Assembly (NCBI RefSeq): GCF_041886205.1 | Contig: NZ_CP169029.1 | Source: Escherichia coli | Lineage (GTDB): Bacteria; Pseudomonadota; Gammaproteobacteria; Enterobacterales; Enterobacteriaceae | DNA length: 64,000 nucleotides | Strand: one strand, 5' to 3' | Part shown: positions 1 through 64,000 of the stretch, piece by piece | How positions within the stretch are numbered: position 1 is the first letter of the stretch | How the letters are laid out: each line of letters opens with the position of its first letter | Made by a program: the position numbers and the translations under genes | Notes under the pieces: generated by a model | The model's database searches: none | What the model was told of the DNA's origin: nothing | What the model saw: only the letters and a program-made list of their open reading frames with translations

Positions 1-1
1 A

Positions 2-868
2 GTGCTGATCGCGGTGATTCTGGGCATGGTTGTTTATGGCGTATTTGAAGGTGAAGGCGCTGGTACGCTGGCGAGCACTCGTCCATTCTGGTCTGGCGAT
101 GCGCATGTTATCCCGATGATTACCGGGGCGACAATCCTATGCTTCTCCTTTACCGGCTTTGACGGCATCAGCAACCTGTCGGAAGAAACCAAAGATGCAG
201 AGCGCGTGATCCCGCGTGCGATTTTCCTGACCGCGCTGATTGGCGGCATGATCTTCATCTTTGCAACTTACTTCCTGCAGCTGTACTTCCCGGATATCTC
301 TCGCTTTAAAGATCCGGATGCGTCACAGCCTGAAATCATGCTGTATGTTGCAGGTAAAGCATTCCAGGTTGGTGCGCTGATCTTCTCCACCATTACCGTA
401 CTGGCGTCCGGTATGGCGGCGCATGCAGGCGTTGCGCGTCTGATGTACGTAATGGGGCGTGACGGCGTATTCCCGAAAAGCTTCTTCGGTTATGTACACC
501 CGAAATGGCGTACTCCGGCGATGAACATCATCCTGGTTGGCGCGATTGCCTTGCTGGCAATCAACTTCGACCTGGTAATGGCTACAGCGCTGATCAACTT
601 TGGTGCGTTGGTGGCGTTCACCTTCGTTAACCTGTCGGTCATCTCGCAGTTCTGGATCCGTGAGAAGCGTAACAAGACGCTGAAAGATCACTTCCAGTAT
701 CTGTTCCTGCCGATGTGTGGTGCGCTGACCGTTGGTGCGCTGTGGGTTAACCTGGAAGAAAGCTCAATGGTTCTGGGTCTGATCTGGGCGGCTATCGGTC
801 TGATTTACCTGGCTTGCGTCACCAAGAGTTTCCGTAATCCGGTTCCGCAGTACGAAGACGTAGCGTAA
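2..868 (+). CDS. plaP: Putrescine importer PlaP (APC-family permease), C-terminal part; 5' end lies outside the window
   Basis: ORF open from window start; polytopic membrane protein; synteny upstream of yeeE/yeeD; hairpin plus T-run after the stop. Confidence 0.8.
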
Positions 869-886
869 TCATCTTTTGTAATAATA

Positions 887-924
887 AACCGGAGTCGAAT
901 GAATATTGGGCTCCGGTTTTTTTA
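887..924 (+). terminator. Rho-independent terminator after plaP
   Basis: Stem CCGGAG/CTCCGG followed by a T7-8 run. Confidence 0.7.
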
Positions 925-1046
925 TTCTTTTTTATCGACATCCTCATTAATAACCATTTGTTCTAATTTAGAGAATTTGGTTATTGGTCTGCATTCCACC
1001 AGTCATGAATAATTTCCCTATTAACATTCATCTGGTTAATTAATTT

Positions 1047-2105
1047 ATGTTTTCAATGATATTAAGCGGGCTAATTTGTGGTGCTCTGCTGGGATTTGTC
1101 ATGCAGCGTGGGCGTTTTTGCCTGACAGGTGGTTTTCGCGATATGTATATCGCGAAAAATAATCGCATGTTTTACGCCTTGCTGATTGCAATTTCGGTAC
1201 AAAGCGTGGGGGTTTTTGCGTTAATTCAGGCGGGCCTACTGACTTACGAAGCCGGGGCGTTCCCGTGGCTTGGTACTGTTATAGGTGGGTATATCTTCGG
1301 GCTGGGAATTGTTCTGGCGGGTGGATGTGCCACCGGGACCTGGTATCGCGCGGGTGAGGGATTGATCGGCAGTTGGATCGCGCTTTTCACTTATATGGTG
1401 ATGAGTGCGGTGATGCGTTCTCCACATGTCAGTGGTTTAAATCAAACCTTGCAGCACTACAGTACTGAACATAACTCCATTGCCGAGACGTTTAATCTGT
1501 CTGTGTGGCCGTTGATTGCCGTTTTGCTGGTGATAACTTTCTGGGTGGTGATGAAAGAGTTGAAGAAGCCAAAACTCAAAGTCGCGACCTTACCGCCGCG
1601 CCGAACCGGGATCGCTCATATTCTGTTTGAAAAACGCTGGCATCCCTTTGTCACTGCTGTACTCATCGGTTTGATTGCGCTTTTAGCCTGGCCCCTGAGT
1701 GAAGCAACCGGACGCATGTTTGGGTTAGGAATCACTTCCCCAACGGCCAATATTCTGCAATTTCTGGTCGCGGGTGACGTGAAATACATTAACTGGGGCG
1801 TTTTCCTGGTGTTAGGGATCTTCGTGGGGTCATTTATTGCAGCCAAAGCGAGCCGTGAGTTCCGCGTTCGCGCAGCTGATGCACAAACAACATTACGTAG
1901 CGGGTTAGGTGGTGTACTGATGGGCTTCGGTGCCAGTATTGCAGGTGGTTGCTCTATCGGTAATGGACTGGTTATGACTGCAATGATGACCTGGCAGGGC
2001 TGGATTGACCTTGTATTTATGATTCTCGGAGTCTGGACTGCGTCCTGGCTTGTGTATGTTCGACCGCAGCGTAAGGCGCGACTGGCAACTGCTGCGGCAA
2101 ATTAA
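1047..2105 (+). CDS. yeeE: Thiosulfate transporter YeeE/TsuA (inner membrane)
   Basis: 352-aa polytopic membrane ORF immediately upstream of the TusA-like yeeD; length matches K-12 YeeE. Confidence 0.9.
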   Translation: MFSMILSGLICGALLGFVMQRGRFCLTGGFRDMYIAKNNRMFYALLIAISVQSVGVFALIQAGLLTYEAGAFPWLGTVIGGYIFGLGIVLAGGCATGTWYRAGEGLIGSWIALFTYMVMSAVMRSPHVSGLNQTLQHYSTEHNSIAETFNLSVWPLIAVLLVITFWVVMKELKKPKLKVATLPPRRTGIAHILFEKRWHPFVTAVLIGLIALLAWPLSEATGRMFGLGITSPTANILQFLVAGDVKYINWGVFLVLGIFVGSFIAAKASREFRVRAADAQTTLRSGLGGVLMGFGASIAGGCSIGNGLVMTAMMTWQGWIDLVFMILGVWTASWLVYVRPQRKARLATAAAN

Positions 2106-2118
2106 GTAAGGTGTAAAG

Positions 2119-2346
2119 ATGGCGATTAAAAAGCTGGATGTGGTGACGCAGGTCTGTCCGTTTCCACTCATAGAAGCAAAAGCAGCACTGGCAGGAATGG
2201 CCAGCGGCGATGAGTTGGTAATTGAGTTTGATTGCACCCAGGCAACAGAAGCAATCCCACAATGGGCGGCAGAAGAAGGACATGCCATCACCGATTATCA
2301 GCAGATTGGCGATGCTGCGTGGAGCATCACCGTTCAAAAAGCCTGA
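2119..2346 (+). CDS. yeeD: TusA-like sulfur carrier YeeD/TsuB
   Basis: 75 aa with CPxP motif (VCPFP), 14 nt after the yeeE stop. Confidence 0.9.
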   Translation: MAIKKLDVVTQVCPFPLIEAKAALAGMASGDELVIEFDCTQATEAIPQWAAEEGHAITDYQQIGDAAWSITVQKA

Positions 2347-2388
2347 CCCAACATTGTCCTCCGCCGTATCAGTGGCGGAGGCTTCAAA

Positions 2389-3816
2389 CTAGACGATCTC
2401 TTCCGCGTACTGCCAAAGCGCTTTTAACAGCGCCACTTTTTCTTTATCGTCGGCATACTGCTGCGCCAGCATCTGAATCTCTTCTGCATAGCCTTGTAAA
2501 AACTCGGGTGTGAATACCTGGCGGCGGTGCTCCAGCCAACGTTGCTGCTCGGCATAATCCAGCGTCCCCGGGAAGTTGCGCGCCCGATAATTGAACAACA
2601 GCTTTTCAATCCGTTTATCAACAAAAGTGATATCCAGTGCCGGTAAATTACGCGGCTCGGTTTCCAGCACAATTTTCATTGCTGCACGATCGGCGTCACT
2701 GAAAAAGCCGTTATAAAGCTGTGCATCCACGTTATCTGAAGGCGTAAACGGTTCGGCTTCCGCGAATATCGCCACCACTTTTTCGCGCACTTGCGGATTT
2801 TCACGCAGAATTTTCAGGTTATTGAGGCAATGCTGACGATTAATTCCCAGTCGGTCGGCATCTTCCGGGCGTAGCGTATTCGCCTGGGCCAGCACCGGAC
2901 ATTTATTGATATGCACCAGCTTAACCGGAACGGCGGCGTTATCGCCAAGATCGGTTTTTGCGGTATATAAACGCTCGCGCAATGTGTCGCTATCCAGTTC
3001 CAGTAATGGCGAAATGTCTCCTGCCAAATCCACCATAATTACGGCATTGCGATTTTCAGGATGCCACGCCAGCGGTGCCACCCAGCTGGTATTGCCGCGC
3101 CATGCCCCAAACATTCCGGAAACGTGCACCAGGGGTTTCATCTGCGGAACATCAATCAACGCCATCAGTTTGTGTTTATTACGATGGGTAAAGAGATATT
3201 CAAACAGGCGTGGCTGACGCGTTTTTACCAGTTTCGCCATCGCAATAGTGGCGTACACATCAGCCATCGCATCGTGGGCGTTGCTATGTTCAATTCCATT
3301 CGCTTTGGTTAAATGCTCAAGGCGAAAGCTCGGTAGACCGTCATCATTTTCAGGCCAGTTTATTCCTTCCGGGCGCAGGGCATAACAGGCACGCATAACA
3401 TCCAGTAAATCCCAGCGCGAGTTATCATGCTGCCAGCTCCAGGCGTAAGGATCGTAGAAATTACGATAAAAAACGTTGCGTGTGACTTCGTCGTCGAAAC
3501 GCACATTGTTGTAGCCCAGAATACAGGTCTTCGGTACGTTAAAAAGCGAGTGAATACGGGCGGCAAACGCGGCTTCGTTTTCTCCTTTCGCCCGTGCTTC
3601 CTGCGGGGTAATACCGGTAATTAATACTGCTCCAGGCTGGGGCAAATAGTCATCCGCGGGCTTGCAGTAAAAGACTTCGGGTTCGCCGATGACATTGAAT
3701 TCGTTATCAGTGCGAATGGCTGCGAACTGTGCAGGGCGATCTAACGCGGGGTGCGTTCCAAAGGTTTCGTAATCGTGAAACAAAAAGGTAGATTGTTGCT
3801 TACCGTCATTCATCAT
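2389..3816 (-). CDS. sbcB: Exodeoxyribonuclease I
   Basis: Protein from the internal ATG begins MMNDGKQQSTFLFHDYETFG (475 aa); the track ORF has a 16-codon GTG extension. Confidence 0.92.
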   Translation of the reverse strand: MMNDGKQQSTFLFHDYETFGTHPALDRPAQFAAIRTDNEFNVIGEPEVFYCKPADDYLPQPGAVLITGITPQEARAKGENEAAFAARIHSLFNVPKTCILGYNNVRFDDEVTRNVFYRNFYDPYAWSWQHDNSRWDLLDVMRACYALRPEGINWPENDDGLPSFRLEHLTKANGIEHSNAHDAMADVYATIAMAKLVKTRQPRLFEYLFTHRNKHKLMALIDVPQMKPLVHVSGMFGAWRGNTSWVAPLAWHPENRNAVIMVDLAGDISPLLELDSDTLRERLYTAKTDLGDNAAVPVKLVHINKCPVLAQANTLRPEDADRLGINRQHCLNNLKILRENPQVREKVVAIFAEAEPFTPSDNVDAQLYNGFFSDADRAAMKIVLETEPRNLPALDITFVDKRIEKLLFNYRARNFPGTLDYAEQQRWLEHRRQVFTPEFLQGYAEEIQMLAQQYADDKEKVALLKALWQYAEEIV

Positions 3817-4024
3817 TAGGTTAAATCCGTTATTTCTGCTGTCTGCCAGAGTATCAAATATCACCGTGCTAATCAGCTTTAGCGCGACAATTTGGCAGCG
3901 AGTGACAACAGATCATGTCAGATAAAAATGAGATAGTAGTCACATTTTCTTGCACTTTATTCCAGCCAGTTCATAAGTATTTCCGTAAAAAGAACAGCTA
4001 TTTGAAACACCTGAGGGTTTGCTG

Positions 4025-5191
4025 TTGAAACGCCGTCTTATTATTGCTGCTTCTTTGTTCGTTTTTAATTTATCGTCTGGTTTTGCGGCGGAAAACATTC
4101 CTTTTTCACCTCAGCCTCCAGAGATTCATGCCGGGTCCTGGGTATTGATGGATTACACCACCGGTCAGATTCTCACCGCGGGTAATGAGCATCAACAGCG
4201 CAATCCCGCCAGCCTGACAAAGCTGATGACGGGCTATGTCGTGGATCGCGCTATCGATAGTCATCGCATTACGCCAGACGATATTGTCACCGTGGGGCGT
4301 GATGCGTGGGCGAAAGATAATCCGGTGTTTGTCGGTTCTTCACTGATGTTTTTGAAAGAGGGCGATCGCGTATCGGTACGTGATTTAAGCCGAGGTTTAA
4401 TTGTGGATTCCGGAAATGACGCGTGTGTTGCTCTGGCTGACTATATTGCCGGTGGGCAACGGCAGTTTGTTGAAATGATGAACAACTATGCCGAGAAGCT
4501 GCATCTCAAGGATACGCATTTTGAAACAGTGCATGGTCTGGATGCACCTGGCCAGCATAGCTCGGCTTATGATTTAGCTGTGCTTTCTCGCGCTATCATC
4601 CACGGCGAGCCCGAGTTTTATCATATGTACAGTGAGAAAAGTCTCACCTGGAACGGTATCACCCAGCAAAACCGTAACGGATTATTGTGGGATAAAACCA
4701 TGAATGTTGACGGCCTGAAAACGGGTCATACTTCTGGTGCCGGGTTTAATCTCATTGCTTCGGCTGTAGATGGGCAGCATCGTCTCATTGCAGTGATAAT
4801 GGGGGCTGACAGTGCAAAAGGTCGTGAGGAAGAGGCAAGAAAATTACTGCGTTGGGGGCAACAAAACTTTACTACGGTGCAAATTTTGCACCGTGGGAAA
4901 AAGGTCGGAACGGAACGCATCTGGTATGGCGATAAAGAAAATATCGACCTGGGAACGGAACAAGAGTTCTGGATGGTGCTACCGAAAGCCGAAATTCCAC
5001 ATATCAAAGCCAAATATACCCTTGATGGTAAAGAGCTCACCGCGCCAATTAGCGCCCATCAGCGGGTAGGGGAAATTGAACTTTACGACCGTGATAAACA
5101 GGTGGCGCACTGGCCGCTGGTTACCCTGGAATCTGTCGGGGAAGGCAGCATGTTTTCTCGCCTGAGTGATTATTTCCACCATAAGGCCTGA
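4025..5191 (+). CDS. dacD: D-alanyl-D-alanine carboxypeptidase DacD (PBP6b)
   Basis: Signal peptide; SxxK, SGN and KTG motifs; probable TTG start giving 388 aa. Confidence 0.9.
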   Translation: MKRRLIIAASLFVFNLSSGFAAENIPFSPQPPEIHAGSWVLMDYTTGQILTAGNEHQQRNPASLTKLMTGYVVDRAIDSHRITPDDIVTVGRDAWAKDNPVFVGSSLMFLKEGDRVSVRDLSRGLIVDSGNDACVALADYIAGGQRQFVEMMNNYAEKLHLKDTHFETVHGLDAPGQHSSAYDLAVLSRAIIHGEPEFYHMYSEKSLTWNGITQQNRNGLLWDKTMNVDGLKTGHTSGAGFNLIASAVDGQHRLIAVIMGADSAKGREEEARKLLRWGQQNFTTVQILHRGKKVGTERIWYGDKENIDLGTEQEFWMVLPKAEIPHIKAKYTLDGKELTAPISAHQRVGEIELYDRDKQVAHWPLVTLESVGEGSMFSRLSDYFHHKA

Positions 5192-5274
5192 CCTTTCTTT
5201 GCAGCAGACTGGCAGGAGTGCGAGTCTGCTCGCATAATCAACACTCATTCCTTGTGGTTTTAATATTGCAACTA

Positions 5275-5294
5275 TACTGTATATAAAAACAGTA
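5275..5294 (+). promoter_or_regulatory. LexA box (SOS operator) upstream of sbmC
   Basis: TACTGTATATAAAAACAGTA, a perfect CTGT-N8-ACAG palindrome about 15 nt before the sbmC start. Confidence 0.8.
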
Positions 5295-5308
5295 TTAATG
5301 GAGGCGTC

Positions 5309-5782
5309 ATGAACTACGAGATTAAGCAGGAAGATAAACGTACCGTTGCAGGTTTCCATCTCGTTGGCCCGTGGGAGCAGACGGTAAAGAAAGGTTTTGA
5401 GCAGTTGATGATGTGGGTAGATAACAAAAATATTGTGCCGAAGGAGTGGGTTGCTGTCTATTACGACAATCCAGATGAAACACCCGCCGAAAAATTACGC
5501 TGCGACACCGTCGTGACGGTACCGAATAACTTTACGCTCCCCGAAAACAGTGAGGGCGTCATTCTGACAGAAATTTCAGGTGGTCAGTATGCGGTTGCGG
5601 TGGCTCGTGTAGTCGGTGATGATTTTGCTAAACCCTGGTATCAGTTCTTTAATAGCCTCTTGCAGGACAGTGCTTATGAAATGTTACCAAAGCCCTGCTT
5701 CGAGGTTTATTTGAACAATGGCGCGGAAGATGGGTACTGGGATATCGAAATGTATGTTGCGGTGCAGCCAAAACATCACTAA
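5309..5782 (+). CDS. sbmC: DNA gyrase inhibitor SbmC/GyrI
   Basis: 157 aa; preceded by GGAGG RBS and a LexA box. Confidence 0.9.
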
Positions 5783-5980
5783 TTCATCTCAGGGCGGTGT
5801 GTTAACGCGATGACCACTCTTTTTTTTGAAAGCGAAAAGAGTAAGATGCGCCTTTCAATTTTTTCGCTCCTGCCGGGAAATTACACTGTTCCCGGTTTGT
5901 CCGTCGGATAATTCAGAGGCGCGCCTTCTGGCCGACAGATGAGTTATGAGCGCTTTTAATCTTCATTACGGAGTTTCTGC

Positions 5981-7039
5981 GTGCGTGCCGATAAGTCATT
6001 AAGCCCGTTTGAAATCCGGGTATACCGCCATTACCGCATTGTGCATGGTACTCGGGTCGCGCTGGCATTCCTGCTCACTTTTCTCATTATCCGCCTGTTT
6101 ACTATCCCGGAAAGTACCTGGCCGCTGGTCACCATGGTGGTGATTATGGGGCCAATCTCGTTCTGGGGGAACGTTGTCCCTCGCGCATTCGAACGTATTG
6201 GCGGTACGGTGTTGGGGTCGATTTTAGGTCTTATCGCTCTGCAACTGGAGTTAATCTCGTTACCGCTGATGTTAGTCTGGTGCGCGGCGGCTATGTTTCT
6301 TTGCGGTTGGCTGGCGCTGGGCAAGAAACCGTATCAAGGTTTATTGATTGGGGTGACGCTGGCAATTGTTGTTGGTTCCCCGACAGGTGAAATTAATACG
6401 GCGTTATGGCGAAGCGGCGATGTGATCCTCGGCTCTTTACTGGCAATGTTGTTTACCGGTATCTGGCCACAACGGGCGTTCATCCACTGGCGCATTCAAC
6501 TGGCAAAAAGTCTGACCGAGTATAATCGGGTCTATCAATCTGCATTCTCACCGAACTTACTCGAACGCCCGCGTCTGGAAAGCCATCTACAAAAACTCCT
6601 GACCGATGCCGTGAAAATGCGTGGGCTGATTGCGCCCGCCAGCAAAGAAACCCGTATTCCAAAATCGATATATGAAGGTATCCAGACCATTAATCGCAAT
6701 CTGGTTTGTATGCTGGAGTTGCAAATCAATGCATACTGGGCCACGCGCCCCAGCCATTTCGTGTTATTGAACGCGCAAAAACTTCGTGATACCCAGCATA
6801 TGATGCAGCAAATACTGCTGAGCCTTGTTCATGCGCTGTACGAAGGTAATCCGCAGCCGGTTTTTGCCAATACGGAAAAATTGAACGATGCTGTGGAAGA
6901 GCTGCGTCAGTTGCTGAATAACCACCATGACCTGAAGGTTGTGGAAACACCAATCTATGGTTATGTGTGGCTGAACATGGAAACGGCACATCAGCTTGAG
7001 TTGCTATCGAATCTGATTTGCCGGGCCTTGCGCAAATAA
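5981..7039 (+). CDS. yeeA: Inner membrane protein YeeA (FUSC-like)
   Basis: 352-aa ORF with GTG start, hydrophobic N-terminal half; synteny. Confidence 0.85.
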   Translation: MRADKSLSPFEIRVYRHYRIVHGTRVALAFLLTFLIIRLFTIPESTWPLVTMVVIMGPISFWGNVVPRAFERIGGTVLGSILGLIALQLELISLPLMLVWCAAAMFLCGWLALGKKPYQGLLIGVTLAIVVGSPTGEINTALWRSGDVILGSLLAMLFTGIWPQRAFIHWRIQLAKSLTEYNRVYQSAFSPNLLERPRLESHLQKLLTDAVKMRGLIAPASKETRIPKSIYEGIQTINRNLVCMLELQINAYWATRPSHFVLLNAQKLRDTQHMMQQILLSLVHALYEGNPQPVFANTEKLNDAVEELRQLLNNHHDLKVVETPIYGYVWLNMETAHQLELLSNLICRALRK

Positions 7040-7210
7040 TTCCTGAACTTCAGAATCATCTTGCTGCTGCTTCGATTCAGCAAGGATAAAGGGTATGATA
7101 GTGAAAAGGGATAAAAGCATTGTCATCTGCGGCAGCTATGAGTAATGTTGGCCCTAACGAATAGCGGTTGCTTAAACGAATCCGACTCTCACATTATCAG
7201 GGGTATAAAA

Positions 7211-7540
7211 ATGGAAACTACCAAGCCTTCATTCCAGGACGTACTGGAATTTGTTCGTCTGTTCCGTCGTAAGAACAAACTGCAACGTGAAATTCAGGAC
7301 GTTGAGAAAAAGATCCGTGACAACCAGAAGCGCGTCCTGTTGCTGGACAACCTGAGCGATTACATCAAGCCAGGGATGAGCGTTGAAGCAATCCAGGGCA
7401 TCATCGCCAGCATGAAAGGTGACTATGAAGATCGCGTTGACGATTACATCATCAAAAATGCCGAGCTCTCCAAAGAACGCCGCGATATCTCCAAAAAGCT
7501 GAAAGCTATGGGCGAAATGAAAAACGGCGAAGCGAAGTAA
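7211..7540 (+). CDS. yeeX: DUF496 family protein YeeX
   Basis: 109 aa from internal ATG ([14 protein letters not shown]...); highly charged coiled-coil-like protein. Confidence 0.85.
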
Positions 7541-7640
7541 TTCCCGTTTTATTCAATGAGGGTTGCCCGGCAACCCTCATTGCTCATTGATTCTTATCTG
7601 TGTATCACCGTCATCATTCTCATCTGAGAACCAATCGAAA

Positions 7641-7860
7641 TTAACAACAGCCTTCTTCTGTATGCAGCAAGGCAAAAAGTTCTGTAACTCCATTGTTATT
7701 AACTGCACTGGTTACTAACACGTTGTGCGCTCCAGCTTCCCGTAACCAACTTTTCACCAAAGATATTTGTTCCATGCTGGCTAAATCTGCTTTGGTTACT
7801 ACTCCAATGACCGGGTGATTCATGGCCCGGTAGGGCGTTTTTACCTCTAATTCCTGCTTC
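7641..7860 (-). pseudogene. EutP/PduV-like GTPase C-terminal fragment (yoeF-like remnant)
   Basis: C-terminal about 70 aa (...VIGVVTKADLASMEQISLVKSWLREAGAHNVLVTSAVNNNGVTELF...) resembles the EutP/PduV family; no N-terminal domain; upstream part of the track ORF is antisense to the IS66 remnant. Confidence 0.5.
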
Positions 7861-7861
7861 A

Positions 7862-8053
7862 GCGCTGAGATTCCTGCTTGTTGCCGGAAAAGCAGGCACC
7901 TGCCGTCTGAACGGTATCGATCCGGAAGCGTATCTGCGCCATATTCTGAGCATACTGCCGGAATGGCCCTCCAACCGTGTTGACGAACTCCTGCCATGGA
8001 ACGTAGTTCTCACCAATAAATAAGCGTCAATACGGTGCTCCGTTGACGCTTAC
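7862..8053 (+). mobile_element. IS66-family transposase 3' remnant including the terminal repeat (yoeD-like)
   Basis: Translation ...GIDPEAYLRHILSILPEWPSNRVDELLPWNVVLTNK* matches IS66 TnpC C-termini; ends with ...CGTTGACGCTTAC, resembling the IS66 right inverted repeat. Confidence 0.6.
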
Positions 8054-8072
8054 TTTAATCCGTTTTCTGAGC

Positions 8073-8153
8073 TTAGATTTTTCTGTTCCTACCCAGACCG
8101 TGGATTTGGAATTCATTTTTTGTCAGGTCAATGCTAATCGTTAAAACGGCCAT
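8073..8153 (-). pseudogene. Short ORF with IS110-family-like transposase N-terminus, abutting the IS66 remnant
   Basis: GGAGG RBS then MAVLTISIDLTKNEFQIHG..., reminiscent of IS110/IS1111 transposase N-termini; only 26 codons. Recall-based, weak. Confidence 0.3.
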
Positions 8154-8437
8154 AACGCACCTCCACTGGAAGGTTTATCAGTAATATCCTACCGTTGCTT
8201 CATGGTCGGGGCGTCCATTCCATTATTATCGGTTTTCCTTTCTGTTTATAAATGAAAACGCCAGCTGTATTCAGGCTGGCGTCAGGGGAAATGAAGCCTG
8301 TTGAGTGAGATTCACCGGTTCTGGTGCAGAAGCTGCAGATGGCGCAGGGTAAGGACATCTTCTCTTGCCTGCTTAATACAGGACAACAGTGCTGTTTCTG
8401 TGGTTAATGGTACTATACCCTGCATCACTGCATTGTC

Positions 8438-8632
8438 TTACAGCAACTGGTGAGGGCTGGCATAAGTTGCCGGTGTTTCGGTAGAGTCACGGTCATCCAC
8501 CACGCGGAGTGAATAACCTTTTTCAGCGGCCTTATTAATCAGTTCAGTGATATTAACACCATCAATGTCAACGACAATGTGCCCCATATCCAGCGCCTGT
8601 ACGTTAACGCTGTCGGCTTCCAGTGTCATCAT
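8438..8632 (-). CDS. Hypothetical 64-aa protein in the prophage-remnant segment (possibly YeeW/YpjJ-like)
   Basis: ATG with GGAGG 4 nt upstream; acidic protein MMTLEADSVNVQALDMGHIVVDIDGVNITELINKAAEKGYSLRV...; sits where yeeW would be by synteny but I cannot confirm identity. Confidence 0.45.
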   Translation of the reverse strand: MMTLEADSVNVQALDMGHIVVDIDGVNITELINKAAEKGYSLRVVDDRDSTETPATYASPHQLL

Positions 8633-8756
8633 TTCGCCTCCGGATACTTACCCAGGGTAATGTTATTTACCGTTCTGTAATTGTCGCGGGTCATCAGGCC
8701 GGTCGCCCTGCGAGCCCGGAGGATATCGATGCTGTTTATTAACTGAGAGCGGGTAT

Positions 8757-9460
8757 GGGCGCTGCTTCGCAGACAGGCAGAACTTGATGGTATGCCTGCG
8801 ATCAATGCCAAACGTGTTTACCGGATCATGCGCCAGAATGCGCTGTTGCTTGAGCGAAAACCTGCTGTACCGCCATCGAAACGGGCACATACAGGCAGAG
8901 TGGCCGTGAAAGAAAGCAATCAGCGATGGTGCTCTGACGGGTTCGAGTTCTGCTGTGATAACGGAGAGAGACTGCGTGTCACGTTCGCGCTGGACTGCTG
9001 TGATCGTGAGGCACTGCACTGGGCGGTCACTACCGGCGGCTTCAACAGTGAAACAGTACAGGACGTCATGCTGGGAGCGGTGGAACGCCGCTTCGGCAAC
9101 GATCTTCCGTCGTCTCCAGTGGAGTGGCTGACGGATAATGGTTCATGCTACCGGGCTAATGAAACACGCCAGTTCGCCCGGATGTTGGGACTTGAACCGA
9201 AGAACACGGCGGTGCGGAGTCCGGAGAGTAACGGAATAGCAGAGAGCTTCGTGAAAACGATAAAGCGTGACTACATCAGTATCATGCCCAAACCAGACGG
9301 GTTAACGGCAGCAAAGAACCTTGCAGAGGCGTTCGAGCATTATAACGAATGGCATCCGCATAGTGCGCTGGGTTATCGCTCGCCACGGGAATATCTGCGG
9401 CAGCGGGCTTGTAATGGGTTAAGTGATAACAGATGTCTGGAAATATAGGGGCAAATCCAG
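8757..9460 (+). mobile_element. insD: IS2, 5'-truncated (insD C-terminal about 230 codons plus right terminal repeat)
   Basis: ORF 8792-9448 matches IS2 InsD (…[22 protein letters not shown]…SDNRCLEI); in-frame homology begins about 8757 after a stop; IS2 right end TGGATTTGCCCCTATATTTCCAGACATCTGTTATCACTTA present in reverse complement at 9421-9460. Confidence 0.85.
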
Positions 9461-9792
9461 CCACGAATGCGGATTTGTTTACGGCCTGCCAAGGAGTTGT
9501 CTGTTATCTCTACTCCGGGGATGTCCTGCAAATTATCGGCTATGGAGGCATTGGTGGAGTTCTGCAATGTTTGTTGGTCAATAACCTGTATAGTCGCCGG
9601 GCTTTCCCAAAGGTTGCTTGCCGAACGATTCGTGGTCACGACGAGCGTCTCTTCGTTGCTGATTTTTGTTTCTGAAGAAGTTGCGGTTGCAGTAGAAACT
9701 ATCCCAGAAATGCATAATGACAGAGTGGAAAGGATATAAATTCGACAAGGTATATTATATAACATTTCATCCCTCATTAATACAAAGTACAA
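9461..9792 (-). pseudogene. yoeA: TonB-dependent outer-membrane receptor N-terminal (plug) fragment interrupted by IS2 (yoeA-like)
   Basis: Minus-strand translation ...ETLVVTTNRSASNLWESPATIQVIDQQTLQNSTNASIADNLQDIPGVEITDNSLAGRKQIRIRG is a TonB-box/plug region; reading frame runs into the IS2 end. Confidence 0.7.
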
Positions 9793-9822
9793 ATGATTGC
9801 TGTAATGATAATTATTTTCATT
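9793..9822 (-). promoter_or_regulatory. Fur box at the promoter of the disrupted TonB-dependent receptor
   Basis: AATGATTGCTGTAATGATAATTATTTTCATT closely matches the Fur consensus GATAATGATAATCATTATC. Confidence 0.6.
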
Positions 9823-9971
9823 TATGTTCTCATATATCTATAATTATTGTCATCTTCATAAATTGTAAATATCAAACATTTTTGACCTTAATCATGTTTT
9901 TTGATAGATATTTTACGACTGAACATATCCGTCGTTTCCTCTGACTCGTGTCAGTCGGTCTCTGGTTGTAT

Positions 9972-10010
9972 CCACGGACCGCACTCTTGACATAAGAGTG
10001 CGGTCCGTGG
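9972..10010. repeat. Perfect 17-bp inverted repeat with 5-nt loop
   Basis: CCACGGACCGCACTCTT-gacat-AAGAGTGCGGTCCGTGG; no flanking T-run on either strand. Confidence 0.9.
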
Positions 10011-11436
10011 AAAACGGAGTTGAAAAAATGGTGTCTGAAAGAAGGTACCATCATTGTGATGACAAATACTTTGGCGTGGATAATGTAATTAATTGCTGAA
10101 ATTGACCGTATATGCGGTAAGACTCATATCAGTACCAGGTCCGGTTAATTGCTGATACTAATATAAACTTTTTACAAAAGGATGAATGCAGAAGGTTACT
10201 CTAATGGCCAGAGTGATGACAATGATGGTCAGACGTTGACCTGCAGAAACTGCATTTTAATTGGTCTATAAAGTCTGCAAGAGGAATCAGGGTCAGATCA
10301 GTGAGTCTTATCGCGGCCCGAAGCTATGACTGAAAGAAGGCTGGATACAGAATTGCAACAATTTGGCAATGTCAGAACACAGAAGCTTTGCAAGCAGGTG
10401 AAAGGTTATGTCTAGCAAAAGGAGTATATCAGAATATATCTACTGATGTACAAAACACAACAATAGCTTCATGATATATAAATACGTGATGACGAGTGGT
10501 ACTCCGCATGGTTATTTAACTTCTCAGCACCACTAATGATCCTGAGCAACTTCGTATTTGGGCCATTACCATGGAGTAGAAAGCTGTGTCTGAGAATGCA
10601 GAATTTGAGAAAAGAATTCGCTTTCTTGGAGAGCTTCTGAAAATGGCACGCTAACAACGTTTTGTTAAAAAATGTGAATCACTTGCCGGGGCTGCATTTT
10701 CTATTCGAGGAGAATGTTGACGTAGATATTACAGAAATCTCAGCGCATCAGGATAAACTGCTACCTTAGGTCAACCACCAAAAGAAAATACAATACGTCC
10801 AGTTTGTATGCCTTTAATAACACATCTTCTAAATGTTGAAGAATTATCCCGCCTGCTGAAGAACGTTGCTCTGAGTGTGATAAACCTTTTTATTCTTGAT
10901 GATGTCAGCGAGAAGATGGAATATATCCCCGACTGGGTCGTGGTTACCCGGTTAAACATCTGGTGGCGCTAATAAATCTGGCAAGTCACATTCTGTTGAA
11001 TGCTGTGACAGTGCCTTACCGAGAGAGCGAAATTGTGGTGTTCTAGTGCATAGTCGCCACCATTCCGGATAATTCTATTACGTTGTTTTACAAGTTCTTT
11101 TACAGCGCAGATCTGTCGCTGACGTTGAATCAATAGCCTGGATTTCAGAACACAATGCCCGTTTGCTGGTTGTTCCGGCAGTAGCATTAATTCATTATCT
11201 GAATGAAATGTGTCAATCCACAGAAACCGCTGTCAATGACGCATTTTGTCGGACGTTAACACGAGAAAGTCTGGCTATTCCGTAATGCCATCTTATTTCG
11301 TAATGGATTGAGAATGCTGGATTTTTAATTATATTACGCGCAGTATTAATCGCGTAAATGTTTTGCGGTCAGCAACGGTGGGGGATCCATTGTTCTGTTC
11401 AATGAATACCATCATACATTTGAATCAGGAGTCGGT

Positions 11437-11982
11437 ATGATGATTTTGGTGACGGGGGGCGCACGGAGCGGGAAGAGTCGCCACGCAGAGGCGCTTATTG
11501 GGGACTCTTCACAGGTTCTGTATATCGCTACCTCGCAAATCCTTGATGATGAGATGGCTGCACGGATAGAACATCATCGGCAAGGCCGCCCGGAGCACTG
11601 GCGCACAGTGGAGCGCTGGCAACATCTTGATGAATTAATTCATGCAGACATTAACCCGAATGAGGTTGTGTTGCTTGAATGCGTTACCACAATGGTGACT
11701 AATCTGTTGTTTGATTATGGCGGCGATAAAGACCCTGATGAATGGGATTATCAGGCGATGGAACAGGCGATTAATGCTGAGATTCAGTCGTTGATTGCTG
11801 CCTGCCAACGTTGCCCCGCAAAGGTTGTATTAGTGACTAACGAAGTGGGAATGGGGATTGTGCCGGAGAGTCGTCTGGCACGACATTTTCGTGATATTGC
11901 CGGGCGGGTAAATCAGCAGTTGGCCGCTGCGGCAAATGAAGTATGGCTGGTGGTTTCGGGTATTGGAGTAAAAATCAAATGA
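11437..11982 (+). CDS. cobU: Adenosylcobinamide kinase / adenosylcobinamide-phosphate guanylyltransferase
   Basis: 181 aa, P-loop GGARSGKS; first gene of cobUST; contains a Chi sequence GCTGGTGG. Confidence 0.92.
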
Positions 11983-12722
11983 GTAAATTATTTTGGGCGA
12001 TGCTCTCATTTATTACGCGTCTGCCTGTACCGCGTCGCTGGTCCCAGGGACTGGATTTCGAGCATTATTCTCGCGGTATTATTACTTTTCCTTTGATTGG
12101 ATTATTGCTTGGCGCGATTAGCGGGCTGGTCTTCATGGTGCTGCAGGCATGGTGTGGCGCACCACTGGCGGCACTGTTTAGCGTACTTGTGCTGGTGCTG
12201 ATGACCGGGGGATTCCATCTGGACGGCCTCGCTGATACCTGTGATGGCGTATTTTCTGCACGTAGCCGCGATCGCATGTTGGAAATCATGCGTGATAGCC
12301 GTTTAGGCACCCACGGCGGTCTGGCATTGATTTTTGTGGTACTGGCAAAGATTCTGGTGTTAAGCGAGTTGGCTCTGCGTGGCGAATCGATCCTTGCATC
12401 GCTGGCGGCAGCATGTGCGGTCAGCCGCGGGACTGCCGCATTATTGATGTATCGTCATCGTTATGCGCGGGAAGAAGGGCTTGGCAATGTGTTCATTGGC
12501 AAAATTGATGGGCGACAAACCTGCGTCACACTCGGCTTAGCCGCTATTTTTGCTGCCGTATTATTGCCGGGTATGCATGGTGTGGCTGCTATGGTGGTGA
12601 CGATGGTGGCGATTTTCATCCTCGGTCAGCTTCTCAAACGTACGCTGGGCGGGCAAACGGGCGATACGCTGGGAGCAGCCATAGAGCTTGGTGAACTGGT
12701 CTTCCTGCTGGCACTGCTATAA
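11979..12722 (+). CDS. cobS: Cobalamin-5'-phosphate synthase
   Basis: 247-aa membrane protein from ATG overlapping the cobU stop (ATGA). Confidence 0.9.
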
Positions 12723-12733
12723 AGAGACGTGAG

Positions 12734-13813
12734 ATGCAAATACTTGCCGATTTACTGAATACGATCCCAGCCATCGATTCTACCGCTATGTCGCGTGCAC
12801 AACGGCATATTGACGGGTTACTCAAACCTGTTGGTAGCCTGGGAAAGCTGGAGGTGCTTGCCATACAACTGGCAGGAATGCCGGGGTTGAATGGCATACC
12901 GCATGTGGGCAAAAAAGCGGTACTGGTTATGTGTGCCGATCACGGCGTCTGGGAGGAAGGGGTCGCTATTTCTCCAAAAGAAGTGACAGCCATACAGGCT
13001 GAAAATATGACCCGTGGAACAACCGGCGTGTGTGTGCTGGCAGAACAAGCGGGCGCTAACGTCCACGTAATTGATGTTGGTATTGATACTGCTGAGCCTA
13101 TCCCCGGGCTTATCAACATGCATGTCGCACGAGGTAGCGGCAATATTGCTTCAGCTCCGGCAATGAGTCGCCGTCAGGCTGAAAAGTTGCTTTTGGACGT
13201 CATATGTTATACGCAGGAGCTGGCAAAAAACGGTGTCACGCTGTTTGGTGTAGGTGAACTGGGGATGGCAAACACGACACCGGCAGCAGCAATAGTCAGC
13301 ACAATCACTGGCCGGAATCCTGAAGAAGTGGTTGGGATTGGCGCAAACCTGCCGACAGATAAACTGGCTAATAAAATTGATGTTGTGCGTCGGGCGATTA
13401 CGTTGAATCAACCAAATCCTCAGGATGGTGTTGATGTCCTGGCAAAAGTGGGTGGATTTGATTTGGTCGGAATAGCTGGAGTGATGTTAGGTGCTGCTTC
13501 CTGCGGTTTACCCGTGTTGCTGGATGGATTTCTTTCTTATGCTGCTGCGCTCGCAGCCTGCCAGATGTCTCCTGCGATCAAACCGTATCTCATTCCTTCT
13601 CACCTGTCGGCAGAAAAAGGCGCGCGTATAGCGCTCTCGCATTTGGGGCTGGAGCCTTATCTCAATATGGAGATGCGTTTAGGTGAGGGGAGTGGCGCAG
13701 CTCTGGCGATGCCCATCATCGAAGCTGCCTGTGCGATATACAACAACATGGGCGAACTTGCTGCCAGTAATATTGTTCTACCGGGGAATACGACTTCTGA
13801 TTTGAACAGTTAA
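12734..13813 (+). CDS. cobT: Nicotinate-nucleotide--dimethylbenzimidazole phosphoribosyltransferase
   Basis: 359 aa; completes cobUST. Confidence 0.92.
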
Positions 13814-13877
13814 AAACGAAAAGTCTGATAAAAGCTATACTTAACGGATAGCTTTCGCGGCATAGGAAAGGGACATG

Positions 13878-14810
13878 ATGCGTCGTGTAAATATTCTTTG
13901 CTCATTTGCTCTGCTTTTTGCCAGCCATACTAGCCTGGCGGTAACTTATCCATTACCTCCAGAGGGTAGCCGTTTAGTGGGGCAGTCGTTTACTGTAACT
14001 GTTCCTGATCACAATACCCAGCCGCTGGAGACTTTTGCCGCACAATACGGGCAAGGGTTAAGTAACATGCTGGAAGCGAACCCGGGCGCTGATGTTTTTT
14101 TGCCGAAGTCTGGCTCGCAACTCACCATTCCGCAGCAACTGATTTTGCCCGACACTGTTCGTAAAGGGATTGTTGTTAACGTCGCTGAGATGCGTCTTTA
14201 TTACTACCCACCAGACAGTAATACTGTGGAAGTCTTTCCTATTGGTATCGGCCAGGCTGGGCGAGAAACCCCGCGTAACTGGGTGACTACCGTTGAACGT
14301 AAACAAGAAGCTCCAACCTGGACGCCAACGCCGAACACTCGGCGCGAATATGCGAAACGAGGGGAGAGTTTGCCCGCATTTGTTCCTGCGGGCCCCGATA
14401 ATCCCATGGGGCTGTACGCGATTTATATTGGCAGGTTGTATGCCATCCATGGTACCAATGCCAATTTTGGTATTGGGCTCCGGGTAAGTCAGGGCTGTAT
14501 TCGTCTGCGCAATGACGATATCAAATATCTGTTTGATAATGTTCCTGTTGGGACGCGTGTGCAAATTATCGACCAGCCAGTAAAATACACCACTGAACCA
14601 GATGGCTCGAACTGGCTGGAAGTTCATGAGCCGTTGTCGCGCAATCGTGCAGAATATGAGTCTGACCGAAAAGTGCCATTGCCGGTAACCCCATCTTTGC
14701 GGGCGTTTATCAACGGGCAAGAAGTTGATGTAAATCGCGCAAATGCTGCGTTGCAACGTCGATCGGGAATGCCTGTGCAAATTAGTTCTGGTTCAAGACA
14801 GATGTTTTAA
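13878..14810 (+). CDS. ldtA: L,D-transpeptidase LdtA (ErfK)
   Basis: Signal peptide; YkuD domain with catalytic HGT...SQGCIRL motif. Confidence 0.9.
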
Positions 14811-14833
14811 GAGCGTTGGTAATTAGAAAGCAA

Positions 14834-14860
14834 AAAGCCTGCTAGAAAGCAGGCTTTTTT
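14834..14860 (+). terminator. Rho-independent terminator after ldtA
   Basis: AGCCTGCT-agaa-AGCAGGCT followed by TTTTTT. Confidence 0.75.
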
Positions 14861-14865
14861 GAATT

Positions 14866-14941
14866 TGGCTCCTCTGACTGGACTCGAACCAGTGACATAC
14901 GGATTAACAGTCCGCCGTTCTACCGACTGAACTACAGAGGA
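14866..14941 (-). tRNA. asnV: tRNA-Asn (GUU)
   Basis: Reverse complement equals TCCTCTGTAGTTCAGTCGGTAGAACGGCGGACTGTTAATCCGTATGTCACTGGTTCGAGTCCAGTCAGAGGAGCCA. Confidence 0.95.
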
Positions 14942-14959
14942 ATCGTGTGAACGGGGCGC

Positions 14960-14988
14960 ATATTAATGGCAGTGCATGGTGATGTCAA
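14960..14988 (-). promoter_or_regulatory. Sigma70 promoter of tRNA-Asn (TTGACA-17-TAATAT)
   Basis: Consensus -35 and near-consensus -10 about 18 nt upstream of the tRNA 5' end; GC-rich discriminator. Confidence 0.55.
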
Positions 14989-15196
14989 AGGGTGAAATGC
15001 ATTTTTTTGTTTGTTTGCTGTCAATTTCAACAAAGTGGTGAGCTTTCAATCTTATTGGGTAATGAACCATCGTGGTGCATACCCTCCTTTTATAGGGCAG
15101 GGGAACGCGACAGCTGATTAAAGGAGCAAATGACGAATCTATCATAATCTCTTATTTGACAGTTGGTTAGCTTGTACATCAACACCAAAATAAAAC

Positions 15197-15212
15197 TGGC
15201 AAGCATCTTGCA
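15197..15212 (+). promoter_or_regulatory. Sigma54 (-24/-12) promoter of nac
   Basis: TGGCAAGCATCTTGCA (GG-N10-GC) about 55 nt upstream of nac; NtrC-like element ACCATCGTGGTGCAT about 130 nt further upstream. Confidence 0.6.
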
Positions 15213-15267
15213 ATCTGGTTGTAAGTAATGGCGGCACTTGGGCCGATTCTTAAAAACCGGAGGCAAC

Positions 15268-16185
15268 ATGAACTTCAGACGCCTGAAATACTTCGTAAAA
15301 ATTGTAGATATTGGTAGCCTGACCCAGGCTGCTGAAGTATTGCATATCGCACAACCAGCGCTCAGCCAGCAGGTTGCCACACTGGAAGGTGAGTTAAATC
15401 AACAACTTTTGATCCGTACAAAGCGGGGCGTTACACCAACAGACGCCGGAAAAATTCTCTATACCCATGCGCGGGCCATTTTACGTCAGTGTGAACAGGC
15501 CCAACTGGCGGTGCATAACGTTGGTCAGGCATTATCGGGGCAAGTCTCGATTGGCTTTGCACCAGGAACCGCTGCGTCATCCATCACCATGCCCTTATTA
15601 CAGGCGGTTCGCGCTGAATTTCCGGAGATCGTTATCTATCTTCATGAAAATAGTGGTGCAGTGCTTAACGAAAAATTGATAAATCACCAACTCGATATGG
15701 CGGTGATTTATGAGCATTCCCCTGTGGCTGGTGTATCCAGTCAGGCTTTGCTGAAAGAAGATCTTTTTCTGGTAGGAACTCAAGATTGCCCGGGGCAAAG
15801 CGTTGATGTGAATGCTATTGCGCAAATGAACCTCTTTCTCCCCAGTGATTACAGTGCTATTAGACTTCGTGTTGATGAGGCTTTTTCCCTACGGCGACTC
15901 ACGGCAAAAGTTATTGGTGAAATTGAGTCTATTGCCACGCTTACCGCAGCGATTGCCAGCGGCATGGGCGTTGCAGTATTACCCGAATCGGCCGCGCGTT
16001 CGTTATGTGGCGCAGTAAATGGGTGGATGTCACGCATTACCACTCCTTCCATGAGTCTCTCTTTGTCATTAAATTTACCCGCCAGAGCGAACTTATCGCC
16101 ACAGGCACAGGCAGTGAAAGAGTTGTTAATGTCAGTGATTAGTTCTCCAGTGATGGAAAAAAGGCAGTGGCAATTGGTGAGCTAA
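15268..16185 (+). CDS. nac: Nitrogen assimilation control protein Nac (LysR family)
   Basis: 305 aa from MNFRRLKYFVKIVDIGSLTQAAEVLHIAQPALSQQV; sigma54 promoter upstream. Confidence 0.9.
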   Translation: MNFRRLKYFVKIVDIGSLTQAAEVLHIAQPALSQQVATLEGELNQQLLIRTKRGVTPTDAGKILYTHARAILRQCEQAQLAVHNVGQALSGQVSIGFAPGTAASSITMPLLQAVRAEFPEIVIYLHENSGAVLNEKLINHQLDMAVIYEHSPVAGVSSQALLKEDLFLVGTQDCPGQSVDVNAIAQMNLFLPSDYSAIRLRVDEAFSLRRLTAKVIGEIESIATLTAAIASGMGVAVLPESAARSLCGAVNGWMSRITTPSMSLSLSLNLPARANLSPQAQAVKELLMSVISSPVMEKRQWQLVS

Positions 16186-16286
16186 GTGTTATATCGGGAT
16201 GGAATAAGATGCGGGTTTTTATTATTTGTTATGCCGGGCATTAGACTTTAACAATAACGGGAAATCTGAACTGCCCGGAGTTTACC

Positions 16287-17237
16287 GTGAATTTCCAACA
16301 ACTAAAGATAATCCGCGAGGCTGCACGTCAGGATTACAACCTGACAGAGGTTGCGAATATGCTTTTTACCTCACAGTCAGGCGTCAGCCGTCATATTCGG
16401 GAACTGGAGGATGAACTTGGCATCGAAATATTTGTTCGACGAGGTAAGCGACTGCTGGGCATGACTGAACCGGGCAAAGCATTACTGGTCATTGCAGAAC
16501 GTATTCTGAATGAAGCCAGTAATGTTCGTCGGCTTGCAGACCTGTTTACCAACGATACGTCTGGCGTTCTCACTATTGCAACGACGCATACTCAGGCACG
16601 TTATAGCTTGCCAGAGGTCATTAAAGCTTTTCGCGAACTTTTCCCGGAGGTTCGGCTCGAGCTAATCCAGGGGACGCCACAGGAAATTGCGACATTGTTG
16701 CAAAATGGCGAAGCTGATATTGGTATCGCCAGCGAGCGTTTGAGTAATGACCCGCAGCTCGTCGCCTTCCCGTGGTTTCGTTGGCACCATAGTTTGCTTG
16801 TTCCACACGATCATCCCTTGACGCAAATTTCACCATTGACGCTGGAATCAATAGCGAAGTGGCCGTTAATCACTTACCGACAGGGGATTACGGGGCGCTC
16901 ACGTATTGATGACGCATTTGCCCGCAAAGGTTTGCTGGCAGATATTGTATTAAGTGCGCAGGATTCTGATGTCATTAAAACCTATGTTGCTCTTGGGCTT
17001 GGGATCGGATTAGTTGCCGAGCAATCCAGTGGCGAACAAGAGGAAGAGAATTTAATCCGCCTGGATACGCGGCATCTTTTTGATGCTAATACTGTCTGGT
17101 TGGGACTGAAGCGAGGACAACTTCAGCGTAACTATGTCTGGCGCTTTCTGGAACTTTGTAATGCAGGACTGTCAGTTGAGGATATCAAGCGGCAGGTGAT
17201 GGAAAGCAGTGAAGAGGGAATTGATTATCAGATATAG
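16287..17237 (+). CDS. cbl: LysR-family regulator Cbl (sulfonate utilisation)
   Basis: 316 aa LysR-type protein (MNFQQLKIIREAARQDYNLTEVANMLFTSQSGVSRHIRELE...) immediately after nac. Confidence 0.9.
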   Translation: MNFQQLKIIREAARQDYNLTEVANMLFTSQSGVSRHIRELEDELGIEIFVRRGKRLLGMTEPGKALLVIAERILNEASNVRRLADLFTNDTSGVLTIATTHTQARYSLPEVIKAFRELFPEVRLELIQGTPQEIATLLQNGEADIGIASERLSNDPQLVAFPWFRWHHSLLVPHDHPLTQISPLTLESIAKWPLITYRQGITGRSRIDDAFARKGLLADIVLSAQDSDVIKTYVALGLGIGLVAEQSSGEQEEENLIRLDTRHLFDANTVWLGLKRGQLQRNYVWRFLELCNAGLSVEDIKRQVMESSEEGIDYQI

Positions 17238-17242
17238 CAAAA

Positions 17243-17267
17243 ATCCCGCTATAAAAGCGGGCTTTTC
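17243..17267 (+). terminator. Rho-independent terminator after cbl
   Basis: CCCGCT-ataaa-AGCGGG followed by CTTTTC. Confidence 0.6.
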
Positions 17268-17274
17268 AGGAATT

Positions 17275-17350
17275 TGGCTCCTCTGACTGGACTCGAACCA
17301 GTGACATACGGATTAACAGTCCGCCGTTCTACCGACTGAACTACAGAGGA
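17275..17350 (-). tRNA. asnU: tRNA-Asn (GUU)
   Basis: Sequence identical to the other three tRNA-Asn copies. Confidence 0.95.
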
Positions 17351-17366
17351 ATCGTTGTTGAGGCAC

Positions 17367-17394
17367 ATCTTAACGGCGAAAAATCTTTTGTCAA
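17367..17394 (-). promoter_or_regulatory. Sigma70 promoter of tRNA-Asn (TTGACA-16-TAAGAT)
   Basis: Same architecture as the other asn promoters; lies inside the 5' extension of the yeeO track ORF. Confidence 0.5.
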
Positions 17395-17510
17395 ACCCGA
17401 TTTATAAATTCCCCTACTGTTTGCCGTTTCTATCAACAGTTTGTTGCATTTGCAGACAATTTGTTGGCGAAAATCTTTGCAGCTTTGCTGATTCTCCCTC
17501 ATTATTTGAA

Positions 17511-18998
17511 ATGTGGTTTCACTTTCTGCAATTAAGGTCGGCTTTGAATATCTCCTCTGCTTTACGCCAGGTTGTTCACGGCACTCGCTGGCACGCTAAA
17601 CGCAAGAGCTACAAAGTGTTGTTCTGGCGCGAGATAACCCCGCTTGCTGTTCCTATCTTCATGGAGAATGCCTGTGTCCTGTTGATGGGGGTTCTGAGCA
17701 CTTTTCTGGTCAGCTGGCTGGGAAAAGATGCGATGGCCGGCGTGGGATTGGCGGACAGCTTCAATATGGTCATTATGGCTTTTTTTGCTGCTATCGATCT
17801 TGGTACTACTGTCGTTGTGGCATTTAGTCTCGGTAAGCGGGATCGACGACGAGCGAGGGTGGCGACGCGGCAGTCATTGGTGATCATGACGTTGTTTGCC
17901 GTACTGTTGGCAACGCTTATTCATCATTTTGGCGAACAAATTATTGATTTCGTCGCGGGTGATGCCACGACAGAAGTTAAAGCACTGGCGTTGACTTATC
18001 TGGAGCTGACGGTACTCAGTTATCCAGCAGCTGCCATCACTCTTATTGGTAGCGGGGCACTTCGTGGTGCAGGGAATACGAAAATACCGCTATTGATTAA
18101 CGGTAGCCTGAATATTCTTAATATTATTATTAGCGGCATATTGATTTACGGCCTTTTCTCCTGGCCGGGACTGGAATTTGTCGGGGCAGGGCTGGGTTTA
18201 ACCATTTCTCGTTATATTGGCGCAGTTGCAATTTTGTGGGTGCTGGCGATTGGTTTTAATCCTGCGCTAAGGATTTCGTTAAAGAGCTATTTTAAACCGC
18301 TGAATTTTAGCATTATCTGGGAAGTCATGGGGATTGGTATTCCCGCGAGTGTCGAATCAGTGTTATTTACCAGTGGTCGGTTATTAACCCAAATGTTCGT
18401 TGCCGGGATGGGGACCAGTGTTATTGCCGGAAATTTTATCGCGTTTTCAATTGCGGCTCTTATCAACTTACCCGGAAGTGCGCTCGGCTCTGCTTCTACG
18501 ATCATTACAGGCCGAAGGTTGGGGGTAGGGCAGATAGCGCAAGCAGAGATTCAGTTGCGGCATGTGTTCTGGCTTTCCACTCTTGGATTAACGGCCATCG
18601 CCTGGCTAACGGCTCCCTTTGCCGGGGTTATGGCATCGTTTTACACCCAGGATCCACAGGTTAAACATGTCGTTGTGATTCTGATTTGGCTAAATGCTTT
18701 ATTTATGCCTATTTGGTCCGCCTCATGGGTGCTACCCGCTGGATTTAAAGGTGCTCGTGATGCCCGTTACGCCATGTGGGTTTCGATGTTGAGCATGTGG
18801 GGTTGTCGGGTTGTAGTCGGTTATGTGCTGGGAATCATGCTTGGCTGGGGTGTGGTTGGTGTCTGGATGGGAATGTTTGCCGACTGGGCTGTGCGGGCCG
18901 TGCTGTTTTACTGGCGAATGGTTACTGGACGTTGGCTATGGAAATACCCTCGACCCGAGCCGCAAAAGTGTGAAAAAAAGCCAGTTGTGTCGGAATAA
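17511..18998 (+). CDS. yeeO: MATE-family efflux transporter YeeO
   Basis: Track ORF is 547 aa; proposed start at internal ATG (MWFHFLQ...) gives about 495 aa and avoids the asnU promoter; 12-TMS MATE topology. Confidence 0.8.
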   Translation: MWFHFLQLRSALNISSALRQVVHGTRWHAKRKSYKVLFWREITPLAVPIFMENACVLLMGVLSTFLVSWLGKDAMAGVGLADSFNMVIMAFFAAIDLGTTVVVAFSLGKRDRRRARVATRQSLVIMTLFAVLLATLIHHFGEQIIDFVAGDATTEVKALALTYLELTVLSYPAAAITLIGSGALRGAGNTKIPLLINGSLNILNIIISGILIYGLFSWPGLEFVGAGLGLTISRYIGAVAILWVLAIGFNPALRISLKSYFKPLNFSIIWEVMGIGIPASVESVLFTSGRLLTQMFVAGMGTSVIAGNFIAFSIAALINLPGSALGSASTIITGRRLGVGQIAQAEIQLRHVFWLSTLGLTAIAWLTAPFAGVMASFYTQDPQVKHVVVILIWLNALFMPIWSASWVLPAGFKGARDARYAMWVSMLSMWGCRVVVGYVLGIMLGWGVVGVWMGMFADWAVRAVLFYWRMVTGRWLWKYPRPEPQKCEKKPVVSE

Positions 18999-19051
18999 AC
19001 GACAAAATGCAGATTATTTCAGCAAACGATTTCAAATTTAAAAAACAGGCT

Positions 19052-19080
19052 TTGACATTGTGGGTGGGCATCGCTAATAT
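19052..19080 (+). promoter_or_regulatory. Sigma70 promoter of tRNA-Asn (TTGACA-17-TAATAT)
   Basis: CTTTGACATTGTGGGTGGGCATCGCTAATAT, 18 nt upstream of the tRNA. Confidence 0.6.
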
Positions 19081-19098
19081 TCGCCTCGTTCTCACGAT

Positions 19099-19174
19099 TC
19101 CTCTGTAGTTCAGTCGGTAGAACGGCGGACTGTTAATCCGTATGTCACTGGTTCGAGTCCAGTCAGAGGAGCCA
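19099..19174 (+). tRNA. asnW: tRNA-Asn (GUU)
   Basis: 76-nt tRNA-Asn sequence ending ...GAGGAGCCA. Confidence 0.95.
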
Positions 19175-19235
19175 AATTTTAGTTTTGAGACATCTCTATG
19201 AGTCTCAAAACAGTTAAAAAATAAAAATTATTTTT

Positions 19236-19271
19236 ACCCGGTTACCTTGTAAAAAAGTGACCGGGTTTTTT
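19236..19271 (+). terminator. Terminator candidate downstream of tRNA-Asn
   Basis: ACCCGGT...ACCGGGT stem followed by TTTTTT; an additional 10-bp hairpin lies at 19184-19213. Confidence 0.5.
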
Positions 19272-19626
19272 GATTTCTGTGTTTCGTGCGCTTAATCGAG
19301 TCTCACGCTTCAGTGAGCAAATTGTCCCTCCCCAACAGACATCACGATTCGCAAGGTCAAAAACTCTGTTCCATGAAGTACCGTACAAAGATAAAGAGAA
19401 AAATGCCTTATGCGGGATGTCGCTATCGCGTCTTTATCGGGAAACTATGCGTAATTGCCACTTTGCCTTCTGTAATCAGAAAAAGAAGAACTGGAATTTT
19501 AATAAATATTATTTCTCTGGGAACGGGGGGGTATAATCAATATGACGAGTTGAATATTATATTTTTTATAAGAATTATATGAGATTAAAGAAATCTGCCG
19601 TAAAGACAGATTTCTTTAAAAGATAA

Positions 19627-20343
19627 TTAGAGATTTGCGACGTTATGATAAACTTTTTGTACATCGTCGTCATCTTCAAGGGCATCAACAAGCCCTTCAA
19701 AGATTTCTAAATCTTCTGGGGAAAGCTCAACTTCAGATTGAGCAATCATTTCTAATTCTGTTGTTGAGAACTCAGTGATTCCAGCTGCTTTTAGAGCCGC
19801 GATTCCTTTATGAAGGTCAGTAGGTTCAGTATAAATAACAATGTTACCTTCTTCTTCAGTCACATCACGAACATCAACTTCAGCTTCAAGTAAAATTTCA
19901 AAAATATGGTCAGGGTCTGTCCCTTTAAATACAATCACACCCGTATTGTCAAACATATAGCTGACAGAACCTGCCGCTCCGATATTGCCGCCTTTTTTAT
20001 TGAAAATTGTGCGAACGTTAGCAATCGTACGGTTAACATTTGAAGTCAATGTCTCGGCGATAATCATTGAGCCATTAGGACCAAAGCCTTCATAACGTCC
20101 CTGCACGAACGTTTCATCTCCGCCGCCTTTGGCTTTATCAATTGCTTTATCAATAACGTGCTTTGGAACTTGTGCCTGCTTTGCACGTTCAATAACGAAT
20201 TTTAAAGATGTGTTTAATTCTGGATCGGGTTCACCTTGTTTAGCAGCAGCATAGATTTCTACACCGAATTTTGCATAAATTTTAGACGTTGCACCGTCTT
20301 TAGCCGTTTTTTTAGCAACAATATTGGCCCATTTACGTCCCAC
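19627..20343 (-). CDS. yeeN: YebC/PmpR-family transcriptional regulator YeeN
   Basis: 238 aa beginning [27 protein letters not shown]... Confidence 0.9.
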
Positions 20344-20685
20344 TGGAATGATCTCCTCGAAAATTTATTTACATTACTGGTAAATCGTTAACATGTGTTA
20401 ATTCAGCATATTATATCATAACAGGAAAAATCTCGTCTATTAGAAATAAAAATATTCTAAAGCCATAATCTTATATTTAATTTTATAAAAACTTATATTG
20501 TTGGCGGGATTTTTTATAATTGTGTTTTGAAAGCATACTTGCTTTTAATATGTGGAAATCATTAAGACGATAATAAAACTCGTATCCGCCCAAGGAAGCA
20601 AACAGCCCACGATTATTGCAGGCTATTTGCCAGGTGTCTTACTTACTCCTTCACATCTATTTCTGATAAGAAGGTTCAGAACTTA

Positions 20686-22140
20686 TTATCGGAACGGCGG
20701 CTCATTAAAGGTTCGTAATTTACGCGAATGCAGTCGGTCGCCTTCTGCGCGCAGCAAATCGATCGCCCGAATGCCAATTTGCAGATGTTCGGAAATAGCG
20801 CCTTCATAAAAACGGTTAGCCTGGCCGGGAAGTTTAATCTCGCCATGCAACGGTTTATCTGAAACACACAGTAGTGTCCCGTATGGCACGCGGAAACGAT
20901 ATCCTTGCGCGGCAATGGTTGCACTTTCCATATCAATTGCTACGGCCCGGCTTAAGTTAAAACGAAGTGCAGAAGCTGAGTAACGTAATTCCCAGTTCCT
21001 GTCATCTGTGGTTACCACAGTACCAGTACGTAGCCGCTGTTTGACTTCCTCACCGGGCCTGCCGCTCACCAGCTTGGTGGCGTCATAAAGCGCACGTTGC
21101 ACTTCAGCAATGCTCGGAATAGGAATATCGGGCGGCAGAACCGCATCAAGAACGTGGTCATCGCGTAAATAAGCGTGTGCAAGTACATAATCGCCAATGG
21201 CCTGACTTTCACGTAATCCGCCACAGTGACCAATCATCAACCAGACATCCGGGCGTAGCACTGCCAGATGATCGCAGATGGTTTTAGCATTTGACGGTCC
21301 CACGCCAATATTCACCAGAGTAATACCCTGACCATCGGCGGTAATTAAATGCCATGCTGGCATCTGATGTTTTTTCCATGCAAGGTCGGAAATGGCTTCT
21401 TCTGGCGCTTCGGTTTCGGCGGTGATCCAGTTCCCGCCAGCACAAGAAAGGGCAATGTAGGGACTATCAGGATCGAGGATCTGGCTGCATCCCCAACGAA
21501 CGAATTCATCCACATAACGTGTGTAGTTGGTAAACAAGACGAACGGCTGAAAATGTTCAACTGGCGTACCGGTATAATGGCGCAACCGTGCGAGGGAAAA
21601 ATCGACGCGGCGCGCATCAAAATGCGATAGCGGGGAGAATTCAGTTGGATGATAAATGCCGTCTGCAGTTTCATCGCCAATTTGCGCCAGTTCTGTTGTC
21701 GGGAAGTAGCGAGTTAACCCAGCGCTCATTGAGCGATCAAGTGTCAATTCAGAGCCATCGATGACATAAGGATAAGGGATTTCATGCTGCGAGGGTTGCA
21801 CTGAGATATGCGCACCATAATCCTGATACAGCAACGTAAGTTGTTCATTAAGATACGAACGAAAGAGAGTAGGGCGAGTAATCGTGGTGGTGTAGCTGCC
21901 TGCGTGGGTAAAGCGACCAAATGCGCGCGTTTTGGGGGGATTGGTTGTGCTACCGTCCCAGGTTACGGTCAGTGATGGATAGACAAAAAGACCTTGTTTG
22001 CGGGCGTTTTCATCAGGTAATTCGCCACTTGTAATATAGTTGCCAATGGCGTTGCGTAATGCGACTACAGATTGCTCATACAGCGCGTCGAGTTTATCCA
22101 GTGCCTGAGCTGGGGTCAGGCCGGAGCCCTTATTATTCAT
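20686..22140 (-). CDS. amn: AMP nucleosidase
   Basis: 484 aa from internal ATG (MNNKGSGLTPAQALDKLDALYEQ...); the track ORF's 52-codon extension overlaps shiA. Confidence 0.9.
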   Translation of the reverse strand: MNNKGSGLTPAQALDKLDALYEQSVVALRNAIGNYITSGELPDENARKQGLFVYPSLTVTWDGSTTNPPKTRAFGRFTHAGSYTTTITRPTLFRSYLNEQLTLLYQDYGAHISVQPSQHEIPYPYVIDGSELTLDRSMSAGLTRYFPTTELAQIGDETADGIYHPTEFSPLSHFDARRVDFSLARLRHYTGTPVEHFQPFVLFTNYTRYVDEFVRWGCSQILDPDSPYIALSCAGGNWITAETEAPEEAISDLAWKKHQMPAWHLITADGQGITLVNIGVGPSNAKTICDHLAVLRPDVWLMIGHCGGLRESQAIGDYVLAHAYLRDDHVLDAVLPPDIPIPSIAEVQRALYDATKLVSGRPGEEVKQRLRTGTVVTTDDRNWELRYSASALRFNLSRAVAIDMESATIAAQGYRFRVPYGTLLCVSDKPLHGEIKLPGQANRFYEGAISEHLQIGIRAIDLLRAEGDRLHSRKLRTFNEPPFR

Positions 22141-22241
22141 GTGTGTCTCCTGTTCCATACAATTACCGCACATCCGATAGTATGTCACAGAAATGTGAAA
22201 CAAAAGTGTAAGGCGAAGATCGGATGATCTTCGCCAGGCTA

Positions 22242-23558
22242 TCAAGCGCGTTGACTGTCTTTCATCAACAAAGCGGTCATTGCGGAAATCAGGCATCCAG
22301 CCAGCAAATAAATGGCGACGCTATGCCAGTTCCCGGCAAAGTAAGTGATGAGTGCAGCGGCAATAAAAGGTGTAAATCCACCGCCAACCACACTGGCAAC
22401 CTGATAACCGACTCCAGCGCCACTATAGCGATAACTGGCACCAAACATTTCGGTAAACATCGGTTGTTGCACACACACCACCATGTCATGCGCAATGTTT
22501 GCCAGCATTATGGAGAAGAAAACTATCCAGAAAATAGATTGTGCTTCAAGCGCCATAAAGAAAGGAAATGCGCTCAACGTTCCGATTAACGTACCTGTGA
22601 TATAAACCCTACGGCGACCAAAACGATCGGCAAGCCAGGCAAAACAGGGAATTGTCAGGCAGCTTAATCCACCTACCAGCAAACCAATATTAAGGAAAAG
22701 TTCGCGCGGTAGCCCCATATTCTGGGTTGAATAATTAAGTGCAAAGGCAGTAACGATGTACATCGTCAGCAATTCGCACAGTCGTAGCGCAATAATCTTC
22801 AGGAAAGCACCGGGATGTCGTAACAGCGCTTCGATAACCGGGATGCGTTTTTTCGCGGCAGCTTGATAATGTTGCTGTTGTTCAAATTCCGCGGACTCCT
22901 CCATGCCATTGCGCACCCACAATGCTCCCAGTACCAGTACGATGCTAAACAGGAAAGGAATGCGCCAGCCCCAGCTTAAAAACTGTTCGTCAGTCGTCAT
23001 CATACTGATCAATGAAACCAGTCCGGTTGAAAGCAGTAAACCTACACCGTAGCCAACTTGTACACCGCTACTGTAAAAGGCTTTTTTATTTTTCGGTGCA
23101 CTTTCAACGGAAAGCAACGCCGCGCCTCCCCATTCGCCGCCGACTGCAAATCCCTGAATGGCACGCAGTGTCACCAGCAAAATAGGTGCCCACCACCCAA
23201 TGGTCGAGAATGAAGGAAGAATACCAATCAAGGCTGTCGCGATGCCCATCATCCAGACGGTCAGCATTAACATGCGCTTACGTCCCAGTCGGTCGCCAAA
23301 GTGACCGAAAATGACACCGCCGAGCGGACGGAAAAGAAATCCGACGCCAAAGGTAGCAAATGCGGCGAGCGTTCCCATCGCCGGGCTTACTTGCGGGAAA
23401 AACTCGCGATTAAACACCAGTGCGGCGGTGATGCCATAGAGTAAAAAATCATACCAGTCGACGACGGCACCAGCGAAGCTGCCTAACGCAGCTCGTCGGG
23501 CGCGACTTAACGAAAGCGTCCCTTCATCGGGACGAGTGGAGATGAGCGTGGAGTCCAT
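22242..23558 (-). CDS. shiA: Shikimate:H+ symporter ShiA (MFS)
   Basis: 438-aa MFS transporter (MDSTLISTRPDEGTLSLSRARRAALGSFAGAVVDWYDFLLYG...). Confidence 0.9.
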   Translation of the reverse strand: MDSTLISTRPDEGTLSLSRARRAALGSFAGAVVDWYDFLLYGITAALVFNREFFPQVSPAMGTLAAFATFGVGFLFRPLGGVIFGHFGDRLGRKRMLMLTVWMMGIATALIGILPSFSTIGWWAPILLVTLRAIQGFAVGGEWGGAALLSVESAPKNKKAFYSSGVQVGYGVGLLLSTGLVSLISMMTTDEQFLSWGWRIPFLFSIVLVLGALWVRNGMEESAEFEQQQHYQAAAKKRIPVIEALLRHPGAFLKIIALRLCELLTMYIVTAFALNYSTQNMGLPRELFLNIGLLVGGLSCLTIPCFAWLADRFGRRRVYITGTLIGTLSAFPFFMALEAQSIFWIVFFSIMLANIAHDMVVCVQQPMFTEMFGASYRYSGAGVGYQVASVVGGGFTPFIAAALITYFAGNWHSVAIYLLAGCLISAMTALLMKDSQRA

Positions 23559-23872
23559 AATGATCCTGTTTGTACTGTCTTTTTATAATTAGTATGGAAA
23601 AGGTAACTCACATTGCCGTCGATCTATAAACGAACCTTATGAGACTACCTCGACAGAGCGCATCTGCAAATGATTTTATGGCTGATTAGCGGCAACATGA
23701 AAAATTCGATGGAAGATGAAAGCGCAGGAGTTGCTGGTGTTGTTTAAGGATTAAGCAGAGGACCCACAGGTTAGAGATATGAAACATAAAAGTCCGCATA
23801 TGCACAAAATGGCACCCTGATGAGTCTGATAGACTGCATTGCATTATAACCAGTAGGGAGGCGAGGTTAGGT

Positions 23873-23945
23873 ATGTTTTTAGCATCATTGTTGAGACGTA
23901 TTGCATTTAGTTACTACGATTATAAAGCTTATAATTTCAATATTG
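23873..23945 (+). pseudogene. yeeL: yeeL N-terminal 24 codons, separated from the rest by the IS66-family insertion
   Basis: ATG at 23873 with upstream AGGGAGG; frame continues across the 8-bp target duplication into the glycosyltransferase ORF at 26645. Confidence 0.5.
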
Positions 23946-23998
23946 GTAACCGGCTCATTTAAACCGTCTGGTCTGTTTCCTCCGGCTCTACAAAAATA

Positions 23999-24676
23999 AT
24001 GTCCATCATTTTTAATGGACACTATCGTATGAAACACCGGACCTGGATCACTGAAGCTTTACGTCTTCACTTTGAAGAACATTTACCCCGGGTTGTGGCC
24101 GGGCGTCGCCTGGGTGTACCAAAATCAACAGTTTGTAGTATGTTCGTGCGCTTTCGGAGAGCTGGCCTTTCGTGGCCTTTGCCCGCAGGCATGTCGGAGC
24201 AGGAACTTGATGCCTGCCTTTACGGACAATTTTCCACGGTACCAGTCGTACGTCCTGAAAGCACCGTTATATCCGAAGCCCCCGTGGTAAAAAAACGTCC
24301 CCGGCGGCCCAACTTCCCTTATGAGTTTAAAATCGCCTTAGTGGAGCAGTCACTGCAGCCCGGAGCCTGTGTGGCGCAGATCGCCCGGGAAAACGGAATC
24401 AACGATAACCTGCTCTTCAACTGGCGCCATCAATACCGGAAAGGTGGCCTGCTGCCTTCCGGAAAAAATATGCCGGCACTGCTTCCCGTGACGTTAACGC
24501 CGGAGCCGGATAATAAAATCCCGGCCCCCGCACAGGAACCAGAGCAGATAAATACACCGTCCGACAGTCTGTGTTGTGAGCTGGTTCTGCCGGCCGGAAC
24601 TCTCAGGCTTAAAGGTAAACTGACGCCGGCGTTATTACAGACACTTATCCGCGAAATAAAAGGGAGCAGCCACTGA
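23999..24676 (+). CDS. IS66-family accessory protein (TnpA-like, HTH); start codon uncertain
   Basis: C-terminal half ...GACVAQIARENGINDNLLFNWRHQYRKG... resembles IS66 Orf1; stop overlaps the next start (ATGA). Confidence 0.7.
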   Translation: MSIIFNGHYRMKHRTWITEALRLHFEEHLPRVVAGRRLGVPKSTVCSMFVRFRRAGLSWPLPAGMSEQELDACLYGQFSTVPVVRPESTVISEAPVVKKRPRRPNFPYEFKIALVEQSLQPGACVAQIARENGINDNLLFNWRHQYRKGGLLPSGKNMPALLPVTLTPEPDNKIPAPAQEPEQINTPSDSLCCELVLPAGTLRLKGKLTPALLQTLIREIKGSSH

Positions 24677-25023
24677 TGATATCTCTCCCTGCAGGTTCGC
24701 GTATCTGGCTGGTTGCAGGTATCACCGATATGCGAAATGGCTTTAACGGCCTGGCATCAAAAGTTCAGAACGTCCTGAAGGATGACCCGTTCTCCGGACA
24801 CCTGTTCATCTTCCGCGGACGCCGGGGTGACCAGATAAAAGTGTTGTGGGCTGACAGTGACGGACTGTGCCTCTTCACCAAACGCCTGGAGCGGGGCCGC
24901 TTCGTCTGGCCAGTCACCCGTGACGGCAAGGTGCACCTTACTCCGGCTCAGTTATCCATGCTTCTTGAAGGTATCAACTGGAAGCACCCGAAACGAACGG
25001 AACGCGCTGGAATCCGCATATAA
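24676..25023 (+). CDS. tnpB: IS66-family TnpB
   Basis: 115 aa: MISLPAGSRIWLVAGITDMRNGFNGLASKVQNVL... Confidence 0.85.
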   Translation: MISLPAGSRIWLVAGITDMRNGFNGLASKVQNVLKDDPFSGHLFIFRGRRGDQIKVLWADSDGLCLFTKRLERGRFVWPVTRDGKVHLTPAQLSMLLEGINWKHPKRTERAGIRI

Positions 25024-25042
25024 CCCGTTGTAAAGTGAGGAT

Positions 25043-26614
25043 ATGGACACCTCACTTGCTCATGAGAACGCCCGCCTGCGGGCACTGTTGCAGACGCAAC
25101 AGGACACCATCCGCCAGATGGCTGAATACAACCGCCTGCTCTCACAGCGGGTGGCGGCTTATGCTTCCGAAATCAACCGGCTGAAGGCGCTGGTTGCGAA
25201 ACTGCAACGTATGCAGTTCGGTAAAAGCTCAGAAAAACTTCGTGCAAAAACCGAACGGCAGATACAGGAAGCACAGGAGCGAATCAGCGCACTTCAGGAA
25301 GAAATGGCGGAAACGCTGGGTGAGCAATATGACCCGGTACTGCCATCCGCCCTGCGCCAGTCTTCAGCCCGTAAACCGTTACCGGCCTCACTTCCCCGTG
25401 AAACCCGGGTTATCCGGCCGGAAGAGGAATGCTGTCCTGCCTGTGGTGGTGAACTCAGTTCTCTGGGATGTGATGTGTCAGAGCAACTGGAGCTTATCAG
25501 CAGCGCCTTTAAGGTTATCGAAACACAACGTCCGAAACAGGCCTGTTGCCGGTGCGACCATATCGTGCAGGCACCAGTACCTTCAAAACCCATTGCACGC
25601 AGTTATGCCGGAGCGGGGCTTCTGGCCCATGTTGTCACCGGGAAATATGCAGACCATCTGCCGTTATACCGCCAGTCAGAAATATACCGTCGTCAGGGAG
25701 TGGAGCTGAGCCGTGCCACACTGGGGCGCTGGACAGGTGCTGTTGCTGAACTGCTGGAGCCGCTGTATGACGTCCTGCGCCAGTATGTGCTGATGCCCGG
25801 TAAAGTCCATGCTGATGATATCCCCGTCCCGGTCCAGGAGCCGGGCAGCGGTAAAACCCGGACAGCCCGGCTGTGGGTCTACGTCCGTGATGACCGTAAC
25901 GCCGGTTCACAGATGCCCCCGGCGGTCTGGTTCGCGTACAGTCCGGACCGGAAAGGTATCCATCCACAAAATCACCTGGCCGGTTACAGCGGTGTGCTTC
26001 AGGCCGATGCTTACGGTGGTTACCGGGCGTTATACGAATCCGGCAGAATAACGGAAGCCGCGTGTATGGCTCATGCCCGGAGAAAAATCCACGATGTGCA
26101 TGCAAGAGCGTCCACCTACATCACCACGGAAGCCCTGCAGCGTATCGGTGAACTGTATGCCATCGAGGCAGAGGTCCGGGGCTGTTCAGCAGAACAGCGT
26201 CTGGCGGCAAGAAAAGCCAGAGCCGCGCCACTGATGCAGTCACTGTATGACTGGATACAGCAACAGATGAAAACACTGTCGCGTCACTCAGATACGGCAA
26301 AAGCGTTCGCATACCTGCTGAAACAGTGGGATGCACTGAACGTGTACTGCAGTAATGGCTGGGTGGAAATCGACAACAACATCGCAGAGAACGCCTTACG
26401 GGGAGTGGCCGTAGGCCGGAAAAACTGGATGTTCGCGGGTTCCGACAGCGGTGGTGAACATGCGGCGGTGTTGTACTCGCTGATCGGCACATGCCGTCTG
26501 AACAATGTGGAGCCAGAAAAGTGGCTGCGTTACGTCATTGAACATATCCAGGACTGGCCGGCAAACCGGGTACGCGATCTGTTGCCCTGGAAAGTTGATC
26601 TGAGCTCTCAGTAA
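25043..26614 (+). CDS. IS66-family transposase TnpC
   Basis: 523 aa with leucine-zipper N-terminus, CxxC zinc-finger motifs and DDE core; C-terminus [16 protein letters not shown]. Confidence 0.9.
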
Positions 26615-26644
26615 ATATCAATACGGTTCTGACGAGTCGCTTAC

Positions 26645-27632
26645 CAATATTGAAAAAACAGACTTTGTTGTCATCCATATTCCCGATCAGATTGGCGATG
26701 CTATGGCCATCTTTCCTGTTATTCGGGCGCTTGAATTGCATAAAATTAAGCATCTTTTAATTGTAACGTCGACAATTAATTTAGAAGTCTTTAATGCGCT
26801 TAAACTTGAACAGACTAAATTAACATTAGTCACAATGACTATGCAGGATCACGCAACATTAAAAGAAATAAAAGATTTAGCAAAGAACATAACACAGCAA
26901 TACGGTACGCCGGATCTTTGCATTGAGGGGATGCGTAAAAAGAACCTGAAAACGATGTTATTTATCAGTCAGTTGAAAGCAAAAACGAATTTTCAGGTTG
27001 TTGGTATAACCATGAATTGCTTCTCCCCTTTGTGCAAGAACGCGTCCCGTATGGATCAGAAACTCCGGGCTCCCGTACCTATGACATGGGCATTTATGAT
27101 GCGTGAGGCGGGTTTTCCAGCAGTCAGGCCAATATATGAATTGCCACTAAGTGAGGATGTACTCGATGAGGTGCGCGAGGAAATGCGATCGTTAGGATCT
27201 TACATTGCGTTCAATTTAGAAGGTAGCTCGCAGGAACGTACATTTTCATTATCGATTGCAGAAAATCTAATAGCAAAAATTTAAAGTGAAACAGATATAC
27301 CAATAGTGATCGTTCATGGACCCAAAGGTGAAGATAAAGCCAGGGCATTAGTGGATTGTTATAATAATGTCTACCGTTTATCCTTACCACCCTCGATTAA
27401 ACGTTCAGCAGCAATCATAAAAGATGCTTATATCGCAATAACTCCTGACACCTCAATATTACATATGGCAAGTGCCTATAATACCCCTGTTGTTGCAATT
27501 TATGCTGATTACAAAACGCGATGGCCCGCAATGGCCGATGTCTCGGAGTCAGTCGTCGTTGGGCAAAAAATTGACAATATAAGTCTGGATGAATTCGCAA
27601 AGGCATTAAAAAGTGTTTTGGCGAGAATATGA
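26645..27632 (+). pseudogene. yeeL: Glycosyltransferase family 9 (heptosyltransferase-like) pseudogene: IS-interrupted plus in-frame TAA
   Basis: N-terminus ...KTDFVVIHIPDQIGDAMAIFPVIRAL; C-terminal ...ITPDTSILHMASAYNTPVVAIYA motif; track ORFs 26703-27284 and 27306-27632 are in the same frame separated by TAA at 27282. Confidence 0.75.
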
Positions 27633-27842
27633 GACAGTACTTATGCATAGTAATGCCGATCTGTTATGAACGGTGGTGTCATCAATACTCTGAGGCTGGT
27701 CAATCATCACAGAAAACCAGCCTTTAGATCAAAGCAGTACTCACCGAAAATGATCATAGTCACATCGAACGCGATTCTGGCGGTGCCGCATTTTTATTTA
27801 TTCATTTTCTGTGAGAGAAGGGCTAGTTCTGTAGAGGGAATG

Positions 27843-27874
27843 TAAAAAAGAGTGCCCCGAATGGAACACTCTTT
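27843..27874 (-). terminator. Rho-independent terminator after yeeJ
   Basis: AGAGTGTTCC...GGGGCACTCT hairpin followed by T6 on the minus strand. Confidence 0.6.
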
Positions 27875-27893
27875 AAGAAATTATAACGGAAAA

Positions 27894-34970
<7,077 letters not shown>

Positions 34971-35283
34971 GCTTACCTTCCCTGAACGAGCTAACATAAA
35001 TGCGCCCTTTCTAGCACAGCGAAAAAATGTAAATACTGATAGCAATATGATTGAAAATTAATAACTTTTCGTTAGGCAGTTTTGGGTGTGAGTTGCAAGA
35101 GGGGAGACTACTGAATAACTCAAGTTTTATAATCGAGGGGAAAATGGTGATGGCGTTCATAGCAAAACGCCCTCAACCATAAAGGTCGAGGGCGCTTAAG
35201 ATGTTAAAAACCCGCTATCCGTTAAAAAACAATGTTCAACTAAGGTCAGTGACATTGCGCTAAAAAAGCGAATTATTAGAATT

Positions 35284-35359
35284 TGGCTCCTCTGACTGGA
35301 CTCGAACCAGTGACATACGGATTAACAGTCCGCCGTTCTACCGACTGAACTACAGAGGA
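35284..35359 (-). tRNA. asnT: tRNA-Asn (GUU)
   Basis: Identical 76-nt tRNA-Asn sequence. Confidence 0.95.
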
Positions 35360-35377
35360 ATCGTGTGAACGGGGCGA

Positions 35378-35406
35378 ATATTACTTAGCGGTACCTTGTC
35401 TGTCAA
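35378..35406 (-). promoter_or_regulatory. Sigma70 promoter of tRNA-Asn (TTGACA-17-TAATAT)
   Basis: Same architecture and flank (AATCGTGTGAACGGGGCG) as the asnV promoter. Confidence 0.55.
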
Positions 35407-35459
35407 CACTAAATTTCATAAGTCATTTCAATTGGTTAATTAATCTGCAAAGTTGTTAA

Positions 35460-36257
35460 TTAATGAACATTCGTCGCCGAAAACGAGTCTGTATCATTAG
35501 CGTGATGCAGTCTCTGCAAAGGATCTTGTTGATAAAATTGGCAGAAACGTTGCCACAATGAAGGGAAACGAGGAGCAAAAAGTTCTGGGGCGCTAAAGAA
35601 ATATTCAGAAAGTACGGCAAAACATTCAGCAGGATCGCTGGCTGCATAAGCATCAATGCTCGCCGCATTCTCGCCAACCAATTCGATTTCTTCCTGAATG
35701 TTGTTCATTGCAGCATGAAGATCGTGTTCCCAGCCAGCAACCTCACGCAACGGAATAAAGGGAACTCCGCTGGCGCGATCGCCGTTACGGGTGTCCAGCT
35801 TATGAGCGACTTCATGAATAATCAGGTTAAAACCAGAAGCATCAAAAGAATCTTGTATATCCAACCAGTTCAAAACGATAGGCCCTTGCTGCCAGCTCTG
35901 ACCTGACTGAACAATACGTTGGTTATGCACCAGACCGATATCGTCTTCCCATTCATCATCGACCACAAATGGCGCAGGATAAATTAAGACTTCATGAAAA
36001 CCATCCAGCCATTCCAGTCCTAACTCCAGAACGGGTAGGCAAAATAGAAGTGCTATCCGGCAGCTTCTTAATGAATCCAGTTCAAAGCCCTGTAAAGGAA
36101 CAAGCCGCTTTTGCTGTAAAAAACGTTCGGCAAGAGTGACTAATTTGCTTTGTTCCTGTTCCGTCAGACACGTTAAAAGGGGGATCGATAGTGCTTCCTG
36201 CCAGGGAAGGGCAGTTTGATGTGCTGATTCTTGTACTTTCCAGGGCCACTTAATCAT
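35460..36257 (-). CDS. mtfA: Mlc titration factor A (zinc-dependent peptidase family)
   Basis: 265 aa from [19 protein letters not shown]...; HEVAH zinc motif. Confidence 0.88.
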
Positions 36258-36350
36258 CGTTTTGCTCGCAAACTCGTCACTTGAACAAAATTGCACGGAC
36301 AGGGACTGTTAAAATGCCAAATTTCCTGGCATCATGGCAACCATCTGAAC

Positions 36351-36440
36351 GGAGAGATGCCGGAGCGGCTGAACGGACCGGTCTCGAAAACCGGAGTAGG
36401 GGCAACTCTACCGGGGGTTCAAATCCCCCTCTCTCCGCCA
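36351..36440 (+). tRNA. serU: tRNA-Ser (CGA)
   Basis: GGAGAGATGCCGGAGCGGCTGAACGGACCGGTCTCGAAAACCGG...CTCTCCGCCA; long variable arm, anticodon loop CUCGAAA. Confidence 0.93.
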
Positions 36441-37009
36441 CTTTATCAATGACTTATCTCCCGACTTCCCGCCTTGCTTTTCCTAAACAGAACAATCGTA
36501 GAATATTCTTGAAGGGTTAGATCGTCACTGTTTTCTGTTCGATACTGTGACATTCAGCACTTGATTCGCTATGGATCTGACAGGAAGCTTTCGAGCGAAA
36601 ATGTGCAGTTATTCAGTCGTTTTCTTATCGCTCACCATTATTCTTTTAGACATTCATCCTATGAAACTGCCGCAAAGTTGGTGGTGGGAACTGAAGTTGC
36701 GTAGAGAAGGGTTCAATAATTGAGTCAAAAAAGGAACGCGGCCGTCAGATTAAAGCCGCGGGACAAAGTCCATAATTTCCAAGAGTTGTTGAATTTCCCA
36801 GCTTTTTTGAAAGCCTTTGTATCACACTAACAAGTAAAAAAGGTTTAAATACCAAAATTAACCTGTATTTTTGATAAGTCTTACCATTGTACGATTTACA
36901 CAGTTTCTGCTCCTCCTTGTTGATAGTGGAAAGGGTGCATTGTGCACTTGCGTAAACATTTATGACGCGTTGATGTCCATGGTTCACATTTCCTTGTCAG
37001 GGGATCGAC

Positions 37010-37540
37010 TTATTTGCGGCGAGGCATCATTCGTAACAGAGTATTATCTTTCTGAATGTAGTGATGAAAGAGTGCTGCGCCAGCGTGAGCTGCGATTAAA
37101 AAGTAACCTATATTTGCCCAGGTTTCGTGAATATTTTTTATCAGTGCTTTAATTTCGCTGTTTGGGGTAACAAAGGGAGACACATTGAAACCAAGGAAAC
37201 TCCACGATTTTCCACTGTAAGCCATCAAAGCAATCCCCAGCAGAGGAAGTGCAAGGAAGGTTATATAAAGCATGATGTGCATTAGCGAAGCCGCTTTCAT
37301 TTGCCAGGCAGGTGGCGGTGGCACAATAGAAGGATCACTATAACGGTGTTTTATAATCAGGCGTGAAAACATTAACACCCAAACGAATATACCCGCATTG
37401 TAATGTGTTTCTCGCATCAGCAGATAAGTACTACTACCTTTAGGAAACCAGCCACGGAGTTCCATCGCGGCATAGGTTATTGCAACGAAAAGCAGCGTTA
37501 TCCAATGTAAATAAATTTGAGTTTTTGAGAATCGGTTCAT
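37010..37540 (-). CDS. yodB: Cytochrome b561 homolog YodB
   Basis: 176 aa from MNRFSKTQIYLHWITLL...; four-helix di-heme topology with conserved His. Confidence 0.85.
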   Translation of the reverse strand: MNRFSKTQIYLHWITLLFVAITYAAMELRGWFPKGSSTYLLMRETHYNAGIFVWVLMFSRLIIKHRYSDPSIVPPPPAWQMKAASLMHIMLYITFLALPLLGIALMAYSGKSWSFLGFNVSPFVTPNSEIKALIKNIHETWANIGYFLIAAHAGAALFHHYIQKDNTLLRMMPRRK

Positions 37541-37883
37541 TTTTGTAGCTCCTGTAATTTTTACAGTCAAGCTATCCCACGAACCTTAAAAATTCCTTAT
37601 ACAGATGTGGTTTTAAGAATTTGTTATTTAAAAAATTGATAGTGCACATTGTAACCAGCCAATATAAGCAATGGCGTGAGCACAGGTATCTTTCTCTGTT
37701 GGCCGTATTGTGTATGGAATCCGTTATTGGTTAACTCAATGCGGGTTAGCTTATTTAATATACAGACACGTCATAGTGATGAGCGTGTCTGTAGCTAGCT
37801 TGCGTTCAGTGGCGTTTGTGGATGGACCAGTGGTAGTTATGATGACTTACTAAAGCGGCATCGAGGCGTTATCATGAGAATAC

Positions 37884-38534
37884 TCAATGAGACATCATTT
37901 CCTCGACCACTTCTTCGCTACTCAACTGATATGGATAAAACGTTGGCCAGTTTTCCATTTCATTTAATAAAGATTGCTGTGAATCATTACCCATAAAAAT
38001 GTGAAAATGAGATGATTTTCGTGGTGCAATTATATGATCGCTAAATTGTATATATTTAGGGGCTTTGCTTTTAGGATCTTTACATTCGAATAAGTAACGA
38101 ACGCCTTTCTTACCTGATTTGTAAGTGAGTATTTTGTATCCATCGTAATCATATTTACAGGATGTTGTTTCATTATTTCTATGGAATTCAACAATGCCGT
38201 CCTCAATGCCAATCATCTCGATATCTGTCGCATAACCTTTGTGATAATAATCTTTAATTTCAGCAAATGTTTTGGTTTTATCTGCATCCGCTTTCTTCTG
38301 AAAGACGGGGCCAAGTTTGCCACTTTGCAGTAAAGGATAAACGGATTGCCAGACTCCATCCCAGTCACTGAGCGTTCGGTTTTGTACATTGGCATCATCA
38401 AAAACACCATTAGCAGCTTTTTGTTCGACCTCTGTTAAGGGTTTGCCGTGTGAGTGATGACCATGCGAAAAGGCAGGAGCGCTAACAATAAAGACACCTA
38501 AAGCAACAGCCAGTTTGTGAAGACGAATCGCCAA
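37884..38534 (-). CDS. zinT: Periplasmic zinc/cadmium-binding protein ZinT
   Basis: Signal peptide then HGHHSHG metal-binding stretch; probable TTG start 7 nt after GGAGG; Zur box upstream. Confidence 0.88.
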
Positions 38535-38564
38535 AACAGTTTCCTCCAGAGTCATTGTATATGA

Positions 38565-38590
38565 TGTGTAATGTTATATTGTAACATATG
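38565..38590 (-). promoter_or_regulatory. Zur box in the zinT promoter
   Basis: GTGTAATGTTATATTGTAACATAT, a palindrome close to the Zur consensus. Confidence 0.6.
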
Positions 38591-38725
38591 ACAAAATGCA
38601 ACAACTCTTAGGAGATGAGAGCATAGTTTTCTCAGGTGTATTTATCTATCTTATTGAAATAAAATGAATTATGTTGATAATTTGAGGTTGATGACAAACG
38701 AAACATAACCTGATGTGATCTGCGC

Positions 38726-38758
38726 AGGCCGGACAGGGCGCTCGCGCCGCATCCGGCA
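38726..38758. repeat. REP (repetitive extragenic palindrome) element
   Basis: GCCGGACAGGGCGCTCGCGCCGCATCCGGC, typical REP sequence. Confidence 0.7.
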
Positions 38759-38790
38759 GGGATAACGCGTACTTTGTCGGCAATATGAAG

Positions 38791-39426
38791 TTATACAGAT
38801 AATTTGTTGTGAACCTGCTTGCGTAACCGGTTAAAAAGGGAACGCAACTTCTTATACCGTAAGGCTAAAAGCAGTACAGCCAGCCCAGCGTAGATGAGCG
38901 GCTGCGGTGAAATAATCTTCACTGACCACAGATAATGTATTGGGGCCAGGATCGCGACAAGATAGACGAAATTATGCAACTGTTGCCAGTGCTTGCCGAG
39001 TTTTCGCTGCATCGCCTGGGTTGAAGTAAACGCTAAAGCAAGCAAAATAACCCAGCTGATAATTCCTAACGTTAAATAAGGCCGGGTAATTAACTCCTTG
39101 CCTAATAACGCCAGATTATTCACGCCCAGCTCCAGCAATGCGTAACTGGTTAAATGCAGTGTCGCCCAGGCAAAGCACCATAAGCCTAACAGGCGGCGAG
39201 TGCGTATCAATAACGGCTGTTTTGCGTAGCGTGCCAGAGGTGTGATTAACAAGGTCGCCAGCAAAAATTTCAGTGCAGTGCGACCGGTAAAATGCTGAAT
39301 ATCTTTCACCGGATCGGCACCCAGTCCACCGTGATTGATCGCCCAGACCAGCCAGAGAAACGGCAACAATCCGGCAAGATGCAGGCAAACTTTCAGCCAT
39401 GTCACCTGTTTTGCTGTCAGACGCAT
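38791..39426 (-). CDS. msrQ: Methionine sulfoxide reductase heme-binding subunit MsrQ (YedZ)
   Basis: 211-aa membrane protein directly downstream of msrP. Confidence 0.9.
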
Positions 39427-40434
<1,008 letters not shown>

Positions 40435-40539
40435 TCATCACACTTTTTTGTCGTTAGCCAGCAAGAGCCGTTTACTGTTAATCTGTCAGGGAGTGTCCTC
40501 CCTAACAGTAGCAGAGATCTGCTTTTACATATTTATGCT

Positions 40540-40953
40540 TTAACTGCCACGATAGGTTGAATACCCATATTGGCTAAGTAATAAAGGCACATGATAATGC
40601 TCGTTCACTTTATTAATATGAAATTCAACGGGGATCTCAGGGAAGAAACTTTCAAGATTTTGTTTCTTGAAATAGTCCCCGGTTTTAAATACGACACGGT
40701 AATCGCCCGTAGTTGCAGTTTGCTCGGGCCACAGTGCCTTAATTCGTCCATCCTTATCTGTTTTGGCGGTATTAAGTTGTAACCAGCCGTTATCCGCCTT
40801 CTTTTCAAGAGTGACTGTCACGTCAGCAGCGGGTTTTCCGGTTTGCTGGTTCAAAATGTGCACGCTAAGAATGTTTTGTTGTGCGGCATAAACCAAAGAA
40901 GGTAATGAAAATGCTGCCGTTGCTACCGAGAGTACTAAATAACGCTTTAACAT
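40540..40953 (-). CDS. hiuH: 5-hydroxyisourate hydrolase (transthyretin-like) HiuH
   Basis: 137 aa with signal peptide and C-terminal YRGS motif. Confidence 0.88.
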
Positions 40954-41021
40954 GTTTATATCCTTGTCATGTGAATGAGTTTTGAGGATAGCGAAAAAGC
41001 GGCCAGGGTAACCTTACAGCA

Positions 41022-41039
41022 GCATTACAATTTTGTAAT
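41022..41039. promoter_or_regulatory. HprR box palindrome in the hiuH-hprR intergenic region
   Basis: CATTACAATTTTGTAATG, perfect palindrome. Confidence 0.55.
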
Positions 41040-41085
41040 GAACCAGGCTGTTTCTATAACATATGATTTATGGCATATTATTTTC

Positions 41086-41757
41086 ATGAAGATTTTACTT
41101 ATTGAAGATAATCAAAGGACCCAGGAGTGGGTAACGCAGGGGCTTTCCGAAGCGGGTTATGTCATTGATGCCGTTTCTGATGGCAGAGATGGGCTTTATC
41201 TTGCGCTGAAGGATGATTATGCATTGATCATTCTGGATATTATGCTTCCGGGTATGGATGGCTGGCAGATCTTACAAACGTTAAGAACAGCAAAGCAAAC
41301 CCCTGTTATTTGCCTTACTGCAAGGGATTCTGTCGATGACAGAGTCAGAGGGCTGGACAGTGGAGCAAATGATTATCTGGTAAAACCTTTTTCATTTTCT
41401 GAGTTGCTGGCAAGGGTTCGGGCACAATTAAGGCAACATCACGCTTTGAATTCAACATTAGAAATCAGTGGCTTAAGAATGGACTCTGTTAGTCAAAGTG
41501 TGAGCAGGGACAATATCAGTATTACACTGACGCGCAAGGAGTTTCAGTTACTTTGGCTACTGGCCTCCAGAGCTGGCGAAATTATACCCAGAACGGTTAT
41601 TGCGAGTGAAATTTGGGGAATCAACTTTGATAGTGATACCAATACGGTGGATGTCGCCATTCGCAGGCTCCGCGCAAAAGTTGATGATCCTTTTCCTGAA
41701 AAGCTAATCGCCACAATCCGGGGGATGGGCTATTCATTCGTAGCGGTAAAAAAATAA
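41086..41757 (+). CDS. hprR: Two-component response regulator HprR (YedW), OmpR family
   Basis: 223 aa from MKILLIEDNQRTQEWV...; the track ORF's 37-codon upstream extension would include the HprR box. Confidence 0.88.
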   Translation: MKILLIEDNQRTQEWVTQGLSEAGYVIDAVSDGRDGLYLALKDDYALIILDIMLPGMDGWQILQTLRTAKQTPVICLTARDSVDDRVRGLDSGANDYLVKPFSFSELLARVRAQLRQHHALNSTLEISGLRMDSVSQSVSRDNISITLTRKEFQLLWLLASRAGEIIPRTVIASEIWGINFDSDTNTVDVAIRRLRAKVDDPFPEKLIATIRGMGYSFVAVKK

Positions 41758-43115
41758 TGAAAAGATTATCTATAACCGTCCGTTTAACCTTGCTTTTTAT
41801 ATTGCTGCTGTCTGTTGCTGGCGCTGGAATTGTATGGACTCTCTATAATGGCCTGGCAAGTGAGTTGAAATGGCGCGATGATACAACACTCATTAACCGG
41901 ACAGCGCAGATCAAGCAGTTGTTAATTGATGGGGTAAATCCAGATACGTTACCTGTGTACTTTAACCGGATGATGGATGTTAGTCAGGATATCTTGATCA
42001 TTCATGGTGATGGCATCAATAAAATTGTTAACCGGACGAATGTCAGTGATGACATGTTAAATAACATACCTGCTAGTGAGACAATCAGCGCAGCTGGCAT
42101 TTACAGAAGCATTATTAATGATACAGAGATAGATGCTTTACGAATTAATATTGATGAAGTTTCGCCATCATTAACGGTTACTGTGGCTAAATTGGCTTCA
42201 GCCAGACATAACATGCTTGAACAGTATAAAATTAATAGCATTATAATTTGCATTGTCGCCATTGTACTTTGCTCAGTATTAAGTCCGCTGTTAATCAGAA
42301 CGGGATTACGAGAGATCAAAAAGTTGAGTGGTGTAACGGAAGCGCTGAATTATAACGATAGCCGGGAGCCTGTTGAGGTTAGCGCATTACCGAGAGAACT
42401 AAAACCTCTTGGGCAGGCGTTGAATAAAATGCATCAAGCCTTAGTCAAAGATTTTGAACGCCTAAGTCAATTTGCTGACGATCTCGCTCATGAACTTAGA
42501 ACGCCCATTAATGCATTACTGGGTCAGAATCAGGTTACGCTCAGTCAAACCAGAAGTATCGCTGAATATCAAAAAACAATTGCCGGAAACATTGAAGAGC
42601 TGGAAAATATTTCGCGGTTAACAGAGAACATACTGTTTCTTGCCCGGGCAGATAAAAACAATGTTTTGGTAAAACTGGACTCGCTTTCTCTCAATAAGGA
42701 AGTCGAAAATTTGTTGGACTATCTTGAATATCTTTCAGACGAGAAAGAGATTTGCTTTAAGGTCGAGTGCAATCAGCAAATCTTTGCGGATAAAATTTTA
42801 CTGCAACGAATGCTATCGAATCTTATTGTTAATGCCATTAGATATTCACCAGAAAAATCGCGTATTCATATAACCAGTTTTCTTGATACCAACGGTTCTC
42901 TTAATATTGATATCGCCAGTCCTGGAACGAAAATACATGAGCCTGAAAAACTCTTCCGTAGATTTTGGCGGGGAGATAATTCGCGTCATTCCGTAGGTCA
43001 GGGACTTGGTCTTTCTTTAGTCAAAGCGATTGCCGAATTACACGGGGGAAGTGCTACGTATCACTATCTCAATAAGCATAATGTGTTCCGGATTACGTTA
43101 CCGCAAAGAAATTAA
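41757..43115 (+). CDS. hprS: Sensor histidine kinase HprS (YedV)
   Basis: 452 aa, two TM segments, HAMP, H-box (LAHELRTP) and ATPase motifs; start overlaps the hprR stop. Confidence 0.9.
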   Translation: MKRLSITVRLTLLFILLLSVAGAGIVWTLYNGLASELKWRDDTTLINRTAQIKQLLIDGVNPDTLPVYFNRMMDVSQDILIIHGDGINKIVNRTNVSDDMLNNIPASETISAAGIYRSIINDTEIDALRINIDEVSPSLTVTVAKLASARHNMLEQYKINSIIICIVAIVLCSVLSPLLIRTGLREIKKLSGVTEALNYNDSREPVEVSALPRELKPLGQALNKMHQALVKDFERLSQFADDLAHELRTPINALLGQNQVTLSQTRSIAEYQKTIAGNIEELENISRLTENILFLARADKNNVLVKLDSLSLNKEVENLLDYLEYLSDEKEICFKVECNQQIFADKILLQRMLSNLIVNAIRYSPEKSRIHITSFLDTNGSLNIDIASPGTKIHEPEKLFRRFWRGDNSRHSVGQGLGLSLVKAIAELHGGSATYHYLNKHNVFRITLPQRN

Positions 43116-43222
43116 CATAGGGCTTCAGTACGCCATAAATCAACCATGAAAAAACGCAGCCACGTCGTGAGTACTAACGCAGCTGCGATTGATTATGCGC
43201 TTACATTCAAACGTAACAGGGA

Positions 43223-44074
43223 TTAACCCGCGTAAGCTGCCAGCATTTCCTGCGCCGCCAGTTTACCCAACGCATTCGCTGCGAAAGGACTGTCGCCGGT
43301 GAGAACTTTACGGTCCTTATGTACTCGCCCGGTGATGTCGTCATTAATAATGTTCATGCCCATTTTCTTCAGCTCTTCGCCGAAGTACCAGGTGAGATGA
43401 CCCGGCATATAGCCTATCTCTGGCGTTTGTTTGTCTGCGGCGTCTGGGAATGCGCAAATGGAATAACCATTCAGTGGGTTATCGCCGTGGCGAAGCGCCA
43501 GAAAAGCCGCCGGGCCGTGGCAAAGGGAGATAACAAAACGGTCATTTTTGATTGCCCACTGTAAAGCAGCAGCCACGTCCTGGCTTTCTGGTAAACCAAT
43601 AAGTGCGCCATGACCACCAGGAACAAAGATTGCTGCATATTCGCTATCAGCGTTGAGGCTGGCGACAACATCCGCGAGTTTCTTCGGATTGCGGAACAAC
43701 GATTTATGCTGCTCAAAGAATGGCATTACTTTTTCATCTTTGTGCGGCATAGCCCAGTATTCAAACTTGGTCATCAGACCGGAAATGGTCGCCACTTCGA
43801 ATTCGAAACCTGCAGCATGGAGATGATACAACGGCAGCAACGTTTCAATCGGATGGTTACCAGTCGAGAACAGTTTTCCGTTATCGGTCGGCAAATAACG
43901 TTCGTCCGCGGCGATCACCAGAATTTTATGCTTACCGCGATACGGTTTTGGATAGTCCACGCCATCAAGATCAGAGACGGGACTGGTATATTGGCTAAGC
44001 GAATATTCTGAAGGGAAGAATGCATTATCTTCAGCAATATCGACCTGCGGATTTTTACTTGTTTGAACAGTCAT
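43223..44074 (-). CDS. hchA: Hsp31 glyoxalase / protein deglycase HchA
   Basis: 283 aa DJ-1/PfpI family with catalytic Cys in ...ISLCHGPAAF... Confidence 0.9.
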   Translation of the reverse strand: MTVQTSKNPQVDIAEDNAFFPSEYSLSQYTSPVSDLDGVDYPKPYRGKHKILVIAADERYLPTDNGKLFSTGNHPIETLLPLYHLHAAGFEFEVATISGLMTKFEYWAMPHKDEKVMPFFEQHKSLFRNPKKLADVVASLNADSEYAAIFVPGGHGALIGLPESQDVAAALQWAIKNDRFVISLCHGPAAFLALRHGDNPLNGYSICAFPDAADKQTPEIGYMPGHLTWYFGEELKKMGMNIINDDITGRVHKDRKVLTGDSPFAANALGKLAAQEMLAAYAG

Positions 44075-44585
44075 AGTGTATTCCTTATTGTTGCTTAGTT
44101 AGGGTAGTCACTATATTTGCGACTGAGCTGGTCGCTATTTTTAACCAGGCTGGAAAATTGAGTCAATATATCGAAAGCGGTAGTCGGCGGGTGTAAGTAT
44201 GTAATGATGATGCTGCACTGGTGTTGAATATTATTCACGCCAAATTTTCCTTATTGAGCAACGTCGTCGCAAGTGGCCTCAATGATTTTAGACCATTATC
44301 AGAGGTACGGGGCGGCGGGGAGAGATTTAGTGCTGTGGAATATTGTGGTGCTGATGAATATTTATATCCCGGATTGGTAGAGAAAAAGCTTATTTCATGC
44401 ACTATTTTTGCAAATATTTCTATATGGGAAGCGTGTTTGTTACGGGTTAATTCATCAGAATGTGCATTTGGGGTGTTGGCTGGAAGAGTCGCTGGTAGAT
44501 GTTATTGTGCCAGCAGGGGCAGGGTAAGGTACTGTATCGATATGCTTTGGCAATTGCATGTGCCGCAGATGGAGATGAAATGCCA

Positions 44586-44623
44586 ATAAAAAAGCCTGAG
44601 TTCGATGAGGGACGAACTCAGGC
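44586..44623 (-). terminator. Rho-independent terminator after the yedS-like porin gene
   Basis: GCCTGAGTTCG...CGAACTCAGGC hairpin followed by a T-run on the minus strand. Confidence 0.75.
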
Positions 44624-44666
44624 TAGTGTTAAGTTTTACAGTAACACGCCGCAGCGCGTTGGCTGA

Positions 44667-45881
44667 TTAGAACTGGTAGACTAAGCCCACAGCAACGATG
44701 TCATCGGTAGCGATGCCGTTGTTTGCGTAGAAGTCATCGTCGTTGTCCAGCAGGTTGATTTTGTAATCAACATAGGTGGACATGTTTTTGTTAAAGTAAT
44801 AGGTTGCACCAACCTCAACGTATTTAACCAGATCTTTATTGGTATAATGATAATTACCATTGTTGTACATTTCTTGACCACCTAAATCCTTACCTTTAGA
44901 TTGGAGGTAAGCAATTGAAGGACGCAGGCCGAAATCAAATTGGTACTGAGCAACAACTTCAAAGTTCTGAGTTTTGTTAGCGATACCACCGCCGCCAAGT
45001 TTCCCATCGGCTGAATGAGAGTCGCTGCTACCATAAGCGGTCATATTGCGAGTCTCTGCATACATTGCTGCTAAATATACATTGTTGGCATCGTATTTAG
45101 CACCAACAGTCCACGCTTCTGCAGTACCACCACCTGCATAGCTATTACCATAGAAATGATTGCCATCTCCATACCCACGAGCAGCTTGGTTATTGGAACG
45201 GTCAGAATTAGAGTAAGCAGCACCCAGACTTAAACCGAAGTCGAAGTCGTAGGAAGTAGACATACCGAAACCATCGCCATTTTCTTTAGCAAGGCTACGG
45301 CCATCTCCGCTGCCAGATCCTTCTTGGCCAAAGAGACTGTCACTGCCACTTTCATTATTACTCTGATATTGCAGCGCAAAGTTCAAGCCATCAACCTGAC
45401 CAAAGAAGCCATTGTTACGGTAGGTTGCAACACCGTTGGTACGACCGTTCATGAAATTGTCGGCACCAGCATAGGTATCGCCACCAAATTCTGGCAGCAT
45501 ATCGGTCCATGCTTCGATGTCATATACGACACCGTAGTTACGACCATAATCGAAAGTACCATTCTGACCAAAACCTAAACCTGCGAAAGCCAGACGGGTA
45601 GCAGAGTTATCTCCATCGCCTTCTGTGCCATTTGCTTGCAGGTTGTATTCCCACTGACCATAACCAGTGAACTGGTCAGCGATCTGAGTTTCACCTTTGA
45701 AACCGATACGGGCATATGACTTGTCGCCATCGCTGCCGGCATCATCAGAGAAGTAGTGCAGGCCCGCTACTTTTCCGTACAAATCCAGTTTATTACCATC
45801 TTTATTATAGATTTCAGCCGCATTTGCTGCGCCAGCAACTAATAACGCCGGGACCAGCATTGCCAGAACTTTTCTTTTCAT
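44667..45881 (-). CDS. yedS: OmpC/OmpF-family general porin, apparently intact (yedS-like)
   Basis: Signal peptide [22 protein letters not shown]-terminal [17 protein letters not shown] and C-terminal ...VGLVYQF typical of enterobacterial porins; Gly/Asp/Ser-rich loops; start placed at the internal ATG. Confidence 0.8.
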
Positions 45882-46192
45882 TATGTATTCCCTTGTGATT
45901 ATAATCTTCATGAATATATCAATAAGTGCCGTTATCCAAAAAAAAGCACATTTGGATACTATTCTATGAAGTTCATTTTATTTTAAGGATTACATGTAAC
46001 AAATGTATTTAAAAGATTTCAAAATGTTTCTAATCTATTTAATATAATTCAGGATTATGAATTCTAAATATAAATATTCATGAAAATTATAAATGTATAT
46101 CAATATGTTATGAGTTGAGCGGAAGCATAGGGGGTATCAATGATTGTTGCGCCAAACGGCTGGTGTGATCACGCGCACATTAATGAAGGCAT

Positions 46193-46285
46193 AAAAAAAA
46201 GCCGGCATCATGCCGGCCCAAAAAATATAAACAAGACGATAAAAGGCTAATAACGGAAGCATCATGACACAGAATAATAAAAAGG
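46193..46285 (-). ncRNA. rseX: Candidate small RNA (RseX-like), defined by a minus-strand intrinsic terminator
   Basis: GCCGGCATGATGCCGGC hairpin followed by T8 on the minus strand at about 46193-46217; no ORF upstream on that strand; 5' end not determined. Confidence 0.35.
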
Positions 46286-46429
46286 TATAATTGTAATCAG
46301 TGCTAATATATTGATTGAATGAATTAATAAAGCCGATCTCAAAGATAAATAAAATCGCTCAAAACGATTTTTCCTGTATTCACTGCCGTTGCGCAAAAAT
46401 TATCTATTTGTTCAAAAAATGAGTGAGTC

Positions 46430-46813
46430 TTGACTGGCTCATCCAATGTGGAAAAATGTGACTTTTATCACATAATAGTACTAAGTCTGAATTTTCCGGG
46501 TTATCTCAAAATGGAATACGGTTCGACAAAGATGGAAGAGAGACTCTCTCGCAGCCCTGGCGGCAAACTGGCTTTGTGGGCTTTCTATACATGGTGTGGC
46601 TATTTCGTCTGGGCAATGGCGCGTTACATCTGGGTGATGAGCCGGATCCCCGATGCCCCCGTGTCGGGATTTGAAAGCGATTTAGGTTCTACCGCGGGAA
46701 AGTGGTTAGGGGCACTGGTCGGCTTTTTATTTATGGCTCTGGTCGGGGCATTGTTAGGTAGCATTGCCTGGTACACTCGGCCTCGTCCCGCACGTAGCAG
46801 ACGCTATGAATAA
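46430..46813 (+). CDS. yedR: Inner membrane protein YedR (start codon uncertain)
   Basis: Small protein with two predicted TM helices; track start is TTG, an alternative GTG is 6 codons downstream. Confidence 0.75.
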   Translation: MTGSSNVEKCDFYHIIVLSLNFPGYLKMEYGSTKMEERLSRSPGGKLALWAFYTWCGYFVWAMARYIWVMSRIPDAPVSGFESDLGSTAGKWLGALVGFLFMALVGALLGSIAWYTRPRPARSRRYE

Positions 46814-46852
46814 AAACTGCTAAGGTTGCGACTCTTTGGCAACGGAGCGCGT

Positions 46853-47548
46853 ATGGACTTACAACACTGGCAGGCACAGTTCGAAAACTGGTTGAAAAAC
46901 CATCATCAGCACCAGGACGCGGCCCATGACGTGTGTCATTTTCGTCGCGTCTGGGCTACGGCACAGAAGCTGGCGGCAGATGATGACGTCGATATGCTGG
47001 TGATTTTAACCGCCTGTTATTTCCACGATATTGTGAGCCTGGCGAAAAATCATCCGCAACGGCAGCGTTCTTCAATCCTGGCGGCAGAAGAGACGCGTCG
47101 CCTGCTCCGTGAAGAGTTCGTGCAATTTCCGGCGGAGAAAATCGAGGCCGTTTGTCATGCCATTGCCGCTCACAGTTTCAGCGCGCAAATCGCCCCCTTA
47201 ACAACGGAAGCTAAAATCGTCCAGGATGCGGATCGGCTGGAAGCCCTGGGGGCGATTGGCCTGGCGCGCGTGTTTGCCGTTTCAGGGGCATTGGGCGTGG
47301 CGCTGTTTGATGGCGAAGATCCGTTCGCACAGTATCGCCCGCTTGATGATAAACGCTACGCGCTGGATCATTTCCAGACTAAGTTGCTGAAGCTACCGCA
47401 AACCATGCAAACCGCAAGAGGCAAGCAGCTGGCGCAGCACAACGCGCATTTTTTAGTCGAGTTTATGGCGAAGCTCAGTGCCGAACTGGCGGGGGAGAAT
47501 GAAGGTGTCGATCACAAGGTGATAGATGCGTTTTCACCCGCGGGCTGA
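46853..47548 (+). CDS. yedJ: HD-domain phosphohydrolase YedJ
   Basis: 231 aa from [14 protein letters not shown]...; HD motif (CYFHDIV). Confidence 0.85.
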
Positions 47549-47614
47549 GCGCGTGGCCCTAAATGGCTGTAATTATGTTAACCTGTCGGCCATCTCAGAT
47601 GGCCGGTTAAATCT

Positions 47615-49033
47615 ATGCAGGAAAATATATCAGTAACCGATTCATACAGCACCGGGAATGCCGCACAGGCAATGCTGGAGAAACTGCTGCAAATTTATGA
47701 TGTTAAAACGTTGGTGGCGCAGCTTAATGGTGTAGGTGAGAATCACTGGAGCGCGGCAATTTTAAAACGTGCGCTGGCGAATGACTCGGCATGGCACCGT
47801 TTAAGTGAGAAAGAGTTCGCCCATCTGCAAACGTTATTACCCAAACCACCGGCACATCATCCGCATTATGCGTTTCGCTTTATCGATCTATTCGCCGGAA
47901 TTGGCGGCATCCGTCGCGGTTTTGAATCGATTGGCGGACAGTGCGTGTTTACCAGCGAATGGAACAAACATGCGGTACGCACTTATAAAGCCAACCATTA
48001 TTGCGATCCGGCGACGCATCATTTTAATGAAGATATCCGCGACATCACCCTCAGCCATAAAGAAGGCGTGAGTGATGAGGCGGCGGCGGAACATATTCGT
48101 CAACACATTCCTGAACACGATGTTTTACTGGCCGGTTTCCCTTGTCAGCCATTTTCGCTGGCTGGCGTATCGAAAAAGAACTCGCTCGGGCGGGCGCACG
48201 GTTTTGCCTGCGATACCCAGGGCACGCTGTTTTTTGATGTGGTGCGCATTATCGACTCGCGTCGTCCGGCGATGTTTGTGCTCGAAAACGTCAAAAACCT
48301 GAAAAGCCATGACCAGGGTAAAACGTTCCGCATCATCATGCAGACGCTGGACGAACTGGGCTATGACGTGGCTGATGCAGAAGATAACGGGCCGGACGAT
48401 CCGAAAATCATCGATGGCAAACATTTTCTGCCGCAGCACCGTGAACGCATCGTGCTGGTGGGTTTTCGTCGCGATCTTAATCTGAAAGCCGATTTTACTC
48501 TGCGTGATATCAGCGAATGTTTCCCTGCACAGCGAGTGACGCTGGCGCAGCTGCTGGACCCGATGGTCGAGGCGAAATATATCCTGACGCCGGTGCTGTG
48601 GAAGTACCTCTATCGATATGCGAAAAAACATCAGGCGCGCGGTAACGGCTTCGGTTATGGAATGGTTTATCCGAACAATCCGCAAAGCGTCACCCGTACG
48701 CTGTCTGCGCGTTATTACAAAGATGGCGCGGAAATTTTAATCGATCGCGGCTGGGATATGGCCACGGGTGAGAAAGACTTTGACGATCCGCTGAATCAGC
48801 AACATCGTCCACGTCGGTTAACGCCTCGGGAATGCGCGCGCTTAATGGGTTTTGAAGCGCCGGGAGAAGCGAAATTCCGCATTCCGGTTTCGGACACTCA
48901 GGCCTATCGCCAGTTCGGTAACTCGGTGGTCGTGCCGGTCTTTGCCGCGGTGGCAAAACTGCTTGAGCCAAAAATCAAACAGGCGGTGGCGTTGCGTCAG
49001 CAAGAGGCACAACATGGCCGACGTTCACGATAA
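47615..49033 (+). CDS. dcm: DNA-cytosine C5-methyltransferase Dcm (CCWGG)
   Basis: 472 aa with motif I FAGIGG, catalytic PCQPFS, ENV motif. Confidence 0.93.
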
Positions 49034-49484
49034 GGCCACTCGCAGCAAAAATATGCGCGCGATTGCCACGCGTGATACGGCGATAGAGAAGCGCCTCGCC
49101 AGTCTGTTAACCGGGCAGGGCCTGGCGTTTCGCGTTCAGGACGCCAGTCTGCCCGGACGCCCGGATTTTGTCGTTGATGAATATTGTTGCGTGATATTTA
49201 CCCACGGCTGCTTCTGGCATCATCATCACTGCTATCTGTTTAAAGTGCCTGCGACTCGAACCGAATTCTGGCTGGAGAAGATAGGTAAAAATGTTGAACG
49301 CGATCGCCGCGATATCAGTCGTTTGCAGGAACTCGGCTGGCGCGTATTGATTGTCTGGGAGTGTGCATTACGTGGGCGCGAGAAGCTGACGGATGAAGCG
49401 CTTACCGAGCGTCTGGAAGAGTGGATCTGCGGCGAAGGTGCCAGCGCGCAGATCGACACGCAGGGGATTCATTTACTCGCTTGA
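49014..49484 (+). CDS. vsr: Very-short-patch repair endonuclease Vsr
   Basis: 156 aa from [29 protein letters not shown]...; start overlaps the last 20 nt of dcm in another frame. Confidence 0.92.
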
Positions 49485-50393
49485 TGCGTCCTGAATAACT
49501 GGCGCAACTACGGGTTTTGCCGGGAAGAGATATATTCCCAACGTGACCAGTACCACCGCGAAGACAATTACGCCGAGCGCCAGCCATTCAATCTTCGACA
49601 GCGTTTCGCCACCCAGTCCCGTACCCAGCAAGACCGCGACCACCGGGTTAACGTAGGCGTAGCTGGTGGCGAGAGCCGGACTGACGTTGCGGATTAAATA
49701 CATATAAGCGTTAATGGCGATAATCGAACCAAACAGCGCCAGATAGCCGACCGCAAGGAAGCCTGAAAGGGAAGGGAGCGCCGTCAGTTTTTCACCCGCA
49801 ATCATCGACGCAATCATTAACACCACGCCTGCCGCCAGCATCTCAATCGCACCCGCCATCATCCCTACAGGTAATGTAATGCGCGAGCCATAAACCGAGC
49901 CAAACGCCCAGCTAATCGAGCCGATTAAAATCAGAATCGCGCCCCATGGATTGCCGCTTAAGTTTCCACCGCTATTGAGCATGATGATTCCGGCAAGCCC
50001 AATGGCGATACCCACCCATTCCAGTTTGCGAGTTTTAATGCCAAACAGGCGGCTGAAGCACAGGGTAAAAAGGGGCACGGTTGCAACCACTACGGCGGCG
50101 ATGCCGGAAGGAACATTTTGATGTTCGGCAACCGTCACCATGCCATTACCGACAGCCAGCAATAACAGGCCAATCAGCGCGGCATTGAGCAGCGGACGTA
50201 GCGGGGGGAGTTTGTGTCCGCGCAGTAGCAAAAATGCCAGCAATAAAATACCGGCTGCCAGGAATCGAACGCCCGCCATCATTAACGGAGGCCAGCTTTC
50301 CACGCCAATCCGAATGACAAAATAGGTTGAGCCCCAAATGATATACAACGCAAACAGCGCGCCAAAAAGCGGTAACAACTGGCGGAAACGCAT
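49473..50393 (-). CDS. yedA: EamA/DMT-family transporter YedA
   Basis: 306 aa, 10-TMS EamA-type membrane protein. Confidence 0.85.
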   Translation of the reverse strand: MRFRQLLPLFGALFALYIIWGSTYFVIRIGVESWPPLMMAGVRFLAAGILLLAFLLLRGHKLPPLRPLLNAALIGLLLLAVGNGMVTVAEHQNVPSGIAAVVVATVPLFTLCFSRLFGIKTRKLEWVGIAIGLAGIIMLNSGGNLSGNPWGAILILIGSISWAFGSVYGSRITLPVGMMAGAIEMLAAGVVLMIASMIAGEKLTALPSLSGFLAVGYLALFGSIIAINAYMYLIRNVSPALATSYAYVNPVVAVLLGTGLGGETLSKIEWLALGVIVFAVVLVTLGIYLFPAKPVVAPVIQDASSE

Positions 50394-50565
50394 AATCCCT
50401 CACGGCTGAAATAAAAAGGTGGTTCATAGTAAACGTGAAAATCATTCTGCTGGCGAGAGATATAATTGCACTTGATTGTTAAATAAATGTTGACCTGTGA
50501 AGCAAGTATCAGAGCTGCCGTTTTTGCTTCATACTTACACCCTTCAACAATAAAAATGAGAGGGA

Positions 50566-51483
50566 ATGCTTTTGGCCGGGAGTAGTTTACTGACGTTGCT
50601 CGATGATATCGCCACACTGCTGGACGATATCTCCGTGATGGGCAAACTGGCGGCGAAGAAAACCGCCGGTGTATTAGGGGATGACTTATCGCTCAATGCG
50701 CAACAAGTTTCAGGCGTGCGGGCCAACCGGGAACTTCCCGTGGTCTGGGGCGTGGCGAAAGGTTCGCTGATCAATAAAGTGATTCTGGTGCCGCTGGCGC
50801 TGATCATCAGTGCGTTTATCCCGTGGGCGATTACGCCACTGTTGATGATTGGCGGCGCGTTTCTCTGCTTTGAAGGGGTAGAGAAAGTGCTGCATATGCT
50901 GGAGGCGCGTAAACATAAAGAAGATCCGGCGCAGAGTCAGCAGCGTCTGGAGAAGCTGGCGGCGCAGGATCCGCTGAAGTTTGAAAAGGACAAAATAAAA
51001 GGGGCGATTCGTACCGATTTTATATTGTCTGCGGAAATCGTCGCCATCACGCTGGGGATTGTGGCAGAAGCGCCGTTGCTTAATCAGGTGCTGGTGCTTT
51101 CAGGCATCGCGCTGGTAGTGACCGTGGGCGTCTACGGTCTGGTAGGGGTTATCGTTAAGATTGATGACCTGGGGTATTGGCTGGCGGAAAAATCCAGCGC
51201 GCTGATGCAGGCATTAGGTAAAGGGTTATTGATCATTGCGCCCTGGTTGATGAAAGCGTTATCGATTGTCGGCACGCTGGCGATGTTCCTCGTCGGCGGC
51301 GGGATTGTGGTACATGGTATTGCGCCGTTGCATCACGCCATTGAACATTTCGCCGGGCAGCAAAGTGCAGTGGTGGCGATGATATTACCGACTGTTTTAA
51401 ATCTGATTCTTGGATTTATCATCGGCGGCATCGTGGTGCTGGGAGTGAAAGCCGTAGCGAAAATGCGCGGTCAGGCACATTAA
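50566..51483 (+). CDS. yedI: DUF808 inner membrane protein YedI
   Basis: 305-aa membrane protein; synteny. Confidence 0.85.
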
Positions 51484-51561
51484 TACTCGCACAGGCTATT
51501 ATGCAAAATTCGCCATCTTCAACTAAGGTGAACAAGTTTCACTCGAAAAAAGGAGGCGAGT

Positions 51562-51744
51562 ATGAGCTTTATGGTTAGTGAGGAAGTTACGGTTAAAGAG
51601 GGCGGCCCGCGGATGATTGTCACTGGATACTCCAGCGGTATGGTTGAGTGTCGTTGGTATGACGGGTACGGGGTCAAGCGGGAAGCTTTTCATGAAACCG
51701 AGCTTGTTCCGGGGGAGGGGCGTCGTTCTGCGGAAGAAGTTTGA
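51562..51744 (+). CDS. yodC: Small protein YodC
   Basis: 60 aa (MSFMVSEEVTVKEGGPRMIVTGYSSGMVECRWYDGYGVKREAFHETELVPGE...) with RBS. Confidence 0.8.
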   Translation: MSFMVSEEVTVKEGGPRMIVTGYSSGMVECRWYDGYGVKREAFHETELVPGEGRRSAEEV

Positions 51745-51914
51745 AAGGGTATCATTAACACCAGGCCGGATCACATCCGGCCTGGTGTGCCAATGCCTGC
51801 AATGAATGATAGTCGCGTCTTATCATGCCACCATTATAAAATTATCGCTGTTTTGCGGTACGTTATCGCCGGGTTATGCCAGAATCATAAAAAAGCAGGT
51901 TGGGAGTCGTCAGG

Positions 51915-54439
<2,525 letters not shown>

Positions 54440-54618
54440 TTACCAGGATGATTCTCAAAACAGCACAAATAATCAAAGATGATTTTTTCGGGAGCGATCC
54501 CGTTGACGCCAGAGCCACCAAGGGGTGACGCACGTCACATTTCTATTCATAAGTAGCGTTAATCATTCATATCGCGAATATTTTCTTGTCAGCGAAAAAA
54601 ATTGCGGATAAGGTGATG

Positions 54619-54705
54619 AACACATCAGATTTCCTGGTGTAACGAATTTTTTAAGTGCTTCTTGCTTAAGCAAGTTTCATCCCGACCCCCTCAGGGTCGG
54701 GATTT
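54619..54705 (+). ncRNA. dsrA: DsrA small regulatory RNA
   Basis: AACACATCAGATTTCCTGGTGTAACGAATTTTTTAAGTGCTTCTTGCTTAAGCAAGTTTCATCCCGACCCCCTCAGGGTCGGGATTT matches my recollection of DsrA, including the terminator stem-loop. Confidence 0.9.
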
Positions 54706-54718
54706 TTTTATTGTGCAT

Positions 54719-54946
54719 TCAACGATTCACTTCAGAGACGCTGAAGTCATGAATATCCAGTTCGAAGGCATCCGCCAATTCACGCCATGTATGATATTCA
54801 CGTCCATCGACGCTAACGTGTTCAGAATCGTTCTGGCTGCGATGAACTTCGCTTTCGCTAATTTCATTGATCGCCGCCAGCAGGGCATCGACATCGACGC
54901 TGACCTCACGTTTTGCGGTATCGCTGTACTCTTTTGCGGTTTTCAT
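54719..54946 (-). CDS. yodD: Stress-induced small protein YodD
   Basis: 75 aa from MKTAKEYSDTAKREVSVDVDALLAAINEISESEVHRS... Confidence 0.8.
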   Translation of the reverse strand: MKTAKEYSDTAKREVSVDVDALLAAINEISESEVHRSQNDSEHVSVDGREYHTWRELADAFELDIHDFSVSEVNR

Positions 54947-55018
54947 CATCTTTCCTCGCAACCGTTACTCTGTTGTTGCCGCCAGTCGTTAAGTCCGCCT
55001 GGCATCTCTTAAGTATAG

Positions 55019-55297
<279 letters not shown>

Positions 55298-55340
55298 TCT
55301 TATTCAGCCTGACTGGTGGGAAACCACCAGTCAGAATGTG

Positions 55341-55964
55341 TTAGCGCATGTTGACAAAAATACCATTAGTCACATTATCCGTCAGTCGGACGACATGGTA
55401 GATAACCTGTTTATTATGCGTTTTGATCTTACGTTTAATATTACCTTTATGCGATGAAACGGTCTTGGCTTTGATATTCATTTGGTCAGAGATTTGAATG
55501 GTTCCCTGACCTGCCATCCACATTCGCAACATACTCGATTCGGTTCGGCTCAATGATAACGTCGGCATATTTAAAAACGAGGTTATCGTTGTCTCTTTTT
55601 TCAGAATATCGCCAAGGATATCGTCGAGAGATTCCGGTTTAATCGATTTAGAACTGATCAATAAATTTTTTCTGACCAATAGATATTCATCAAAATGAAC
55701 ATTGGCAATTGCCATAAAAACGATAAATAACGTATTGGGATGTTGATTAATGATGTGCTTGATGTGCTGACTGTTAGAAGCATCATGGATGAAACAGTCC
55801 TCATTAATAAACACCACTGAAGGGCGCTGTGAATCACAAGCTATGGCAAGGTCATCAACGGTTTCAATGTCGTTGATTTCTCTTTTTTTAACCCCTCTAC
55901 TCAACAGATACCCGGTTAAACCTAGTCGGGTGTAACTACATAAATCCATAATAATCGTTGACAT
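55341..55964 (-). CDS. rcsA: Capsule synthesis regulator RcsA (LuxR/FixJ-type)
   Basis: 207 aa with C-terminal LuxR-type HTH. Confidence 0.9.
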
Positions 55965-56206
55965 GGCATACCCTCACTCAATGCGTAACGATAATTCCCC
56001 TTACCTGAATATTTCATCATGACTAAACGGAACAACATGGGTCACCTAATGCGCCACTCTCGCGATTTTTCAGGCGGACTTACTATCCCGTAAAGTGTTG
56101 TATAATTTGCCTGGAATTGTCTTAAAGTAAAGTAAATGTTGCGATATGTGAGTGAGCTTAAAACAAATATTTCGCCGCAGGAGTATCCTGGAAGATGTTC
56201 GTAGGT

Positions 56207-56238
56207 ATTATTTTTCGGATAATCCTTAGGATAACATG
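56207..56238 (-). promoter_or_regulatory. RcsAB box in the rcsA promoter
   Basis: Reverse complement reads TTATCCTAAGGATTATCCGAAAAATAA, which resembles the RcsAB box. Confidence 0.55.
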
Positions 56239-56253
56239 ATAAACGTTACGGAA

Positions 56254-57039
56254 TTATATTAATGGCAATTCACTAATAATATCAGCCAGCAAATTAAAAA
56301 TTTCACTGAATAAATGTTCGCAAAAAGGCGCAATTAACGGCATTAATGCCGCCATTAAAGAGATACCGACAGTCAGAGTTAATGGAAATCCAATAACAAA
56401 AATGGATAATTGCGGGGCCATACGATTCAGTAAACCTAATGCCAGATTCAGGGTCAGCAGCAGAGTAATGAGCGGTAACGCCAGCATCAGCCCGTTAAGG
56501 AAAATCAAACTCCCTGCTTTGGTGAGTGCCAGAAACGCATTGCTGTTCAACGGTTCGCCACCAATTGGCAGGGTGTGAAAGGTATCGACCAGCAGTGAAA
56601 TTAACCATAAATGACCGTTAAATGTCAGGAACAGCAATAACGCCAGCATATCCATGATACGCGCTAAAACGGGCATATTGAGATGGCTGGCCGGATCGAC
56701 AAACGTCGCAAATGACAGCCCCATTTGCAGGCCGATAATTTCGCCAGCGGTTCGCACAGCGGCAAAGGCAAATTGCATGGTAAAACCAAGCGCAATGCCG
56801 ATCAGGATCTGCTGCACGGCCAGCCACAGAGCAAAGAACGAAAAAACAGGAACATCGTTGGCAGGTAATGATGGGGCAATTGCGAACGTGATCATCATTG
56901 CCAGACCCAGTTTTACCCGTTTCGGCACGCTGCGTTCGCTCAGAATTGGCGCGGTAGAAATGAGCGCCAGCACGCGCAGTAACGGCCAGAAGTAGAGGCT
57001 TAACCAGGATAGCCATTGTTCGCTTGTCACCTGCAACAT
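56254..57039 (-). CDS. fliR: Flagellar export apparatus protein FliR
   Basis: 261 aa from [21 protein letters not shown]... Confidence 0.9.
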
Positions 57040-57046
57040 AGTACGG

Positions 57047-57316
57047 CTACCCGATGATATACGGCAGGTTAGCGAACAAGGTGCGGACGTAATCCAGCAA
57101 CAGATTGAGCATCCACGGTCCGGCAATAATAATGGCAATAAATACGGCGATGATTTTTGGAATAAACGACAGCGTCATTTCGTTGATCTGGGTGGCGGCT
57201 TGCAAAATACTGATGATAAGGCCCGTGACCAGCGCCACCAGCAACAGCGGGGCAGCCAGTGCCAGCGCGACTTTCATCGCTTCAGTCCCCATCATCATGA
57301 CCGATTCAGGTGTCAT
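57047..57316 (-). CDS. fliQ: Flagellar export apparatus protein FliQ
   Basis: 89 aa. Confidence 0.92.
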
Positions 57317-57325
57317 TTTGCCTCA

Positions 57326-58063
57326 CTAGCTGTAAAAGCTCTGCGCCAGCGAACCGACCAGCAATTGCCAGCCATCCACCAGTACAAACAGCATCAGTTT
57401 AAAGGGCAGAGCAATTGTGGCTGGGGGAACCATCATCATCCCCAATGCCATCAACACGCTGGCAATCACCAGGTCGATAATCAAAAAAGGAATGAAAATC
57501 GTGAAGCCTATCTGAAATGCGGTTTTCAACTCGCTGGTCACGTAGGCCGGGAGCAAAATGCGCATCGGCACAGCTTCAGGTCCCTGCAACGGGCCAGTAT
57601 TCGCCAGTCTGGCAAACAACCCTAAATCCGCCTCACGGGTCTGACGCAGCATAAACTCACGCAGCGGCTGCGCCCCTTTTTCCAGCGCCTCCTGCATTGA
57701 TATTTTCTCTTCGCTGAATGGCTGGTACGCATCGACATAAATTTTATCGATCACCGGCGACATAATAAAAAAGGTCAAAAACAGCGCCAGTCCCAGCAAT
57801 ACCTGGTTAGGTGGCGCGGAGGGTGTTCCCAACGCGTTACGCAATAAACCAAAAACAATGATGATGCGGGTGAAACTGGTCATCATCAGTAAAATTGCCG
57901 GAATAAACGTCAACGAGGTGATGAACACCAGCGTTTGCACCGGGAGCGACCAGCTTTGTCCACCGCCAGGCAGCGGCTGGCTGGTGATACCCGGCAGTTG
58001 CGCGAAGGCGAGGGGCGTAACCAGCCAGAGAAGGACAGGTGCGACAGACAACAAACGACGCAT
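57326..58063 (-). CDS. fliP: Flagellar export apparatus protein FliP
   Basis: 245 aa with signal peptide. Confidence 0.92.
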
Positions 58064-58428
58064 CAGGATCTCCCGCTACGCTTAAGCAAGTTTTTCATAA
58101 CCGACTGAAAATCGGTCTGCGGTATCTCTTCCGTTGGTGCTGAAGGGGGAAGTTTATGCAGCAGATTGATTTGCCCTGCGGTAACGCCGAGCACCAGCCG
58201 TGCATCTTCCACATCGACCACCACAACCCGTTCACGCGCGCCCAGTGAAGCACTGGCGCTAATTTTCAGACCGTTAACGCCAGTGCGTTTAGGGGCAAAT
58301 CCCAGCCGTTTTACCAGCCAGGCAGCAGCGAGGATCAGGGCAATAATGGCGATGAGTGCGCCGCTCACCTGCAGCAGTGGCGCAGCAGATACCGGCGCGG
58401 AAGATTGCACAGTAGCGTGGTTATTCAT
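58063..58428 (-). CDS. fliO: Flagellar protein FliO
   Basis: 121 aa ([42 protein letters not shown]...); stop overlaps fliP start. Confidence 0.88.
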
Positions 58429-58430
58429 CA

Positions 58431-58844
58431 CTAACGGCTCAGGCGACGCATCCGCTCAGACGGAGTAATGATATCGGTGATCCGCACGCCATATTTATCA
58501 GCGACTACGACAACTTCGCCCTGAGCAATTAAATAACCGTTGATCAGAATATCCAGCGGTTCGCCCGCCAGACCGTCCAGCGCCACGACGGACCCTTGCG
58601 TCAGACGCAATAACTCTTTGATGGTCATTCGTGTGCGGCCCAGCTCGACGGTCAGCTTGACCGGAATATCCATAATCAGGTCGATATCCTGCAACGTTCC
58701 GCTGACATCACCACCGCCAAATTGCTGGAACACCGCGTCGGCAGCGCTTTTGCTGCTGCTTGATTTTTGTTCGCTCAACGCTTCAGCCCACAGATCGTCC
58801 ATTGCGCCGTTGTTGTCATCGGCCGGATTATTCATGTCACTCAT
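58431..58844 (-). CDS. fliN: Flagellar motor switch protein FliN
   Basis: 137 aa. Confidence 0.92.
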   Translation of the reverse strand: MSDMNNPADDNNGAMDDLWAEALSEQKSSSSKSAADAVFQQFGGGDVSGTLQDIDLIMDIPVKLTVELGRTRMTIKELLRLTQGSVVALDGLAGEPLDILINGYLIAQGEVVVVADKYGVRITDIITPSERMRRLSR

Positions 58845-59845
58845 TTGGGCTGTTCCTCGTTCAGAGAATTTAAAATCGGGTTAATCAAATGTTCTATCCG
58901 TAACGCATACTGACCGTTGAGAGTGCCGTACTGACTGGTCAGCACCGGGACGCCGTCAACATGGGCGATGATGCGGTCGGGTTTTTCTATCGGCAGGACG
59001 TCACCGGGTTTCAGTTTTAAAATCTGCGACAGGCGTAGCGAGATATCGGCAAAGTTGGCGACCAGCTCCAGCTGTGAATGCTGCACCTGGCGCACCAGGT
59101 TATCGCGCCAGTTCTGATCTTCATTACGCGAGTTTTCCAGCGGCGGGTTAACCAACAATTCCCGTAGCGGCTCGATCATGCTGAATGGCAGGCAGATATT
59201 AAATTCGCCGGTCAGGTTGCCAATCTCCACATGGAACGGCGTGTTAACCACAATGTCGTTCGGCGAGGTGGTGATATTGGTAAATTTCACCTGCATTTCC
59301 GAACGCACGTACTCAACTTCCAGCGGATTAATCGCCTTCCATGCGTCGCTATAGCCTTCTAACGCCAGTTTCAACATGCGGTTGATGACGCGCTGTTCGG
59401 TATGGGTAAACTCGCGACCTTCCACTTTGGTCGGGAAGCGTCCATCGCCGCCAAACAGGTTATCCACGGCGATAAACACCAGACTCGGCGAGAACACCAC
59501 CAGCCCTGTGCCGCGCAGCGGTTTCAGATGGATAAGGTTCAGGTTGGTCGGCACCGGCAGGTTGCGGGCAAATTCATGGTACGGCTGAATGCGGATGGCC
59601 CCGACGGTAATATCCGGGCTACGGCGCAGCAGGTTGAACAGCCCCATACGAAAATGGCGAGCAAAGCGCTCATTAATGATTTCCAGCGCCTGCAAACGTT
59701 CGCGCACAACCCGTCGTTGGGTATTCGGATCGTACGGACGAATGTCACTTTCGCCGCTAACACTGGCTGTCGGTTCGTCTTTGACTTCGCTGTCACCATT
59801 CAACAGCGCATCAATTTCAGCTTGAGAAAGAATACTATCGCCCAT
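58841..59845 (-). CDS. fliM: Flagellar motor switch protein FliM
   Basis: 334 aa from MGDSILSQAEIDALLNGD... Confidence 0.92.
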   Translation of the reverse strand: MGDSILSQAEIDALLNGDSEVKDEPTASVSGESDIRPYDPNTQRRVVRERLQALEIINERFARHFRMGLFNLLRRSPDITVGAIRIQPYHEFARNLPVPTNLNLIHLKPLRGTGLVVFSPSLVFIAVDNLFGGDGRFPTKVEGREFTHTEQRVINRMLKLALEGYSDAWKAINPLEVEYVRSEMQVKFTNITTSPNDIVVNTPFHVEIGNLTGEFNICLPFSMIEPLRELLVNPPLENSRNEDQNWRDNLVRQVQHSQLELVANFADISLRLSQILKLKPGDVLPIEKPDRIIAHVDGVPVLTSQYGTLNGQYALRIEHLINPILNSLNEEQPK

Positions 59846-59849
59846 GTCG

Positions 59850-60314
59850 TTATCGCAGAATAAAAGCGGTATACAGCACGTCGGTGACATCCTGTTTCGG
59901 TTGCCCGGCAACAAGCGGGGTGGAAAGCGTGGTTTTAATCTCGGCAATCAGGTTTTTCTTGCCTTCTTCTGTCGCCAGTACGGCAGCATCCTGACGCGAA
60001 AACAGTAACAGCAAACGGCTACGGACTTCCGGCAAATACTCACTCAGCCGCGAGCGGGTAGCTTCATCTTTCAGGCGCAGGGTTATGCCGATATACAGCA
60101 CGCGATCCGCATCGCCCAAATTGACCGTGAAGGTATCCAGCGCATAGAAGACCGGTGAGGGCACGACGCGTTGCTGCGCTTTGTCTTCAGCGGCAACCTG
60201 ATGCGAATGCCAGTAGCTGTAACCTGCGCTGGCACAGGCCGCGAGGGTAATGAATACCAGAATCGGGATCCAAAGCGATCGCTTGCTTTTCTTGCTTATC
60301 GCGTAATCAGTCAT
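59850..60314 (-). CDS. fliL: Flagellar basal-body-associated protein FliL
   Basis: 154 aa, single TM. Confidence 0.9.
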
Positions 60315-60418
60315 GTGTTGCGGTCTTCCTGTGTCGCTACTGCTTATCGGCTAATTATCCTGCGTCTTGAGCGCAACAAAGCGGGGAAAAGACGCGGATT
60401 ACGGTGCTACCTCTGACG

Positions 60419-61546
60419 TTAGGCGAAAATATCAACGCCGCTGTTGCCTGTTACGCGCCCTTGTAAAGAGACGGGAACCGGAAGCGTATCGTCTTCTTCC
60501 CCCGCCAGAGGTTCATGGTTTACTGTGCGTTGGCTTTGCTGTTGTTGGGAAGCGGCCTGCTGCTGACCACTAAAGCTTTCGCCACTGATGTTGCTTTGCC
60601 CTAACTGAATGCCACTTTCGGCCAGCTGCGTACGCAGTACCGGCAGCGCAGCTTCCAGGGCGGCGCGTACATGCTGATGCGGTGAAACCATCTGGATTTG
60701 CGCCTGGTTATCATCCACTTTGAGGGAGATTTGCACTTCACCTAAATCCTGCGGGTGCAGACGCAACTCTGCACTTTGCTGCCCCTGGCGGGTGAACAGC
60801 GAAATATGCTGGCTTAATGATTGTTGCCATTCGTGAGAACCCAGCGGTGCACTCAAAACAGGCGCGGCGACGGTGGGCAGTGGCTGTGTCTGGTGTGGAG
60901 TAATTAGCGGGCTGGCGGCAGCGGTCACCGGTGACGGTGTGCTGATGACTTCCGCTTTACTCTGGGCTTCTGCTACCAGCGGTGTTAATGGCTGAGCTGG
61001 CGTGCCGGGGGCATCATCAGGCTGTGCTGTTGTGAGTTGCGCAGAAGTCAGTTTTGTGAAGAGCGTTGGTTTCTCTGCCGGTAACACGGTTGACGGCACA
61101 TCAGTCACTTTGGGCGTATTGTCAAAACCCGGCAACATCGCAAAAAGGGCGCTCAGGCTTGCGGTGACGTCTTCATTCAGATCATCCGCTTTTTCGTCTT
61201 TTGTCGTATTTTTGTCAGCCACCGCAGCCAACGTCATCGTCTGAGCGGTGGTTAACGGTGTTGATGTGGATTGTTCGTCGTTGATGACAGGCAGTGTTTC
61301 ATCCACAGGGATCAGTAAATCCGCTTGGTGCGCGTCGGCAAGAATATCGCTGATCAGCGGCTCGCCTTTTGTCGTGGGCTTATCTGTTGTCACCAGCAAC
61401 TGGGGGGCCGCTTTGTCGGTTGTTGCCTCGCCTGTTAATGCTTCGCTCAACAACGCGAGAAAATCTTGTGCAGCATCGCTGGCTTTGCCGCCAGGCAATG
61501 TGGTGGTGTCAACGTCGGCGGTAATCAAGGGCGCTAAGCGAATCAT
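60419..61546 (-). CDS. fliK: Flagellar hook-length control protein FliK
   Basis: 375 aa, Pro/Thr/Ala/Gln-rich. Confidence 0.9.
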
Positions 61547-61986
61547 TCAGGTTTCCTCATGGCGGCGCGCTGGGCGAACTCATCCATCTTTTTCTGATCG
61601 AGGCGGTTTTCTGCAAGCAGTGCCGCCGTGGATTGCCGTTCCTGCAGTGTCTGCCAGGCCTGCAAACGTTGTTTCTTTTCTCGCCAGCTGTTCAGGGCAA
61701 GGTCAACTTTCTGCGTCCACTGATTAAGTTGCTGGCGATGCTGAGTAATGGCTTTTTCCAGCGTCTGGATAAACTGCTGATAGTTGATCCAGCGGTTGCT
61801 GGTCATCCCGGCACTCATATCGCTGTTGAGGTTATTGCGATATTCATTCTGATAATCGATCAGCATTTTGAGCTGTTCTTCCGCCTGCTGACATCCGCGA
61901 CGCATTTCACCCAGCAGGCGCGCGGCATCCTCTACCTCTTTTTCTGCCAGATCTTTCAGGGTCGCCAGCGCGCCATGTTCTGTCAT
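61543..61986 (-). CDS. fliJ: Flagellar export chaperone FliJ
   Basis: 147 aa coiled-coil. Confidence 0.9.
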
Positions 61987-62004
61987 CTGCCGTTATCTCC
62001 TGGG

Positions 62005-63378
62005 TTATGACACTGTCGGGAAAATACGCTCCAGCCCCTGGAGAGACGCTTCCCAGTCCGCGCGTTCAAAAATGCCTTGTTGCAAATAGCCCTCCAGCTG
62101 CGGCCACAGGGCGATGGCTTTGTCGAGCATCGGATCGCTGCCTTTGGCATACGCGCCGACGCTAACCAGATCGCGGTTACGCTGAAAACTCGACAACAGC
62201 TGTTTGAAGGTGCGCACTCGCGCGTAATGTTGCTCACTGATCAACGCCGTCATTGCGCGGCTGATCGACGCTTCAATATCGATAGCCGGATAGTGCCCGG
62301 CTTCCGCCAGTCGGCGAGACAGCACAATGTGACCGTCGAGGATTGCCCGCGCGGAGTCGGCAATGGGGTCCTGCTGGTCATCGCCTTCAGTGAGCACGGT
62401 ATAAAACGCGGTAATCGATCCGCCGCCGCTAATGCCATTTCCGGCACGCTCGACCAGTGCCGGTAATTTGGCAAACACCGACGGGGGATAACCTTTAGTG
62501 GCGGGTGGTTCGCCAATCGCCAGCGCAATTTCACGCTGGGCCATCGCGTAGCGGGTGAGGGAGTCCATAATCAGCAACACATGCTGACCACGATCGCGAA
62601 AATCTTCGGCAATGCGCGTGGCATAGGCGGCACCCTGCATTCGCAGGAGAGGAGAGACATCCGCCGGAGCGGCAATCACCACGGAGCGTGCACGCCCTTC
62701 GGCACCGAGGATATTCTCAATAAAATCTTTTACTTCGCGTCCGCGTTCACCAATCAAACCCACGACAATGACATCGGCGCGGGTGTAACGTGCCATCATC
62801 CCCAGCAGCACACTTTTACCAACGCCGGACCCGGCAAACAGCCCCATACGCTGCCCACGCCCAACGGTAAGCAGGGCATTGATTGGGCGCACGCCGGTGT
62901 CCAGCACATGTTCAATCGGTGTACGTTGCAACGGGTTAAATGGCGGGGTAATCAGCGCACCGGTTTCCGTCGTATCGGGGGAGGGGAGGCCATCGAGCGG
63001 TTTACCGCTGCCGTCCAGAACGCGACCTAATAACGCCGGACCGAGCGGCAACTGCTTGCCGCTTTGCAGTCCTTCAGCCGAAATGTTTTTGGCATAAACC
63101 CGCGCGCCGGGCAGGACACCTTCGACTTCCTCCAGCGGCATTAAAAACAGCCGTTGACCGTTAAAGCCAACGACTTCGCTTTCTACTTCGTGCGTTTCGC
63201 TGCCGTTCTGGCGCTCAATGACACAGGTTGCGCCGAGCGGCAATTGTAATCCGGTGGCTTCCAGCACCAGCCCGGTAGCGCGGGTTAATCTCCCGTAGCG
63301 ACGTACCGCAGGCAACTGCGCCATTTTGGCTTCAAAGTTATCCAGCGTGGTTAGCCAGCGAGTCAGGCGCGTGGTCAT
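62005..63378 (-). CDS. fliI: Flagellum-specific ATP synthase FliI
   Basis: 457 aa with Walker A GSGVGKS. Confidence 0.95.
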
Positions 63379-64000
63379 TACACCACTCCTGGTGCTGCCA
63401 GACGGCAGAGTTCTTGCCAGCGAGTGGCGACACTGGCGTCGAGATCGCCTTCATCGGCGGAGACTTTGCAACCGCCAGGATGGAGTGTGGGATCGCCCCG
63501 CAACCGCCAGCCATGCAAACTTAAGGTAGCGCCGAGCATATCATCCACACGTTGCAGATCATCCGGGTGCACGCGCAGCTGTGGTTTACCGCTGAATAAC
63601 GGTTCTTGCTGCAACAACTGTTGGATCTGTTTGATCAGTGCCGAGTTATCCACTGTTGGCGTCTGACCGATCACCTGACGTGCCGCCTCCAGCGCCATCT
63701 GCATCAGGCGCGAAGCAATCACACTATCAAGCGCATCAAGGGTAGTTTGAAATTCGCTGACCAGTTGCTGCATCCGGGCATGAATTGGCGCTTGTTGAGA
63801 CTTCGCCTCTGCCAGACCTTGCTCCAGCCCCCGGGCCAGTCCTTCCTGATAGCCCTGCTCATGACCTTGCTGGCGACCTTCGGCAATCCCCGCCTGATAA
63901 CCTTGCTCATGGGCCTGCATTTGCAGTTGCGCCAGTTGCTGCTCAAGGCTGGGTTCGGCCTCTTCAATGATGGTTTCTTCCGGCTCGACCATGGGCACAA
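63378..64000 (-). CDS. fliH: Flagellar assembly protein FliH; N-terminus lies beyond the window end
   Basis: ORF open to the window edge; start-stop overlap with fliI. Confidence 0.85.

Follow-up and report, generated by a model that had tools for sequence, protein, structure and literature searches.

In a recent ancestor of the present Escherichia coli strain, a full-length, intact copy of the IS66-family element ISCro1 almost certainly transposed into the yeeL pseudogene, at nucleotides 66-73. The element, which is complete at 2,699 bp, occupies positions 23946-26644 (+ strand) of the window (the whole 64-kb stretch of DNA that was analysed), where it is the only ISCro1 copy. It is a known element and the event is a routine one.

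Boundaries of the element and the empty site

The earlier note had described identical octamers directly flanking an element of about 2.7 kb with imperfect terminal inverted repeats, and re-reading of the sequence bears out this description. The 8-bp target-site duplication, CAATATTG, is found at 23938-23945 (left copy, corresponding to yeeL nt 66-73) and at 26645-26652 (right copy). Both copies directly adjoin the element with no gap, and their identity ends at exactly 8 bp, the next bases being T versus C on the 5' side and G versus A on the 3' side. The octamer occurs four times in the 64-kb window.

The element begins with GTAACCGGCTCA and ends with CGAGTCGCTTAC, and 18 of the first 26 bases at its left end (IRL, 23946-23971, + strand) match the reverse complement of its right end (IRR, 26619-26644, - strand, ending in TTAC-3'). 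These termini are of the IS66 type, namely imperfect repeats of approximately 20-30 bp with a 5'-GTAA start (GTAACCGG on the left and GCTTAC on the right), and the duplication is likewise of the 8-bp length that characterizes the family, with two copies of CAATATTG at this locus and a single one at the empty site. An automatic repeat finder runs the inverted repeat into the flanks because CAATATTG is itself a palindrome. Independent confirmation of the boundaries is provided by 17 other genomes, in which a 2,699-bp element with the same end bases is flanked by lineage-specific 8-bp direct repeats. Indeed, the IRL forms the exact element boundary in all 18 yeeL insertions, the right end is the same at the other yeeL insertions, and these termini recur at 16 insertion sites, 15 of them other than the present one.

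The host gene was correctly named as yeeL, since the duplication corresponds to nt 66-73 of the K-12 gene. When mapped onto K-12 yeeL, the 5' fragment (nt 1-73) lies at 23873-23945 and the 3' fragment (nt 74-1053) at 26653-27632, both on the + strand, the latter containing ORFs at 26703-27284 and 27306-27632; in other strains, too, a split yeeL is annotated by PGAP. The uninterrupted allele, which the earlier note had proposed for comparison, demonstrates that the duplication is genuine: when the target is reconstructed with only one CAATATTG, it matches a contiguous stretch in 5,189 of 5,426 complete E. coli genomes, and its sequence is 100% identical in K-12 MG1655. Because the boundaries recur, and because the contiguous site with one CAATATTG is so widely represented, chance can be excluded.

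The yeeL gene is annotated as a glycosyltransferase family 9/heptosyltransferase-like pseudogene. The K-12 gene carries the annotation 'internal stop' (translation ...AKI*SETD), and the same TAA stop is located at 27282-27284 in the 3' fragment. Judged from its sequence, yeeL was already a pseudogene when ISCro1 inserted. Since this internal stop predates the insertion, no gene was destroyed and the event was therefore most likely neutral; no phenotype is to be expected of the yeeL::ISCro1 allele.

Transposition genes and proposed mechanism

The full three-ORF organisation of the IS66 family, with all ORFs intact, had been proposed for the element, and it is upheld by NCBIfam scores well over the cut-offs for all three proteins and by IS66 domains in Pfam. 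The three genes, all on the + strand, are tnpA (23999-24676; 225 aa as called), encoding an accessory DNA-binding protein (NF038385, E=1e-88), tnpB (24676-25023; 115 aa), encoding an IS66 Orf2-type accessory protein (NF033819, E=5e-38), and tnpC (25043-26614; 523 aa), encoding the DDE transposase (NF033517, E=1.8e-143). As is usual in the family, the genes for the helix-turn-helix protein TnpA and the IS66 Orf2 protein TnpB are positioned upstream of tnpC and overlap each other, in this case by one base, the tnpB ATG sharing a base with the tnpA TGA (TGATG, 24674-24678). An AGGA ribosome-binding site is present 5 nt upstream of tnpC. In Pfam, the IS66-type DDE domain of TnpC (DDE_Tnp_IS66, residues 186-472, covering model positions 1-283 of 284, E=1e-102) is preceded by the leucine-zipper and zinc-finger regions (LZ_Tnp_IS66, 46-121; zf-IS66, 128-172) and followed by DDE_Tnp_IS66_C (479-516). 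Further ORFs inside the element that run antisense or in another frame, such as 25635-26105 on the - strand and 25194-25709 on the + strand, were taken to have arisen by chance within coding sequence that is GC-rich. Rfam and tRNA scans covering the window returned nothing within or adjoining the element.

The length of TnpA had seemed unusual for an IS66 element, possibly reflecting either an N-terminal extension or a miscalled start. The NF038385 model (190 positions) aligns to residues 13-206 of the protein, and NF047595, the NCBIfam model of the short TnpA form (113 positions), aligns to residues 102-219 only. Pfam detects HTH_Tnp_1 at 102-159 and, weakly, HTH_23 at 25-57, and the AlphaFold model places helices at 16-54 (with a further one at 67-75) and at 108-147, residues 1-11 having a pLDDT of 33. 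The protein is thus composed of two helix-turn-helix domains, followed by a short C-terminal beta/helix tail. Furthermore, the N-terminal region is conserved in homologues of 204-229 aa with 56-65% identity. The subgroup to which this TnpA belongs is thus characterised by an extra helix-turn-helix domain at the N-terminus, conserved and roughly 90 aa long. The extension is real and is the norm for the subgroup; a miscalled or fused ORF, or an anomaly of the present copy, is ruled out by the fit to NF038385 and by the conserved homologues. Uncertainty attaches to the first 10 codons only, where the start may be the ATG at 23999 or that at 24029 (giving 215 aa), and PGAP makes the same 678-nt call as that used here (WP_001339397.1).

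Direct observation extends to where the element starts and ends, its duplicated target, the uninterrupted site in other genomes, the intactness of the three genes and the occurrence of numerous separate insertions by near-identical copies; the following steps can be added from established knowledge of DDE transposases and of the IS66 family. TnpC, through its leucine-zipper, zinc-finger, catalytic and C-terminal domains, would recognise the imperfect, GTAA-initiated terminal repeats, presumably assisted by TnpA, as a DNA-binding protein with a double helix-turn-helix, and by TnpB, the production of which would be translationally coupled to that of TnpA via the TGATG overlap. The element ends would be joined to a target cut with an 8-bp stagger, and gap repair would then generate the CAATATTG direct repeats. 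What TnpA and TnpB each contribute is known solely from the genetics of IS679, reportedly the work of Han et al. in 2001.

Identity and abundance of the element

Many E. coli chromosomes and plasmids carry copies to which the element is 100% identical over its full length, and the PGAP label of these copies reads 'IS66-like element ISCro1 family transposase'. Copies covering at least 80% of the element are present in 1,492 of the 5,426 complete E. coli genomes and on 1,399 plasmids. ISCro1 was first named in Citrobacter rodentium ICC168 and is widespread in E. coli, Shigella, Salmonella and Klebsiella plasmids. In a scan of a species-representative genome collection, the exact left-end 26-mer matched no C. 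rodentium locus; similarly, blastn against the first 50 kb of the 54.4-kb plasmid pCROD1 found no copy of the element, and the annotation table of pCROD2 contains no IS66-family gene. Because these three comparisons yielded no copy, what E. coli carries may be an isoform of ISCro1 rather than the type element itself.

The 26-mer scan also speaks for the alternative that the element is not ISCro1 proper but another IS66 member, such as IS679 or an unnamed isoform, in which case the kind of element would be right and its name wrong. The PGAP label 'ISCro1 family' reflects a family-level rule, and related elements of 94-95% identity, diverging in the first ~413 nt, do exist on plasmids. We nevertheless consider such a misnaming unlikely, as IS679 has a length of 2,704 bp rather than 2,699 bp. 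Moreover, an insertion of 2,699 bp with an 8-bp duplication in E. coli has been published under the name ISCro1 (PMC12115866), and in C. rodentium, where ISCro1 has expanded to 24 copies, IS679 is listed apart from it (PMC3072379).

Age and mobility of the insertion

The insertion had been proposed to be recent and the element to be probably still active, and population data favour both proposals. A search of 5,426 complete E. coli genomes did not find the exact yeeL::ISCro1 junction; seven near matches were all two-piece alignments that represent insertions at other positions. Strain 2013C-3181, in which the insertion looked identical by annotation, was considered as a carrier of the same insertion and rejected, as its duplication corresponds to yeeL nt 313-320 (ACACAGCA) and marks a separate event. 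An empty 3.4-kb flanking haplotype, essentially identical to the reconstructed window sequence, is common to many strains, the one base at which it departs from the query being an error in the query itself, and copies 100% identical to the element are found elsewhere. Because its sequence is identical to copies at many sites, the present copy is probably active, and the many independent sites at which near-identical ISCro1 copies reside constitute population-level evidence on transposition.

Recombination is frequent in E. coli and ISCro1 is common on conjugative plasmids, and the yeeL::IS allele might in principle have come from another strain, together with its flanks, through homologous recombination or horizontally. 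This seems very improbable, as no donor allele with the same junction is found in the 5,426 genomes; furthermore, the perfect duplication implies that the allele arose by transposition anyway, and only the lineage of the event would differ. An old, fixed insertion that marks a lineage and contains an inactive element is scarcely credible. A small clade may share the insertion, the source genome and its relatives lying outside the 5,426-genome collection, and intact ORFs are by themselves no proof of activity, but the missing junction, the empty yet essentially identical 3.4-kb flanks, the complete identity to copies residing at unrelated places on chromosomes and plasmids, and the perfect duplication all speak against an old and inactive element. 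A recent transposition within the lineage of this strain remains the preferred reading.

Recurrent insertion of ISCro1 in yeeL

In the 17 other genomes, ISCro1 occupies 15 further positions, all between nt 1 and 782 of yeeL, with insertions in either orientation, and these copies are 97.4-100% identical to that of the window. Each insertion is flanked by a perfect 8-bp duplication where it is not rearranged. Two control genes contained no ISCro1 insertions. A bias in orientation was suggested by a first search, which returned seven insertions, all in the orientation seen in the window; the addition of a query with the inverted IS end contributed ten in the opposite orientation, and the apparent bias was thus a consequence of query design.

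The yeeL region, AT-rich and dispensable, has repeatedly received ISCro1 and other insertion sequences. Positions 3 and 6 of the duplication show a weak A/T preference at ISCro1 target sites. Targeting may be non-random, with a weak, roughly palindromic preference (A/T at positions 3 and 6, with G/C favoured at 1 and 8) and, on a regional scale, a bias towards AT-rich DNA; together these would turn the 1-kb yeeL pseudogene into a true hotspot. We regard the chances of this as evenly balanced. Target choice and mechanism are poorly studied in the IS66 family, and to our knowledge neither a target motif nor a regional preference has been described for it. The recurrent yeeL insertions offer a natural data set on this target choice.

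Taken alone, the insertion is of little importance, being one further copy of a common mobile element in an already dead gene. Its junction, not seen in any of the 5,426 complete genomes, makes it usable as a strain-specific marker. The insertion also indicates that ISCro1 continues to move in present-day E. coli populations. This mobility matters because approximately 1,400 plasmids, most of them conjugative, carry the element, and because plasmid fusion and altered expression of fimbrial genes have been reported as its effects (PMC12115866, PMC8764528).

Comparison with known IS66-family elements

The closest match is ISCro1 itself, with which the present element shares the 2,699-bp length, the 8-bp duplication, the tnpA-tnpB-tnpC order and 100% nucleotide identity to ISCro1-annotated copies; the insertion site is the sole detectable difference from these PGAP-labelled copies. 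ISEc8, an IS66-family element of E. coli O157 and of virulence plasmids, has the same TnpC domain set, but its nucleotide identity is only ~71%, across approximately one third of the element, within tnpC. IS679, an IS66-family element said to have been described by Han et al. in 2001 on plasmid pB171 of enteropathogenic E. coli, is reportedly the sole close relative with genetic proof that all three genes are needed for transposition. By description, it resembles the present element in its three ORFs, its imperfect, GTAA-initiated terminal repeats and its 8-bp duplication. In C. rodentium, it forms an entry distinct from that of ISCro1 (PMC3072379). Finally, tnpABC and 8-bp duplications (PMC6778807) are features that IS66 proper, of Agrobacterium Ti and At plasmids, and ISRel24-type elements have in common with the element in yeeL; their TnpA, however, is of the short form, whereas that of ISCro1 bears the additional N-terminal helix-turn-helix domain of ~90 aa.

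Structure of the element and its insertion site

The ISCro1 element occupies 23946-26644 (2,699 bp), between two copies of the octamer CAATATTG at 23938-23945 and 26645-26652, as determined by reading the sequence from 23800 to 26800 and by a script check. This repeat is exactly 8 bp long, since the bases immediately beyond the octamers differ; because the octamer is itself palindromic, the repeat finder extends its inverted repeat (entry I1) into the flanks. The element starts with GTAACCGGCTCA and ends with CGAGTCGCTTAC, and 18 of the 26 outermost bases match as an inverted repeat. Three intact ORFs are present on the plus strand: tnpA (23999-24676, 225 aa), tnpB (24676-25023, 115 aa) and tnpC (25043-26614, 523 aa). 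The stop codon of tnpA shares one base with the start codon of tnpB (TGATG), and an AGGA ribosome-binding site lies 5 nt ahead of tnpC. The identical octamers directly flanking a 2.7-kb element, the imperfect terminal inverted repeats and the three intact IS66-type ORFs described in the earlier note all held up on re-reading, script checks and NCBIfam and Pfam matching. The script check found no further ISCro1 copy within the 64-kb window.

The tRNA and RNA-family scans located four tRNA-Asn genes, tRNA-Ser(CGA) and the sRNAs RseX and DsrA (14866-14941, 17275-17350, 19099-19174, 35284-35359, 36351-36440, 46194-46283 and 54619-54705), which are standard E. coli backbone landmarks, none of them unusual.

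In order to rebuild the empty site, both flanks were joined through a single CAATATTG. The resulting 166 nt are uninterrupted in 5,189 of 5,426 complete E. coli genomes, which bears out the uninterrupted yeeL allele presupposed earlier, and the K-12 MG1655 site is 100% identical to the reconstruction. By this comparison, the duplication is genuine and the insertion is the derived state. The interrupted gene, labelled 'glycosyltransferase family 9 protein' by PGAP, is yeeL, situated between shiA and yeeJ, and the duplication corresponds to its nucleotides 66-73. The K-12 annotation gives yeeL as a pseudogene that contains an internal stop (translation ...AKI*SETD). The window carries the same stop (27282-27284); yeeL was therefore already dead before the IS arrived, and no phenotype is to be expected.

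Recency and proposed mechanism

When 400 nt across the left junction were searched against the 5,426 complete E. coli genomes, among which the source genome is not included, none of them gave an unbroken match. The seven best matches were two-piece alignments, indicating that ISCro1 is nearby in these genomes yet inserted at other positions. Furthermore, many strains match the rebuilt 3.4-kb empty locus from end to end, the lone mismatched base being a query artefact. The unique junction, the empty haplotypes, the 100% identity of copies elsewhere and the perfect duplication together favour a recent insertion and a working element, in agreement with the earlier suggestion of a recent and probably still active element; activity of this particular copy is inferred from sequence.

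Direct observation covers the element's ends and intact genes, the duplicated octamer, the empty site and the existence of many independent insertions. By analogy with DDE transposases and with IS679/IS66 genetics, which reportedly come from Han et al. (2001) and Gourbeyre et al. (2010), TnpC would bind the GTAA-initiated repeats and, with TnpA and TnpB, would join the ends of the element to target DNA whose strands are cut 8 bp apart; repair of the gaps would then yield the direct repeats.

Recurrent insertion in yeeL and a possible weak target preference

Near-junction matches in both orientations were retrieved and mapped onto yeeL (loci L001-L007 and L009-L018). The 2,699-bp element lies inside the first 782 nt of yeeL in 17 of the 5,426 complete genomes, at 15 positions that all differ from that in the window (position 377-384 is common to three genomes), seven oriented as in the window and ten inverted relative to it. 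A perfect 8-bp duplication of its own flanks every insertion, except for a rearranged 1.5-copy array in strain fS25a. Even were all 10,926 chromosomal matches independent and uniform over 5 Mb, a stretch of 782 bp should hold only about 1.7 of them. In a chimeric query of the same design, ISCro1 was found near 200-nt anchors in yeeJ and shiA in none of the genomes, the comparable figure for yeeL being the seven genomes of the first junction search. An orientation bias seen in that first search was rejected as an artefact of query design.

The yeeL pseudogene is a general IS sink, with a GC content of 38.7% as against 54-60% within the IS. Since it also hosts IS1, ISKpn26 and ISEc48 elsewhere, part of the effect is probably that of a tolerant, AT-rich 'sink' rather than of ISCro1-specific targeting. 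The strains concerned (loci H146, H147, L007, L010 and L018) carry IS1A (PSS-16), ISKpn26 (GPEC548), ISEc48 (98206) or IS1 (21310 and PS2Canimalfeces12). Escherichia sp. MOD1-EC7003 has an ISCro1 copy in the shiA-yeeL spacer (L035).

In fS25a (L009, 4724-8778; yeeL nt 73-80), an incomplete ISCro1 (nt 1343-2699) directly adjoins a full copy, with GAAAAAAC on both flanks, 7 bp away from the insertion site in the window. This composite would fit either insertion into a resident copy with a subsequent deletion or the remains of a tandem dimer.

To our knowledge, no target motif has been published for IS66-family elements. Among 47 oriented duplications pooled from yeeL (16) and from other genomes (31, including L021-L050), position 3 is A/T in 45 and position 6 in 40, position 5 is A in 26, and G/C is favored at positions 1 and 8 (C at the latter). 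This suggests a weak palindromic target preference of ISCro1. Only these two findings, the yeeL hotspot and the weak motif, are new, and mildly so.

The extended TnpA protein

The model NF038385 (190 positions) aligns to TnpA residues 13-206, and the short IS66-type TnpA model NF047595 (113 positions) to residues 102-219 only. From these alignments, the C-terminal half is the usual TnpA, while the ISCro1 protein differs from short IS66-type TnpA in an added N-terminal module of ~90 aa. Homologues of 204-229 aa from Pantoea, Erwinia, Yersinia, Klebsiella, Serratia and Edwardsiella share 56-65% identity over 94-100% of the protein, and invariant residues across positions 14-75 include R14, W16, L21, L23, H24, F25, W59, P60 and L61; by this alignment, the module is conserved. 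Pfam places HTH_Tnp_1 at 102-159 and, weakly, HTH_23 at 25-57, and most homologues carry PF13384 and PF01527 in precomputed annotations. An alignment-based AlphaFold model of moderate quality (mean pLDDT 63; two cores at 80-89) predicts two three-helix bundles, 16-54 (+67-75) and 108-147, with disordered linkers between them, and no structure for residues 1-11 (pLDDT 33).

PGAP starts tnpA at 23999. Many close homologues (214 aa) are called from the second Met, a position that is V or L in distant ones, so that the choice between ATG 23999 and ATG 24029 is uncertain by just 10 codons. Where called, these codons (MSIIFNGHYR, 23999-24028) are identical in homologues only ~60% identical overall, and their conservation could reflect a cis-acting subterminal DNA site rather than coding constraint. 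Of the earlier proposal of a lengthened TnpA or a miscalled start, the extension thus stands as an extra conserved module, and the true start may differ from the called one by those codons at most.

Identity, spread and comparison with known ISCro1

Megablast against the 5,426 complete E. coli genomes revealed full-length copies at 100% identity on many chromosomes and plasmids, labelled by PGAP as 'IS66-like element ISCro1 family transposase' with tnpA and tnpB. A copy spanning at least 80% of the element is present in 1,492 of these genomes and in 1,399 plasmids of the plasmid collection, the latter chiefly from Escherichia, with Shigella, Salmonella and Klebsiella, and in the majority conjugative. 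NCBIfam assigns TnpA to IS66_access_TnpA (NF038385, E=1e-88), TnpB to IS66_TnpB (NF033819, E=5e-38) and TnpC to transpos_IS66 (NF033517, E=2e-143); the Pfam domain set of TnpC is complete (LZ_Tnp_IS66, zf-IS66, DDE_Tnp_IS66 and DDE_Tnp_IS66_C).

The left end of ISCro1 is present on at least 27 contig ends of the MOD1-EC7003 draft (NZ_PTRE01; L024-L050), a number that suggests a large expansion. The exact left-end 26-mer is also present in gut metagenome-assembled genomes of unrelated phyla (labelled Segatella copri, Collinsella sp. and Lachnospiraceae), on short contigs (L021-L023) that are more likely mis-binned Enterobacteriaceae contigs than true hosts.

The name ISCro1 is taken from the PGAP labels and from its use in the literature. 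The element is a known one and its insertion in a dispensable pseudogene is a routine event: tnpABC and 8-bp duplications are features of IS66 (PMC6778807), C. rodentium ICC168 holds 24 ISCro1 copies (PMC3072379), and the ISCro1 reported on an IncHI1 plasmid is like the present element both in its length of 2,699 bp and in its 8-bp duplication (PMC12115866).

Follow-up and report, generated by a model that had tools for sequence, protein, structure and literature searches.

The serU-yodB spacer, its neighbours and its conservation

The window analysed here is a 64,000-nucleotide stretch of Escherichia coli DNA (contig NZ_CP169029.1). It runs in reverse orientation to MG1655, whose ~2.04-Mb region it covers here, and an MG1655 coordinate equals 2079908 minus the window position. 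The genes follow one another in the order yeeJ(-), asnT(-), mtfA(-), serU(+), the spacer, yodB(-), zinT(-), and msrQ(-), and the features discussed below are collected in Table 1. An earlier note on this DNA had described a gap between the gene for tRNA-Ser(CGA) and yodB, and both the coordinates of this gap and its length of 569 bp are confirmed. No feature is annotated within the spacer in MG1655, and PGAP places none there in any of the sampled genomes. The window strain is near K-12 but not identical to it, with three spacer differences from MG1655, none of which falls in the terminator described below. Position 36825 is C in the window and T in all nine other E. coli spacers compared, and the best spacer identity in any complete genome is at most 99.8%.

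Table 1. Features of the serU-yodB region, in window coordinates.
Feature	Position	Strand	Basis or detail
serU, tRNA-Ser(CGA)	36351-36440	+	ARAGORN; Rfam tRNA, 57 bits
Spacer serU-yodB	36441-37009 (569 bp)		No gene annotated
serU 3' trailer, untranslated, ended by Rho	36441-36683	+	Published Rho termination region
Mechanical 50-aa ORF, not a gene	36571-36723	+	ORF list
Intrinsic (Rho-independent) terminator	36727-36760	-	Stem 36760-36754 with 36743-36737, then UUCCUUUUUU (36736-36727)
Probable yodB 3' untranslated region, 283 nt	36727-37009	-	yodB stop codon to terminator
Mechanical 80-aa GTG ORF, not a gene	36745-36987	-	ORF list
Variable segment (last 122 bp of the spacer, yodB, and the yodB-zinT gap)	36888-37883 (996 bp)		
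yodB, cytochrome b561 homologue	37010-37540	-	ORF list; MG1655 annotation b1974

The spacer had been described as AT-rich, which holds insofar as its GC content (0.404) lies below that of the whole window (0.485), but the bias is only mild: 10.6% of all 569-bp intervals across the whole window reach an equal or higher AT content, and the flanking genes yodB (0.42) and zinT (0.39) are similarly low in GC.

Of 5426 complete E. coli genomes, 5421 match the spacer, and 3064 carry it at full length. The first 447 bp (36441-36887) are single-copy in ~5420 of the 5426 genomes, and the distribution is patchy only for the last 122 bp, which travel with yodB and are absent from ~43% of complete E. coli genomes. 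In ST131, 222 bp replace the 996-bp variable segment, and the same layout is present in two other sampled genomes; the 222-bp segment occupies positions 3448-3669 of a compared locus; only the zinT terminator hairpin is recognisably common to both versions of the segment. Escherichia albertii has serU followed by 603 bp and zinT, with no yodB, and aligns with the yodB-less version; its spacer is partly conserved and lies in the same context. We infer that the yodB-less arrangement is the older, ancestral one. The spacer is composite: positions 36441-36887 are old Escherichia flank, and the last 122 bp come from the yodB-bearing segment. yodB is an accessory gene, and one boundary of its segment lies inside the spacer. 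In the literature, the presence or absence of yodB served as a clone marker in a paper on ST410, and the mention of yodB in PMC12363166 concerns a frameshift only.

Outside E. coli and E. albertii, serU and mtfA widely remain adjacent, and no match to the spacer was found in up to 3.8 kb beyond serU. At a locus of Escherichia sp. E1V33 (positions 1-3900), whose MtfA is 92% identical, a shiA-like gene and amn directly follow serU, with neither the spacer nor zinT, an arrangement that marks the 3' flank of serU as a rearrangement breakpoint between Escherichia lineages. Two further loci compared have no match to the spacer, yodB, or zinT near serU.

Transcription termination on the two strands

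On the plus strand, published MG1655 data place a Rho termination region at 2043225(-), which corresponds to window position 36683(+) (Rho score 39, p = 2e-241; PMC7815308, supplementary file 2). Reads upstream and downstream of this position number 7705 and 24 in the untreated sample and 9053 and 1099 with bicyclomycin, and the region ranks among the strongest published (PMC7815308). The RNA that ends here is the 3' trailer of serU. Its first 60 nt (36441-36500) contain 19 C and 6 G (C/G 3.2) and are thus C-rich and G-poor like a rut site, and 197 of 200 shuffled sequences fold better than its first 120 nt (z = +2.0). The same end of the spacer is its best-conserved part, with three variable sites among 10 sequences in 36441-36570, and the first 130 bp share 84.5% identity with E. 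albertii. The C-rich stretch 36441-36500 is a predicted Rho-loading site.

On the minus strand, the earlier note had seen no convincing terminator hairpin, which proved to be wrong. The spacer holds a hairpin with a 7-bp GC stem (six G-C pairs and one G-U pair) and a 10-nt loop, directly followed by a U-tract. Its folding energy of -11.6 kcal/mol is moderately below that of shuffled sequences (z = -1.7; 13 of 200 shuffles are as good). Term-seq of MG1655 detected a dominant 3' end at 2043181(+), which is the last U of the tract at window position 36727(-) (Adams et al. 2021, PMC7815308, supplementary file 1), and the sequence printed around this end is the hairpin of the spacer. The authors list this end for two of their three growth conditions, taken here by file order to be LB OD 2.0 and M63; it is missing from the LB OD 0.4 list, and they class it as "orphan" (PMC7815308). 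Our own consensus terminator scan had not listed this terminator, because its 10-nt loop is above the 8-nt limit of the scan; it was seen by eye and by folding.

Several observations connect the RNA that ends at 36727 with yodB. The RIL-seq interval named "yodB.serU.IGR" spans 2042810-2043160(+) and begins 89 nt within yodB, the curated Term-seq data include no 3' end at 2042xxx, just past the yodB stop codon (PMC7815308), and a consensus scan of the minus strand of 36727-37009 returned no promoter-like site. Together, these observations suggest that the minus-strand RNA is the 3' UTR of yodB and not a separate transcript.

The 124-bp block around the hairpin is present as a single copy of at least 95% identity in 5417 of 5426 complete E. 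coli genomes. Being single-copy, the block cannot be a repeated element or MITE, a candidate we had considered. The terminator sits in the old flank, outside the yodB segment, and is kept in strains without yodB; serving yodB can therefore be neither its only nor its original role. E. albertii, compared at locus positions 5109-5261 in window orientation, lacks ~100 bp of the spacer (about 36725-36826), the hairpin included. The copy of the spacer that is carried by phages (see below) stops at 36718, a few bases from the edge of this gap.

We consider it very probable that the stretch is a normal spacer between the converging serU and yodB units, lying beside an attachment site that is unoccupied in this strain. 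The serU gene has no intrinsic terminator, and RNA polymerase continues ~240 nt beyond the tRNA. Rho would then probably load on the C-rich, unstructured, and untranslated first part of the trailer (36441-36500) and halt transcription near 36683, and the mature tRNA 3' end would be produced by processing. From the other side, transcription of yodB would run 283 nt past the stop codon to the GC hairpin and U-tract and end at 36727. The Rho-dependent and the intrinsic stop points (36683 and 36727) are 44 bp apart, so neither unit would read into the other gene. Both termination events have been demonstrated in published MG1655 data and are already in the literature for the two strands, and the sequence features, the conservation, the occupancy of the site, and the absence of coding or relic signals are observations of the present analysis.

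Rho-dependent termination downstream of tRNA genes has a classic case in the tyrT operon. The serU trailer resembles the tyrT type in being long and untranslated, in the absence of an intrinsic terminator, and in read-through that rises when Rho is inhibited. It differs in having neither tandem repeats nor a trailer-encoded peptide, and its Rho-loading site is a predicted one. The spacer thus offers a worked account of a Rho-reliant tRNA gene and a neighbour with a long 3' UTR whose stops lie 44 bp apart, and it removes a false lead, in that a stretch without genes that follows a tRNA gene and leans towards AT is not necessarily an island scar.

Association of the probable yodB 3' UTR with Hfq

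The earlier note also proposed that the stretch might hold regulatory RNA. Both strands are transcribed and the yodB-sense RNA is found, weakly, on Hfq; nothing in the stretch matches a described RNA family. One reading takes the minus-strand RNA that stops at 36727 for a small RNA or sponge that binds Hfq, cut out of the yodB 3' UTR or made from a promoter of its own. This reading is compatible with the explanation given above, and we consider it unlikely. It draws on the intrinsic terminator with its U6 tract, on the 3' end detected in two of three growth conditions, and on RIL-seq. In the 2016 Hfq RIL-seq datasets, which list the U-tract of "yodB.serU.IGR" as 6 nt, this RNA takes second place in all of its 39 and 33 chimeric fragments, and the features of its single partner in exponential phase match the row of ompF. 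In RIL-seq under nitrogen starvation, ArcZ is reported as its chimera partner (85 fragments, odds ratio 2.1, p = 0.0017). Over the datasets, it has one or two partners and 33-90 chimeric fragments.

Against this stand the small-RNA scores of 0.010 and 0.046, which are under the authors' cut-off of 0.1. In the ArcZ chimeras, the yodB-serU RNA comes first, as a target would, and ArcZ is very abundant. The predicted pairing with ArcZ is no better than with shuffled sequence; the best duplex of a windowed search falls in the yodB coding region, and an unrestricted duplex search yielded unrealistic long-loop structures and was discarded. The RNA has no Rfam family and, as described above, no promoter-like site, its upstream 122 nt are missing together with yodB in ~43% of genomes, and E. 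albertii is without the hairpin. A literature search for a small RNA of yodB found nothing.

The comparison with CpxQ, SdhX, and MalH, which are Hfq-bound RNAs from 3' UTRs, points in both directions. Like them, the yodB RNA ends, at a mapped position, in a GC hairpin followed by a U6 tract and is recovered with Hfq, but, in contrast to them, it has no known processed short species, seed, or validated target, and its score is below the cut-off. RIL-seq shows that the yodB 3' UTR reaches Hfq; a regulatory role does not follow from this, and the yodB-serU RNA should not be filed as a small RNA. The more specific idea that the 283-nt RNA, or a piece of it, is an unannotated Hfq-bound regulatory RNA, one that ArcZ targets, that sponges ArcZ, or that regulates ompF, seems to us slightly less probable still. 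If true, it would mean an Hfq-bound regulatory RNA confined to the ~57% of E. coli genomes that have the yodB segment.

The serU attachment site, phage-borne copies of the spacer, and small ORFs

That tRNA-Ser genes serve as attachment sites of mobile elements, the starting point of the earlier note, is borne out at this locus, and serU is already known as such a site. Of 5426 complete E. coli genomes, 3855 have serU and the spacer joined directly, and in ~29% the junction is interrupted. In the interrupted genomes, the match usually resumes inside the tRNA (in 11 of the 12 listed in the sample), at 36379-36381, 36370, or 36427. The repeat that flanks the inserted elements is the 3' part of serU, from the anticodon loop (36379-36380) to the CCA, and comprises 61-62 nt. 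ST131 carries a 42.7-kb lambdoid prophage at serU, with an intact serU at one end and the 61-62-nt copy at the other. A tyrosine recombinase gene, which is frameshifted, starts 27 bp after serU in this prophage, and the order is serU, 27 bp, integrase gene, lambdoid prophage, phage arm, tRNA 3' copy, and spacer. ST131, AB66, and the LT-IIb toxin phage (GenBank phage SerU-LTIIb), which is likewise an occupant of serU, all have a 61-nt core of this repeat at the distal junction (attR).

Inserted-element variants are common, as a comparison of strains shows. Besides the elements of ST131 and the LT-IIb phage, UTME-3 carries another prophage at serU, truncated by an IS3 family element, AB66 has a serU element with a different arm, and the element of STIN_95 brings genes of conjugation type, for TraD and a type IV pilus, and has a 14-nt repeat of the tRNA end. 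Since such variants are common, the spacer does not have the uniform, island-free surroundings that the earlier note had named as the observation that would speak against its proposal. In published work, a Stx1d prophage was placed as "serU-(...)-yodB" (PMC9729726), and effector-carrying prophages occupy serU in O145:H28 (PMC7067040); PMC2669165, a candidate serU paper, was dropped, its text matching only "serum". For annotation, this means that serU is occupied in roughly three in ten complete E. coli genomes.

Some details of these loci are worth recording. In the STIN_95 element (locus 4616-6014), the integrase gene lies on the spacer side and the pilus genes are BfpA/PilV-like; judged by its gene content, the element may be an integrative conjugative element. 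In AB66 (locus 64-200), PGAP annotates a "tRNA-OTHER" of 137 nt that consists of a partial serU copy and foreign sequence; it looks like an annotation artefact, and ARAGORN finds no tRNA there. The tRNA-Asn gene of ST131 that is the counterpart of asnT (35284-35359 in the window) bears a yersiniabactin island with an integrase (ST131 locus 12441-13940). The two tRNA genes that flank mtfA are thus both occupied in ST131 and both empty in the window.

In the window, the last 25 nt of the tRNA occur once, even when three mismatches are allowed, which agrees with the earlier failure to see a repeat of the tRNA 3' end in the stretch. As the 3' part of the tRNA is single, the serU site is empty here. 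Both empty and occupied versions of serU occur in E. coli, and the window has the empty one. The site resembles the attB of other tyrosine-integrase elements in that, in other strains, repeats of the tRNA 3' part flank the element and an integrase gene is adjacent. Compared with the occupied sites, that of the window is empty, and its spacer is chromosomal flank and not part of an element.

The suggestion that the spacer, in whole or in part, is what a prophage or island once inserted at serU left behind on decaying has several circumstances on its side. The attachment site is a busy one, Escherichia lineages and other genera have different sequence immediately beyond serU, two versions of the region meet at 36887/36888 within a composite spacer, ~100 bp of the E. 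coli spacer are absent in E. albertii, the spacer, yodB, and zinT are all below the GC content of the window, and phage genomes contain 278 bp of the spacer. We nevertheless hold it to be very unlikely. The spacer has no partial tRNA repeat, shows no integrase, phage, or IS homology by DNA or by its ten longest six-frame pieces, and is single-copy, near-universal in E. coli, and partly common to E. albertii in the same context. A sensitive blastn search against phages and plasmids returned only copies that bear the chromosomal junction itself. For recent events, the relic reading is largely refuted.

The phage-borne copies deserve closer attention, as they might at first be taken for the source of the spacer. 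Spacer positions 1-278 are present in the phages ev099, mEp332, and PhiR70_1 at 96-97% identity. The integrase of ev099 is lambda Int, and the spacer-bearing phages are lambda-integrase phages of the lambda site; a prophage next to ybhB-bioA, at that site, has the same phage module. Their copies include the prophage-chromosome junction itself, consisting of a phage arm and the 3' part of the tRNA. The phage copy differs from every sampled host spacer at 9-12 of 278 positions, the deepest host-to-host difference being 12, and it is far closer to the E. coli host spacers than E. albertii is. The content of the junction and the host-level divergence together indicate that a phage lineage captured the spacer from the chromosome, not the reverse, and we rejected a phage origin of the spacer on the grounds of lambda Int, the lambda site, and the serU junction with phage arm and tRNA 3' part.

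This capture explains the extra spacer matches per genome and the small "plasmid" matches, and in annotation the 278 bp in lambda-type phages can give misleading second matches. On inspection, the "plasmid" matches were chromosome-sized records, large fragments, or 35-64-kb records with only the 278-bp piece, and we discarded them as evidence of a plasmid-borne spacer. The fossil serU junction (phage arm, 61-nt tRNA 3' part, and 278 bp of flank) lies between tail-fibre and AraC-family genes in ev099 (locus 3740-4278), mEp332, strain 214-4 (5662-6000), and O157 (5001-5271), and the AraC module is complete in 178 complete genomes. The arrangement recalls the specialised transduction of gal and bio by lambda, as lambda-integrase phages carry the serU junction and 278 bp between their tail-fibre and integrase genes. 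In contrast to lambda gal and bio, this piece of chromosome has become a fixed part of a phage lineage in circulation, beside an AraC-type regulator gene, and the attachment site it derives from is not the present site of the phage.

The stretch had also been called free of ORFs, which is not literally true, as mechanical ORFs of 50 and 80 aa exist, but neither shows coding constraint. That the spacer encodes an unannotated small protein in one of them is hardly credible. The core of the 50-aa ORF is hydrophobic, and 8 of the 10 sequences compared keep this ORF intact. In the comparison with B2 strains, however, it has 9 nonsynonymous and 0 synonymous differences, a stop codon interrupts its frame in AB66 and in the copy carried by phages, E. 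albertii has no start codon there, no Shine-Dalgarno sequence precedes it, and it lies within an RNA terminated by Rho, which implies that the RNA is untranslated. The 80-aa ORF crosses the 36887/36888 boundary between the two versions of the region and is therefore missing from genomes without yodB, and the few strain differences within it all alter the amino acid. Family matches are not credible for either ORF: the best match of the 50-aa ORF is a PHROG at E = 0.1, the 80-aa ORF has none in Pfam or PHROG, and none of the ten longest of 17 six-frame pieces of the spacer has a Pfam or PHROG match below E = 0.05. The absence of annotation at these positions in MG1655 agrees with this, and a normal intergenic spacer remains the best description of the stretch.

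An Rfam search at permissive thresholds gave only the tRNA and sub-threshold noise; a match to sX4, which overlaps the tRNA, was rejected at 25.6 bits against a cut-off of 70. Two further observations concern the neighbouring gaps. In the zinT-msrQ gap, Rfam matches naRNA4 below its threshold at positions 38727-38792 (+) (30.5 bits, E = 0.01), which may be a REP-type repeat. A second "orphan" Term-seq 3' end of MG1655, 2044735(+), corresponds to window position ~35173(-) and has a hairpin and U-tract (PMC7815308); it lies between asnT and yeeJ, downstream of asnT by ~110 nt.

Follow-up and report, generated by a model that had tools for sequence, protein, structure and literature searches.

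In Escherichia coli K-12, Zur binds the zinT promoter (PzinT) and protects about 30 bp of it, with an apparent Kd of 0.053e-18 M^2 (Gilston et al. 2014, PMC4219657). Two dimers bind cooperatively, at an affinity that is among the two highest of the regulon, and zinT is repressed about 984-fold by Zur in vivo (PMC4219657). PzinT and PL31p bind Zur approximately 100-fold more tightly than PznuC and PpliG, and repression at the former pair is several-hundred-fold as compared with about 7-fold at the latter (PMC4219657). Counted from the transcription start, the zinT Zur box covers -23 to -4 according to Velasco et al. 2018 (PMC5916954); this is a secondary statement, and no primary paper that directly gives the zinT transcription start turned up in the literature searched. 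As far as the reference list of Gilston et al. goes, ZinT is named there as a periplasmic zinc-recruitment partner of ZnuABC (PMC4219657).

The start codon of zinT is of a rare type: of the genes of E. coli, only about 3% start with TTG (Hecht et al., bioRxiv 10.1101/063800). The primer zinT18_up of Gilston et al. starts at nucleotide 18 counting from the TTG (PMC4219657), and the literature searched for an experimentally mapped zinT start codon or precursor N-terminus gave nothing direct or specific. The N-terminus of mature ZinT is uninformative about the start codon, since the signal peptide is removed. The TTG start (RefSeq), the signal peptide (K-12 annotation) and the Zur operator (primary literature) of zinT are all already known.

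The segment studied here, positions 38534–38590 of a 64-kb stretch of E. coli DNA (the window, meaning the whole stretch analysed), contains the usual 5' control sequences of E. coli zinT, those of K-12 in another strain. The best explanation of its layout, held with high confidence, is that of an ordinary Zur-controlled zinT 5' region in which a TTG start codon is served by a Shine-Dalgarno (SD) sequence and an ATG further upstream is non-functional. The features of the locus are the following:

37884–38534, minus strand: zinT (yodA) coding sequence, 216 codons plus stop counted from the TTG; the 651-nt RefSeq/PGAP CDS maps to 38534.
38466–38534, minus strand: region coding for a predicted Sec-type signal peptide of 23 residues, cleaved before HGHHSHG.
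38532–38534, minus strand: TTG initiation codon, annotated as the start in each of the 9 E. coli records examined and invariant in an 8-strain alignment.
38543–38547, minus strand: Shine-Dalgarno sequence GGAGG, with an 8-nt spacer to the TTG, invariant in E. coli (8-strain alignment).
38553–38555, minus strand: upstream ATG, polymorphic and without SD, in frame and 7 codons (21 nt) 5' of the TTG; not the start.
38567–38586, no strand assigned: Zur box of 20 bp for two Zur dimers, reading TGTTACAATATAACATTACA on the minus strand, an exact match to TGWNAYRWTATAWYRTNWCA.
38571–38587, no strand assigned: 17-bp palindrome ATGTTA-N5-TAACAT (ATGTTAcaataTAACAT) from the inverted-repeat search, the one pointed out in the sequence-only reading.
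38573–38578, minus strand: candidate -10 element TATAAC, read by eye, inside the Zur box.
38596–38601, minus strand: candidate -35 element TTGCAT, read by eye, invariant in 8 E. coli strains.
38727–38792, plus strand: GC-rich REP-like element in the msrQ-zinT spacer.

A 1-kb query taken from the window matched 5,417 of 5,426 complete E. coli genomes, with 99.9% identity for the best match, and the feature under this match is annotated as zinT, "metal-binding protein ZinT", with msrQ upstream and yodB downstream. Reading of the sequence placed the zinT (yodA) CDS on the minus strand from 38534 to a stop at 37884; the open reading frame listing ran the same frame from the upstream ATG, giving 223 aa. 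The product scored 281.3 bits with the Pfam model PF09223 (ZinT; cut-off 27) and 428.4 bits with the NCBIfam equivalog NF007639 (cut-off 300). It was about 98% identical to solved E. coli YodA/ZinT structures such as PDB 1S7D; the full-length alignment to 1S7D contained four substitutions, none of them within HGHHSHG or SSHFHIFMG, and both the His-rich mature N-terminus HGHHSHG and the HFH metal-site region were intact. Judged by these family matches, the window protein is a ZinT/YodA, a periplasmic metal-binding lipocalin-like protein.

In the msrQ-zinT spacer, where the REP-like element lies, an Rfam search returned a sub-threshold hit to naRNA4, a REP-derived RNA (30.5 bits vs. a gathering score of 59.5, E = 0.009). 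No terminator hairpin was found in this spacer by an inverted-repeat search at the settings used.

The TTG at 38534–38532 is in frame with zinT and is followed by GCG ATT CGT CTT CAC AAA CTG. The GGAGG in front of it was predicted to pair with the 3' end of 16S rRNA at -9.3 kcal/mol, which ranks in the top 1% of random window 20-mers (0.95% of 6,000 such 20-mers reached -9 or better), and the initiation region was not strongly folded (z = +1.19). This agrees with the sequence-only reading, which had proposed that zinT uses a TTG behind a strong ribosome binding site, and RefSeq also starts the gene at the TTG. In K-12 (b1973, NP_416482.1), as in the PGAP annotation of eight further E. coli genomes, the zinT CDS is 651 nt long and begins at the equivalent of 38534; comparison with the curated N-terminus, the check suggested by that reading, thus returned a 216-aa product started at the TTG in all nine, and no curated ATG start was found. 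The sequence deposited for PDB 1S7D as full-length comprises 216 aa beginning MAIRLYK; the TTG-initiated product of the window begins MAIRLHK and agrees with this full-length YodA/ZinT. Taken as a UUG start, the codon has an SD at 8-nt spacing, an NTG counterpart in the orthologues and no conserved alternative start beside it. The codon just before the TTG (GTT or ATT) was also considered as a start and rejected, since it varies among species (GTT, ATT, ACG, GCT, ACC, ACT).

The opposite assignment, in which the ATG at 38555 would be the true start in the window strain and the TTG an internal Leu codon, is extremely improbable. It would take the first ATG of the open frame and the longest canonical ORF, and GenBank as well as the Logan gene calls contain 223-aa entries; however, PGAP gives the TTG even in the genomes SFE8, STEC379 and A35, which carry the ATG allele, and a GGAGG inside the CDS 8 nt before a conserved NTG would have to be a coincidence. 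The 20 nt preceding the ATG (AACATTACACATCATATACA) gave an anti-SD duplex of +2.7 kcal/mol, that is, the ATG has no Shine-Dalgarno sequence. Furthermore, the ATG is missing from more than half of the E. coli genomes and from other genera, whereas an NTG at 38534 is universal. The TTG at 38534 is therefore supported as the zinT start by four independent lines: curated annotation, polymorphism, cross-species conservation and protein logic. We infer that it is used exclusively in the window strain.

The next relevant codon upstream of the ATG is an in-frame TAA stop at 38576. The ATG allele differs from the K-12 sequence by two SNPs, CAATGAC in the window vs. CATTAAC in K-12, where the in-frame codon is TTA. 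In the 8-strain alignment TTA occupied the position in K-12, Nissle 1917, ECONIH1, Ec042T5 and O177:H21, and GGAGG and TTG were invariant. A census by allele-specific 46-mer megablast searches, in which every match contains the codon because any 28-nt seed word of the 46-mer must span it, found ATG in 2,470 and TTA in 2,855 of the 5,426 complete E. coli genomes, together 5,325 of about 5,416 with a zinT locus. With such a split among E. coli genomes the ATG cannot be a conserved start. E. albertii has no ATG at this position, so the ATG looks derived, and on these comparisons it is probably a derived polymorphism. It is a strain-specific polymorphism and not a functional start.

The remark in the sequence-only reading that the first ATG merely adds seven residues with no ribosome binding site was also borne out. 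The extension, MTLEETV, adds two Glu residues, changes the charge of the n-region from +2 to 0 and lengthens it from 7 to 14 residues; it lies outside the NCBIfam profile, the ZinT equivalog alignment beginning at residue 11 of the 223-aa form. GenBank holds both 216-aa and 223-aa versions of exactly this ZinT, the latter being found also among the Logan gene calls, and the 223-aa entries are an annotation inconsistency produced by the upstream ATG.

An intermediate explanation is dual initiation in the strains with the ATG allele, by which most ribosomes would start at the TTG and a minor share at the AUG, giving some 223-aa precursor with the acidic extension. The two codons are in frame with no stop between them, the ATG probably lies inside the mRNA, about 8 nt from the 5' end deduced from the box position of -23 to -4 (PMC5916954), and AUG is intrinsically stronger than UUG, the three canonical starts ranging over 10-100% of AUG (Hecht et al., bioRxiv 10.1101/063800); the 223-aa form is, moreover, annotated in some GenBank submissions. 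Against this, the AUG would have to work with no SD (+2.7 kcal/mol), from a leader of about 8 nt which would be too short for canonical 30S binding, and it would not be 5'-terminal as leaderless initiation needs. The extension also cancels the positive charge of the signal-peptide n-region, and 2,855 E. coli genomes, like E. albertii, lack the ATG. Dual initiation is thus considered improbable, and initiation at the TTG remains the preferred reading.

The signal peptide of the TTG form was judged by its features: an n-region MAIRLHK of net charge +2, a 12-residue hydrophobic core with a mean Kyte-Doolittle hydropathy of 2.64, and AFS before His24. The mature chains in the PDB, such as 1OEE (193 aa), start at His24, right after AFS. 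On features alone the TTG form would have a textbook Sec signal peptide for periplasmic export, as expected in the sequence-only reading.

A Zur-like palindrome about 30 nt upstream of the TTG had been noted as well, and a Zur motif scan proposed. The 20-bp box ends 32 nt and the 17-bp palindrome 36 nt before the TTG, and in the whole 64 kb of the window no 20-mer but the one at 38586–38567 matched the pattern TGWNAYRWTATAWYRTNWCA exactly; shuffled sequences gave 0.18 matches even with up to two mismatches. The pattern is structure-based and was taken from Gilston et al. 2014 (PMC4219657), who derived it partly from the K-12 zinT operator, so that the exact match amounts to identity with a known operator and the test is partly circular. 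The match includes the RNNNYRNNRYNNYRNNNY skeleton of the two-dimer motif, and the operator core is identical in the window and K-12. The palindrome at 38571–38587 is the zinT operator already known to bind Zur.

The classical 23-bp Zur consensus GAAATGTTATANTATAACATTTC (GAAATGTTATA-N-TATAACATTTC) gave no match in the window at up to three mismatches. It misses the zinT site because the latter has four mismatches to it, three in the flanks and one in the core (C for T), and for this reason the structure-based pattern of PMC4219657 was used instead. These four mismatches to the older consensus, and the fact that the boxes of the Fur family are all AT-rich inverted repeats, might suggest that the palindrome is a Fur-type box or mere AT-rich promoter sequence rather than a Zur operator. 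However, the structure-based Zur match is exact and includes the central TATA, which discriminates Zur from Fur sites according to Gilston et al. (PMC4219657); the core is identical to that of K-12 PzinT, for which Zur binding and the approximately 984-fold repression have been measured (PMC4219657); and the 17-mer is conserved 5' of zinT in 53 of 54 species, whereas its flanks are not. A site other than a Zur operator can be given almost no probability.

Another place in the window, 20409–20423 on the minus strand (TGTTATGATATAATA), matched an ad hoc half-Zur pattern (TGTTAYNNTATAACA) with one mismatch. It fails the published 20-mer pattern and was rejected as a chance match. The stretch around it is AT-rich and promoter-like, and the site probably represents an extended -10 element (TGATATAAT), not a Zur site.

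The promoter elements read by eye, TTGCAT and TATAAC, are separated by 17 nt, and a TTG-N3 element is found at the place equivalent to the candidate -35 in other genera. A sigma-70 consensus scan of the window did not call the zinT promoter, since the candidate -35 TTGCAT fits the consensus at only three of six positions. A box at -23 to -4 (PMC5916954) would put the transcription start near 38563, so that the leader would measure about 29 nt up to the TTG and about 8 nt up to the ATG. From this literature-implied start, TATAAC would fall at -15 to -10, slightly further upstream than usual.

The regulation and translation of the gene would then proceed as follows. Under zinc sufficiency two Zn-loaded Zur dimers would occupy the 20-bp box at 38586–38567, which overlaps the putative -10 region just upstream of the transcription start, and RNA polymerase would be blocked; the location of the -10 candidate inside the box suggests that Zur represses by occluding the promoter. 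Under zinc shortage Zur would leave the DNA and an mRNA with a short leader, about 29 nt by the published box position, would be made. GGAGG would recruit the 30S subunit, with initiation at the TTG 8 nt downstream to give a 216-aa precursor, from which the 23-residue Sec signal peptide would be cleaved, exposing the His-rich mature N-terminus HGHHSHG. The mature ZinT is expected to act as a periplasmic zinc-binding protein aiding ZnuABC-mediated zinc uptake.

A degenerate-pattern scan with one genome per species provided 54 Enterobacterales zinT loci from at least 12 genera. The codon served by a GAGG-type SD was NTG in 54 of 54 loci (TTG 34, ATG 15, GTG 5, CTG 0), a figure that is partly by construction because the codon was picked by SD proximity in eight of them; by alignment alone it was NTG in 46 of 46. 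Bases 2 and 3 of this codon were invariant across the 54 loci, and a first base of T, A or G with invariant second and third bases is the substitution pattern expected of an initiation codon. The GAGG core at -12 to -8 was conserved between species. A 17-mer with up to three mismatches to ATGTTATANTATAACAT lay 28–39 nt before the start in 53 of the 54 loci, and the leader around it carried almost no information. On this sequence comparison the whole layout of Zur box, short leader, GAGG and NTG is conserved.

Two observations concern individual loci. Both Salmonella subspecies loci have a GTG directly after the TTG, and the exact start is ambiguous there. The locus CP089930.1, deposited as "Escherichia coli strain E69" (L100), encodes a ZinT only 70% identical to that of E. 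coli, with an ATG start and a different leader; either it was deposited under the wrong organism or this is not the orthologous locus.

The TTG accounts for 63% of the species-level loci (34 of 54), from Escherichia to Pectobacterium and across several families, with a leader diverged beyond alignment. It was retained in Escherichia, Salmonella, Citrobacter, Enterobacter, Lelliottia, Serratia, Pantoea, Kosakonia, Erwinia and Pectobacterium. That the TTG of zinT has been kept through selection rather than inertia seems doubtful on this comparison. Positions -1 and -2 were about as conserved as the first base of the start codon in the 54 loci, and several clades have changed to ATG without obvious consequence; given these two facts and the phylogenetic relatedness of the loci, the selection reading is not decisive. 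Were it true, a weak start combined with a strong SD could cap ZinT output from what is among the most strongly derepressed Zur promoters; other effects of the TTG could be to hold leaky expression at a negligible level when zinc is sufficient, or to render translation IF3-sensitive.

In E. coli B379 (NZ_CP090456.1; locus L005, positions 1553–2903) an IS3-family element lies exactly between the zinT SD and the TTG, with a 5-bp CTGTT duplication. By its terminal repeat we take this element to be IS2-like. The insertion parts zinT from the Zur-controlled promoter and the ribosome binding site, and probably makes this strain a natural zinT knock-down; PGAP still calls the gene from the TTG.

The significance of these results goes little beyond annotation hygiene, the retention of TTG across species being a mild curiosity. 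About 46% of the complete E. coli genomes carry the lineage-specific ATG, and some pipelines or submitters deposit a 223-aa ZinT, which is a pitfall in annotation: expression constructs or signal-peptide predictions made from such entries would include the spurious acidic extension.

The closest known system is K-12 zinT (yodA, b1973; NP_416482.1; UniProt ZinT; PDB 1S7D, 1OEE), which has the same gene context as the window, msrP-msrQ-zinT-yodB, and the same TTG start, GGAGG and Zur-box core, with a protein about 98% identical. The window ZinT differs from that of K-12 in four residues (H6 for Y, G75 for D, K153 for E and F199 for Y), and a few SNPs are found just upstream of the Zur box. The window comes from an E. 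coli strain other than K-12, its best matches, at 99.9% identity, being swine and poultry isolates. The E. coli Zur operators described by Gilston et al. 2014 share with the window the 20-bp two-dimer site, the RNNNYRNNRYNNYRNNNY skeleton and the central TATA; they overlap the promoter core, as the window box would with its candidate -10.

The zinT orthologues of Salmonella, Citrobacter, Enterobacter, Serratia, Pantoea and Pectobacterium share the E. coli layout: a Zur box, about 30–36 nt, a GAGG-type SD, 7–9 nt, the TTG, and a signal peptide before an HGHH-type motif. An ATG occupies the equivalent place in Klebsiella/Raoultella, Cedecea-like strains, Buttiauxella, Franconibacter and Siccibacter, and a GTG in a few (Citrobacter sedlakii, one Serratia and Kluyvera). 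The upstream ATG of E. coli is found at the same position in none of these orthologues, save for one coincidental case in Serratia marcescens 106R.

Follow-up and report, generated by a model that had tools for sequence, protein, structure and literature searches.

The inverted repeat in the Escherichia coli hiuH–hprR spacer is the known HprR/CusR box, and hprR starts downstream of it

Two paralogous response regulators of Escherichia coli, HprR (YedW) and CusR, have been reported to recognize the same DNA sequence. The YedW/HprR box of the spacer between hiuH and hprR is printed as CATTACAAAATTGTAATG in two papers that quote Urano et al. (2015/2017), PMC9302797 and bioRxiv 10.1101/2021.09.09.459708. 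HprR binding to this spacer has been published from gSELEX, as well as from EMSA and ChIP at the hiuH promoter. A second box, AAAATGACAANNTTGTCATTTT, lies between cusRS and cusCFBA and is recognized by both CusR and HprR. This CusR box has the same 8+2+8 architecture and likewise occupies the spacer between a regulator and its divergently transcribed target, with a half-site core of TGACA where the hiuH–hprR box has TTACA. Here, we compared these described systems with the hiuH–hprR locus of a 64,000-nucleotide stretch of E. coli DNA, referred to below as the window.

The box lies in the zinT–msrQ–msrP–hiuH (minus strand), hprR–hprS (plus strand), and hchA (minus strand) region of E. coli. Using the list of open reading frames and the RefSeq annotation, we placed hiuH, the first gene of the hiuH-msrPQ operon, at 40540–40953 on the minus strand. 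The sensor kinase gene hprS lies at 41757–43115 on the plus strand, and its start overlaps the stop codon of hprR. The hprR coding sequence itself (41086–41757, plus strand) encodes a 223-residue response regulator of the OmpR/PhoB family, as supported by RefSeq, the K-12 annotation, and Pfam domains, which include an N-terminal receiver (Response_reg, PF00072, E = 1e-27) and a C-terminal winged helix (Trans_reg_C, PF00486, E = 8e-25). The coordinates of all three genes carry over one to one to strain 120899, and the RefSeq annotation leaves a hiuH–hprR spacer of 132 bp (40954–41085).

A 501-bp query across the site was matched in 5,415 of 5,426 complete E. coli genomes, and the features beneath it were hiuH and hprR. 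The allele in the window is not that of K-12. Across 301 bp it is 100% identical to BL21(DE3), and K-12-lineage genomes (e.g., MG1655_insertion and H32) are at 98.7% in the same search. Within a 161-bp comparison, K-12 MG1655 differs from the window at two positions, both outside the box. One genome, E. coli Res13-Lact-PEB21-38-A, shows a match that breaks off at 40974, ~22 bp before the hiuH ATG, where an IS1 transposase gene follows. This genome lacks the box, hprRS, hchA, and the genes beyond them as far as drpB, and its hiuH-msrPQ operon is thus stripped of the activator site.

The sequence CATTACAATTTTGTAATG occurs a single time in the window, at 41023–41040 on the plus strand, which is within the interval 41022–41086 given for it in the original prediction. 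Read on the opposite strand, in the hiuH direction, it is exactly the published CATTACAAAATTGTAATG. It also sits at the published position, 87 to 70 bp before the hiuH ATG, as the first base of that ATG is 40953 and adding 70 and 87 gives 41023 and 41040. A comparison of the published operator with the repeat returned no difference, and the AA/TT discrepancy at the center is one of strand only. With an identical published box, the same distance, and the same flanking genes, the reading of this repeat as the HprR operator for hiuH-msrPQ is well founded. The box is invariant in the 10 E. coli chromosomal alleles examined and also in E. albertii. We conclude that the inverted repeat at 41023–41040, between the divergent hiuH-msrPQ and hprRS operons, is the known binding site common to HprR-P and its paralogue CusR.

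The two 8-bp arms of the box, CATTACAA and TTGTAATG, are perfectly complementary. The central TT is not self-complementary, leaving 16 of the 18 positions symmetric. The earlier description of the box as a perfect palindrome is therefore right for the arms but not for the full 18 bp. Symmetry by itself was considered as evidence for the box and rejected, because inverted repeats with 8-bp arms are common in the window. With spacers of 0–4 nt, we found ~12 distinct repeats (17 matches listed, several of them nested), where ~6 are expected in first-order Markov simulations. What gives the box meaning is its exact match to the published sequence, together with where it lies and how well it is conserved, rather than its symmetry.

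The frame that contains hprR is open well upstream of the annotated gene. As had been noted from the sequence, a 260-codon open reading frame (40975–41757) is present and takes in the box. Within the box itself is another in-frame ATG, at 41038, and the start that reads MKILLIEDN is the ATG at 41086. If an N-terminally extended HprR of 260 (or 239) residues were real, the box would lie inside a coding sequence. The 37 additional codons, with their ATGs at 40975 and 41038, are indeed open in all 10 of the E. coli chromosomal alleles that we examined; these alleles show few SNPs, none of them in the box, and are too little diverged for the open frame to be informative. Both forms of the protein are widely deposited, each on at least 1,000 contigs, the 260-residue form as “transcriptional regulatory protein YedW.”

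However, the extension (40975–41085, plus strand) is non-coding sequence that spans the whole regulatory spacer. It shows no homology to any regulator in Pfam or the PDB. In the 260-residue form, residue 40 is the first of the Pfam receiver domain, and more than 50 solved OmpR-family regulators in the PDB align from residue 37–39, mostly with their own residues 1–6. In a tblastn search with one genome per species, 79 of 80 confirmed relatives align from residue 1 of the 223-residue form, and the one exception (L066) aligns from residue 2. Neither upstream ATG has a Shine-Dalgarno (SD) sequence, as the anti-SD duplex energies at 40975 and 41038 are both positive. Furthermore, ATG 40975 is 22 bp from the hiuH start codon and on the strand opposite the predicted hiuH 5′UTR, so transcription of the long form would require a promoter within hiuH.

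The long frame is also broken in relatives that retain the regulatory motifs. In E. albertii, whose HprR is 96% identical and whose box is identical and at the same distance, the extension is stopped by a TAG 14 codons before the hprR ATG and has an AAA replacing the upstream ATG, and a 1-nt indel. In a plasmid-borne copy of the locus (L092, see below), a 1-nt deletion shifts the upstream ATG out of frame, and the box core and other motifs are kept. The open stretch upstream of hprR in other genera ranges from 2 to 127 codons. Curated annotation gives 223 residues from ATG 41086, both in RefSeq/PGAP and in K-12 MG1655 (NP_416478.2), and the mRNA 5′ end has been reported to lie ≤5 nt from the annotated start. 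We regard the extended protein as extremely improbable. hprR is translated from ATG 41086, where homology begins, and the internal MKILLIEDN start had been correctly favored in the original prediction. With hprR starting at this downstream ATG, the box falls in the space between the two divergent genes, hiuH and hprR.

The 260-codon frame is fortuitous, as the spacer in the E. coli chromosomal lineage happens to contain no stop codon. It resembles the over-extension of start codons by longest-ORF choice in automated annotation, as the 260-residue YedW likewise begins at the first ATG of an open frame. Unlike ordinary over-extension, the false extension of hprR takes in a whole bidirectional regulatory region, and caution is needed with the over-long YedW that is still deposited. 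The same longest-ORF issue is seen at zinT (37884–38555), with an open frame of 223 residues and a RefSeq protein of 216 residues (start at 38534). Separately, the 90%-identity cluster that holds the 260-residue YedW has a 452-residue HprS as its representative and mostly HprS members. This mixed cluster probably arose as an artefact of clustering, and fused or partial open reading frames may have bridged it. The box, the start codon, and the location in the spacer are all already known, and our analysis here re-derives curated knowledge, namely the published operator position and a K-12 start-codon correction made years ago.

No SD sequence was found in the 20 nt before ATG 41086. The best anti-SD duplex there is −1.5 kcal/mol, which is weaker than the median across the window's ATG triplets (−2.6), and the values for hiuH, msrQ, and hchA are −5.2 to −7.4. 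cusR differs in this respect, with a leader that contains an evident SD (GGAGGAAAT ATG). A ribosome-binding site had been suggested as a check on the internal ATG, and its absence does not weaken the start codon, because the hprR mRNA is very probably leaderless. An absent SD should not be taken as evidence against a start codon where the mRNA is leaderless.

The putative hprRS promoter has an extended −10 element, TGgCATATT (TGGCATATT), at 41071–41079 on the plus strand. Its last base is 6 nt before A41086, and the pattern TG.CA.A.T is kept in at least 90% of 10 orthologous spacers between divergent hiuH and hprRS. This geometry puts the predicted transcription start site at or next to 41086, as expected for a start on the AUG. 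Transcription of hprRS from TGGCATATT would begin at the A of the AUG or at an adjacent base and would yield a leaderless mRNA that needs no SD. In a passage of a paper on kasugamycin, hprR is named among “known leaderless genes,” which are defined there by Rend-seq 5′ ends with a 5′UTR of ≤5 nt. We infer that the name hprR in that list implies the 223-residue annotation. The same published list includes the E. coli chromosomal leaderless mRNAs rhlB, rluC, racR, dicA, and cohE. hprR has leaderless features, with no SD and a −10 element ending 6 nt before the AUG; racR, dicA, and cohE are prophage repressors, whereas hprR is not one.

Other sources were less telling for this promoter. The TSS supplement of Romero 2014 has no entry for the hprR start, and the TSS supplement of Kim 2012 has low-count internal sites only, none of them at the hprR start. 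A simple sigma-70 consensus scan of 40850–41250 returned no promoter. This blank is uninformative, as both promoters are weak or activator-dependent. An extended −10 followed by an ATG is about as frequent as chance in the 64 kb, and the leaderless argument rests on the conservation of the element and on the classification in one paper.

The same conserved TGGCA could instead be read as the −24 element of a sigma-54 promoter driving hprRS, TGGCAT-N5-TTTCA (41071–41086). The GC of the sigma-54 −12 element is near-invariant. At 41071–41086 we found GG-N10-TC instead of GG-N10-GC, and in the orthologues TGGCA is conserved but the −12 element is not. An RpoN-holoenzyme gSELEX peak (31–33% intensity) has been reported in the yedW/hiuH spacer. 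However, the window contains no more sigma-54 matches this good than chance predicts (44 found, 44 expected). Transcription from such a promoter would begin ~10 nt into the coding sequence and give a transcript without the start codon. We consider a sigma-54 promoter very improbable and favor the extended −10 element with a start at the AUG.

Published qRT-PCR data show that HOCl raises hiuH ~1,500-fold, msrP ~60-fold, and yedW/yedV ~20-fold. Induction by H2O2 was much smaller (~2-fold for yedW/yedV) and, according to the authors, did not occur for the tested genes when yedW was deleted (ΔyedW). In two further papers, this spacer is said to mediate autoregulation of hprRS by HprR or up-regulation of HprR by itself. 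The proposal of an autoregulatory site in the divergent intergenic region agrees with these reports. The term “operator” does not hold in its repressor sense, as this is a positive, activator site and hprRS is induced by HOCl. The box is a bidirectional activator site giving positive feedback, not a repressor operator.

HprR-P bound at the box would strongly activate hiuH-msrPQ and would activate hprRS more weakly, with positive feedback as the result. On the hiuH side, we predict a −10 hexamer TATCCT at 40985–40990 on the minus strand (TATAAC in most orthologues) from an invariant TA in the alignment. The hiuH SD, AAGGAT, is at 40960–40965 on the minus strand, with an anti-SD duplex of −5.2 kcal/mol and a conserved ctcc island. 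From these elements, the box center (41031.5) would lie at about −54.5 from the leaderless start at 41086 and at about −53.5 from a hiuH start near 40978. Motif positions underlie three predictions here, namely where exactly hiuH transcription starts, the −54 geometry, and what the third half-site described below does. The box and the hprR start are spaced differently in E. coli and in other genera, by 4 bp, and this speaks against a strict geometry of activation on the hprR side.

A repressor-type operator with negative autoregulation could act, for example, through an alternative promoter made up of TTGTAA (41033–41038) and TATAAC (41055–41060). These hexamers, 16 nt apart, match the sigma-70 consensus at 9 of 12 positions and overlap the box, whose right arm would serve as the −35. 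The K-12 annotation also terms HprR a “dual regulator.” However, yedW/yedV mRNA rises rather than falls, both with HOCl (~20-fold) and with H2O2 (~2-fold), and hprR/S have been published as co-induced with hiuH in constitutive cusS mutants. The TATAAC hexamer is without the conserved final T, was missed by the sigma-70 scan, and is conserved in Escherichia only. We find repression of hprRS from this site very improbable. An mRNA from this alternative promoter (41033–41060) would have a 19-nt leader without an SD. We hold with high confidence the explanation as a whole, in which a known shared HprR/CusR site activates in both directions, hprR starts at ATG 41086, and hprRS is leaderless.

We also compared the locus across genera. 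hiuH and hprRS are divergent in nine other Enterobacterales genomes (L002–L010), and msrPQ follows hiuH only in E. albertii. In L003–L010, no msrPQ was found after hiuH within the 2.5-kb flank. It has been published that Salmonella CopRS, which adjoins hiuH, does not control msrP, and this is consistent with the gene order in L003–L010. A box-like repeat, ATKACA-N4-TGTMAT, is kept in nine of the nine spacers, starting 62–67 bp before the hprR ATG, in surroundings that have diverged.

The order is different in six Morganellaceae genomes (L011–L016; Proteus, Providencia, Morganella, and Moellerella), where hprR, hprS, and msrP follow each other on one strand. Here, a perfect ATGACAANNTTGTCAT lies between hprS and msrP, 87–173 bp before the msrP ATG and ~2034–2060 bp past the hprR start. 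Nothing box-like was found upstream of hprR in the six genomes. In these sequence comparisons, the box tracks the target gene, hiuH or msrP, and not the regulator gene. Autoregulation in Escherichia follows from the divergent gene order and does not account for the presence of the site. An autoregulatory site had been said to belong beside hprR; autoregulation itself stands, but across genera the placement follows the target. Unlike E. coli hprR, the Morganellaceae hprR genes have a purine-rich, SD-like sequence before the start (e.g., AGAGGA in Proteus), and their mRNA is probably leadered.

A diverged second copy of the locus, with msrQ-msrP-hiuH divergent from hprR-hprS, was found on plasmid pFHI_NMBU_03_1 (77702–85983; L092). 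Such plasmid copies occur on ~160-kb plasmids in several E. coli strains, with ccdAB and an integrase adjoining in the one plasmid examined. The spacer of the L092 copy is an 88% match to that of E. albertii, and its hprS is annotated as frameshifted.

Additionally, we observed a putative third half-site next to the box. It reads CTGTAA on the hiuH strand (41014–41019, minus strand), lies in a conserved island, CCT.ACAG, and adjoins the predicted hiuH −35. In E. coli, CTGTAA starts exactly 11 bp past the proximal TTGTAA arm, and the whole repeat is TTGTAAtgctgCTGTAA. We looked for this half-site (yTGTmAG) in 21 HprR/CusR/SilR-type promoters from the window, L002–L016, L083, L092, and L095. It was present on the target-gene side in 20 of the 21 and on the other side in none. 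The 20 positives are 11 hiuH promoters (including the plasmid copy), six msrP promoters, K-12 cusC, and plasmid silC and silE; pcoA was negative. In most promoters, the half-site ends 21–22 nt before the −10 hexamer. At cus, the third half-site is CTGTCAC, 11 bp past the proximal arm and 22 nt before the target-side −10, as at hiuH.

This arrangement resembles the pho box. PhoB, a member of the same OmpR/PhoB family as HprR, binds a pho box of tandem CTGTCAT repeats with an 11-bp period, and this type of tandem repeat is the canonical head-to-tail site of OmpR/PhoB regulators. The proximal arm and the third half-site together read TTGTmAT-N4-yTGTmAG, an 11-bp direct repeat beside the −35 region, and have the TGTCA core in common with the pho box. 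The pho box is nearer the −10 and replaces the −35, whereas the HprR element has an extra inverted distal arm and ends ~22 nt before the −10.

Judging from these motifs, the full HprR/CusR element may be longer than the 18-bp box by half again, with the third half-site, one helical turn past the proximal arm, making up the missing third, but we put this forward tentatively and think it rather doubtful. If true, it could explain how the OmpR/PhoB family uses a seemingly palindromic site and how a single box drives hiuH ~75 times more strongly than hprRS. The asymmetry of the third half-site fits the far stronger induction of hiuH. It would also refine the model of HprR/CusR/SilR DNA recognition and promoter directionality. 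A full-text search, with the primary footprint papers outside its range, found no description of a direct repeat or third half-site in CusR boxes, and the third half-site is the sole item of this analysis that might be new.

A few other features of the window were noted. Rfam placed two small RNAs in it, DsrA (54619–54705, plus strand) and RseX (46194–46283, minus strand), together with five tRNAs at 14869, 17278, 19099, 35287, and 36351, which are four tRNA-Asn and one tRNA-Ser by the reference annotation. Upstream of ~35 kb, collinearity between the window and strain 120899 is lost, and that strain has extra IS/island material there.

Follow-up and report, generated by a model that had tools for sequence, protein, structure and literature searches.

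The window (the whole stretch of Escherichia coli DNA that was analysed, 64,000 nucleotides long) carries the genes hprS, hchA, yedS, rseX, drpB and yedJ in this order, which matches the yedS locus of K-12 and that of strain 700462. The features that matter for what follows are these:

41757-43115, plus strand: hprS, a neighbour of the yedS locus.
43223-44074, minus strand: hchA, the downstream neighbour, one of the genes that define the locus.
44593-44624, minus strand: an intrinsic-terminator-like hairpin with a 12-bp stem (7 G-C pairs) followed by the T-run TTTTTATT, 43 nt past the yedS stop codon.
44667-45881, minus strand: the yedS coding sequence, an intact general porin gene and family A allele (families are described below), with Porin_1, NCBIfam OmpC subfamily and PDB matches.
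44844-44882, minus strand: loop L7 (residues 334-346), hypervariable.
44985-45047, minus strand: loop L6 (residues 279-299), 12 residues longer than in OmpK37.
45126-45200, minus strand: loop L5 (residues 228-252), 11 residues longer than in OmpK37.
45210-45216, minus strand: the site of the 1-bp deletion of K-12 (near nt 669); the frame of the window is unbroken here.
45273-45362, minus strand: loop L4 (residues 174-203), rich in Gly, Ser, Asp and Asn and hypervariable.
45396-45398, minus strand: codon 162, CAG (Gln), aligned with TAG in K-12.
45819-45881, minus strand: the signal-peptide codons (21 residues, cleavage before AE), with DNA identical across all allele families.
45861-45878, minus strand: a predicted pairing site for the 5' end of RybB (mRNA +4 to +21, AAAAGAAAAGUUCUGGCA), -18.0 kcal/mol.
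45882-46193, minus strand: the leader and promoter region, 312 bp, 28.5% GC, 97-100% identical in all allele families.
45889-45894, minus strand: a Shine-Dalgarno-like AAGGGA, read from the sequence, 7 nt upstream of the ATG at 45881.
46194-46283, minus strand: rseX, the gene of an Hfq-binding sRNA, directly upstream of yedS (Rfam RF01401, 97.7 bits against a gathering score of 50).
46532-46813, plus strand: drpB (yedR), the divergent upstream neighbour, which also defines the locus.

Translated on the minus strand from the ATG at 45881, yedS spans 1215 nt, or 404 codons plus a stop, with zero internal stops. The longest possible reading starts at the ATG at 45911 and yields 414 aa, ten residues more; the ATG at 45881 is also the start that PGAP assigned to the 99.9%-identical gene of strain 700462. 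The product begins with a typical porin signal peptide and ends in VGLVYQF, that is, it has both a cleavable signal peptide and a C-terminal aromatic beta-signal. An earlier note on this DNA had described a single open frame with a signal peptide, conserved porin termini and a proper terminator. Re-translation of the 404 codons revealed no stop or frameshift, and the 21-residue leader, the YQF end and the 12-bp hairpin at 44624-44593 bear out the rest of that description. The segment 44667-45881 is an intact yedS-type general porin gene.

The encoded protein matched the Pfam profile Porin_1 (PF00267) with 471.7 bits against a threshold of 23.7, covering positions 1-337 of the 337 in the profile. 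Its best relatives in the PDB were OmpK37 (488 bits), OmpK36 (about 440), E. coli OmpC (about 410) and OmpF (about 340-377). These porins align along the whole length of the product with E-values of 1e-145 to 1e-97, and it is mainly because of such whole-length matches to solved structures that we assign it the barrel fold. An AF2 model built from a 16-sequence alignment has 16 strands, its low-confidence segments being the eight loops; with a mean pLDDT of 58 its confidence is low, and it was used only to place strand and loop boundaries.

In published structures of OmpC, the pore is lined by an eyelet to which the barrel wall contributes K16, R37, R74 and R124 and loop L3 contributes D105 and E109. 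The corresponding residues of the yedS product (precursor numbering) are K37, R58, R96 and R147, and D127 and E131, respectively, and all six are invariant or nearly so among 16 homologues. The L3 constriction motif PEFGGD is present as well. Compared with OmpK37 and OmpC, the surplus length of the protein lies in L5 (+11 residues), L6 (+12) and L7 (+7), with minor differences in L4. The loops had been described as long and rich in Gly, Asp and Ser, which is what we found: Gly, Ser, Asp and Asn make up 20 of the 30 residues of L4 and 13 of the 21 of L6.

The gene adjoins drpB-yedJ and is divergently transcribed from them, as in K-12 and strain 700462; we refer to this position as the slot. RefSeq labels the gene 'ompC: porin OmpC', by which it would be the major porin of the strain. 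The protein belongs to the same family as E. coli OmpC, shares its eyelet residues and passes the NCBIfam OmpC model NF007841 (542.7 bits against a cutoff of 484), while the cutoffs of the OmpF and PhoE equivalog models were not reached. However, NF007841 is a model of the 'subfamily' type, which also accepts the porin of the Klebsiella slot and that of family B. Identity to K-12 OmpC is 66%, as against 70-71% to OmpN, and the protein is 37 residues longer than OmpC, nearly all of them in loops. The locus differs too: the true ompC of K-12 lies in the order apbE-ompC-micF-rcsD, whereas yedS is found between hchA and rseX/drpB, and the K-12 record holds the yedS locus and a separate ompC. On the basis of this position and of a neighbour-joining tree, in which the window protein stands apart from OmpN/OmpK37, from OmpC and from OmpF, we rejected an identity with OmpC, which we regard as next to impossible. 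The RefSeq label at the yedS locus is a naming artefact of the subfamily-level model.

OmpK37 (PDB 6v78), although it is the best match among solved structures and has the same fold and L3 motif, is encoded at another locus, as is OmpN; the yedS protein is 69-71% identical to these two and has longer loops L5, L6 and L7. We also considered OmpK37 as the Klebsiella counterpart of YedS and rejected it: OmpK37 clusters with OmpN (80%) rather than among the slot porins, and for the porin in the K. pneumoniae slot, identity is only 72% with OmpK37 and 73% with the window protein. In K. pneumoniae ATCC 13883, this is a gene for a 381-aa porin (L033, 3501-4643) that adjoins yedJ-drpB.

The yedS gene of K-12 (b1964-b1966) lies at the same locus, among the same neighbours, and its promoter region, leader and signal peptide are 97-100% identical to those of the window at the DNA level. 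It had been called a fragmented pseudogene in the earlier note, correctly: its annotation carries the flag 'frameshifted; internal stop', and alignment with the window located two lesions, a CAG>TAG change at codon 162 (Q162*) and a 1-bp deletion near nt 669, both of which are absent from the window. The pairwise alignments that had been suggested gave 85% DNA identity to K-12 yedS and 66% protein identity to OmpC. After repair of the lesions, the K-12 protein is 86% identical to that of the window; the two diverge in loops L2 and L4-L7, and their lengths are 404 aa in the window and about 397 aa for the K-12 copy.

Intact copies are widespread. The exact 404-aa protein is found on at least 1000 public contigs, where it is named "porin OmpC", "predicted porin" or "Porin". 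At least a partial match to yedS is present in 4,889 of 5,426 complete E. coli genomes, and a match over at least 80% of the gene length in 1,611; the subtype of the window (about 99% identity) occurs in about 250-370 complete genomes, as estimated by rank in an evenly spaced listing. We relied on coverage counts and rank positions rather than on identity bands, because short matches to the signal peptide only fall into the 95-99% band and make such bands unusable as allele counts.

Of 19 non-K-12 genomes sampled at even spacing, 14 had an intact slot gene and five a disrupted one. In FACU 2024, IS1 is inserted in the exact window allele; ERL06-2442 has a frameshift, ES3 and O25:NM have stop codons, and in 2012C-4502 a P2-like prophage is integrated after about nt 86 of the gene. 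IS1 was also seen in a family C allele, in EC17CM13. (The disrupted genes are at L012 1501-3492, hit H41, L011 2198-2287, L005, L009 and L097.) The slot gene has thus been knocked out repeatedly and each time independently, by IS1, prophage, stops or frameshift, and since five of the 19 sampled genomes have no working copy, yedS is dispensable. Having lost yedS, K-12 belongs to a minority of strains, and an intact gene is the usual state in E. coli. Because of this, the intact yedS of the window is unremarkable: the original observation was correct but ordinary and already known, and the gene had been annotated before.

What occupies the slot differs between strains. We distinguished at least four deeply diverged porin genes, families A-D, all with one common signal peptide:

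Family A: 395-406 aa; the window, K-12, AHB6 and Z1323; members 85-95% identical to each other.
Family B: 387 aa; fECg99 (L006, 1501-2664); 73% identical to the window protein.
Family C: 357-371 aa; S40, 23AR0303 and UTI89; 61-63% identical to the window protein.
Family D: 352 aa; FHI_NMBU_03 and strain 83972; 59% identical to the window protein.

The genes of families C and D have the coordinates L007 1801-2874, L008 1801-2916 and L010 2201-3259. Their products differ more from the window protein (59-63% identity) than do its paralogues OmpN (70-71%) and OmpC (66%). This divergence is confined to the codons of the mature protein, which correspond to 44667-45818 of the window. Its boundaries are sharp: the alleles are 97-100% identical as far as about 45830, and this level returns with the stop codon. 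For the 21 signal-peptide codons pS is 0 against every slot allele; OmpN and OmpC differ there. At a coverage of at least 80%, family A was found in 1,611 genomes and a family B query in 681, of which 599 were at 99% or above. A family C query found 2,565 of the 5,426 complete genomes, a count that includes cross-matches to family D at 74%.

For families C and D, the top PDB match was K. pneumoniae OmpK35 (506 and 445 bits, compared with 400 and 367.5 bits for E. coli OmpF), and the two families share an unusual L3 motif, LVEWGGD, in place of PEFGGD. By these matches, both are OmpK35-like and not OmpC-like. RefSeq names them just 'porin' because they fall below every NCBIfam cutoff. PGAP gives the slot genes of families A and B the label 'ompC: porin OmpC', with the result that such genomes hold two 'ompC' genes.

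It is possible, though we would not call it probable, that the yedS position is a porin 'cassette' slot, in which a fixed promoter, leader, RybB site and signal peptide are joined to interchangeable mature-porin modules. Two of the modules (A and B) would be of the OmpC/OmpS1 type and two (C and D, in nearly half of the complete genomes) of the OmpK35 type. Our literature search found no description of these slot allele families, which is not proof of novelty.

The arrangement yedJ-drpB-porin is kept in Escherichia, Citrobacter, Superficieibacter, Klebsiella, Enterobacter, Lelliottia and other genera. A scan with one genome per species returned 80 loci, no Salmonella slot locus among them, and within the flanks fetched hchA and rseX were present only at the Escherichia loci. 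In the neighbour-joining tree, family A clusters with slot porins from Citrobacter and from other Escherichia species (80-86%), and family B with their counterparts from Enterobacter, Lelliottia and Trabulsiella (81%). The group formed by OmpC, OmpN and YedS does not include families C and D. That family B is closer to the Enterobacter and Lelliottia slot porins (81%) than to family A (73%) suggests trans-species polymorphism or exchange between genera.

We also weighed whether the window gene itself could be a recent horizontal import from another genus and not native to E. coli. At synonymous sites it differs from other E. coli alleles far more than is normal for the species, and the slot porins of Citrobacter, at 80-83% identity, are nearly as close to it as other family A alleles are. 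Nevertheless, the likeness to E. coli (97-100%) extends through flanks, promoter and signal peptide and ends only where the mature-protein codons begin, the subtype is present in about 250-370 complete E. coli genomes and family A in 1611, and the nearest relatives (85-86% protein identity) are found in other Escherichia species. A recent import is therefore very improbable, and the E. coli-like flanks, the wide carriage and the Escherichia relatives point instead to old allelic lineages shuffled by recombination.

The region upstream of yedS (45882-46531) has a GC content of 31%. The AT-richness ascribed to it in the earlier note thus stands, but it is not purely a promoter region, as it also holds the sRNA gene rseX, which has its own terminator at 46219-46199. 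Because rseX occupies 46194-46283, only 312 bp (45882-46193) are left as promoter and leader space for yedS, with 28.5% GC compared with 48.5% in the whole window. The promoter check that had been proposed for this region was carried out and pinned down none: a scan upstream of yedS gave 7 candidate sites where 6.2 were expected, none above chance, and none was called. The promoter-like hexamers at 46002-45975 and 46068-46041 do not exceed what chance would give. An 8-bp inverted repeat, TATCCAAA ... TTTGGATA, with a 10-nt loop was read from the sequence only, at 45933-45958; it lies about 52-77 nt upstream of the yedS start, possibly within the leader. On the other side of the gene, the 592-bp spacer that separates the yedS stop from the start of hchA (44075-44666) is 85-100% conserved. 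Some RefSeq genomes have an opposite-strand 'hypothetical protein' in this spacer (L003 2818-3030, L006 2698-3108); its equivalent in the window may be the ORF at 44221-44589 on the plus strand, which is probably spurious. The yedS-yedR intergenic region is already in use as a host-informative marker (PMC11267920).

Pairing of the 5' end of RybB (GCCACUGCUUUUCUUUG), a sigma-E-dependent sRNA, with yedS was predicted at -18.0 kcal/mol (z = -3.5), a value reached by 5 of 1000 dinucleotide shuffles. The known targets used as controls gave -17.4 kcal/mol (ompC, 29 of 1000), -18.8 (ompF, 13 of 1000) and -16.9 (ompN, 7 of 1000), and the predicted sites in yedS and ompN occupy the same mRNA position. 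These values were obtained with the full 5' end of RybB as the query; the Rfam start, which is missing the 5' GCC, gave no signal, known targets included. RybB is thus predicted to pair with codons 2-7 of yedS, at a site that is A-rich, and such a site could help explain why this stretch is identical across the allele families.

The functional YedS studied by Warner and colleagues is reportedly under the control of MicF. For the window leader such control is not predicted: for nucleotides 1-35 of MicF, pairing with the leader and start of yedS came to -7.7 kcal/mol, and 396 of 500 shuffles did as well, while the positive control ompF gave -27.4 kcal/mol (z = -5.4). Direct pairing of MicF at the yedS start region is therefore unsupported. 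Duplexes of the whole MicF and RseX sRNAs with positions -80 to +45 had z-scores near 0, and the same was true of the known pairs.

OmpS1 of Salmonella is a quiescent porin, silenced by H-NS and StpA and controlled by OmpR and LeuO. YedS resembles it in its long-looped size and AT-rich regulatory region, and one source gives a 395-aa E. coli protein of family A the name 'outer membrane protein S1'. The two genes have been equated in the literature, and in the same work the yedS (ompS1) mRNA of K-12 went down 2.5-fold on induction of sigma-E (PMC2731931). The neighbouring rseX is silenced by H-NS and StpA (PMC8313858), and by analogy silencing of yedS by the same proteins is plausible. Expression of yedS would normally be low, since its promoter region, with 28.5% GC, resembles the H-NS-silenced rseX.

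A rival reading is that yedS is open but cryptic: it would be permanently shut off, contribute nothing and have yet to acquire a lesion. The very AT-rich upstream region would fit such a gene, as would the behaviour of rseX, which is undetectable unless hns/stpA are removed (PMC8313858), and the frequent loss of the slot gene through stops, frameshift, IS1 or prophage. Serum antibodies to YedS are almost absent (0.71% of 141 people; PMC11242715), as measured on an array that presumably carried the K-12 sequence. The substitution pattern argues otherwise. In comparisons with two other family A alleles, dN/dS was 0.02-0.04 in barrel and turn codons, at a dS of 0.47-0.61, and 0.18-0.29 in loop codons. 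The barrel values indicate purifying selection sustained over a long time, which argues against a gene that is never expressed; at a synonymous divergence of about 0.5 they would be impossible without expression. Moreover, at least 1000 contigs carry exactly this protein, and a YedS-like porin was detected in the membrane proteome of STEC (PMC9731836). A functional YedS, likewise intact, has been reported from a clinical E. coli isolate as a porin affecting carbapenem susceptibility, and a connection between active yedS and carbapenem resistance has been published (Warner et al., 2013, AAC 57:1935, as cited in PMC4048246 and PMC11267920). The effect on permeability suggested in the earlier note agrees with this connection. 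An influence on sensitivity to phages or colicins, also suggested there, may exist; the hypervariable surface loops and the recurrent, independent knock-outs are indirectly in keeping with it. Taken together, we consider a cryptic gene unlikely.

The window gene is, in all likelihood, a working allele of yedS that encodes the accessory general-diffusion porin of the drpB-hchA slot. Its product would be exported and then inserted by BAM as a 16-strand trimeric barrel, through which small hydrophilic solutes, including beta-lactams and carbapenems, would pass the outer membrane. Under envelope stress, sigma-E would act through RybB, whose pairing at codons 2-7 would turn yedS off. The exposed loops are likely targets of phages, colicins or antibodies, which would explain why the loops are so diverse and why the gene is lost so often.

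An intact yedS would give a strain a third entry route for beta-lactams and carbapenems, which matters once ompC and ompF are lost. The RefSeq label "ompC" on yedS can mislead automated calls of porin loss in resistance genomics. Four diverged porins behind one conserved control region could serve as a model for how the diversity of surface proteins is kept up. If the cassette reading of the slot is true, its deep lineages, sharp recombination boundaries and recurrent knock-outs would be signs of long-term balancing or frequency-dependent selection, with phages, colicins, immunity or antibiotics as the selecting agents.

Follow-up and report, generated by a model that had tools for sequence, protein, structure and literature searches.

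MicF and MicC depend on Hfq and act in trans, each masking the translation-initiation region of a major porin mRNA. Porin-regulating sRNAs can themselves be encoded beside another porin gene, as in the pairs micF-ompC, micC-ompN and ipeX-nmpC. RseX shares with MicF, MicC and IpeX that it regulates porins and is encoded next to a porin gene. It has no sequence relationship to them, however, and no Rfam match to those families was found at the locus described here. The arrangement differs as well: rseX stands in tandem upstream of the porin gene next to it, whereas micF and micC are divergent from theirs. Finally, RseX is under H-NS silencing and not under OmpR, Rob, SoxS or MarA.

The sigma-E-dependent RNAs MicA and RybB are functionally close. 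Like RseX, they repress ompA or ompC in an Hfq-dependent manner, and their overexpression relieves the need for sigma-E activation (PMC8313858). Unlike these two, RseX has no reported sigma-E dependence and an unrelated sequence, and its distribution is far narrower (Escherichia and Citrobacter amalonaticus in our core scan, see below). RseX was predicted computationally in 2002 (PMC8313858) and then isolated as a multicopy suppressor that makes RseP and sigma-E activation dispensable (Douchin et al. 2006, as cited in PMC8313858). The bypass is described as working by an Hfq-dependent lowering of ompA and ompC expression (Douchin 2006, as cited in PMC8313858 and PMC7648144), and rseX has been called a 91-nt RNA that downregulates OmpA and OmpC (PMC7648144). 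fimB and ihfB are also reported as direct targets, and the RseX-ompA binding site is stated to be experimentally unmapped (PMC8313858).

The rseX gene and its terminator

The window that we analysed is a stretch of 64 kb (64,000 nucleotides) of Escherichia coli DNA. It carries, in this order, yedS (44667..45881, minus strand), rseX (46193..46283, minus strand) and drpB, formerly yedR (46511..46813, plus strand). An earlier, sequence-only reading had noticed a GC hairpin followed by T8 on the minus strand between yedS and yedR, had found no protein-coding gene upstream of it on that strand, and had proposed that RseX lies here. The identification is supported by two matches. Bases 46193..46283 of the minus strand are identical to rseX (b4603) of K-12 MG1655 at all 91 positions; when the gene was aligned together with 60 bases on each side, the three substitutions all fell within the 120 flanking bases. 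In a scan of the whole window with Rfam 15, the family RF01401 (rseX, Hfq-binding RNA) matched 46194..46283 on the minus strand over model positions 1-94 of 94, with 97.7 bits against a gathering score of 50 bits. RseX maps here and on this strand, not elsewhere or on the opposite one. Rfam matches of RyhB, Esr41 and STnc430 at the same site were rejected, as all were far below their own gathering scores and driven by the generic terminator.

The features of the locus are as follows:

46193..46283, minus strand: rseX, 91-nt small regulatory RNA, whole transcript (identity to b4603 and full-length RF01401 match)
46290..46295, minus strand: putative -10 hexamer TACAAT, -12 to -7 of the annotated rseX start (from the sequence)
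46246..46270, minus strand: weak hairpin near the 5' end in the Rfam consensus structure, RseX nt 14-38 (Rfam alignment, structure line)
46233..46254, minus strand: conserved single-stranded core and predicted seed, RseX nt 30-51, GUUAUUAGCCUUUUAUCGUCUU (invariance and best local duplexes)
46220..46231, minus strand: U-rich stretch UUUAUAUUUUUU immediately before the terminator hairpin, RseX nt 53-64 (read from the sequence)
46199..46219, minus strand: intrinsic terminator hairpin GGGCCGGCA-UGA-UGCCGGCUU, RseX nt 65-85 (terminator scan, MFE and centroid folds)
46193..46200, minus strand: U8 tail of the terminator and RNA 3' end, expected Hfq proximal-face site (read from the sequence)

The gene is thus a known feature, an annotated sRNA gene of K-12. 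In NC_000913.3 it is listed as ncRNA rseX, b4603, "small regulatory RNA RseX", at 2033649..2033739, between drpB (yedR, b1963) and the yedS pseudogene (b4496) and on the strand of yedS. The gene order is the same in K-12 and the orientation opposite; the 91-nt sequence, the strand relative to yedS and drpB and the terminator are shared, so that the RNA itself shows no difference. Only the context differs, because the downstream yedS is a pseudogene in K-12 and intact in the window. The two matches establish what the locus is, but they should not be read as independent tests of function, because the K-12 sequence is very probably part of the RF01401 seed. For K-12 RseX, whose sequence is the same, published work has shown dependence on Hfq, repression of ompA and ompC, silencing by H-NS and a transcript of about 91 nt; RseX of this strain would be expected to behave in the same way. 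We regard it as nearly certain that the locus is rseX and that it works as set out below, with a weak, H-NS-silenced promoter, a 91-nt RNA and a predicted pairing to ompA and ompC.

RseX begins with a U-rich 5' end, followed by the weak hairpin (nt 14-38), the core (nt 30-51), which overlaps the 3' arm of that hairpin, the U-rich stretch (nt 53-64) and the terminator (nt 65-91). On the plus strand, 46193-46219 reads AAAAAAAAGCCGGCATCATGCCGGCCC; on the minus strand the same stretch is GGGCCGGCAUGAUGCCGGCUU followed by the U run, with eight U in all at 46193-46200. The terminator scan reports a stem of 9 pairs (6 of them G-C), a loop of 3 and a T-rich tail at 46219..46199 on the minus strand, and the MFE and centroid structures of 46190-46290, minus strand, both contain this hairpin (-14.6 kcal/mol for the centroid). 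The hairpin and tail of the sequence-only reading were therefore real, and its view of the flanking genes was correct too, with drpB on the plus strand and yedS downstream on the minus strand; its interval, 46193-46290, contained the whole RNA and 7 additional bases of promoter-proximal DNA. Only one of the 11 terminator-like sites in 44000-48500 has a longer stem than the rseX terminator, which ranks second; shuffles of the same region give 4.5 +/- 2.5 such sites. Past the hairpin on the plus-strand side follows CCAAAAAATAT, which contains no T run, so the terminator is unidirectional.

The 101-nt stretch 46190-46290 (minus strand) as a whole folds no better than its shuffles (z = -1.22), which leaves the hairpin as the only strong structure. 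The weak 5' hairpin consists largely of A-U and G-U pairs without covariation, and RNAalifold prefers a different weak fold. Across nine aligned sequences a compensatory change was found in 1 of 18 predicted pairs (covariation term +0.11). Because the paired columns barely vary, this value speaks neither for nor against the structure. A U-rich stretch together with a U-tailed terminator is the usual Hfq-binding module of Hfq-dependent sRNAs. By analogy, UUUAUAUUUUUU and the U-tailed terminator probably serve RseX in this capacity.

Putative promoter, H-NS silencing in K-12 and an overlapping plus-strand site

The minus-strand sequence leading up to the annotated rseX start is ...GCACTGATTACAATTATACC. 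The putative -10 hexamer is accompanied by a poor -35 (TCAATC or TTCAAT), and the rseX promoter does not appear in the list of the consensus promoter scan, which fits a weak, silenced promoter. The 629-bp intergenic region has 30.7% G+C, against 48.5% for the window. Judged by composition, such AT-rich DNA is of the kind that H-NS binds and would fit H-NS binding here. For K-12, a sigma-70 promoter of rseX is supported by 5' RACE (Douchin 2006, as cited in PMC8313858). In the literature searched, no TSS or 3'-end mapping data for rseX were found, for this strain or for K-12.

Expression data from K-12 agree with strong silencing. Northern blots of hns mutants show an RseX band of about 91 nt and a species of about 75 nt, and RNA-seq of hns/stpA mutants shows strong derepression of RseX; in wild-type K-12, several groups failed to detect the native RNA, which went without detection for almost two decades (all PMC8313858). 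The claim of the sequence-only reading that a short transcript must end at the hairpin has to be qualified for this reason: it agrees with the band of about 91 nt in the hns mutants, but H-NS silences the promoter, and the gene is almost silent in the wild type (PMC8313858). In our model, a weak sigma-70 promoter (putative -10 TACAAT, 46290-46295, minus strand) embedded in very AT-rich, H-NS/StpA-silenced DNA would start transcription at 46283, and the G+C-rich hairpin with its U8 at 46219-46193 would end it, yielding a 91-nt RNA.

We also observed a near-consensus, sigma-70-like promoter-like site on the plus strand (46264-46291, ATGACA-16-TATAAT). It agrees with the consensus at 11 of 12 positions, and neither strand of the 64-kb window has another site that reaches 11/12; a site of this quality arises in 5.8% of shuffles of the AT-rich intergenic region. 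The site points to drpB and overlaps both the putative rseX -10 and the gene's first 20 bases, and RseX nt 15-20 are the complement of its -35. Escherichia retains both hexamers (GATAAT in E. albertii), and C. amalonaticus has lost the -10. The mapped drpB promoter is a different one, at about 46448-46511 (PMC7648144). The site could be an overlapping divergent or antisense promoter, or it could be a by-product of AT-rich DNA and RseX conservation.

The mapped promoter of drpB lies after the old GTG-1 codon and ahead of the true start codon, ATG-22 (PMC7648144). In the window this zone extends from GTG-1 (46448) to ATG-22 (46511), and two overlapping promoter-like sites on the plus strand at 46430-46476 (TTGACT-16-AAAAAT preceded by TG, and TGGAAA-16-CATAAT) coincide with it. 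The ATG that experiments support is 21 bases upstream of the drpB start given by PGAP (46532, strain ECONIH5).

Conserved core, predicted targets and alternative readings

A 161-base query consisting of rseX and its flanks matched 4,879 of 5,426 complete E. coli genomes; the other 547 (about 10%) had no rseX match. This is in line with a 27-genome study that classed rseX as variable within E. coli and Shigella owing to secondary losses (PMC3318445). An exact-pattern scan for the core, with one genome per species, returned six loci, in E. coli, E. albertii, E. whittamii, two unnamed Escherichia species and C. amalonaticus, all of which pass the Rfam gathering score (70.9-95.2 bits).

The alignment of nine sequences, all above the Rfam gathering score, covers 6 species-level groups. 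All nine, from E. coli to Citrobacter, contain CGTTATTAGCCTTTTATCGTC unchanged. The eight Escherichia sequences also agree throughout the terminator stem; the stem of C. amalonaticus has A-U in place of one G-C pair near its base and lacks the outermost pair. The U tail is T7 in the other eight sequences, against U8 in the window. Variation is found in the loop of the first hairpin, at the 5' end and in the flanks, a distribution that would fit selection on seed and terminator. Two allele types can be distinguished at 46255-46283 (minus strand) and in the tail. The window, K-12 and two listed O157:H7 records have UUUUUAUUAUUC...GAUGCUUCCG with a U8 tail, and most other aligned sequences have UUUUUUGUUUUC...GAUAACCCCG with U7; the types differ at the 5' end and in the first-hairpin loop, outside the invariant core.

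We searched for pairing between RseX and K-12 translation-initiation regions with a 22-nt windowed duplex search. RseX nt 37-51 pairs with ompA -23..-7 (-17.5 kcal/mol; 4 of 40 dinucleotide shuffles of RseX as good), and nt 30-44 pairs with ompC -15..+1 (-16.6 kcal/mol; 5 of 40 as good). These best local duplexes use the invariant core and cover the Shine-Dalgarno sequence of both mRNAs. The pairing is only modestly better than in the shuffled controls, and the bases assigned to it are predictions of this search. The windowed search replaced an unrestricted RNAduplex run against the whole leaders, which was uninformative: it returned duplexes of about 60-100 nt with large loops, and 28-89 of 300 shuffles were as good. 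According to the proposed mechanism, the U-rich stretch and the U-tailed terminator would bind Hfq, and the single-stranded core (nt 30-51) would pair across the Shine-Dalgarno regions of the ompA and ompC mRNAs. This pairing would block translation initiation and lower the amounts of both mRNAs.

The RNA might alternatively act mainly in cis, as a yedS leader. Read-through of the hairpin would then produce yedS mRNA, and the 91-nt RNA would be an attenuation product; such a role could coexist with a trans-acting one. The geometry is suitable, as rseX lies about 300 nt upstream of a full-length, same-strand porin gene in the window, where yedS is intact, and in 8 of 8 other loci. Between rseX and yedS no minus-strand promoter-like site rises above chance (two sites at 9/12; the whole scanned region gave 8 sites with 7.4 expected), and "RseX and surrounding areas" are reported to rise without H-NS (PMC8313858). 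Against this, the 9-pair, G+C-rich stem with U8 resembles an efficient terminator, and neither the RNA folds nor the nine-sequence alignment revealed an alternative anti-terminator fold. In the windowed search RseX showed no complementarity beyond chance to the yedS translation-initiation region (32 of 40 shuffles as good). Moreover, plasmid-borne RseX acts in trans in K-12, a strain whose yedS is a pseudogene (PMC8313858, PMC7648144). The strong terminator and this demonstrated trans action make it unlikely, in our view, that the leader role is the main one.

A still less probable reading is that rseX is a promoter-less or permanently silenced remnant, inert at its native level, and that its known effects are artefacts of overexpression. 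This would agree with the failure of several groups to detect native RseX in wild-type K-12 (PMC8313858) and with the variable presence of the gene described above (PMC3318445). But the transcript appears once H-NS is removed (PMC8313858). Core and terminator, moreover, stay unchanged between E. coli and Citrobacter although nearby bases and the porin next door differ widely, a pattern that points to purifying selection on the RNA. We therefore doubt strongly that the gene is a silent relic.

A small protein encoded by the 42-codon ORF at 46137..46265 (minus strand), which stands in the mechanical ORF list and has its AUG inside RseX, is effectively refuted. The ORF runs through the terminator to a stop codon 56 nt past the RNA 3' end, which would leave the 91-nt RNA without a stop codon. 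Its start ATG is not kept in C. amalonaticus (CATTAT), its first codons contain the most variable bases of rseX, and it is unannotated in all records inspected.

The adjacent porin gene and the setting of rseX

Of the two neighbours of our preferred trans-acting RNA, drpB is the more uniform one. The porin at homologous loci is 55-85% identical in amino acids to YedS of the window, whereas DrpB is 93-99% identical within Escherichia; the variable porin beside a conserved DrpB suggests, from sequence comparison, allelic replacement or diversifying selection. In all seven loci long enough to show drpB-yedJ, rseX is divergent from these genes. A published drawing shows the locus as yedS' <- rseX, drpB -> yedJ (PMC7648144). 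In the window, yedS (44667-45881, minus strand) encodes 404 aa with a full-length Porin_1 match (E = 2e-141), and PGAP names it "porin OmpC". Some E. coli strains carry an IS1 element inside yedS.

Just past the yedS stop codon we noticed a strong terminator-like hairpin of 12 pairs on the minus strand (44624..44593). The gap between hchA and yedS (about 590 bp, 44050-44650) shows an unusually strong positive GC skew of +0.29 to +0.33 on the plus strand at about 42% G+C, and 44050-44650 has no Rfam match at the gathering threshold.

Other RNA genes of the window include a full-length DsrA sRNA gene (54619-54705, plus strand; Rfam RF00014, 102.5 bits) and five tRNA genes: 14866-14941, 17275-17350 and 35284-35359 on the minus strand, and 19099-19174 and 36351-36440 on the plus strand. 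Four of these are tRNA-Asn(GTT) with identical Rfam scores, and one is tRNA-Ser(CGA). tRNA-Asn and tRNA-Ser genes lie a few kb from rseX in the loci of C. amalonaticus and Escherichia sp. E1V33 too. Several asn-tRNA genes, with asnT, asnU and asnV named, are described for this region of E. coli (PMC7648144).

PGAP annotated no feature under rseX in any of the 25 matches listed, nor in the three non-K-12 records that we inspected; among the inspected records, only the curated K-12 record annotates the gene. In the non-K-12 E. coli inspected, this omission leaves rseX unseen in routine annotation. The orphan terminator from which the sequence-only reading had argued did correctly locate a real sRNA.

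We tentatively propose, with considerable doubt, that a single horizontally mobile, H-NS-silenced "porin-swap" cassette may comprise rseX together with the porin gene downstream of it. If true, the idea would be a modest extension, because the linkage of rseX and yedS has been noted before and similar sRNA-porin pairs are known (micF-ompC and micC-ompN), and it would be relevant only where yedS is intact, as in this strain. There, the rseX-porin unit might also be subject to antisense or divergent control from the promoter-like site on the plus strand (46264-46291). With rseX upstream of an intact yedS, this strain offers a setting in which a cis link between both genes could be tested.

Follow-up and report, generated by a model that had tools for sequence, protein, structure and literature searches.

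Vsr repairs the T:G mismatches left by deamination of the 5-methylcytosine made by Dcm. In Escherichia coli K-12, the genes of these two proteins form a dcm-vsr operon (b1961-b1960) facing the convergent gene yedA (b1959), which shares genes, order and strands with the locus described here. The dcm gene partly overlaps vsr (PMC4444293), the yedR-yedJ-dcm-vsr genes lie in one operon (10.1101/262964), and a passage of PMC12907096 that cites Sohail 1990 places vsr downstream of dcm, on a shared transcript. The dcm-vsr-yedA arrangement is therefore not a new one: it is already known from reference annotation and from papers of the years 1990-1993 (Sohail 1990; Dar & Bhagwat 1993).

Other described systems resemble one or the other end of vsr. 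Among same-strand overlapping pairs, the -4, -1 and -8 overlaps dominate, and reinitiation is a local event in which post-termination ribosomes can reposition over roughly 20 nt (Huber et al. 2023, PMC10666635). These pairs share with dcm-vsr the common strand, co-transcription, a Shine-Dalgarno (SD) sequence inside the upstream gene, and a downstream start adjoining the upstream stop. The difference resides in the 20-nt overlap of dcm-vsr, over which a terminating ribosome would have to retreat 17 nt. Convergent overlaps are not rare either, 75 of them having been counted in one E. coli genome (PMC4161906). In such pairs, dgcQ/yedP for example, the stop regions overlap tail-to-tail via stop movement, as do those of vsr and yedA, and both cases are devoid of an intergenic terminator; the overlap is 4 nt long in dgcQ/yedP as compared to 12 nt in vsr/yedA. 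The bidirectional intrinsic terminators reported by Ju et al. 2019 serve convergent pairs that require termination both ways, like vsr/yedA, but the latter possesses neither an intergenic hairpin nor U/A tracts. Finally, antisense transcripts constitute the largest class of Rho regions, 51.5% (Peters 2012; Adams 2021). The read-through cases of these two studies exhibit a bicyclomycin-sensitive drop of coverage a few hundred nt past the stop and C>G RNA antisense to the neighbouring gene; the dcm-vsr strand, with its published bicyclomycin-sensitive region and its C>G RNA, would fit this class, with no differences.

The features of the locus are given below in coordinates of the window, the whole 64-kb stretch of E. 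coli DNA that was analysed.

46532-47548, plus strand: drpB (yedR) and yedJ, the genes upstream of dcm (RefSeq annotation)
47615-49033, plus strand: dcm, 472 aa, stop TAA (six-frame ORF listing and direct reading)
49002-49007, plus strand: Shine-Dalgarno-like AAGAGG of vsr, inside dcm codons Q-E-A, with a 6-nt spacer to the ATG
49014-49484, plus strand: vsr, 156 aa, ATG start, stop TGA (ORF listing and direct reading of 48900-49620)
49014-49033, plus strand: dcm/vsr overlap of 20 nt, ATGGCCGACGTTCACGATAA, dcm stop codon included
49473-50393, minus strand: yedA, 306 aa, stop TAA (ORF listing and RefSeq annotation)
49473-49484, both strands: vsr/yedA convergent overlap of 12 nt, TTACTCGCTTGA
49485-49836, plus strand: putative untranslated 3' extension, antisense to yedA, by which the dcm-vsr transcript would reach a Rho region and end there

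We favour, with a probability of about 85%, the reading of this locus as a chromosomal (drpB-yedJ-)dcm-vsr operon with a coupled vsr, a Rho 3' end and a neutral overlap with yedA. The vsr frame is +1 relative to that of dcm, as established by direct reading and a scripted check. Direct reading also places the vsr ATG 17 nt ahead of the dcm TAA and its SD within dcm. Over 49014-49033, the last dcm codons read HGRRSR* and vsr codons 1-7 read MADVHDK, the dcm TAA falling inside GAT-AAG (Asp6-Lys7) of vsr. At the other end, the four codons that vsr and yedA share at 49473-49484 are in exact antisense register: TTA of Vsr Leu154 pairs with the yedA stop TAA, and TCA of YedA Ser303 with the vsr stop TGA. 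A second convergent overlap of the window is that of dgcQ/yedP (4 nt). Among RNA families, rseX alone was matched in 46000-51500, outside the dcm-vsr-yedA overlaps.

Profile searches assign the three products. Dcm matches Pfam DNA_methylase (PF00145; 3.9e-77, 260.3 bits, model positions 1-320 of 324) and, at its N-terminus, DNA_meth_N (3.9e-20, 72.1 bits); it is 99.8% identical to K-12 Dcm and is identified on this basis as a DNA-cytosine (C5) methyltransferase. YedA exhibits two stretches that match EamA (PF00892; 4.8e-43, 147.1 bits), corresponding to two EamA repeats, and shares 99.7% identity with K-12 YedA, identifying it by similarity as an EamA/DMT-family exporter. Vsr scores 130.5 bits (2.1e-38) against the Pfam Vsr model (PF03852), whose curated cut-off is 27, and its sequence identifies it as the very-short-patch repair T:G mismatch endonuclease. 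Its translation contains D51, C66, H69, H71, C73 and C117; from the structure papers, we take Asp51 and His69 to be catalytic and Cys66, His71, Cys73 and Cys117 to be the Zn ligands. Residues 2-156 align with the solved structure 1CW0 with 154 of 155 identical, the sole difference being R58C. As this match begins at Ala2, it supports ATG 49014 as the true vsr start.

A 3.2-kb block of the window matches E. coli strain LR-27 at 100% identity, and RefSeq gives the same boundaries there; since colinearity between LR-27 and the window is lost upstream of ~45756, the coordinates given here are limited to those checked directly in the window. The block is found in 5,367 of 5,426 complete E. coli genomes. 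In K-12 MG1655, RefSeq annotates yedA at 2029539-2030459 (+), vsr at 2030448-2030918 (-) and dcm at 2030899-2032317 (-), and the two sequences differ over a 2,779-nt block by 38 substitutions and no indels. Proteins of 472, 156 and 306 aa and overlaps of 20 and 12 nt are common to both, and nothing structural differs; Vsr residue 58 is Cys in the window and Arg in both K-12 and 1CW0. Both junctions are present in ~98-99% of the 5,426 genomes. The 81-nt dcm/vsr junction, with both genes annotated, occurs in 5,319 of them, always at at least 95% identity, and the 81-nt vsr/yedA junction in 5,363, of which 414 lie at 90-95%.

A preliminary description of this DNA had announced a 20-nt dcm-vsr overlap with vsr starting in the last dcm codons in another frame, and a 12-nt convergent overlap of vsr with yedA. 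The gene identities and both overlaps, at 49014-49033 and 49473-49484, agree with the RefSeq annotation of LR-27 and MG1655, and the +1 frame and ATG 49014 were read directly. Its reading holds in the main, with qualifications on coupling and on terminators. It had also presented the dcm/vsr overlap as a known arrangement, which is indeed published (PMC4444293), and had proposed a comparison with reference annotation, in which differing stop positions would count against it; the RefSeq stops are identical.

To place the overlaps in the family, a Vsr protein scan of one genome per species was carried out, yielding 80 Enterobacteriaceae loci on which Dcm, Vsr and YedA were placed by tblastn, each being extended to its stop codon. 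Upstream of vsr, these loci contain the following.

52 of 80 loci: 20-nt overlap in the +1 frame, dcm stop TAA
4 of 80 loci: 17-nt overlap
2 of 80 loci: 35-nt overlap, Siccibacter
6 of 80 loci: dcm present without overlap, Buttiauxella and Cedecea
16 of 80 loci: dcm absent within 3.5 kb

No gaps occur in the alignment of 47 loci, where the dcm stop is a TAA inside vsr codons 6-7 (GAT-AAG, AAT-AAG or AGT-AAG). Because this TAA sits inside them, the overlap length depends on vsr codons 5-7: with CAT-AAC the TAA arises earlier and the overlap is 17 nt, while with GAC-AAA it is lost and the overlap reaches 35 nt. These length variants are partly synonymous in vsr, and the Vsr N-terminus is equally conserved at loci without dcm. 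As the variants follow codon choice at positions 5-7, the 20 nt are a by-product of the conserved Vsr N-terminus, whose codons set the length with no designed coupling distance: dcm reads in its own frame into this strongly conserved N-terminus up to the first stop, the TAA in Asp6-Lys7. The fixed CAC/GAT codons 5-6 were considered as a sign of selection on the dcm stop; this argument was set aside as partly circular, because the loci had been grouped by overlap length.

Neither overlap is a product of chance or an annotation artefact. In-frame TTG codons upstream of the vsr ATG and a further ATG at 49053 are the material for suspecting a wrong vsr start, and a wrong stop might be imagined likewise. 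Such an error is scarcely credible: the crystallised full-length protein (1CW0) starts at Ala2 of the vsr ORF, most of the 80 loci, dcm-less ones included, keep the Vsr N-terminus from its first residue, and the stop codons are unambiguous in the sequence.

Translational coupling of vsr to dcm is likely, on published evidence. In the favoured reading, a single mRNA would bear dcm and vsr; ribosomes would start vsr at ATG 49014 via a moderate SD, AAGAGG, inside dcm, and those translating dcm to its stop, 17 nt downstream, would assist this initiation. Vsr initiation being helped by dcm-translating ribosomes, Vsr would therefore be produced whenever Dcm is, a coupling that we infer together with the literature. 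We know of no complex of which Dcm and Vsr are both subunits. The alternative that weighs most on the coupling holds that vsr relies on its own SD for an independent translation and that the overlap plays no part in coupling, the loss of Vsr in dcm nonsense mutants reflecting Rho-dependent transcriptional polarity. The SD before the vsr ATG is indeed recognisable, with its 6-nt spacer and a duplex energy with the anti-SD of -5.8 kcal/mol, and its purine-rich GAG core is retained in most of the 47 aligned loci. In 22 of the 80 loci, moreover, vsr either follows yedJ on its own or comes after a dcm that does not overlap it. The SD is nevertheless moderately weaker where dcm overlaps vsr than at free-standing loci (median -5.6 versus ~-8 kcal/mol; Mann-Whitney p 0.002, kinship ignored), which would fit a partial reliance on dcm-delivered ribosomes. 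In the same direction, Dar and Bhagwat are said to have concluded in 1993 that efficient Vsr synthesis requires dcm translation. The overlap of 20 nt falls outside the -4/-1/-8 classes usual for reinitiation, but the dcm stop is within the roughly 20-nt reach of repositioning post-termination ribosomes (PMC10666635); a backward repositioning of 17 nt is plausible, if atypical for termination-reinitiation. The genetic evidence is indirect: according to a passage of PMC4444293 that cites Dar & Bhagwat 1993, the dcm-6 nonsense mutation, at codon 45, takes away vsr activity as well. This mutation is located ~1.3 kb upstream of the vsr start, an ample distance for Rho polarity, and the resulting loss of vsr fits coupling and polarity alike. 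Altogether, we consider fully independent translation of vsr unlikely, while granting it real weight.

A different form of coupling would be the unmasking of vsr, an mRNA hairpin hiding its SD and AUG until opened by ribosomes translating the end of dcm. The minimum-free-energy fold of 48924-49058 does enclose SD and AUG in a long imperfect hairpin (~48982-49043), but this E. coli fold is no better than that of shuffled sequence (z -0.66), and the consensus fold of the 47 loci (-4.9 kcal/mol) contains neither pairs at the SD/AUG nor compensatory pairs. With a single-sequence fold that is not significant and an alignment fold devoid of covariation, an RBS-sequestering RNA structure was rejected as a candidate, and unmasking is very improbable. 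Returning to coupling by dcm-translating ribosomes, VSP repair is described as mostly a stationary-phase process, and Vsr expression as having to be under regulation (PMC2715241), a passage of the same paper that cites Macintyre 1999 describing growth-phase regulation of Vsr. Coupling to dcm therefore cannot be the only control of Vsr.

The 3' end of the dcm-vsr transcript was addressed by sequence scans and by published RNA data. A consensus scan of both strands detects no terminator-like site within ~250 nt of the vsr/yedA junction, and the junction folds no better than shuffles on either strand (z -0.34 and +0.59); an intrinsic or bidirectional terminator at this place was discarded on these grounds. 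A minus-strand hairpin at 49072-49056, followed by a T-rich tail, was also examined as a yedA terminator located within vsr. This hairpin falls on Vsr codons 15-20, which are conserved, and Adams 2021 reports no 3' end antisense to vsr; the candidate was not retained. On the yedA strand, no termination site emerges from the junction scan, and no bicyclomycin-sensitive site from Adams 2021. The curated Term-seq 3' ends of the latter study include none assigned to dcm, vsr, yedA or yedJ, and the SMRT-Cappable-seq supplements contain no entry for these genes.

A Rho termination region has been mapped at MG1655 2030096, on the minus strand, antisense to yedA (Adams et al. 2021, PMC7815308). Reads upstream and downstream of it number 57 and 5 without bicyclomycin, and 206 and 187 with the drug (PMC7815308), for a Rho score of 10.35 and a p value of 5.1e-10 (PMC7815308 supplementary file 2). 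By the colinear, indel-free K-12 alignment, this position falls at window ~49836, 352 nt beyond the vsr stop, the region being placed to within 800-nt counting windows. The reads probably belong to dcm-vsr read-through and not to an internal antisense promoter. After the vsr stop, the RNA is richer in C than in G at +61-150 and +301-390, C/G reaching 3.25; past the yedA stop, C>G likewise holds for ~200 nt. Past the vsr stop, the favoured mechanism would thus comprise untranslated, C-rich RNA antisense to yedA, ended by Rho ~350 nt on. The preliminary description had stated that the convergent overlap leaves no room for separate terminators. This stands as far as intergenic space is concerned, which is nil, and fails in what it suggests for termination, since this can take place inside the opposing gene, where the Rho region lies 352 nt on.

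Does the vsr/yedA overlap have a function of its own? Both stops could be placed in 78 loci, whose junctions range between a gap of 28 nt and an overlap of 86 nt, with vsr and yedA overlapping in 63. Among the common values, Escherichia and Salmonella have 12 nt, most Citrobacter 9 nt, Klebsiella and Raoultella 26 nt, Enterobacter and Lelliottia 29 nt, and Buttiauxella 0 nt; the 28-nt spacer, which holds a hairpin, is found in Kosakonia oryzendophytica only. The C-terminal tails of Vsr and YedA are both unconserved across loci. This pattern looks like that expected of neutral stop-codon movement at a junction where a spacer was never present, and the 12-nt tail-to-tail overlap would result from neutral drift of stop codons in two dispensable C-terminal tails.

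It might be argued, conversely, that the overlap is functional, the two terminator-less units regulating each other via antisense RNA or head-on RNA polymerase collision. The dcm-vsr transcription running ~350 nt antisense into yedA before the Rho stop and the family-wide persistence of the compact arrangement, overlapping in those 63 of 78 loci, speak in its favour, as does a proposal that collisions bring about termination at convergent genes (10.1101/2022.10.23.513370). The length and sequence of the overlap are, however, unconserved (-28 to +86 nt), and YedA and Vsr are not known to be functionally linked. Antisense Rho termination is the commonest class genome-wide, with the 51.5% of Rho regions quoted above, and E. 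coli has 75 such overlaps (PMC4161906). A functional junction is accordingly doubtful. A more specific version, in which the dcm-vsr read-through RNA, covering ~350 nt of yedA in antisense, and the yedA read-through RNA, antisense to vsr and dcm, mutually interfere, so that Rho activity or yedA expression sets Vsr levels, is highly speculative; if true, it could be one source of the reported dependence of Vsr on growth phase, in spite of the transcript shared with dcm.

The dcm-vsr-yedA arrangement is a real one, is present in reference annotation and in print, and is therefore ordinary. To this, the comparison adds that no conserved RNA structure exists at the vsr RBS among the aligned loci and that the tail overlap drifts freely among genera, while the terminator question at vsr/yedA probably finds its answer in the published Rho-dependent termination inside yedA.

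A separate observation concerns the family as a whole. In 16 of the 80 loci, an intact vsr is under purifying selection with no adjacent dcm. The keeping of vsr under such selection away from dcm is more interesting than the overlaps themselves.

The vsr gene is found without a neighbouring dcm in 16 of the 80 Enterobacteriaceae loci, where dcm is absent within 3.5 kb of vsr, a count that concerns the locus neighbourhood only. These loci include Kosakonia, Phytobacter, Pseudescherichia vulneris, Klebsiella oxytoca, K. spallanzanii and Enterobacter sp. kpr-6. They are listed below, followed by the Buttiauxella loci, in which dcm is present but separated from vsr (locus coordinates):

vsr without dcm within 3.5 kb, vsr at ~3501-3970 in each: L023, L034, L035, L038, L039, L042, L045, L050, L059, L067, L072, L073, L075, L078, L080, L082
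Buttiauxella dcm-vsr interval: L052, 2625-3501; L055, 2363-3385; L070, 2480-3501; also L056

The gene order yedJ-vsr-yedA is retained in most of the dcm-less loci inspected. Their vsr reading frame is whole, with D51, C66, H69, H71, C73 and C117 all kept, and its dN/dS is 0.074, as compared to 0.086 in the dcm-linked loci. In K. oxytoca, ~10 nt from the 3' end of dcm (GAGATTAACC) are still present ahead of the vsr ATG, a remnant that suggests that dcm was deleted at this locus. A different arrangement is found in Buttiauxella: the distance from dcm to vsr is ~0.9-1.0 kb and the interval holds a 172-residue ORF on the opposite strand, with a signal peptide-like N-terminus (MKKHQILFIPVLLLSG...), so that, judging from this layout, the two genes are uncoupled. 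Within the Vsr protein itself, residue 58 is a cysteine in the window (codon TGT at 49185-49187, in the motif EYCCV), while it is an arginine in K-12 and in the crystallised protein (PDB ID 1CW0).

Other features of the window and of L082 (Kosakonia oryzendophytica) are as follows:

~23945-26645: IS66-family element with a row of three ORFs (225, 115 and 523 amino acids) at 23999-26614
46194-46283, minus strand: rseX, an sRNA that binds Hfq (score 97.7 bits; gathering cut-off 50)
49046-49072, minus (yedA) strand: terminator-like hairpin, CGCGTGGCAATCGCGCG then CATATTTTTG
53606-53609: 4-nt convergent overlap of dgcQ (plus strand, ending at 53609) and yedP (53606-54421, minus strand)
L082, ~3982-4017: perfect 7-bp hairpin AGCTGCC-ctttgaa-GGCAGCT in the vsr-yedA spacer

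The dgcQ/yedP overlap, which the K-12 annotation shows as well, is a second convergent overlap in the window besides vsr/yedA. The rseX gene lies upstream of drpB. The IS66-family element is missing in the otherwise similar strain LR-27, which conversely carries an IS1, absent from the window, inside the porin gene upstream of drpB.

The minus-strand hairpin at 49046-49072 is located ~400 nt beyond the yedA stop, within vsr codons ~15-20, and overlaps conserved Vsr coding sequence; no 3' end is reported there in the data of Adams et al. 2021. L082 is the sole locus with a real vsr-yedA spacer (28 nt), whose hairpin may, from its sequence, be a small bidirectional terminator. In supplementary file 2 of Adams et al. 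2021 (row 2030096), the 800-nt upstream counting window (~49036-49836) covers vsr, and its reads rise from 57 to 206 with bicyclomycin. This 3.6-fold increase hints that dcm-vsr transcript levels upstream are also limited by Rho, or that bicyclomycin acts globally.

Follow-up and report, generated by a model that had tools for sequence, protein, structure and literature searches.

A canonical dsrA gene in a non-K-12 Escherichia coli strain and the terminator hairpin that it appears to share with yodD

Is the sequence between yedP and yodD in this Escherichia coli genome a complete dsrA gene, and how do its transcript and that of the convergent yodD gene come to an end so close to each other? 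The window analysed here is the whole stretch of 64,000 nt, in which the original prediction had placed an apparently intact DsrA small RNA at 54619–54705. A scan of the whole window against Rfam 15 (cmscan, gathering threshold) returned RF00014 on the plus strand at exactly these positions, with an E-value of 1.5e-18. Alignment to this model had been proposed as the check, and the score of 102.5 bits was well above the gathering score of 60. The match spans model positions 1–85 of 85 without truncation, and the 91 nt from 54619 to 54709 show 100% identity to dsrA (b1954) of K-12 MG1655 (2025223–2025313, minus strand), both of which bear out the view that the gene is intact. We are highly confident that the locus is the canonical dsrA of a non-K-12 E. 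coli, including the promoter, structure, target pairing and yodD overlap as explained below. It is an already known gene, ordinary, in its usual conserved context. Coordinates of its features are collected in Table 1.

Table 1. Features of the dsrA–yodD locus in window coordinates.
Feature	Position	Strand	Basis
dsrA promoter −35 hexamer TTGTCA (putative)	54586–54591	+	Position, conservation
dsrA promoter −10 hexamer TAAGGT (putative), 17-bp A-rich spacer from −35	54609–54614	+	Conserved TAnnnT
dsrA gene (DsrA sRNA)	54619–54709	+	Rfam match end 54705; K-12 annotated end 54709; K-12 Term-seq 3′ peak 54703
Stem-loop 1 (SL1), DsrA nt 4–22, AUUUC pentaloop, G19–U7 wobble	54622–54640	+	MFE and consensus fold
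rpoS-pairing region, DsrA nt 10–32	54628–54650	+	RNAduplex against K-12 rpoS leader
hns-pairing core, DsrA nt 31–43, UUUUAAGUGCUUC	54649–54661	+	Complementarity to K-12 hns
Stem-loop 2 (SL2) upper stem, CUUGC-UUAA-GCAAG, nt 43–56	54661–54674	+	Consensus fold
Stretch in both transcripts, putative shared terminator hairpin, 29 nt	54675–54703		K-12 Term-seq
yodD mRNA 3′ UTR, 44 nt, through complement of SL3	54675–54718	−	K-12 Term-seq
Stem-loop 3 (SL3) and U7 tract, intrinsic terminator and 3′ Hfq-binding module	54679–54709	+	Terminator scan
yodD CDS, 75 aa, peroxide/acid resistance protein, RpoS-dependent	54719–54946	−	ORF list and annotation

The gene order, dgcQ(+), yedP(−), dsrA(+), yodD(−), dsrB(+), rcsA(−) and fliR(−), is the mirror image of that in K-12. 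dsrA therefore lies in its usual conserved place, flanked by yedP and yodD and close to dsrB and rcsA, and the literature gives yodD and yedP as the flanks of dsrA in both E. coli and Salmonella. Its 91-nt sequence, core promoter, flanking genes, orientation and spacing to yodD are all identical to those of K-12, and the window differs by strain-level SNPs outside the gene only. From yedP to rcsA, identity to MG1655 was 98.69%, with 31 substitutions and 0 indels, and no substitution fell within 54574–55161, a stretch that comprises the core promoter and gene of dsrA, the spacer, and yodD with the intergenic region up to dsrB. Judged by its sequence, the window strain is a non-K-12 Escherichia coli. 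Some of the SNPs cluster in the yedP–dsrA intergenic region (54503, 54531–54532 and 54573), and others lie in the 5′ region of yedP (54422, 54433, 54438, 54462 and 54471). E. coli records of RefSeq/PGAP, for example NZ_CP010237.1, have no feature annotated under the dsrA match, unlike the curated MG1655 record, which does annotate the gene.

A simple sigma-70 consensus scan missed the dsrA promoter, as TAAGGT agrees with the consensus at only 3 of 6 positions. The promoter was placed by phylogenetic footprint instead. Alignment of 50 Enterobacteriaceae upstream regions showed conservation of a CTTGTCA block, an A-rich 17-bp spacer and TAnnnT just 5′ of the RNA start, with TAAGGT, TAATGT, TAGTGT and TATGGT as −10 variants across genera. 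Work by Repoila and Gottesman from 2001/2003 reportedly showed that the −35, the spacer and the −10 of dsrA control temperature sensing. Spacer sequence composition also influences regulation of the dsrA promoter (review PMC2613000). In the window strain the core promoter is identical to that of K-12; the nearest SNP, C-for-G at 54573, corresponds to −46 and lies just 5′ of the −35.

The minimum free energy fold of the window DsrA has three stem-loops and −31.9 kcal/mol, compared with a mean of −16.2 for shuffled sequences (z −5.68, 0 of 200 shuffles as good). These are SL1 at nt 4–22 with its AUUUC loop, SL2 and the SL3 terminator, and SL1 is exactly the same in its extent, wobble and loop as that of the NMR study PMC5766208. 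According to the same study, the lower stem of SL2 is conformationally plastic. A terminator scan found SL3 as a 10-bp hairpin with 7 G–C pairs (54679–54703), followed by T7 (54703–54709), which is the form of a Rho-independent terminator with a poly-U tail. Terminator U-tails of sRNAs contribute to Hfq binding (PMC6582626), and the terminator and U-tail of DsrA are required for correct 3′ ends and Hfq binding (literature including PMC6582626 and PMC5766208). Moreover, the efficiency of the DsrA terminator reportedly varies with temperature, being higher at low temperature (PMC6582626). Transcripts that read through this terminator at higher temperature would extend into yodD in the antisense direction.

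Relatives were collected by scanning a single genome of each GTDB species for DsrA nt 4–25, which gave 53 loci. They came from Escherichia, Salmonella, Citrobacter, Enterobacter, Leclercia, Lelliottia and Buttiauxella, and further from Pseudocitrobacter, Superficieibacter, Franconibacter, Siccibacter, Huaxiibacter, Pseudenterobacter and other Enterobacteriaceae. The 50 distinct DsrA sequences had a mean column identity of 87% in alignment, and their consensus fold recovered SL1, the upper stem of SL2 and SL3. The upper stem is the sole part of SL2 retained in the consensus structure and is nearly invariant. Five pairs of the SL3 stem are preserved by compensatory double changes across genera. 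Invariance of SL1 among the relatives is an artefact of the search pattern and is uninformative for covariation of this stem. The orthologues in Salmonella, Citrobacter, Enterobacter, Leclercia, Lelliottia, Buttiauxella and others have the same SL1 and rpoS-pairing stretch as the search pattern demanded, and they share with the window the upper stem of SL2, the SL3 terminator with its U-tract and a convergent yodD directly downstream. They differ in the sequence of the SL3 stem, where changes are compensatory, and in the linker, which may have one U fewer or C for U.

Pairing with known targets was computed against K-12 sequences; the strain's own rpoS leader lies outside the window. Using DsrA nt 1–36, the complementarity of the anti-antisense activation site was found against the K-12 rpoS leader, in which nt 10–32 pair with positions −119 to −97 (−26.4 kcal/mol; 1 of 1000 shuffles as good). 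The experiments of PMC5766208 used the same rpoS-pairing region of DsrA. An unrestricted RNAduplex run of full-length DsrA against the rpoS leader over-extended and was uninformative, with 27 of 500 shuffles as good. For hns, the linker and SL2 are complementary to the start of the K-12 coding region, where DsrA nt 31–43 form a perfect 13-nt complement of +7 to +19 (GAAGCACUUAAAA). This match, like the rpoS pairing, is consistent with PMC5766208. The duplex of DsrA Domain2 with K-12 hns had −23.1 kcal/mol, and 4 of 1000 shuffles were as good.

The function of dsrA in the window strain can be predicted because the gene is 100% identical to the characterised gene of K-12. A weak sigma-70 promoter (TTGTCA, 17 bp, TAAGGT) would produce a DsrA RNA of about 85–91 nt with three stem-loops, and this RNA would be made mainly at low temperature. 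The rpoS 5′ leader contains an inhibitory hairpin, and with the aid of Hfq, nt 10–32 of SL1 and the linker would pair with its upstream arm. Such pairing is expected to free the ribosome-binding site of rpoS and then lead to more RpoS synthesis, especially at low temperature. DsrA may also counter premature Rho termination in the rpoS leader. Nt 31–43 would repress hns by pairing where its coding region begins, and SL3 and the U-tract would serve as both intrinsic terminator and 3′ Hfq-binding module. Thus Hfq binding and dependence, temperature control and effects on RpoS and H-NS, all established for K-12, are probable in this strain, on the strength of K-12 identity and the literature.

At the other side of the terminator, the ORF was identified as yodD through annotation in E. 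coli genomes that are identical over this stretch. It is read on the minus strand from an ATG at 54946 to a stop codon at 54719–54721. The mechanical ORF call (54719–54961, minus strand) starts yodD at an upstream TTG and gives 80 aa; the start in K-12 and PGAP records is the ATG at 54946, giving 75 aa. The original prediction put the end of DsrA 14 nt from the yodD stop codon, and this value is correct as the offset from 54705 to 54719, which leaves 13 nt between them. The offset depends on the 3′ end that is chosen, being 14 for the Rfam end (54705), 10 for the K-12 annotation (54709) and 16 for Term-seq (54703). From the last T of the U-tract, which is also the K-12 annotated end, 9 nt lie between dsrA and the yodD stop codon.

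Relatives were compared by this last measure, the number of bases that separate the last T of the U-tract from the yodD stop codon. In the 51 usable loci, which include the window and represent at least 14 genera of Enterobacteriaceae, tblastn placed a homologue of yodD directly past the terminator, on the opposite strand. The spacing was 3–15 nt in 47 of them, the median being 8 nt, and most orthologous loci have 3–10 nt compared with 9 in the window. Exceptions were Siccibacter (30 nt) and three Buttiauxella loci (22, 124 and 141 nt). Since nearly all loci have such short spacers, tight abutment is ancestral and conserved rather than peculiar to the window. In Buttiauxella izardii and B. gaviniae, inserts of 124 and 141 nt, respectively, separate the dsrA terminator from the yodD stop codon. 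These inserts presumably resemble an enterobacterial intergenic repeat of the ERIC/IRU type.

How the two transcripts end can be seen from the curated Term-seq 3′ ends of K-12 MG1655 (Adams et al. 2021, eLife, Supplementary file 1; PMC7815308). All three conditions gave the same DsrA 3′ end, 2025229(−), with about 604,000, 887,000 and 778,000 reads (PMC7815308). A ‘primary’ 3′ end of yodD is at 2025257(+), with 11,227 reads in LB at OD 2.0 and 2,463 in M63, and is absent from the LB OD 0.4 listing (PMC7815308). Converted by window position = 54619 + (2025313 − K-12 coordinate), the ends fall at 54703 for DsrA and at 54675, inside dsrA, for yodD. Therefore the transcripts share 29 nt. The original prediction of tightly converging transcripts was right as to the close tail-to-tail spacing, but the arrangement is more than abutting, as the K-12 Term-seq ends overlap by 29 nt. 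With the ends mapped in K-12 and the sequence identical here, we infer that the dsrA and yodD transcripts of the window strain have a stretch of about 29 nt, and with it the terminator hairpin, in common.

The SL3 hairpin folds on both strands and is the sole hairpin-encoding element between dsrA(+) and yodD(−). The 3′ UTR of yodD ends with ...GGGAUGAAA, 4 nt beyond the hairpin stem, and yodD mRNA may thus use the complement of the DsrA terminator hairpin as its own 3′ end. We also considered a canonical bidirectional intrinsic terminator with U-runs on both strands. On the yodD strand of the window the hairpin is followed by UGAAAC and not by a U-tract, and UGAAAC, UCAAAC or UCAAGC takes this place in all genera; a classical intrinsic terminator working in both directions is therefore rejected. 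Studies of convergent E. coli genes have described overlapping bidirectional terminators, at which a hairpin and head-on collisions of polymerases set the ends (Ju et al. 2019; bioRxiv 10.1101/2022.10.23.513370). By analogy, the anatomy of dsrA/yodD fits this class. Like the pairs described (Ju et al. 2019; Wang et al.), it consists of convergent units with a single hairpin element and, in K-12 Term-seq, with 3′ ends overlapping across the hairpin. In contrast to collision-set terminators, the element in the dsrA direction is of the textbook intrinsic kind, with a U7 tract. The pair was not found by name in the papers on overlapping bidirectional terminators that were examined, and a literature search found no paper discussing the dsrA–yodD overlap.

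The missing U-tract leaves room for a different origin of the yodD end. Transcription of yodD could read through antisense across dsrA into the dsrA promoter, followed by trimming of the RNA back to the hairpin by 3′-to-5′ exonucleases, so that the end inside dsrA would not mark termination and the hairpin would only stabilise the mRNA instead of being a shared terminator. We regard this as possible, although somewhat unlikely. It agrees with the UGAAAC after the hairpin in the window and with the lack of a U-tract on this strand in every genus examined, and the mapped end, 4 nt beyond the stem, is where trimmed ends typically lie. However, the curated K-12 Term-seq and Rho tables contain no other 3′ end and no Rho-termination region within 2025100–2025699, and hairpin-only overlapping bidirectional terminators reportedly end transcription by RNA polymerase collisions without U-tracts. 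A terminator hairpin shared by the two genes is the preferred reading.

The tail-to-tail overlap might be regulatory, with yodD transcription or the yodD 3′ UTR feeding back on the production or activity of DsrA and closing a loop on RpoS. Such feedback would set in when RpoS rises and yodD is transcribed towards dsrA; it could act by head-on collision of RNA polymerases at the shared hairpin, or through the 3′ UTR of yodD, whose 29 nt are perfectly complementary to the terminator and Hfq module. Several facts speak for the idea. The yodD promoter was ‘the most purely RpoS dependent’ of those tested (bioRxiv 10.1101/2023.11.09.566509), DsrA activates rpoS, the transcripts overlap by 29 nt with short spacing conserved across genera, and the efficiency of the DsrA terminator is reportedly temperature-dependent. 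On the other hand, reads of the yodD 3′ end are about 80- to 300-fold fewer than those of DsrA, each of the complementary segments is tied up in a stable hairpin, and no paper describing such an effect was found in the literature search. Short convergent spacers with shared hairpins are also common in E. coli, and the neighbouring dsrB/rcsA pair has the same layout, which suggests generic genome economy rather than regulation. A regulatory role of the overlap is highly doubtful, as is the reading of the conserved overlap as a feedback device tuning the RpoS-activating DsrA.

dsrB(+) and rcsA(−) are the next convergent pair in the window. They have one shared hairpin, CTGACTGGTGG-GAAA-CCACCAGTCAG, at 55309–55334, with no U-tract on either strand. 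The K-12 Term-seq 3′ end of dsrB, 2024594(−), corresponds to 55338 in the window, and the rcsA stop codon (55341–55343) follows 3 nt further on.

With the 91-nt sequence as query, dsrA was detected in 5338 of 5426 complete E. coli genomes, in 4971 of these at ≥99% identity, and the other 88 had no match. In E. coli B-1109 (NZ_CP117971.1, 1792–2570) an IS1A element lies inside dsrA, a natural disruption in which only DsrA nt 22–91 align, downstream of the transposase gene. That the match in the window is a decayed, non-functional remnant or a chance hit has a negligible probability: no support for it was found, the disrupted gene of B-1109 looks different, and a chance hit or pseudogene is ruled out by the Rfam score (E 1.5e-18) and the 100% identity to the functional K-12 gene, with an intact core promoter. 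As for plasmid-borne copies, two matches labelled ‘plasmid’ among the E. coli genomes and 15 PLSDB hits were rejected, as they belong to records of 0.39–4.9 Mb. The ‘plasmid’ records with dsrA–yodD (H33–H40; non-mobilizable) are most likely mislabelled chromosomes or chromosome fragments.

Elsewhere in the window, a second small RNA gene, that of the Hfq-binding sRNA rseX, gave a full-length match to RF01401 at 46194–46283 (minus strand), with 97.7 bits against a gathering score of 50, and lies 8336 nt from dsrA. We take the rseX–dsrA spacing to be the same in K-12. The window also contains four identical tRNA-Asn(GTT) genes and one tRNA-Ser(CGA) gene, at 14866–14941(−), 17275–17350(−), 19099–19174(+), 35284–35359(−) and 36351–36440(+), which presumably correspond to asnV/U/W/T and serU of K-12. 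The asnW–asnT interval is about 16.1 kb in the window, and we assume that it is a few kb shorter in K-12. For window positions 1–24000, the best E. coli matches reached only 99.4% and came in 2–3 pieces, with ISL3/IS2 transposases in the subject genomes. Strains differ in structure over this left part of the window, which holds yeeO, amn, shiA, sbcB and neighbours.

dsrA is unlabelled in nearly all RefSeq/PGAP genomes of E. coli, and an Rfam pass is needed to reveal the gene. Our results add mildly to what is known of it, in that dsrA and yodD appear to use one terminator hairpin between them, their 3′ ends overlapping in K-12 and their geometry being conserved across Enterobacteriaceae. Moreover, the combination of an RpoS-dependent yodD with the RpoS activator DsrA may offer a convenient natural test case for whether terminators of convergent transcription carry regulatory information.
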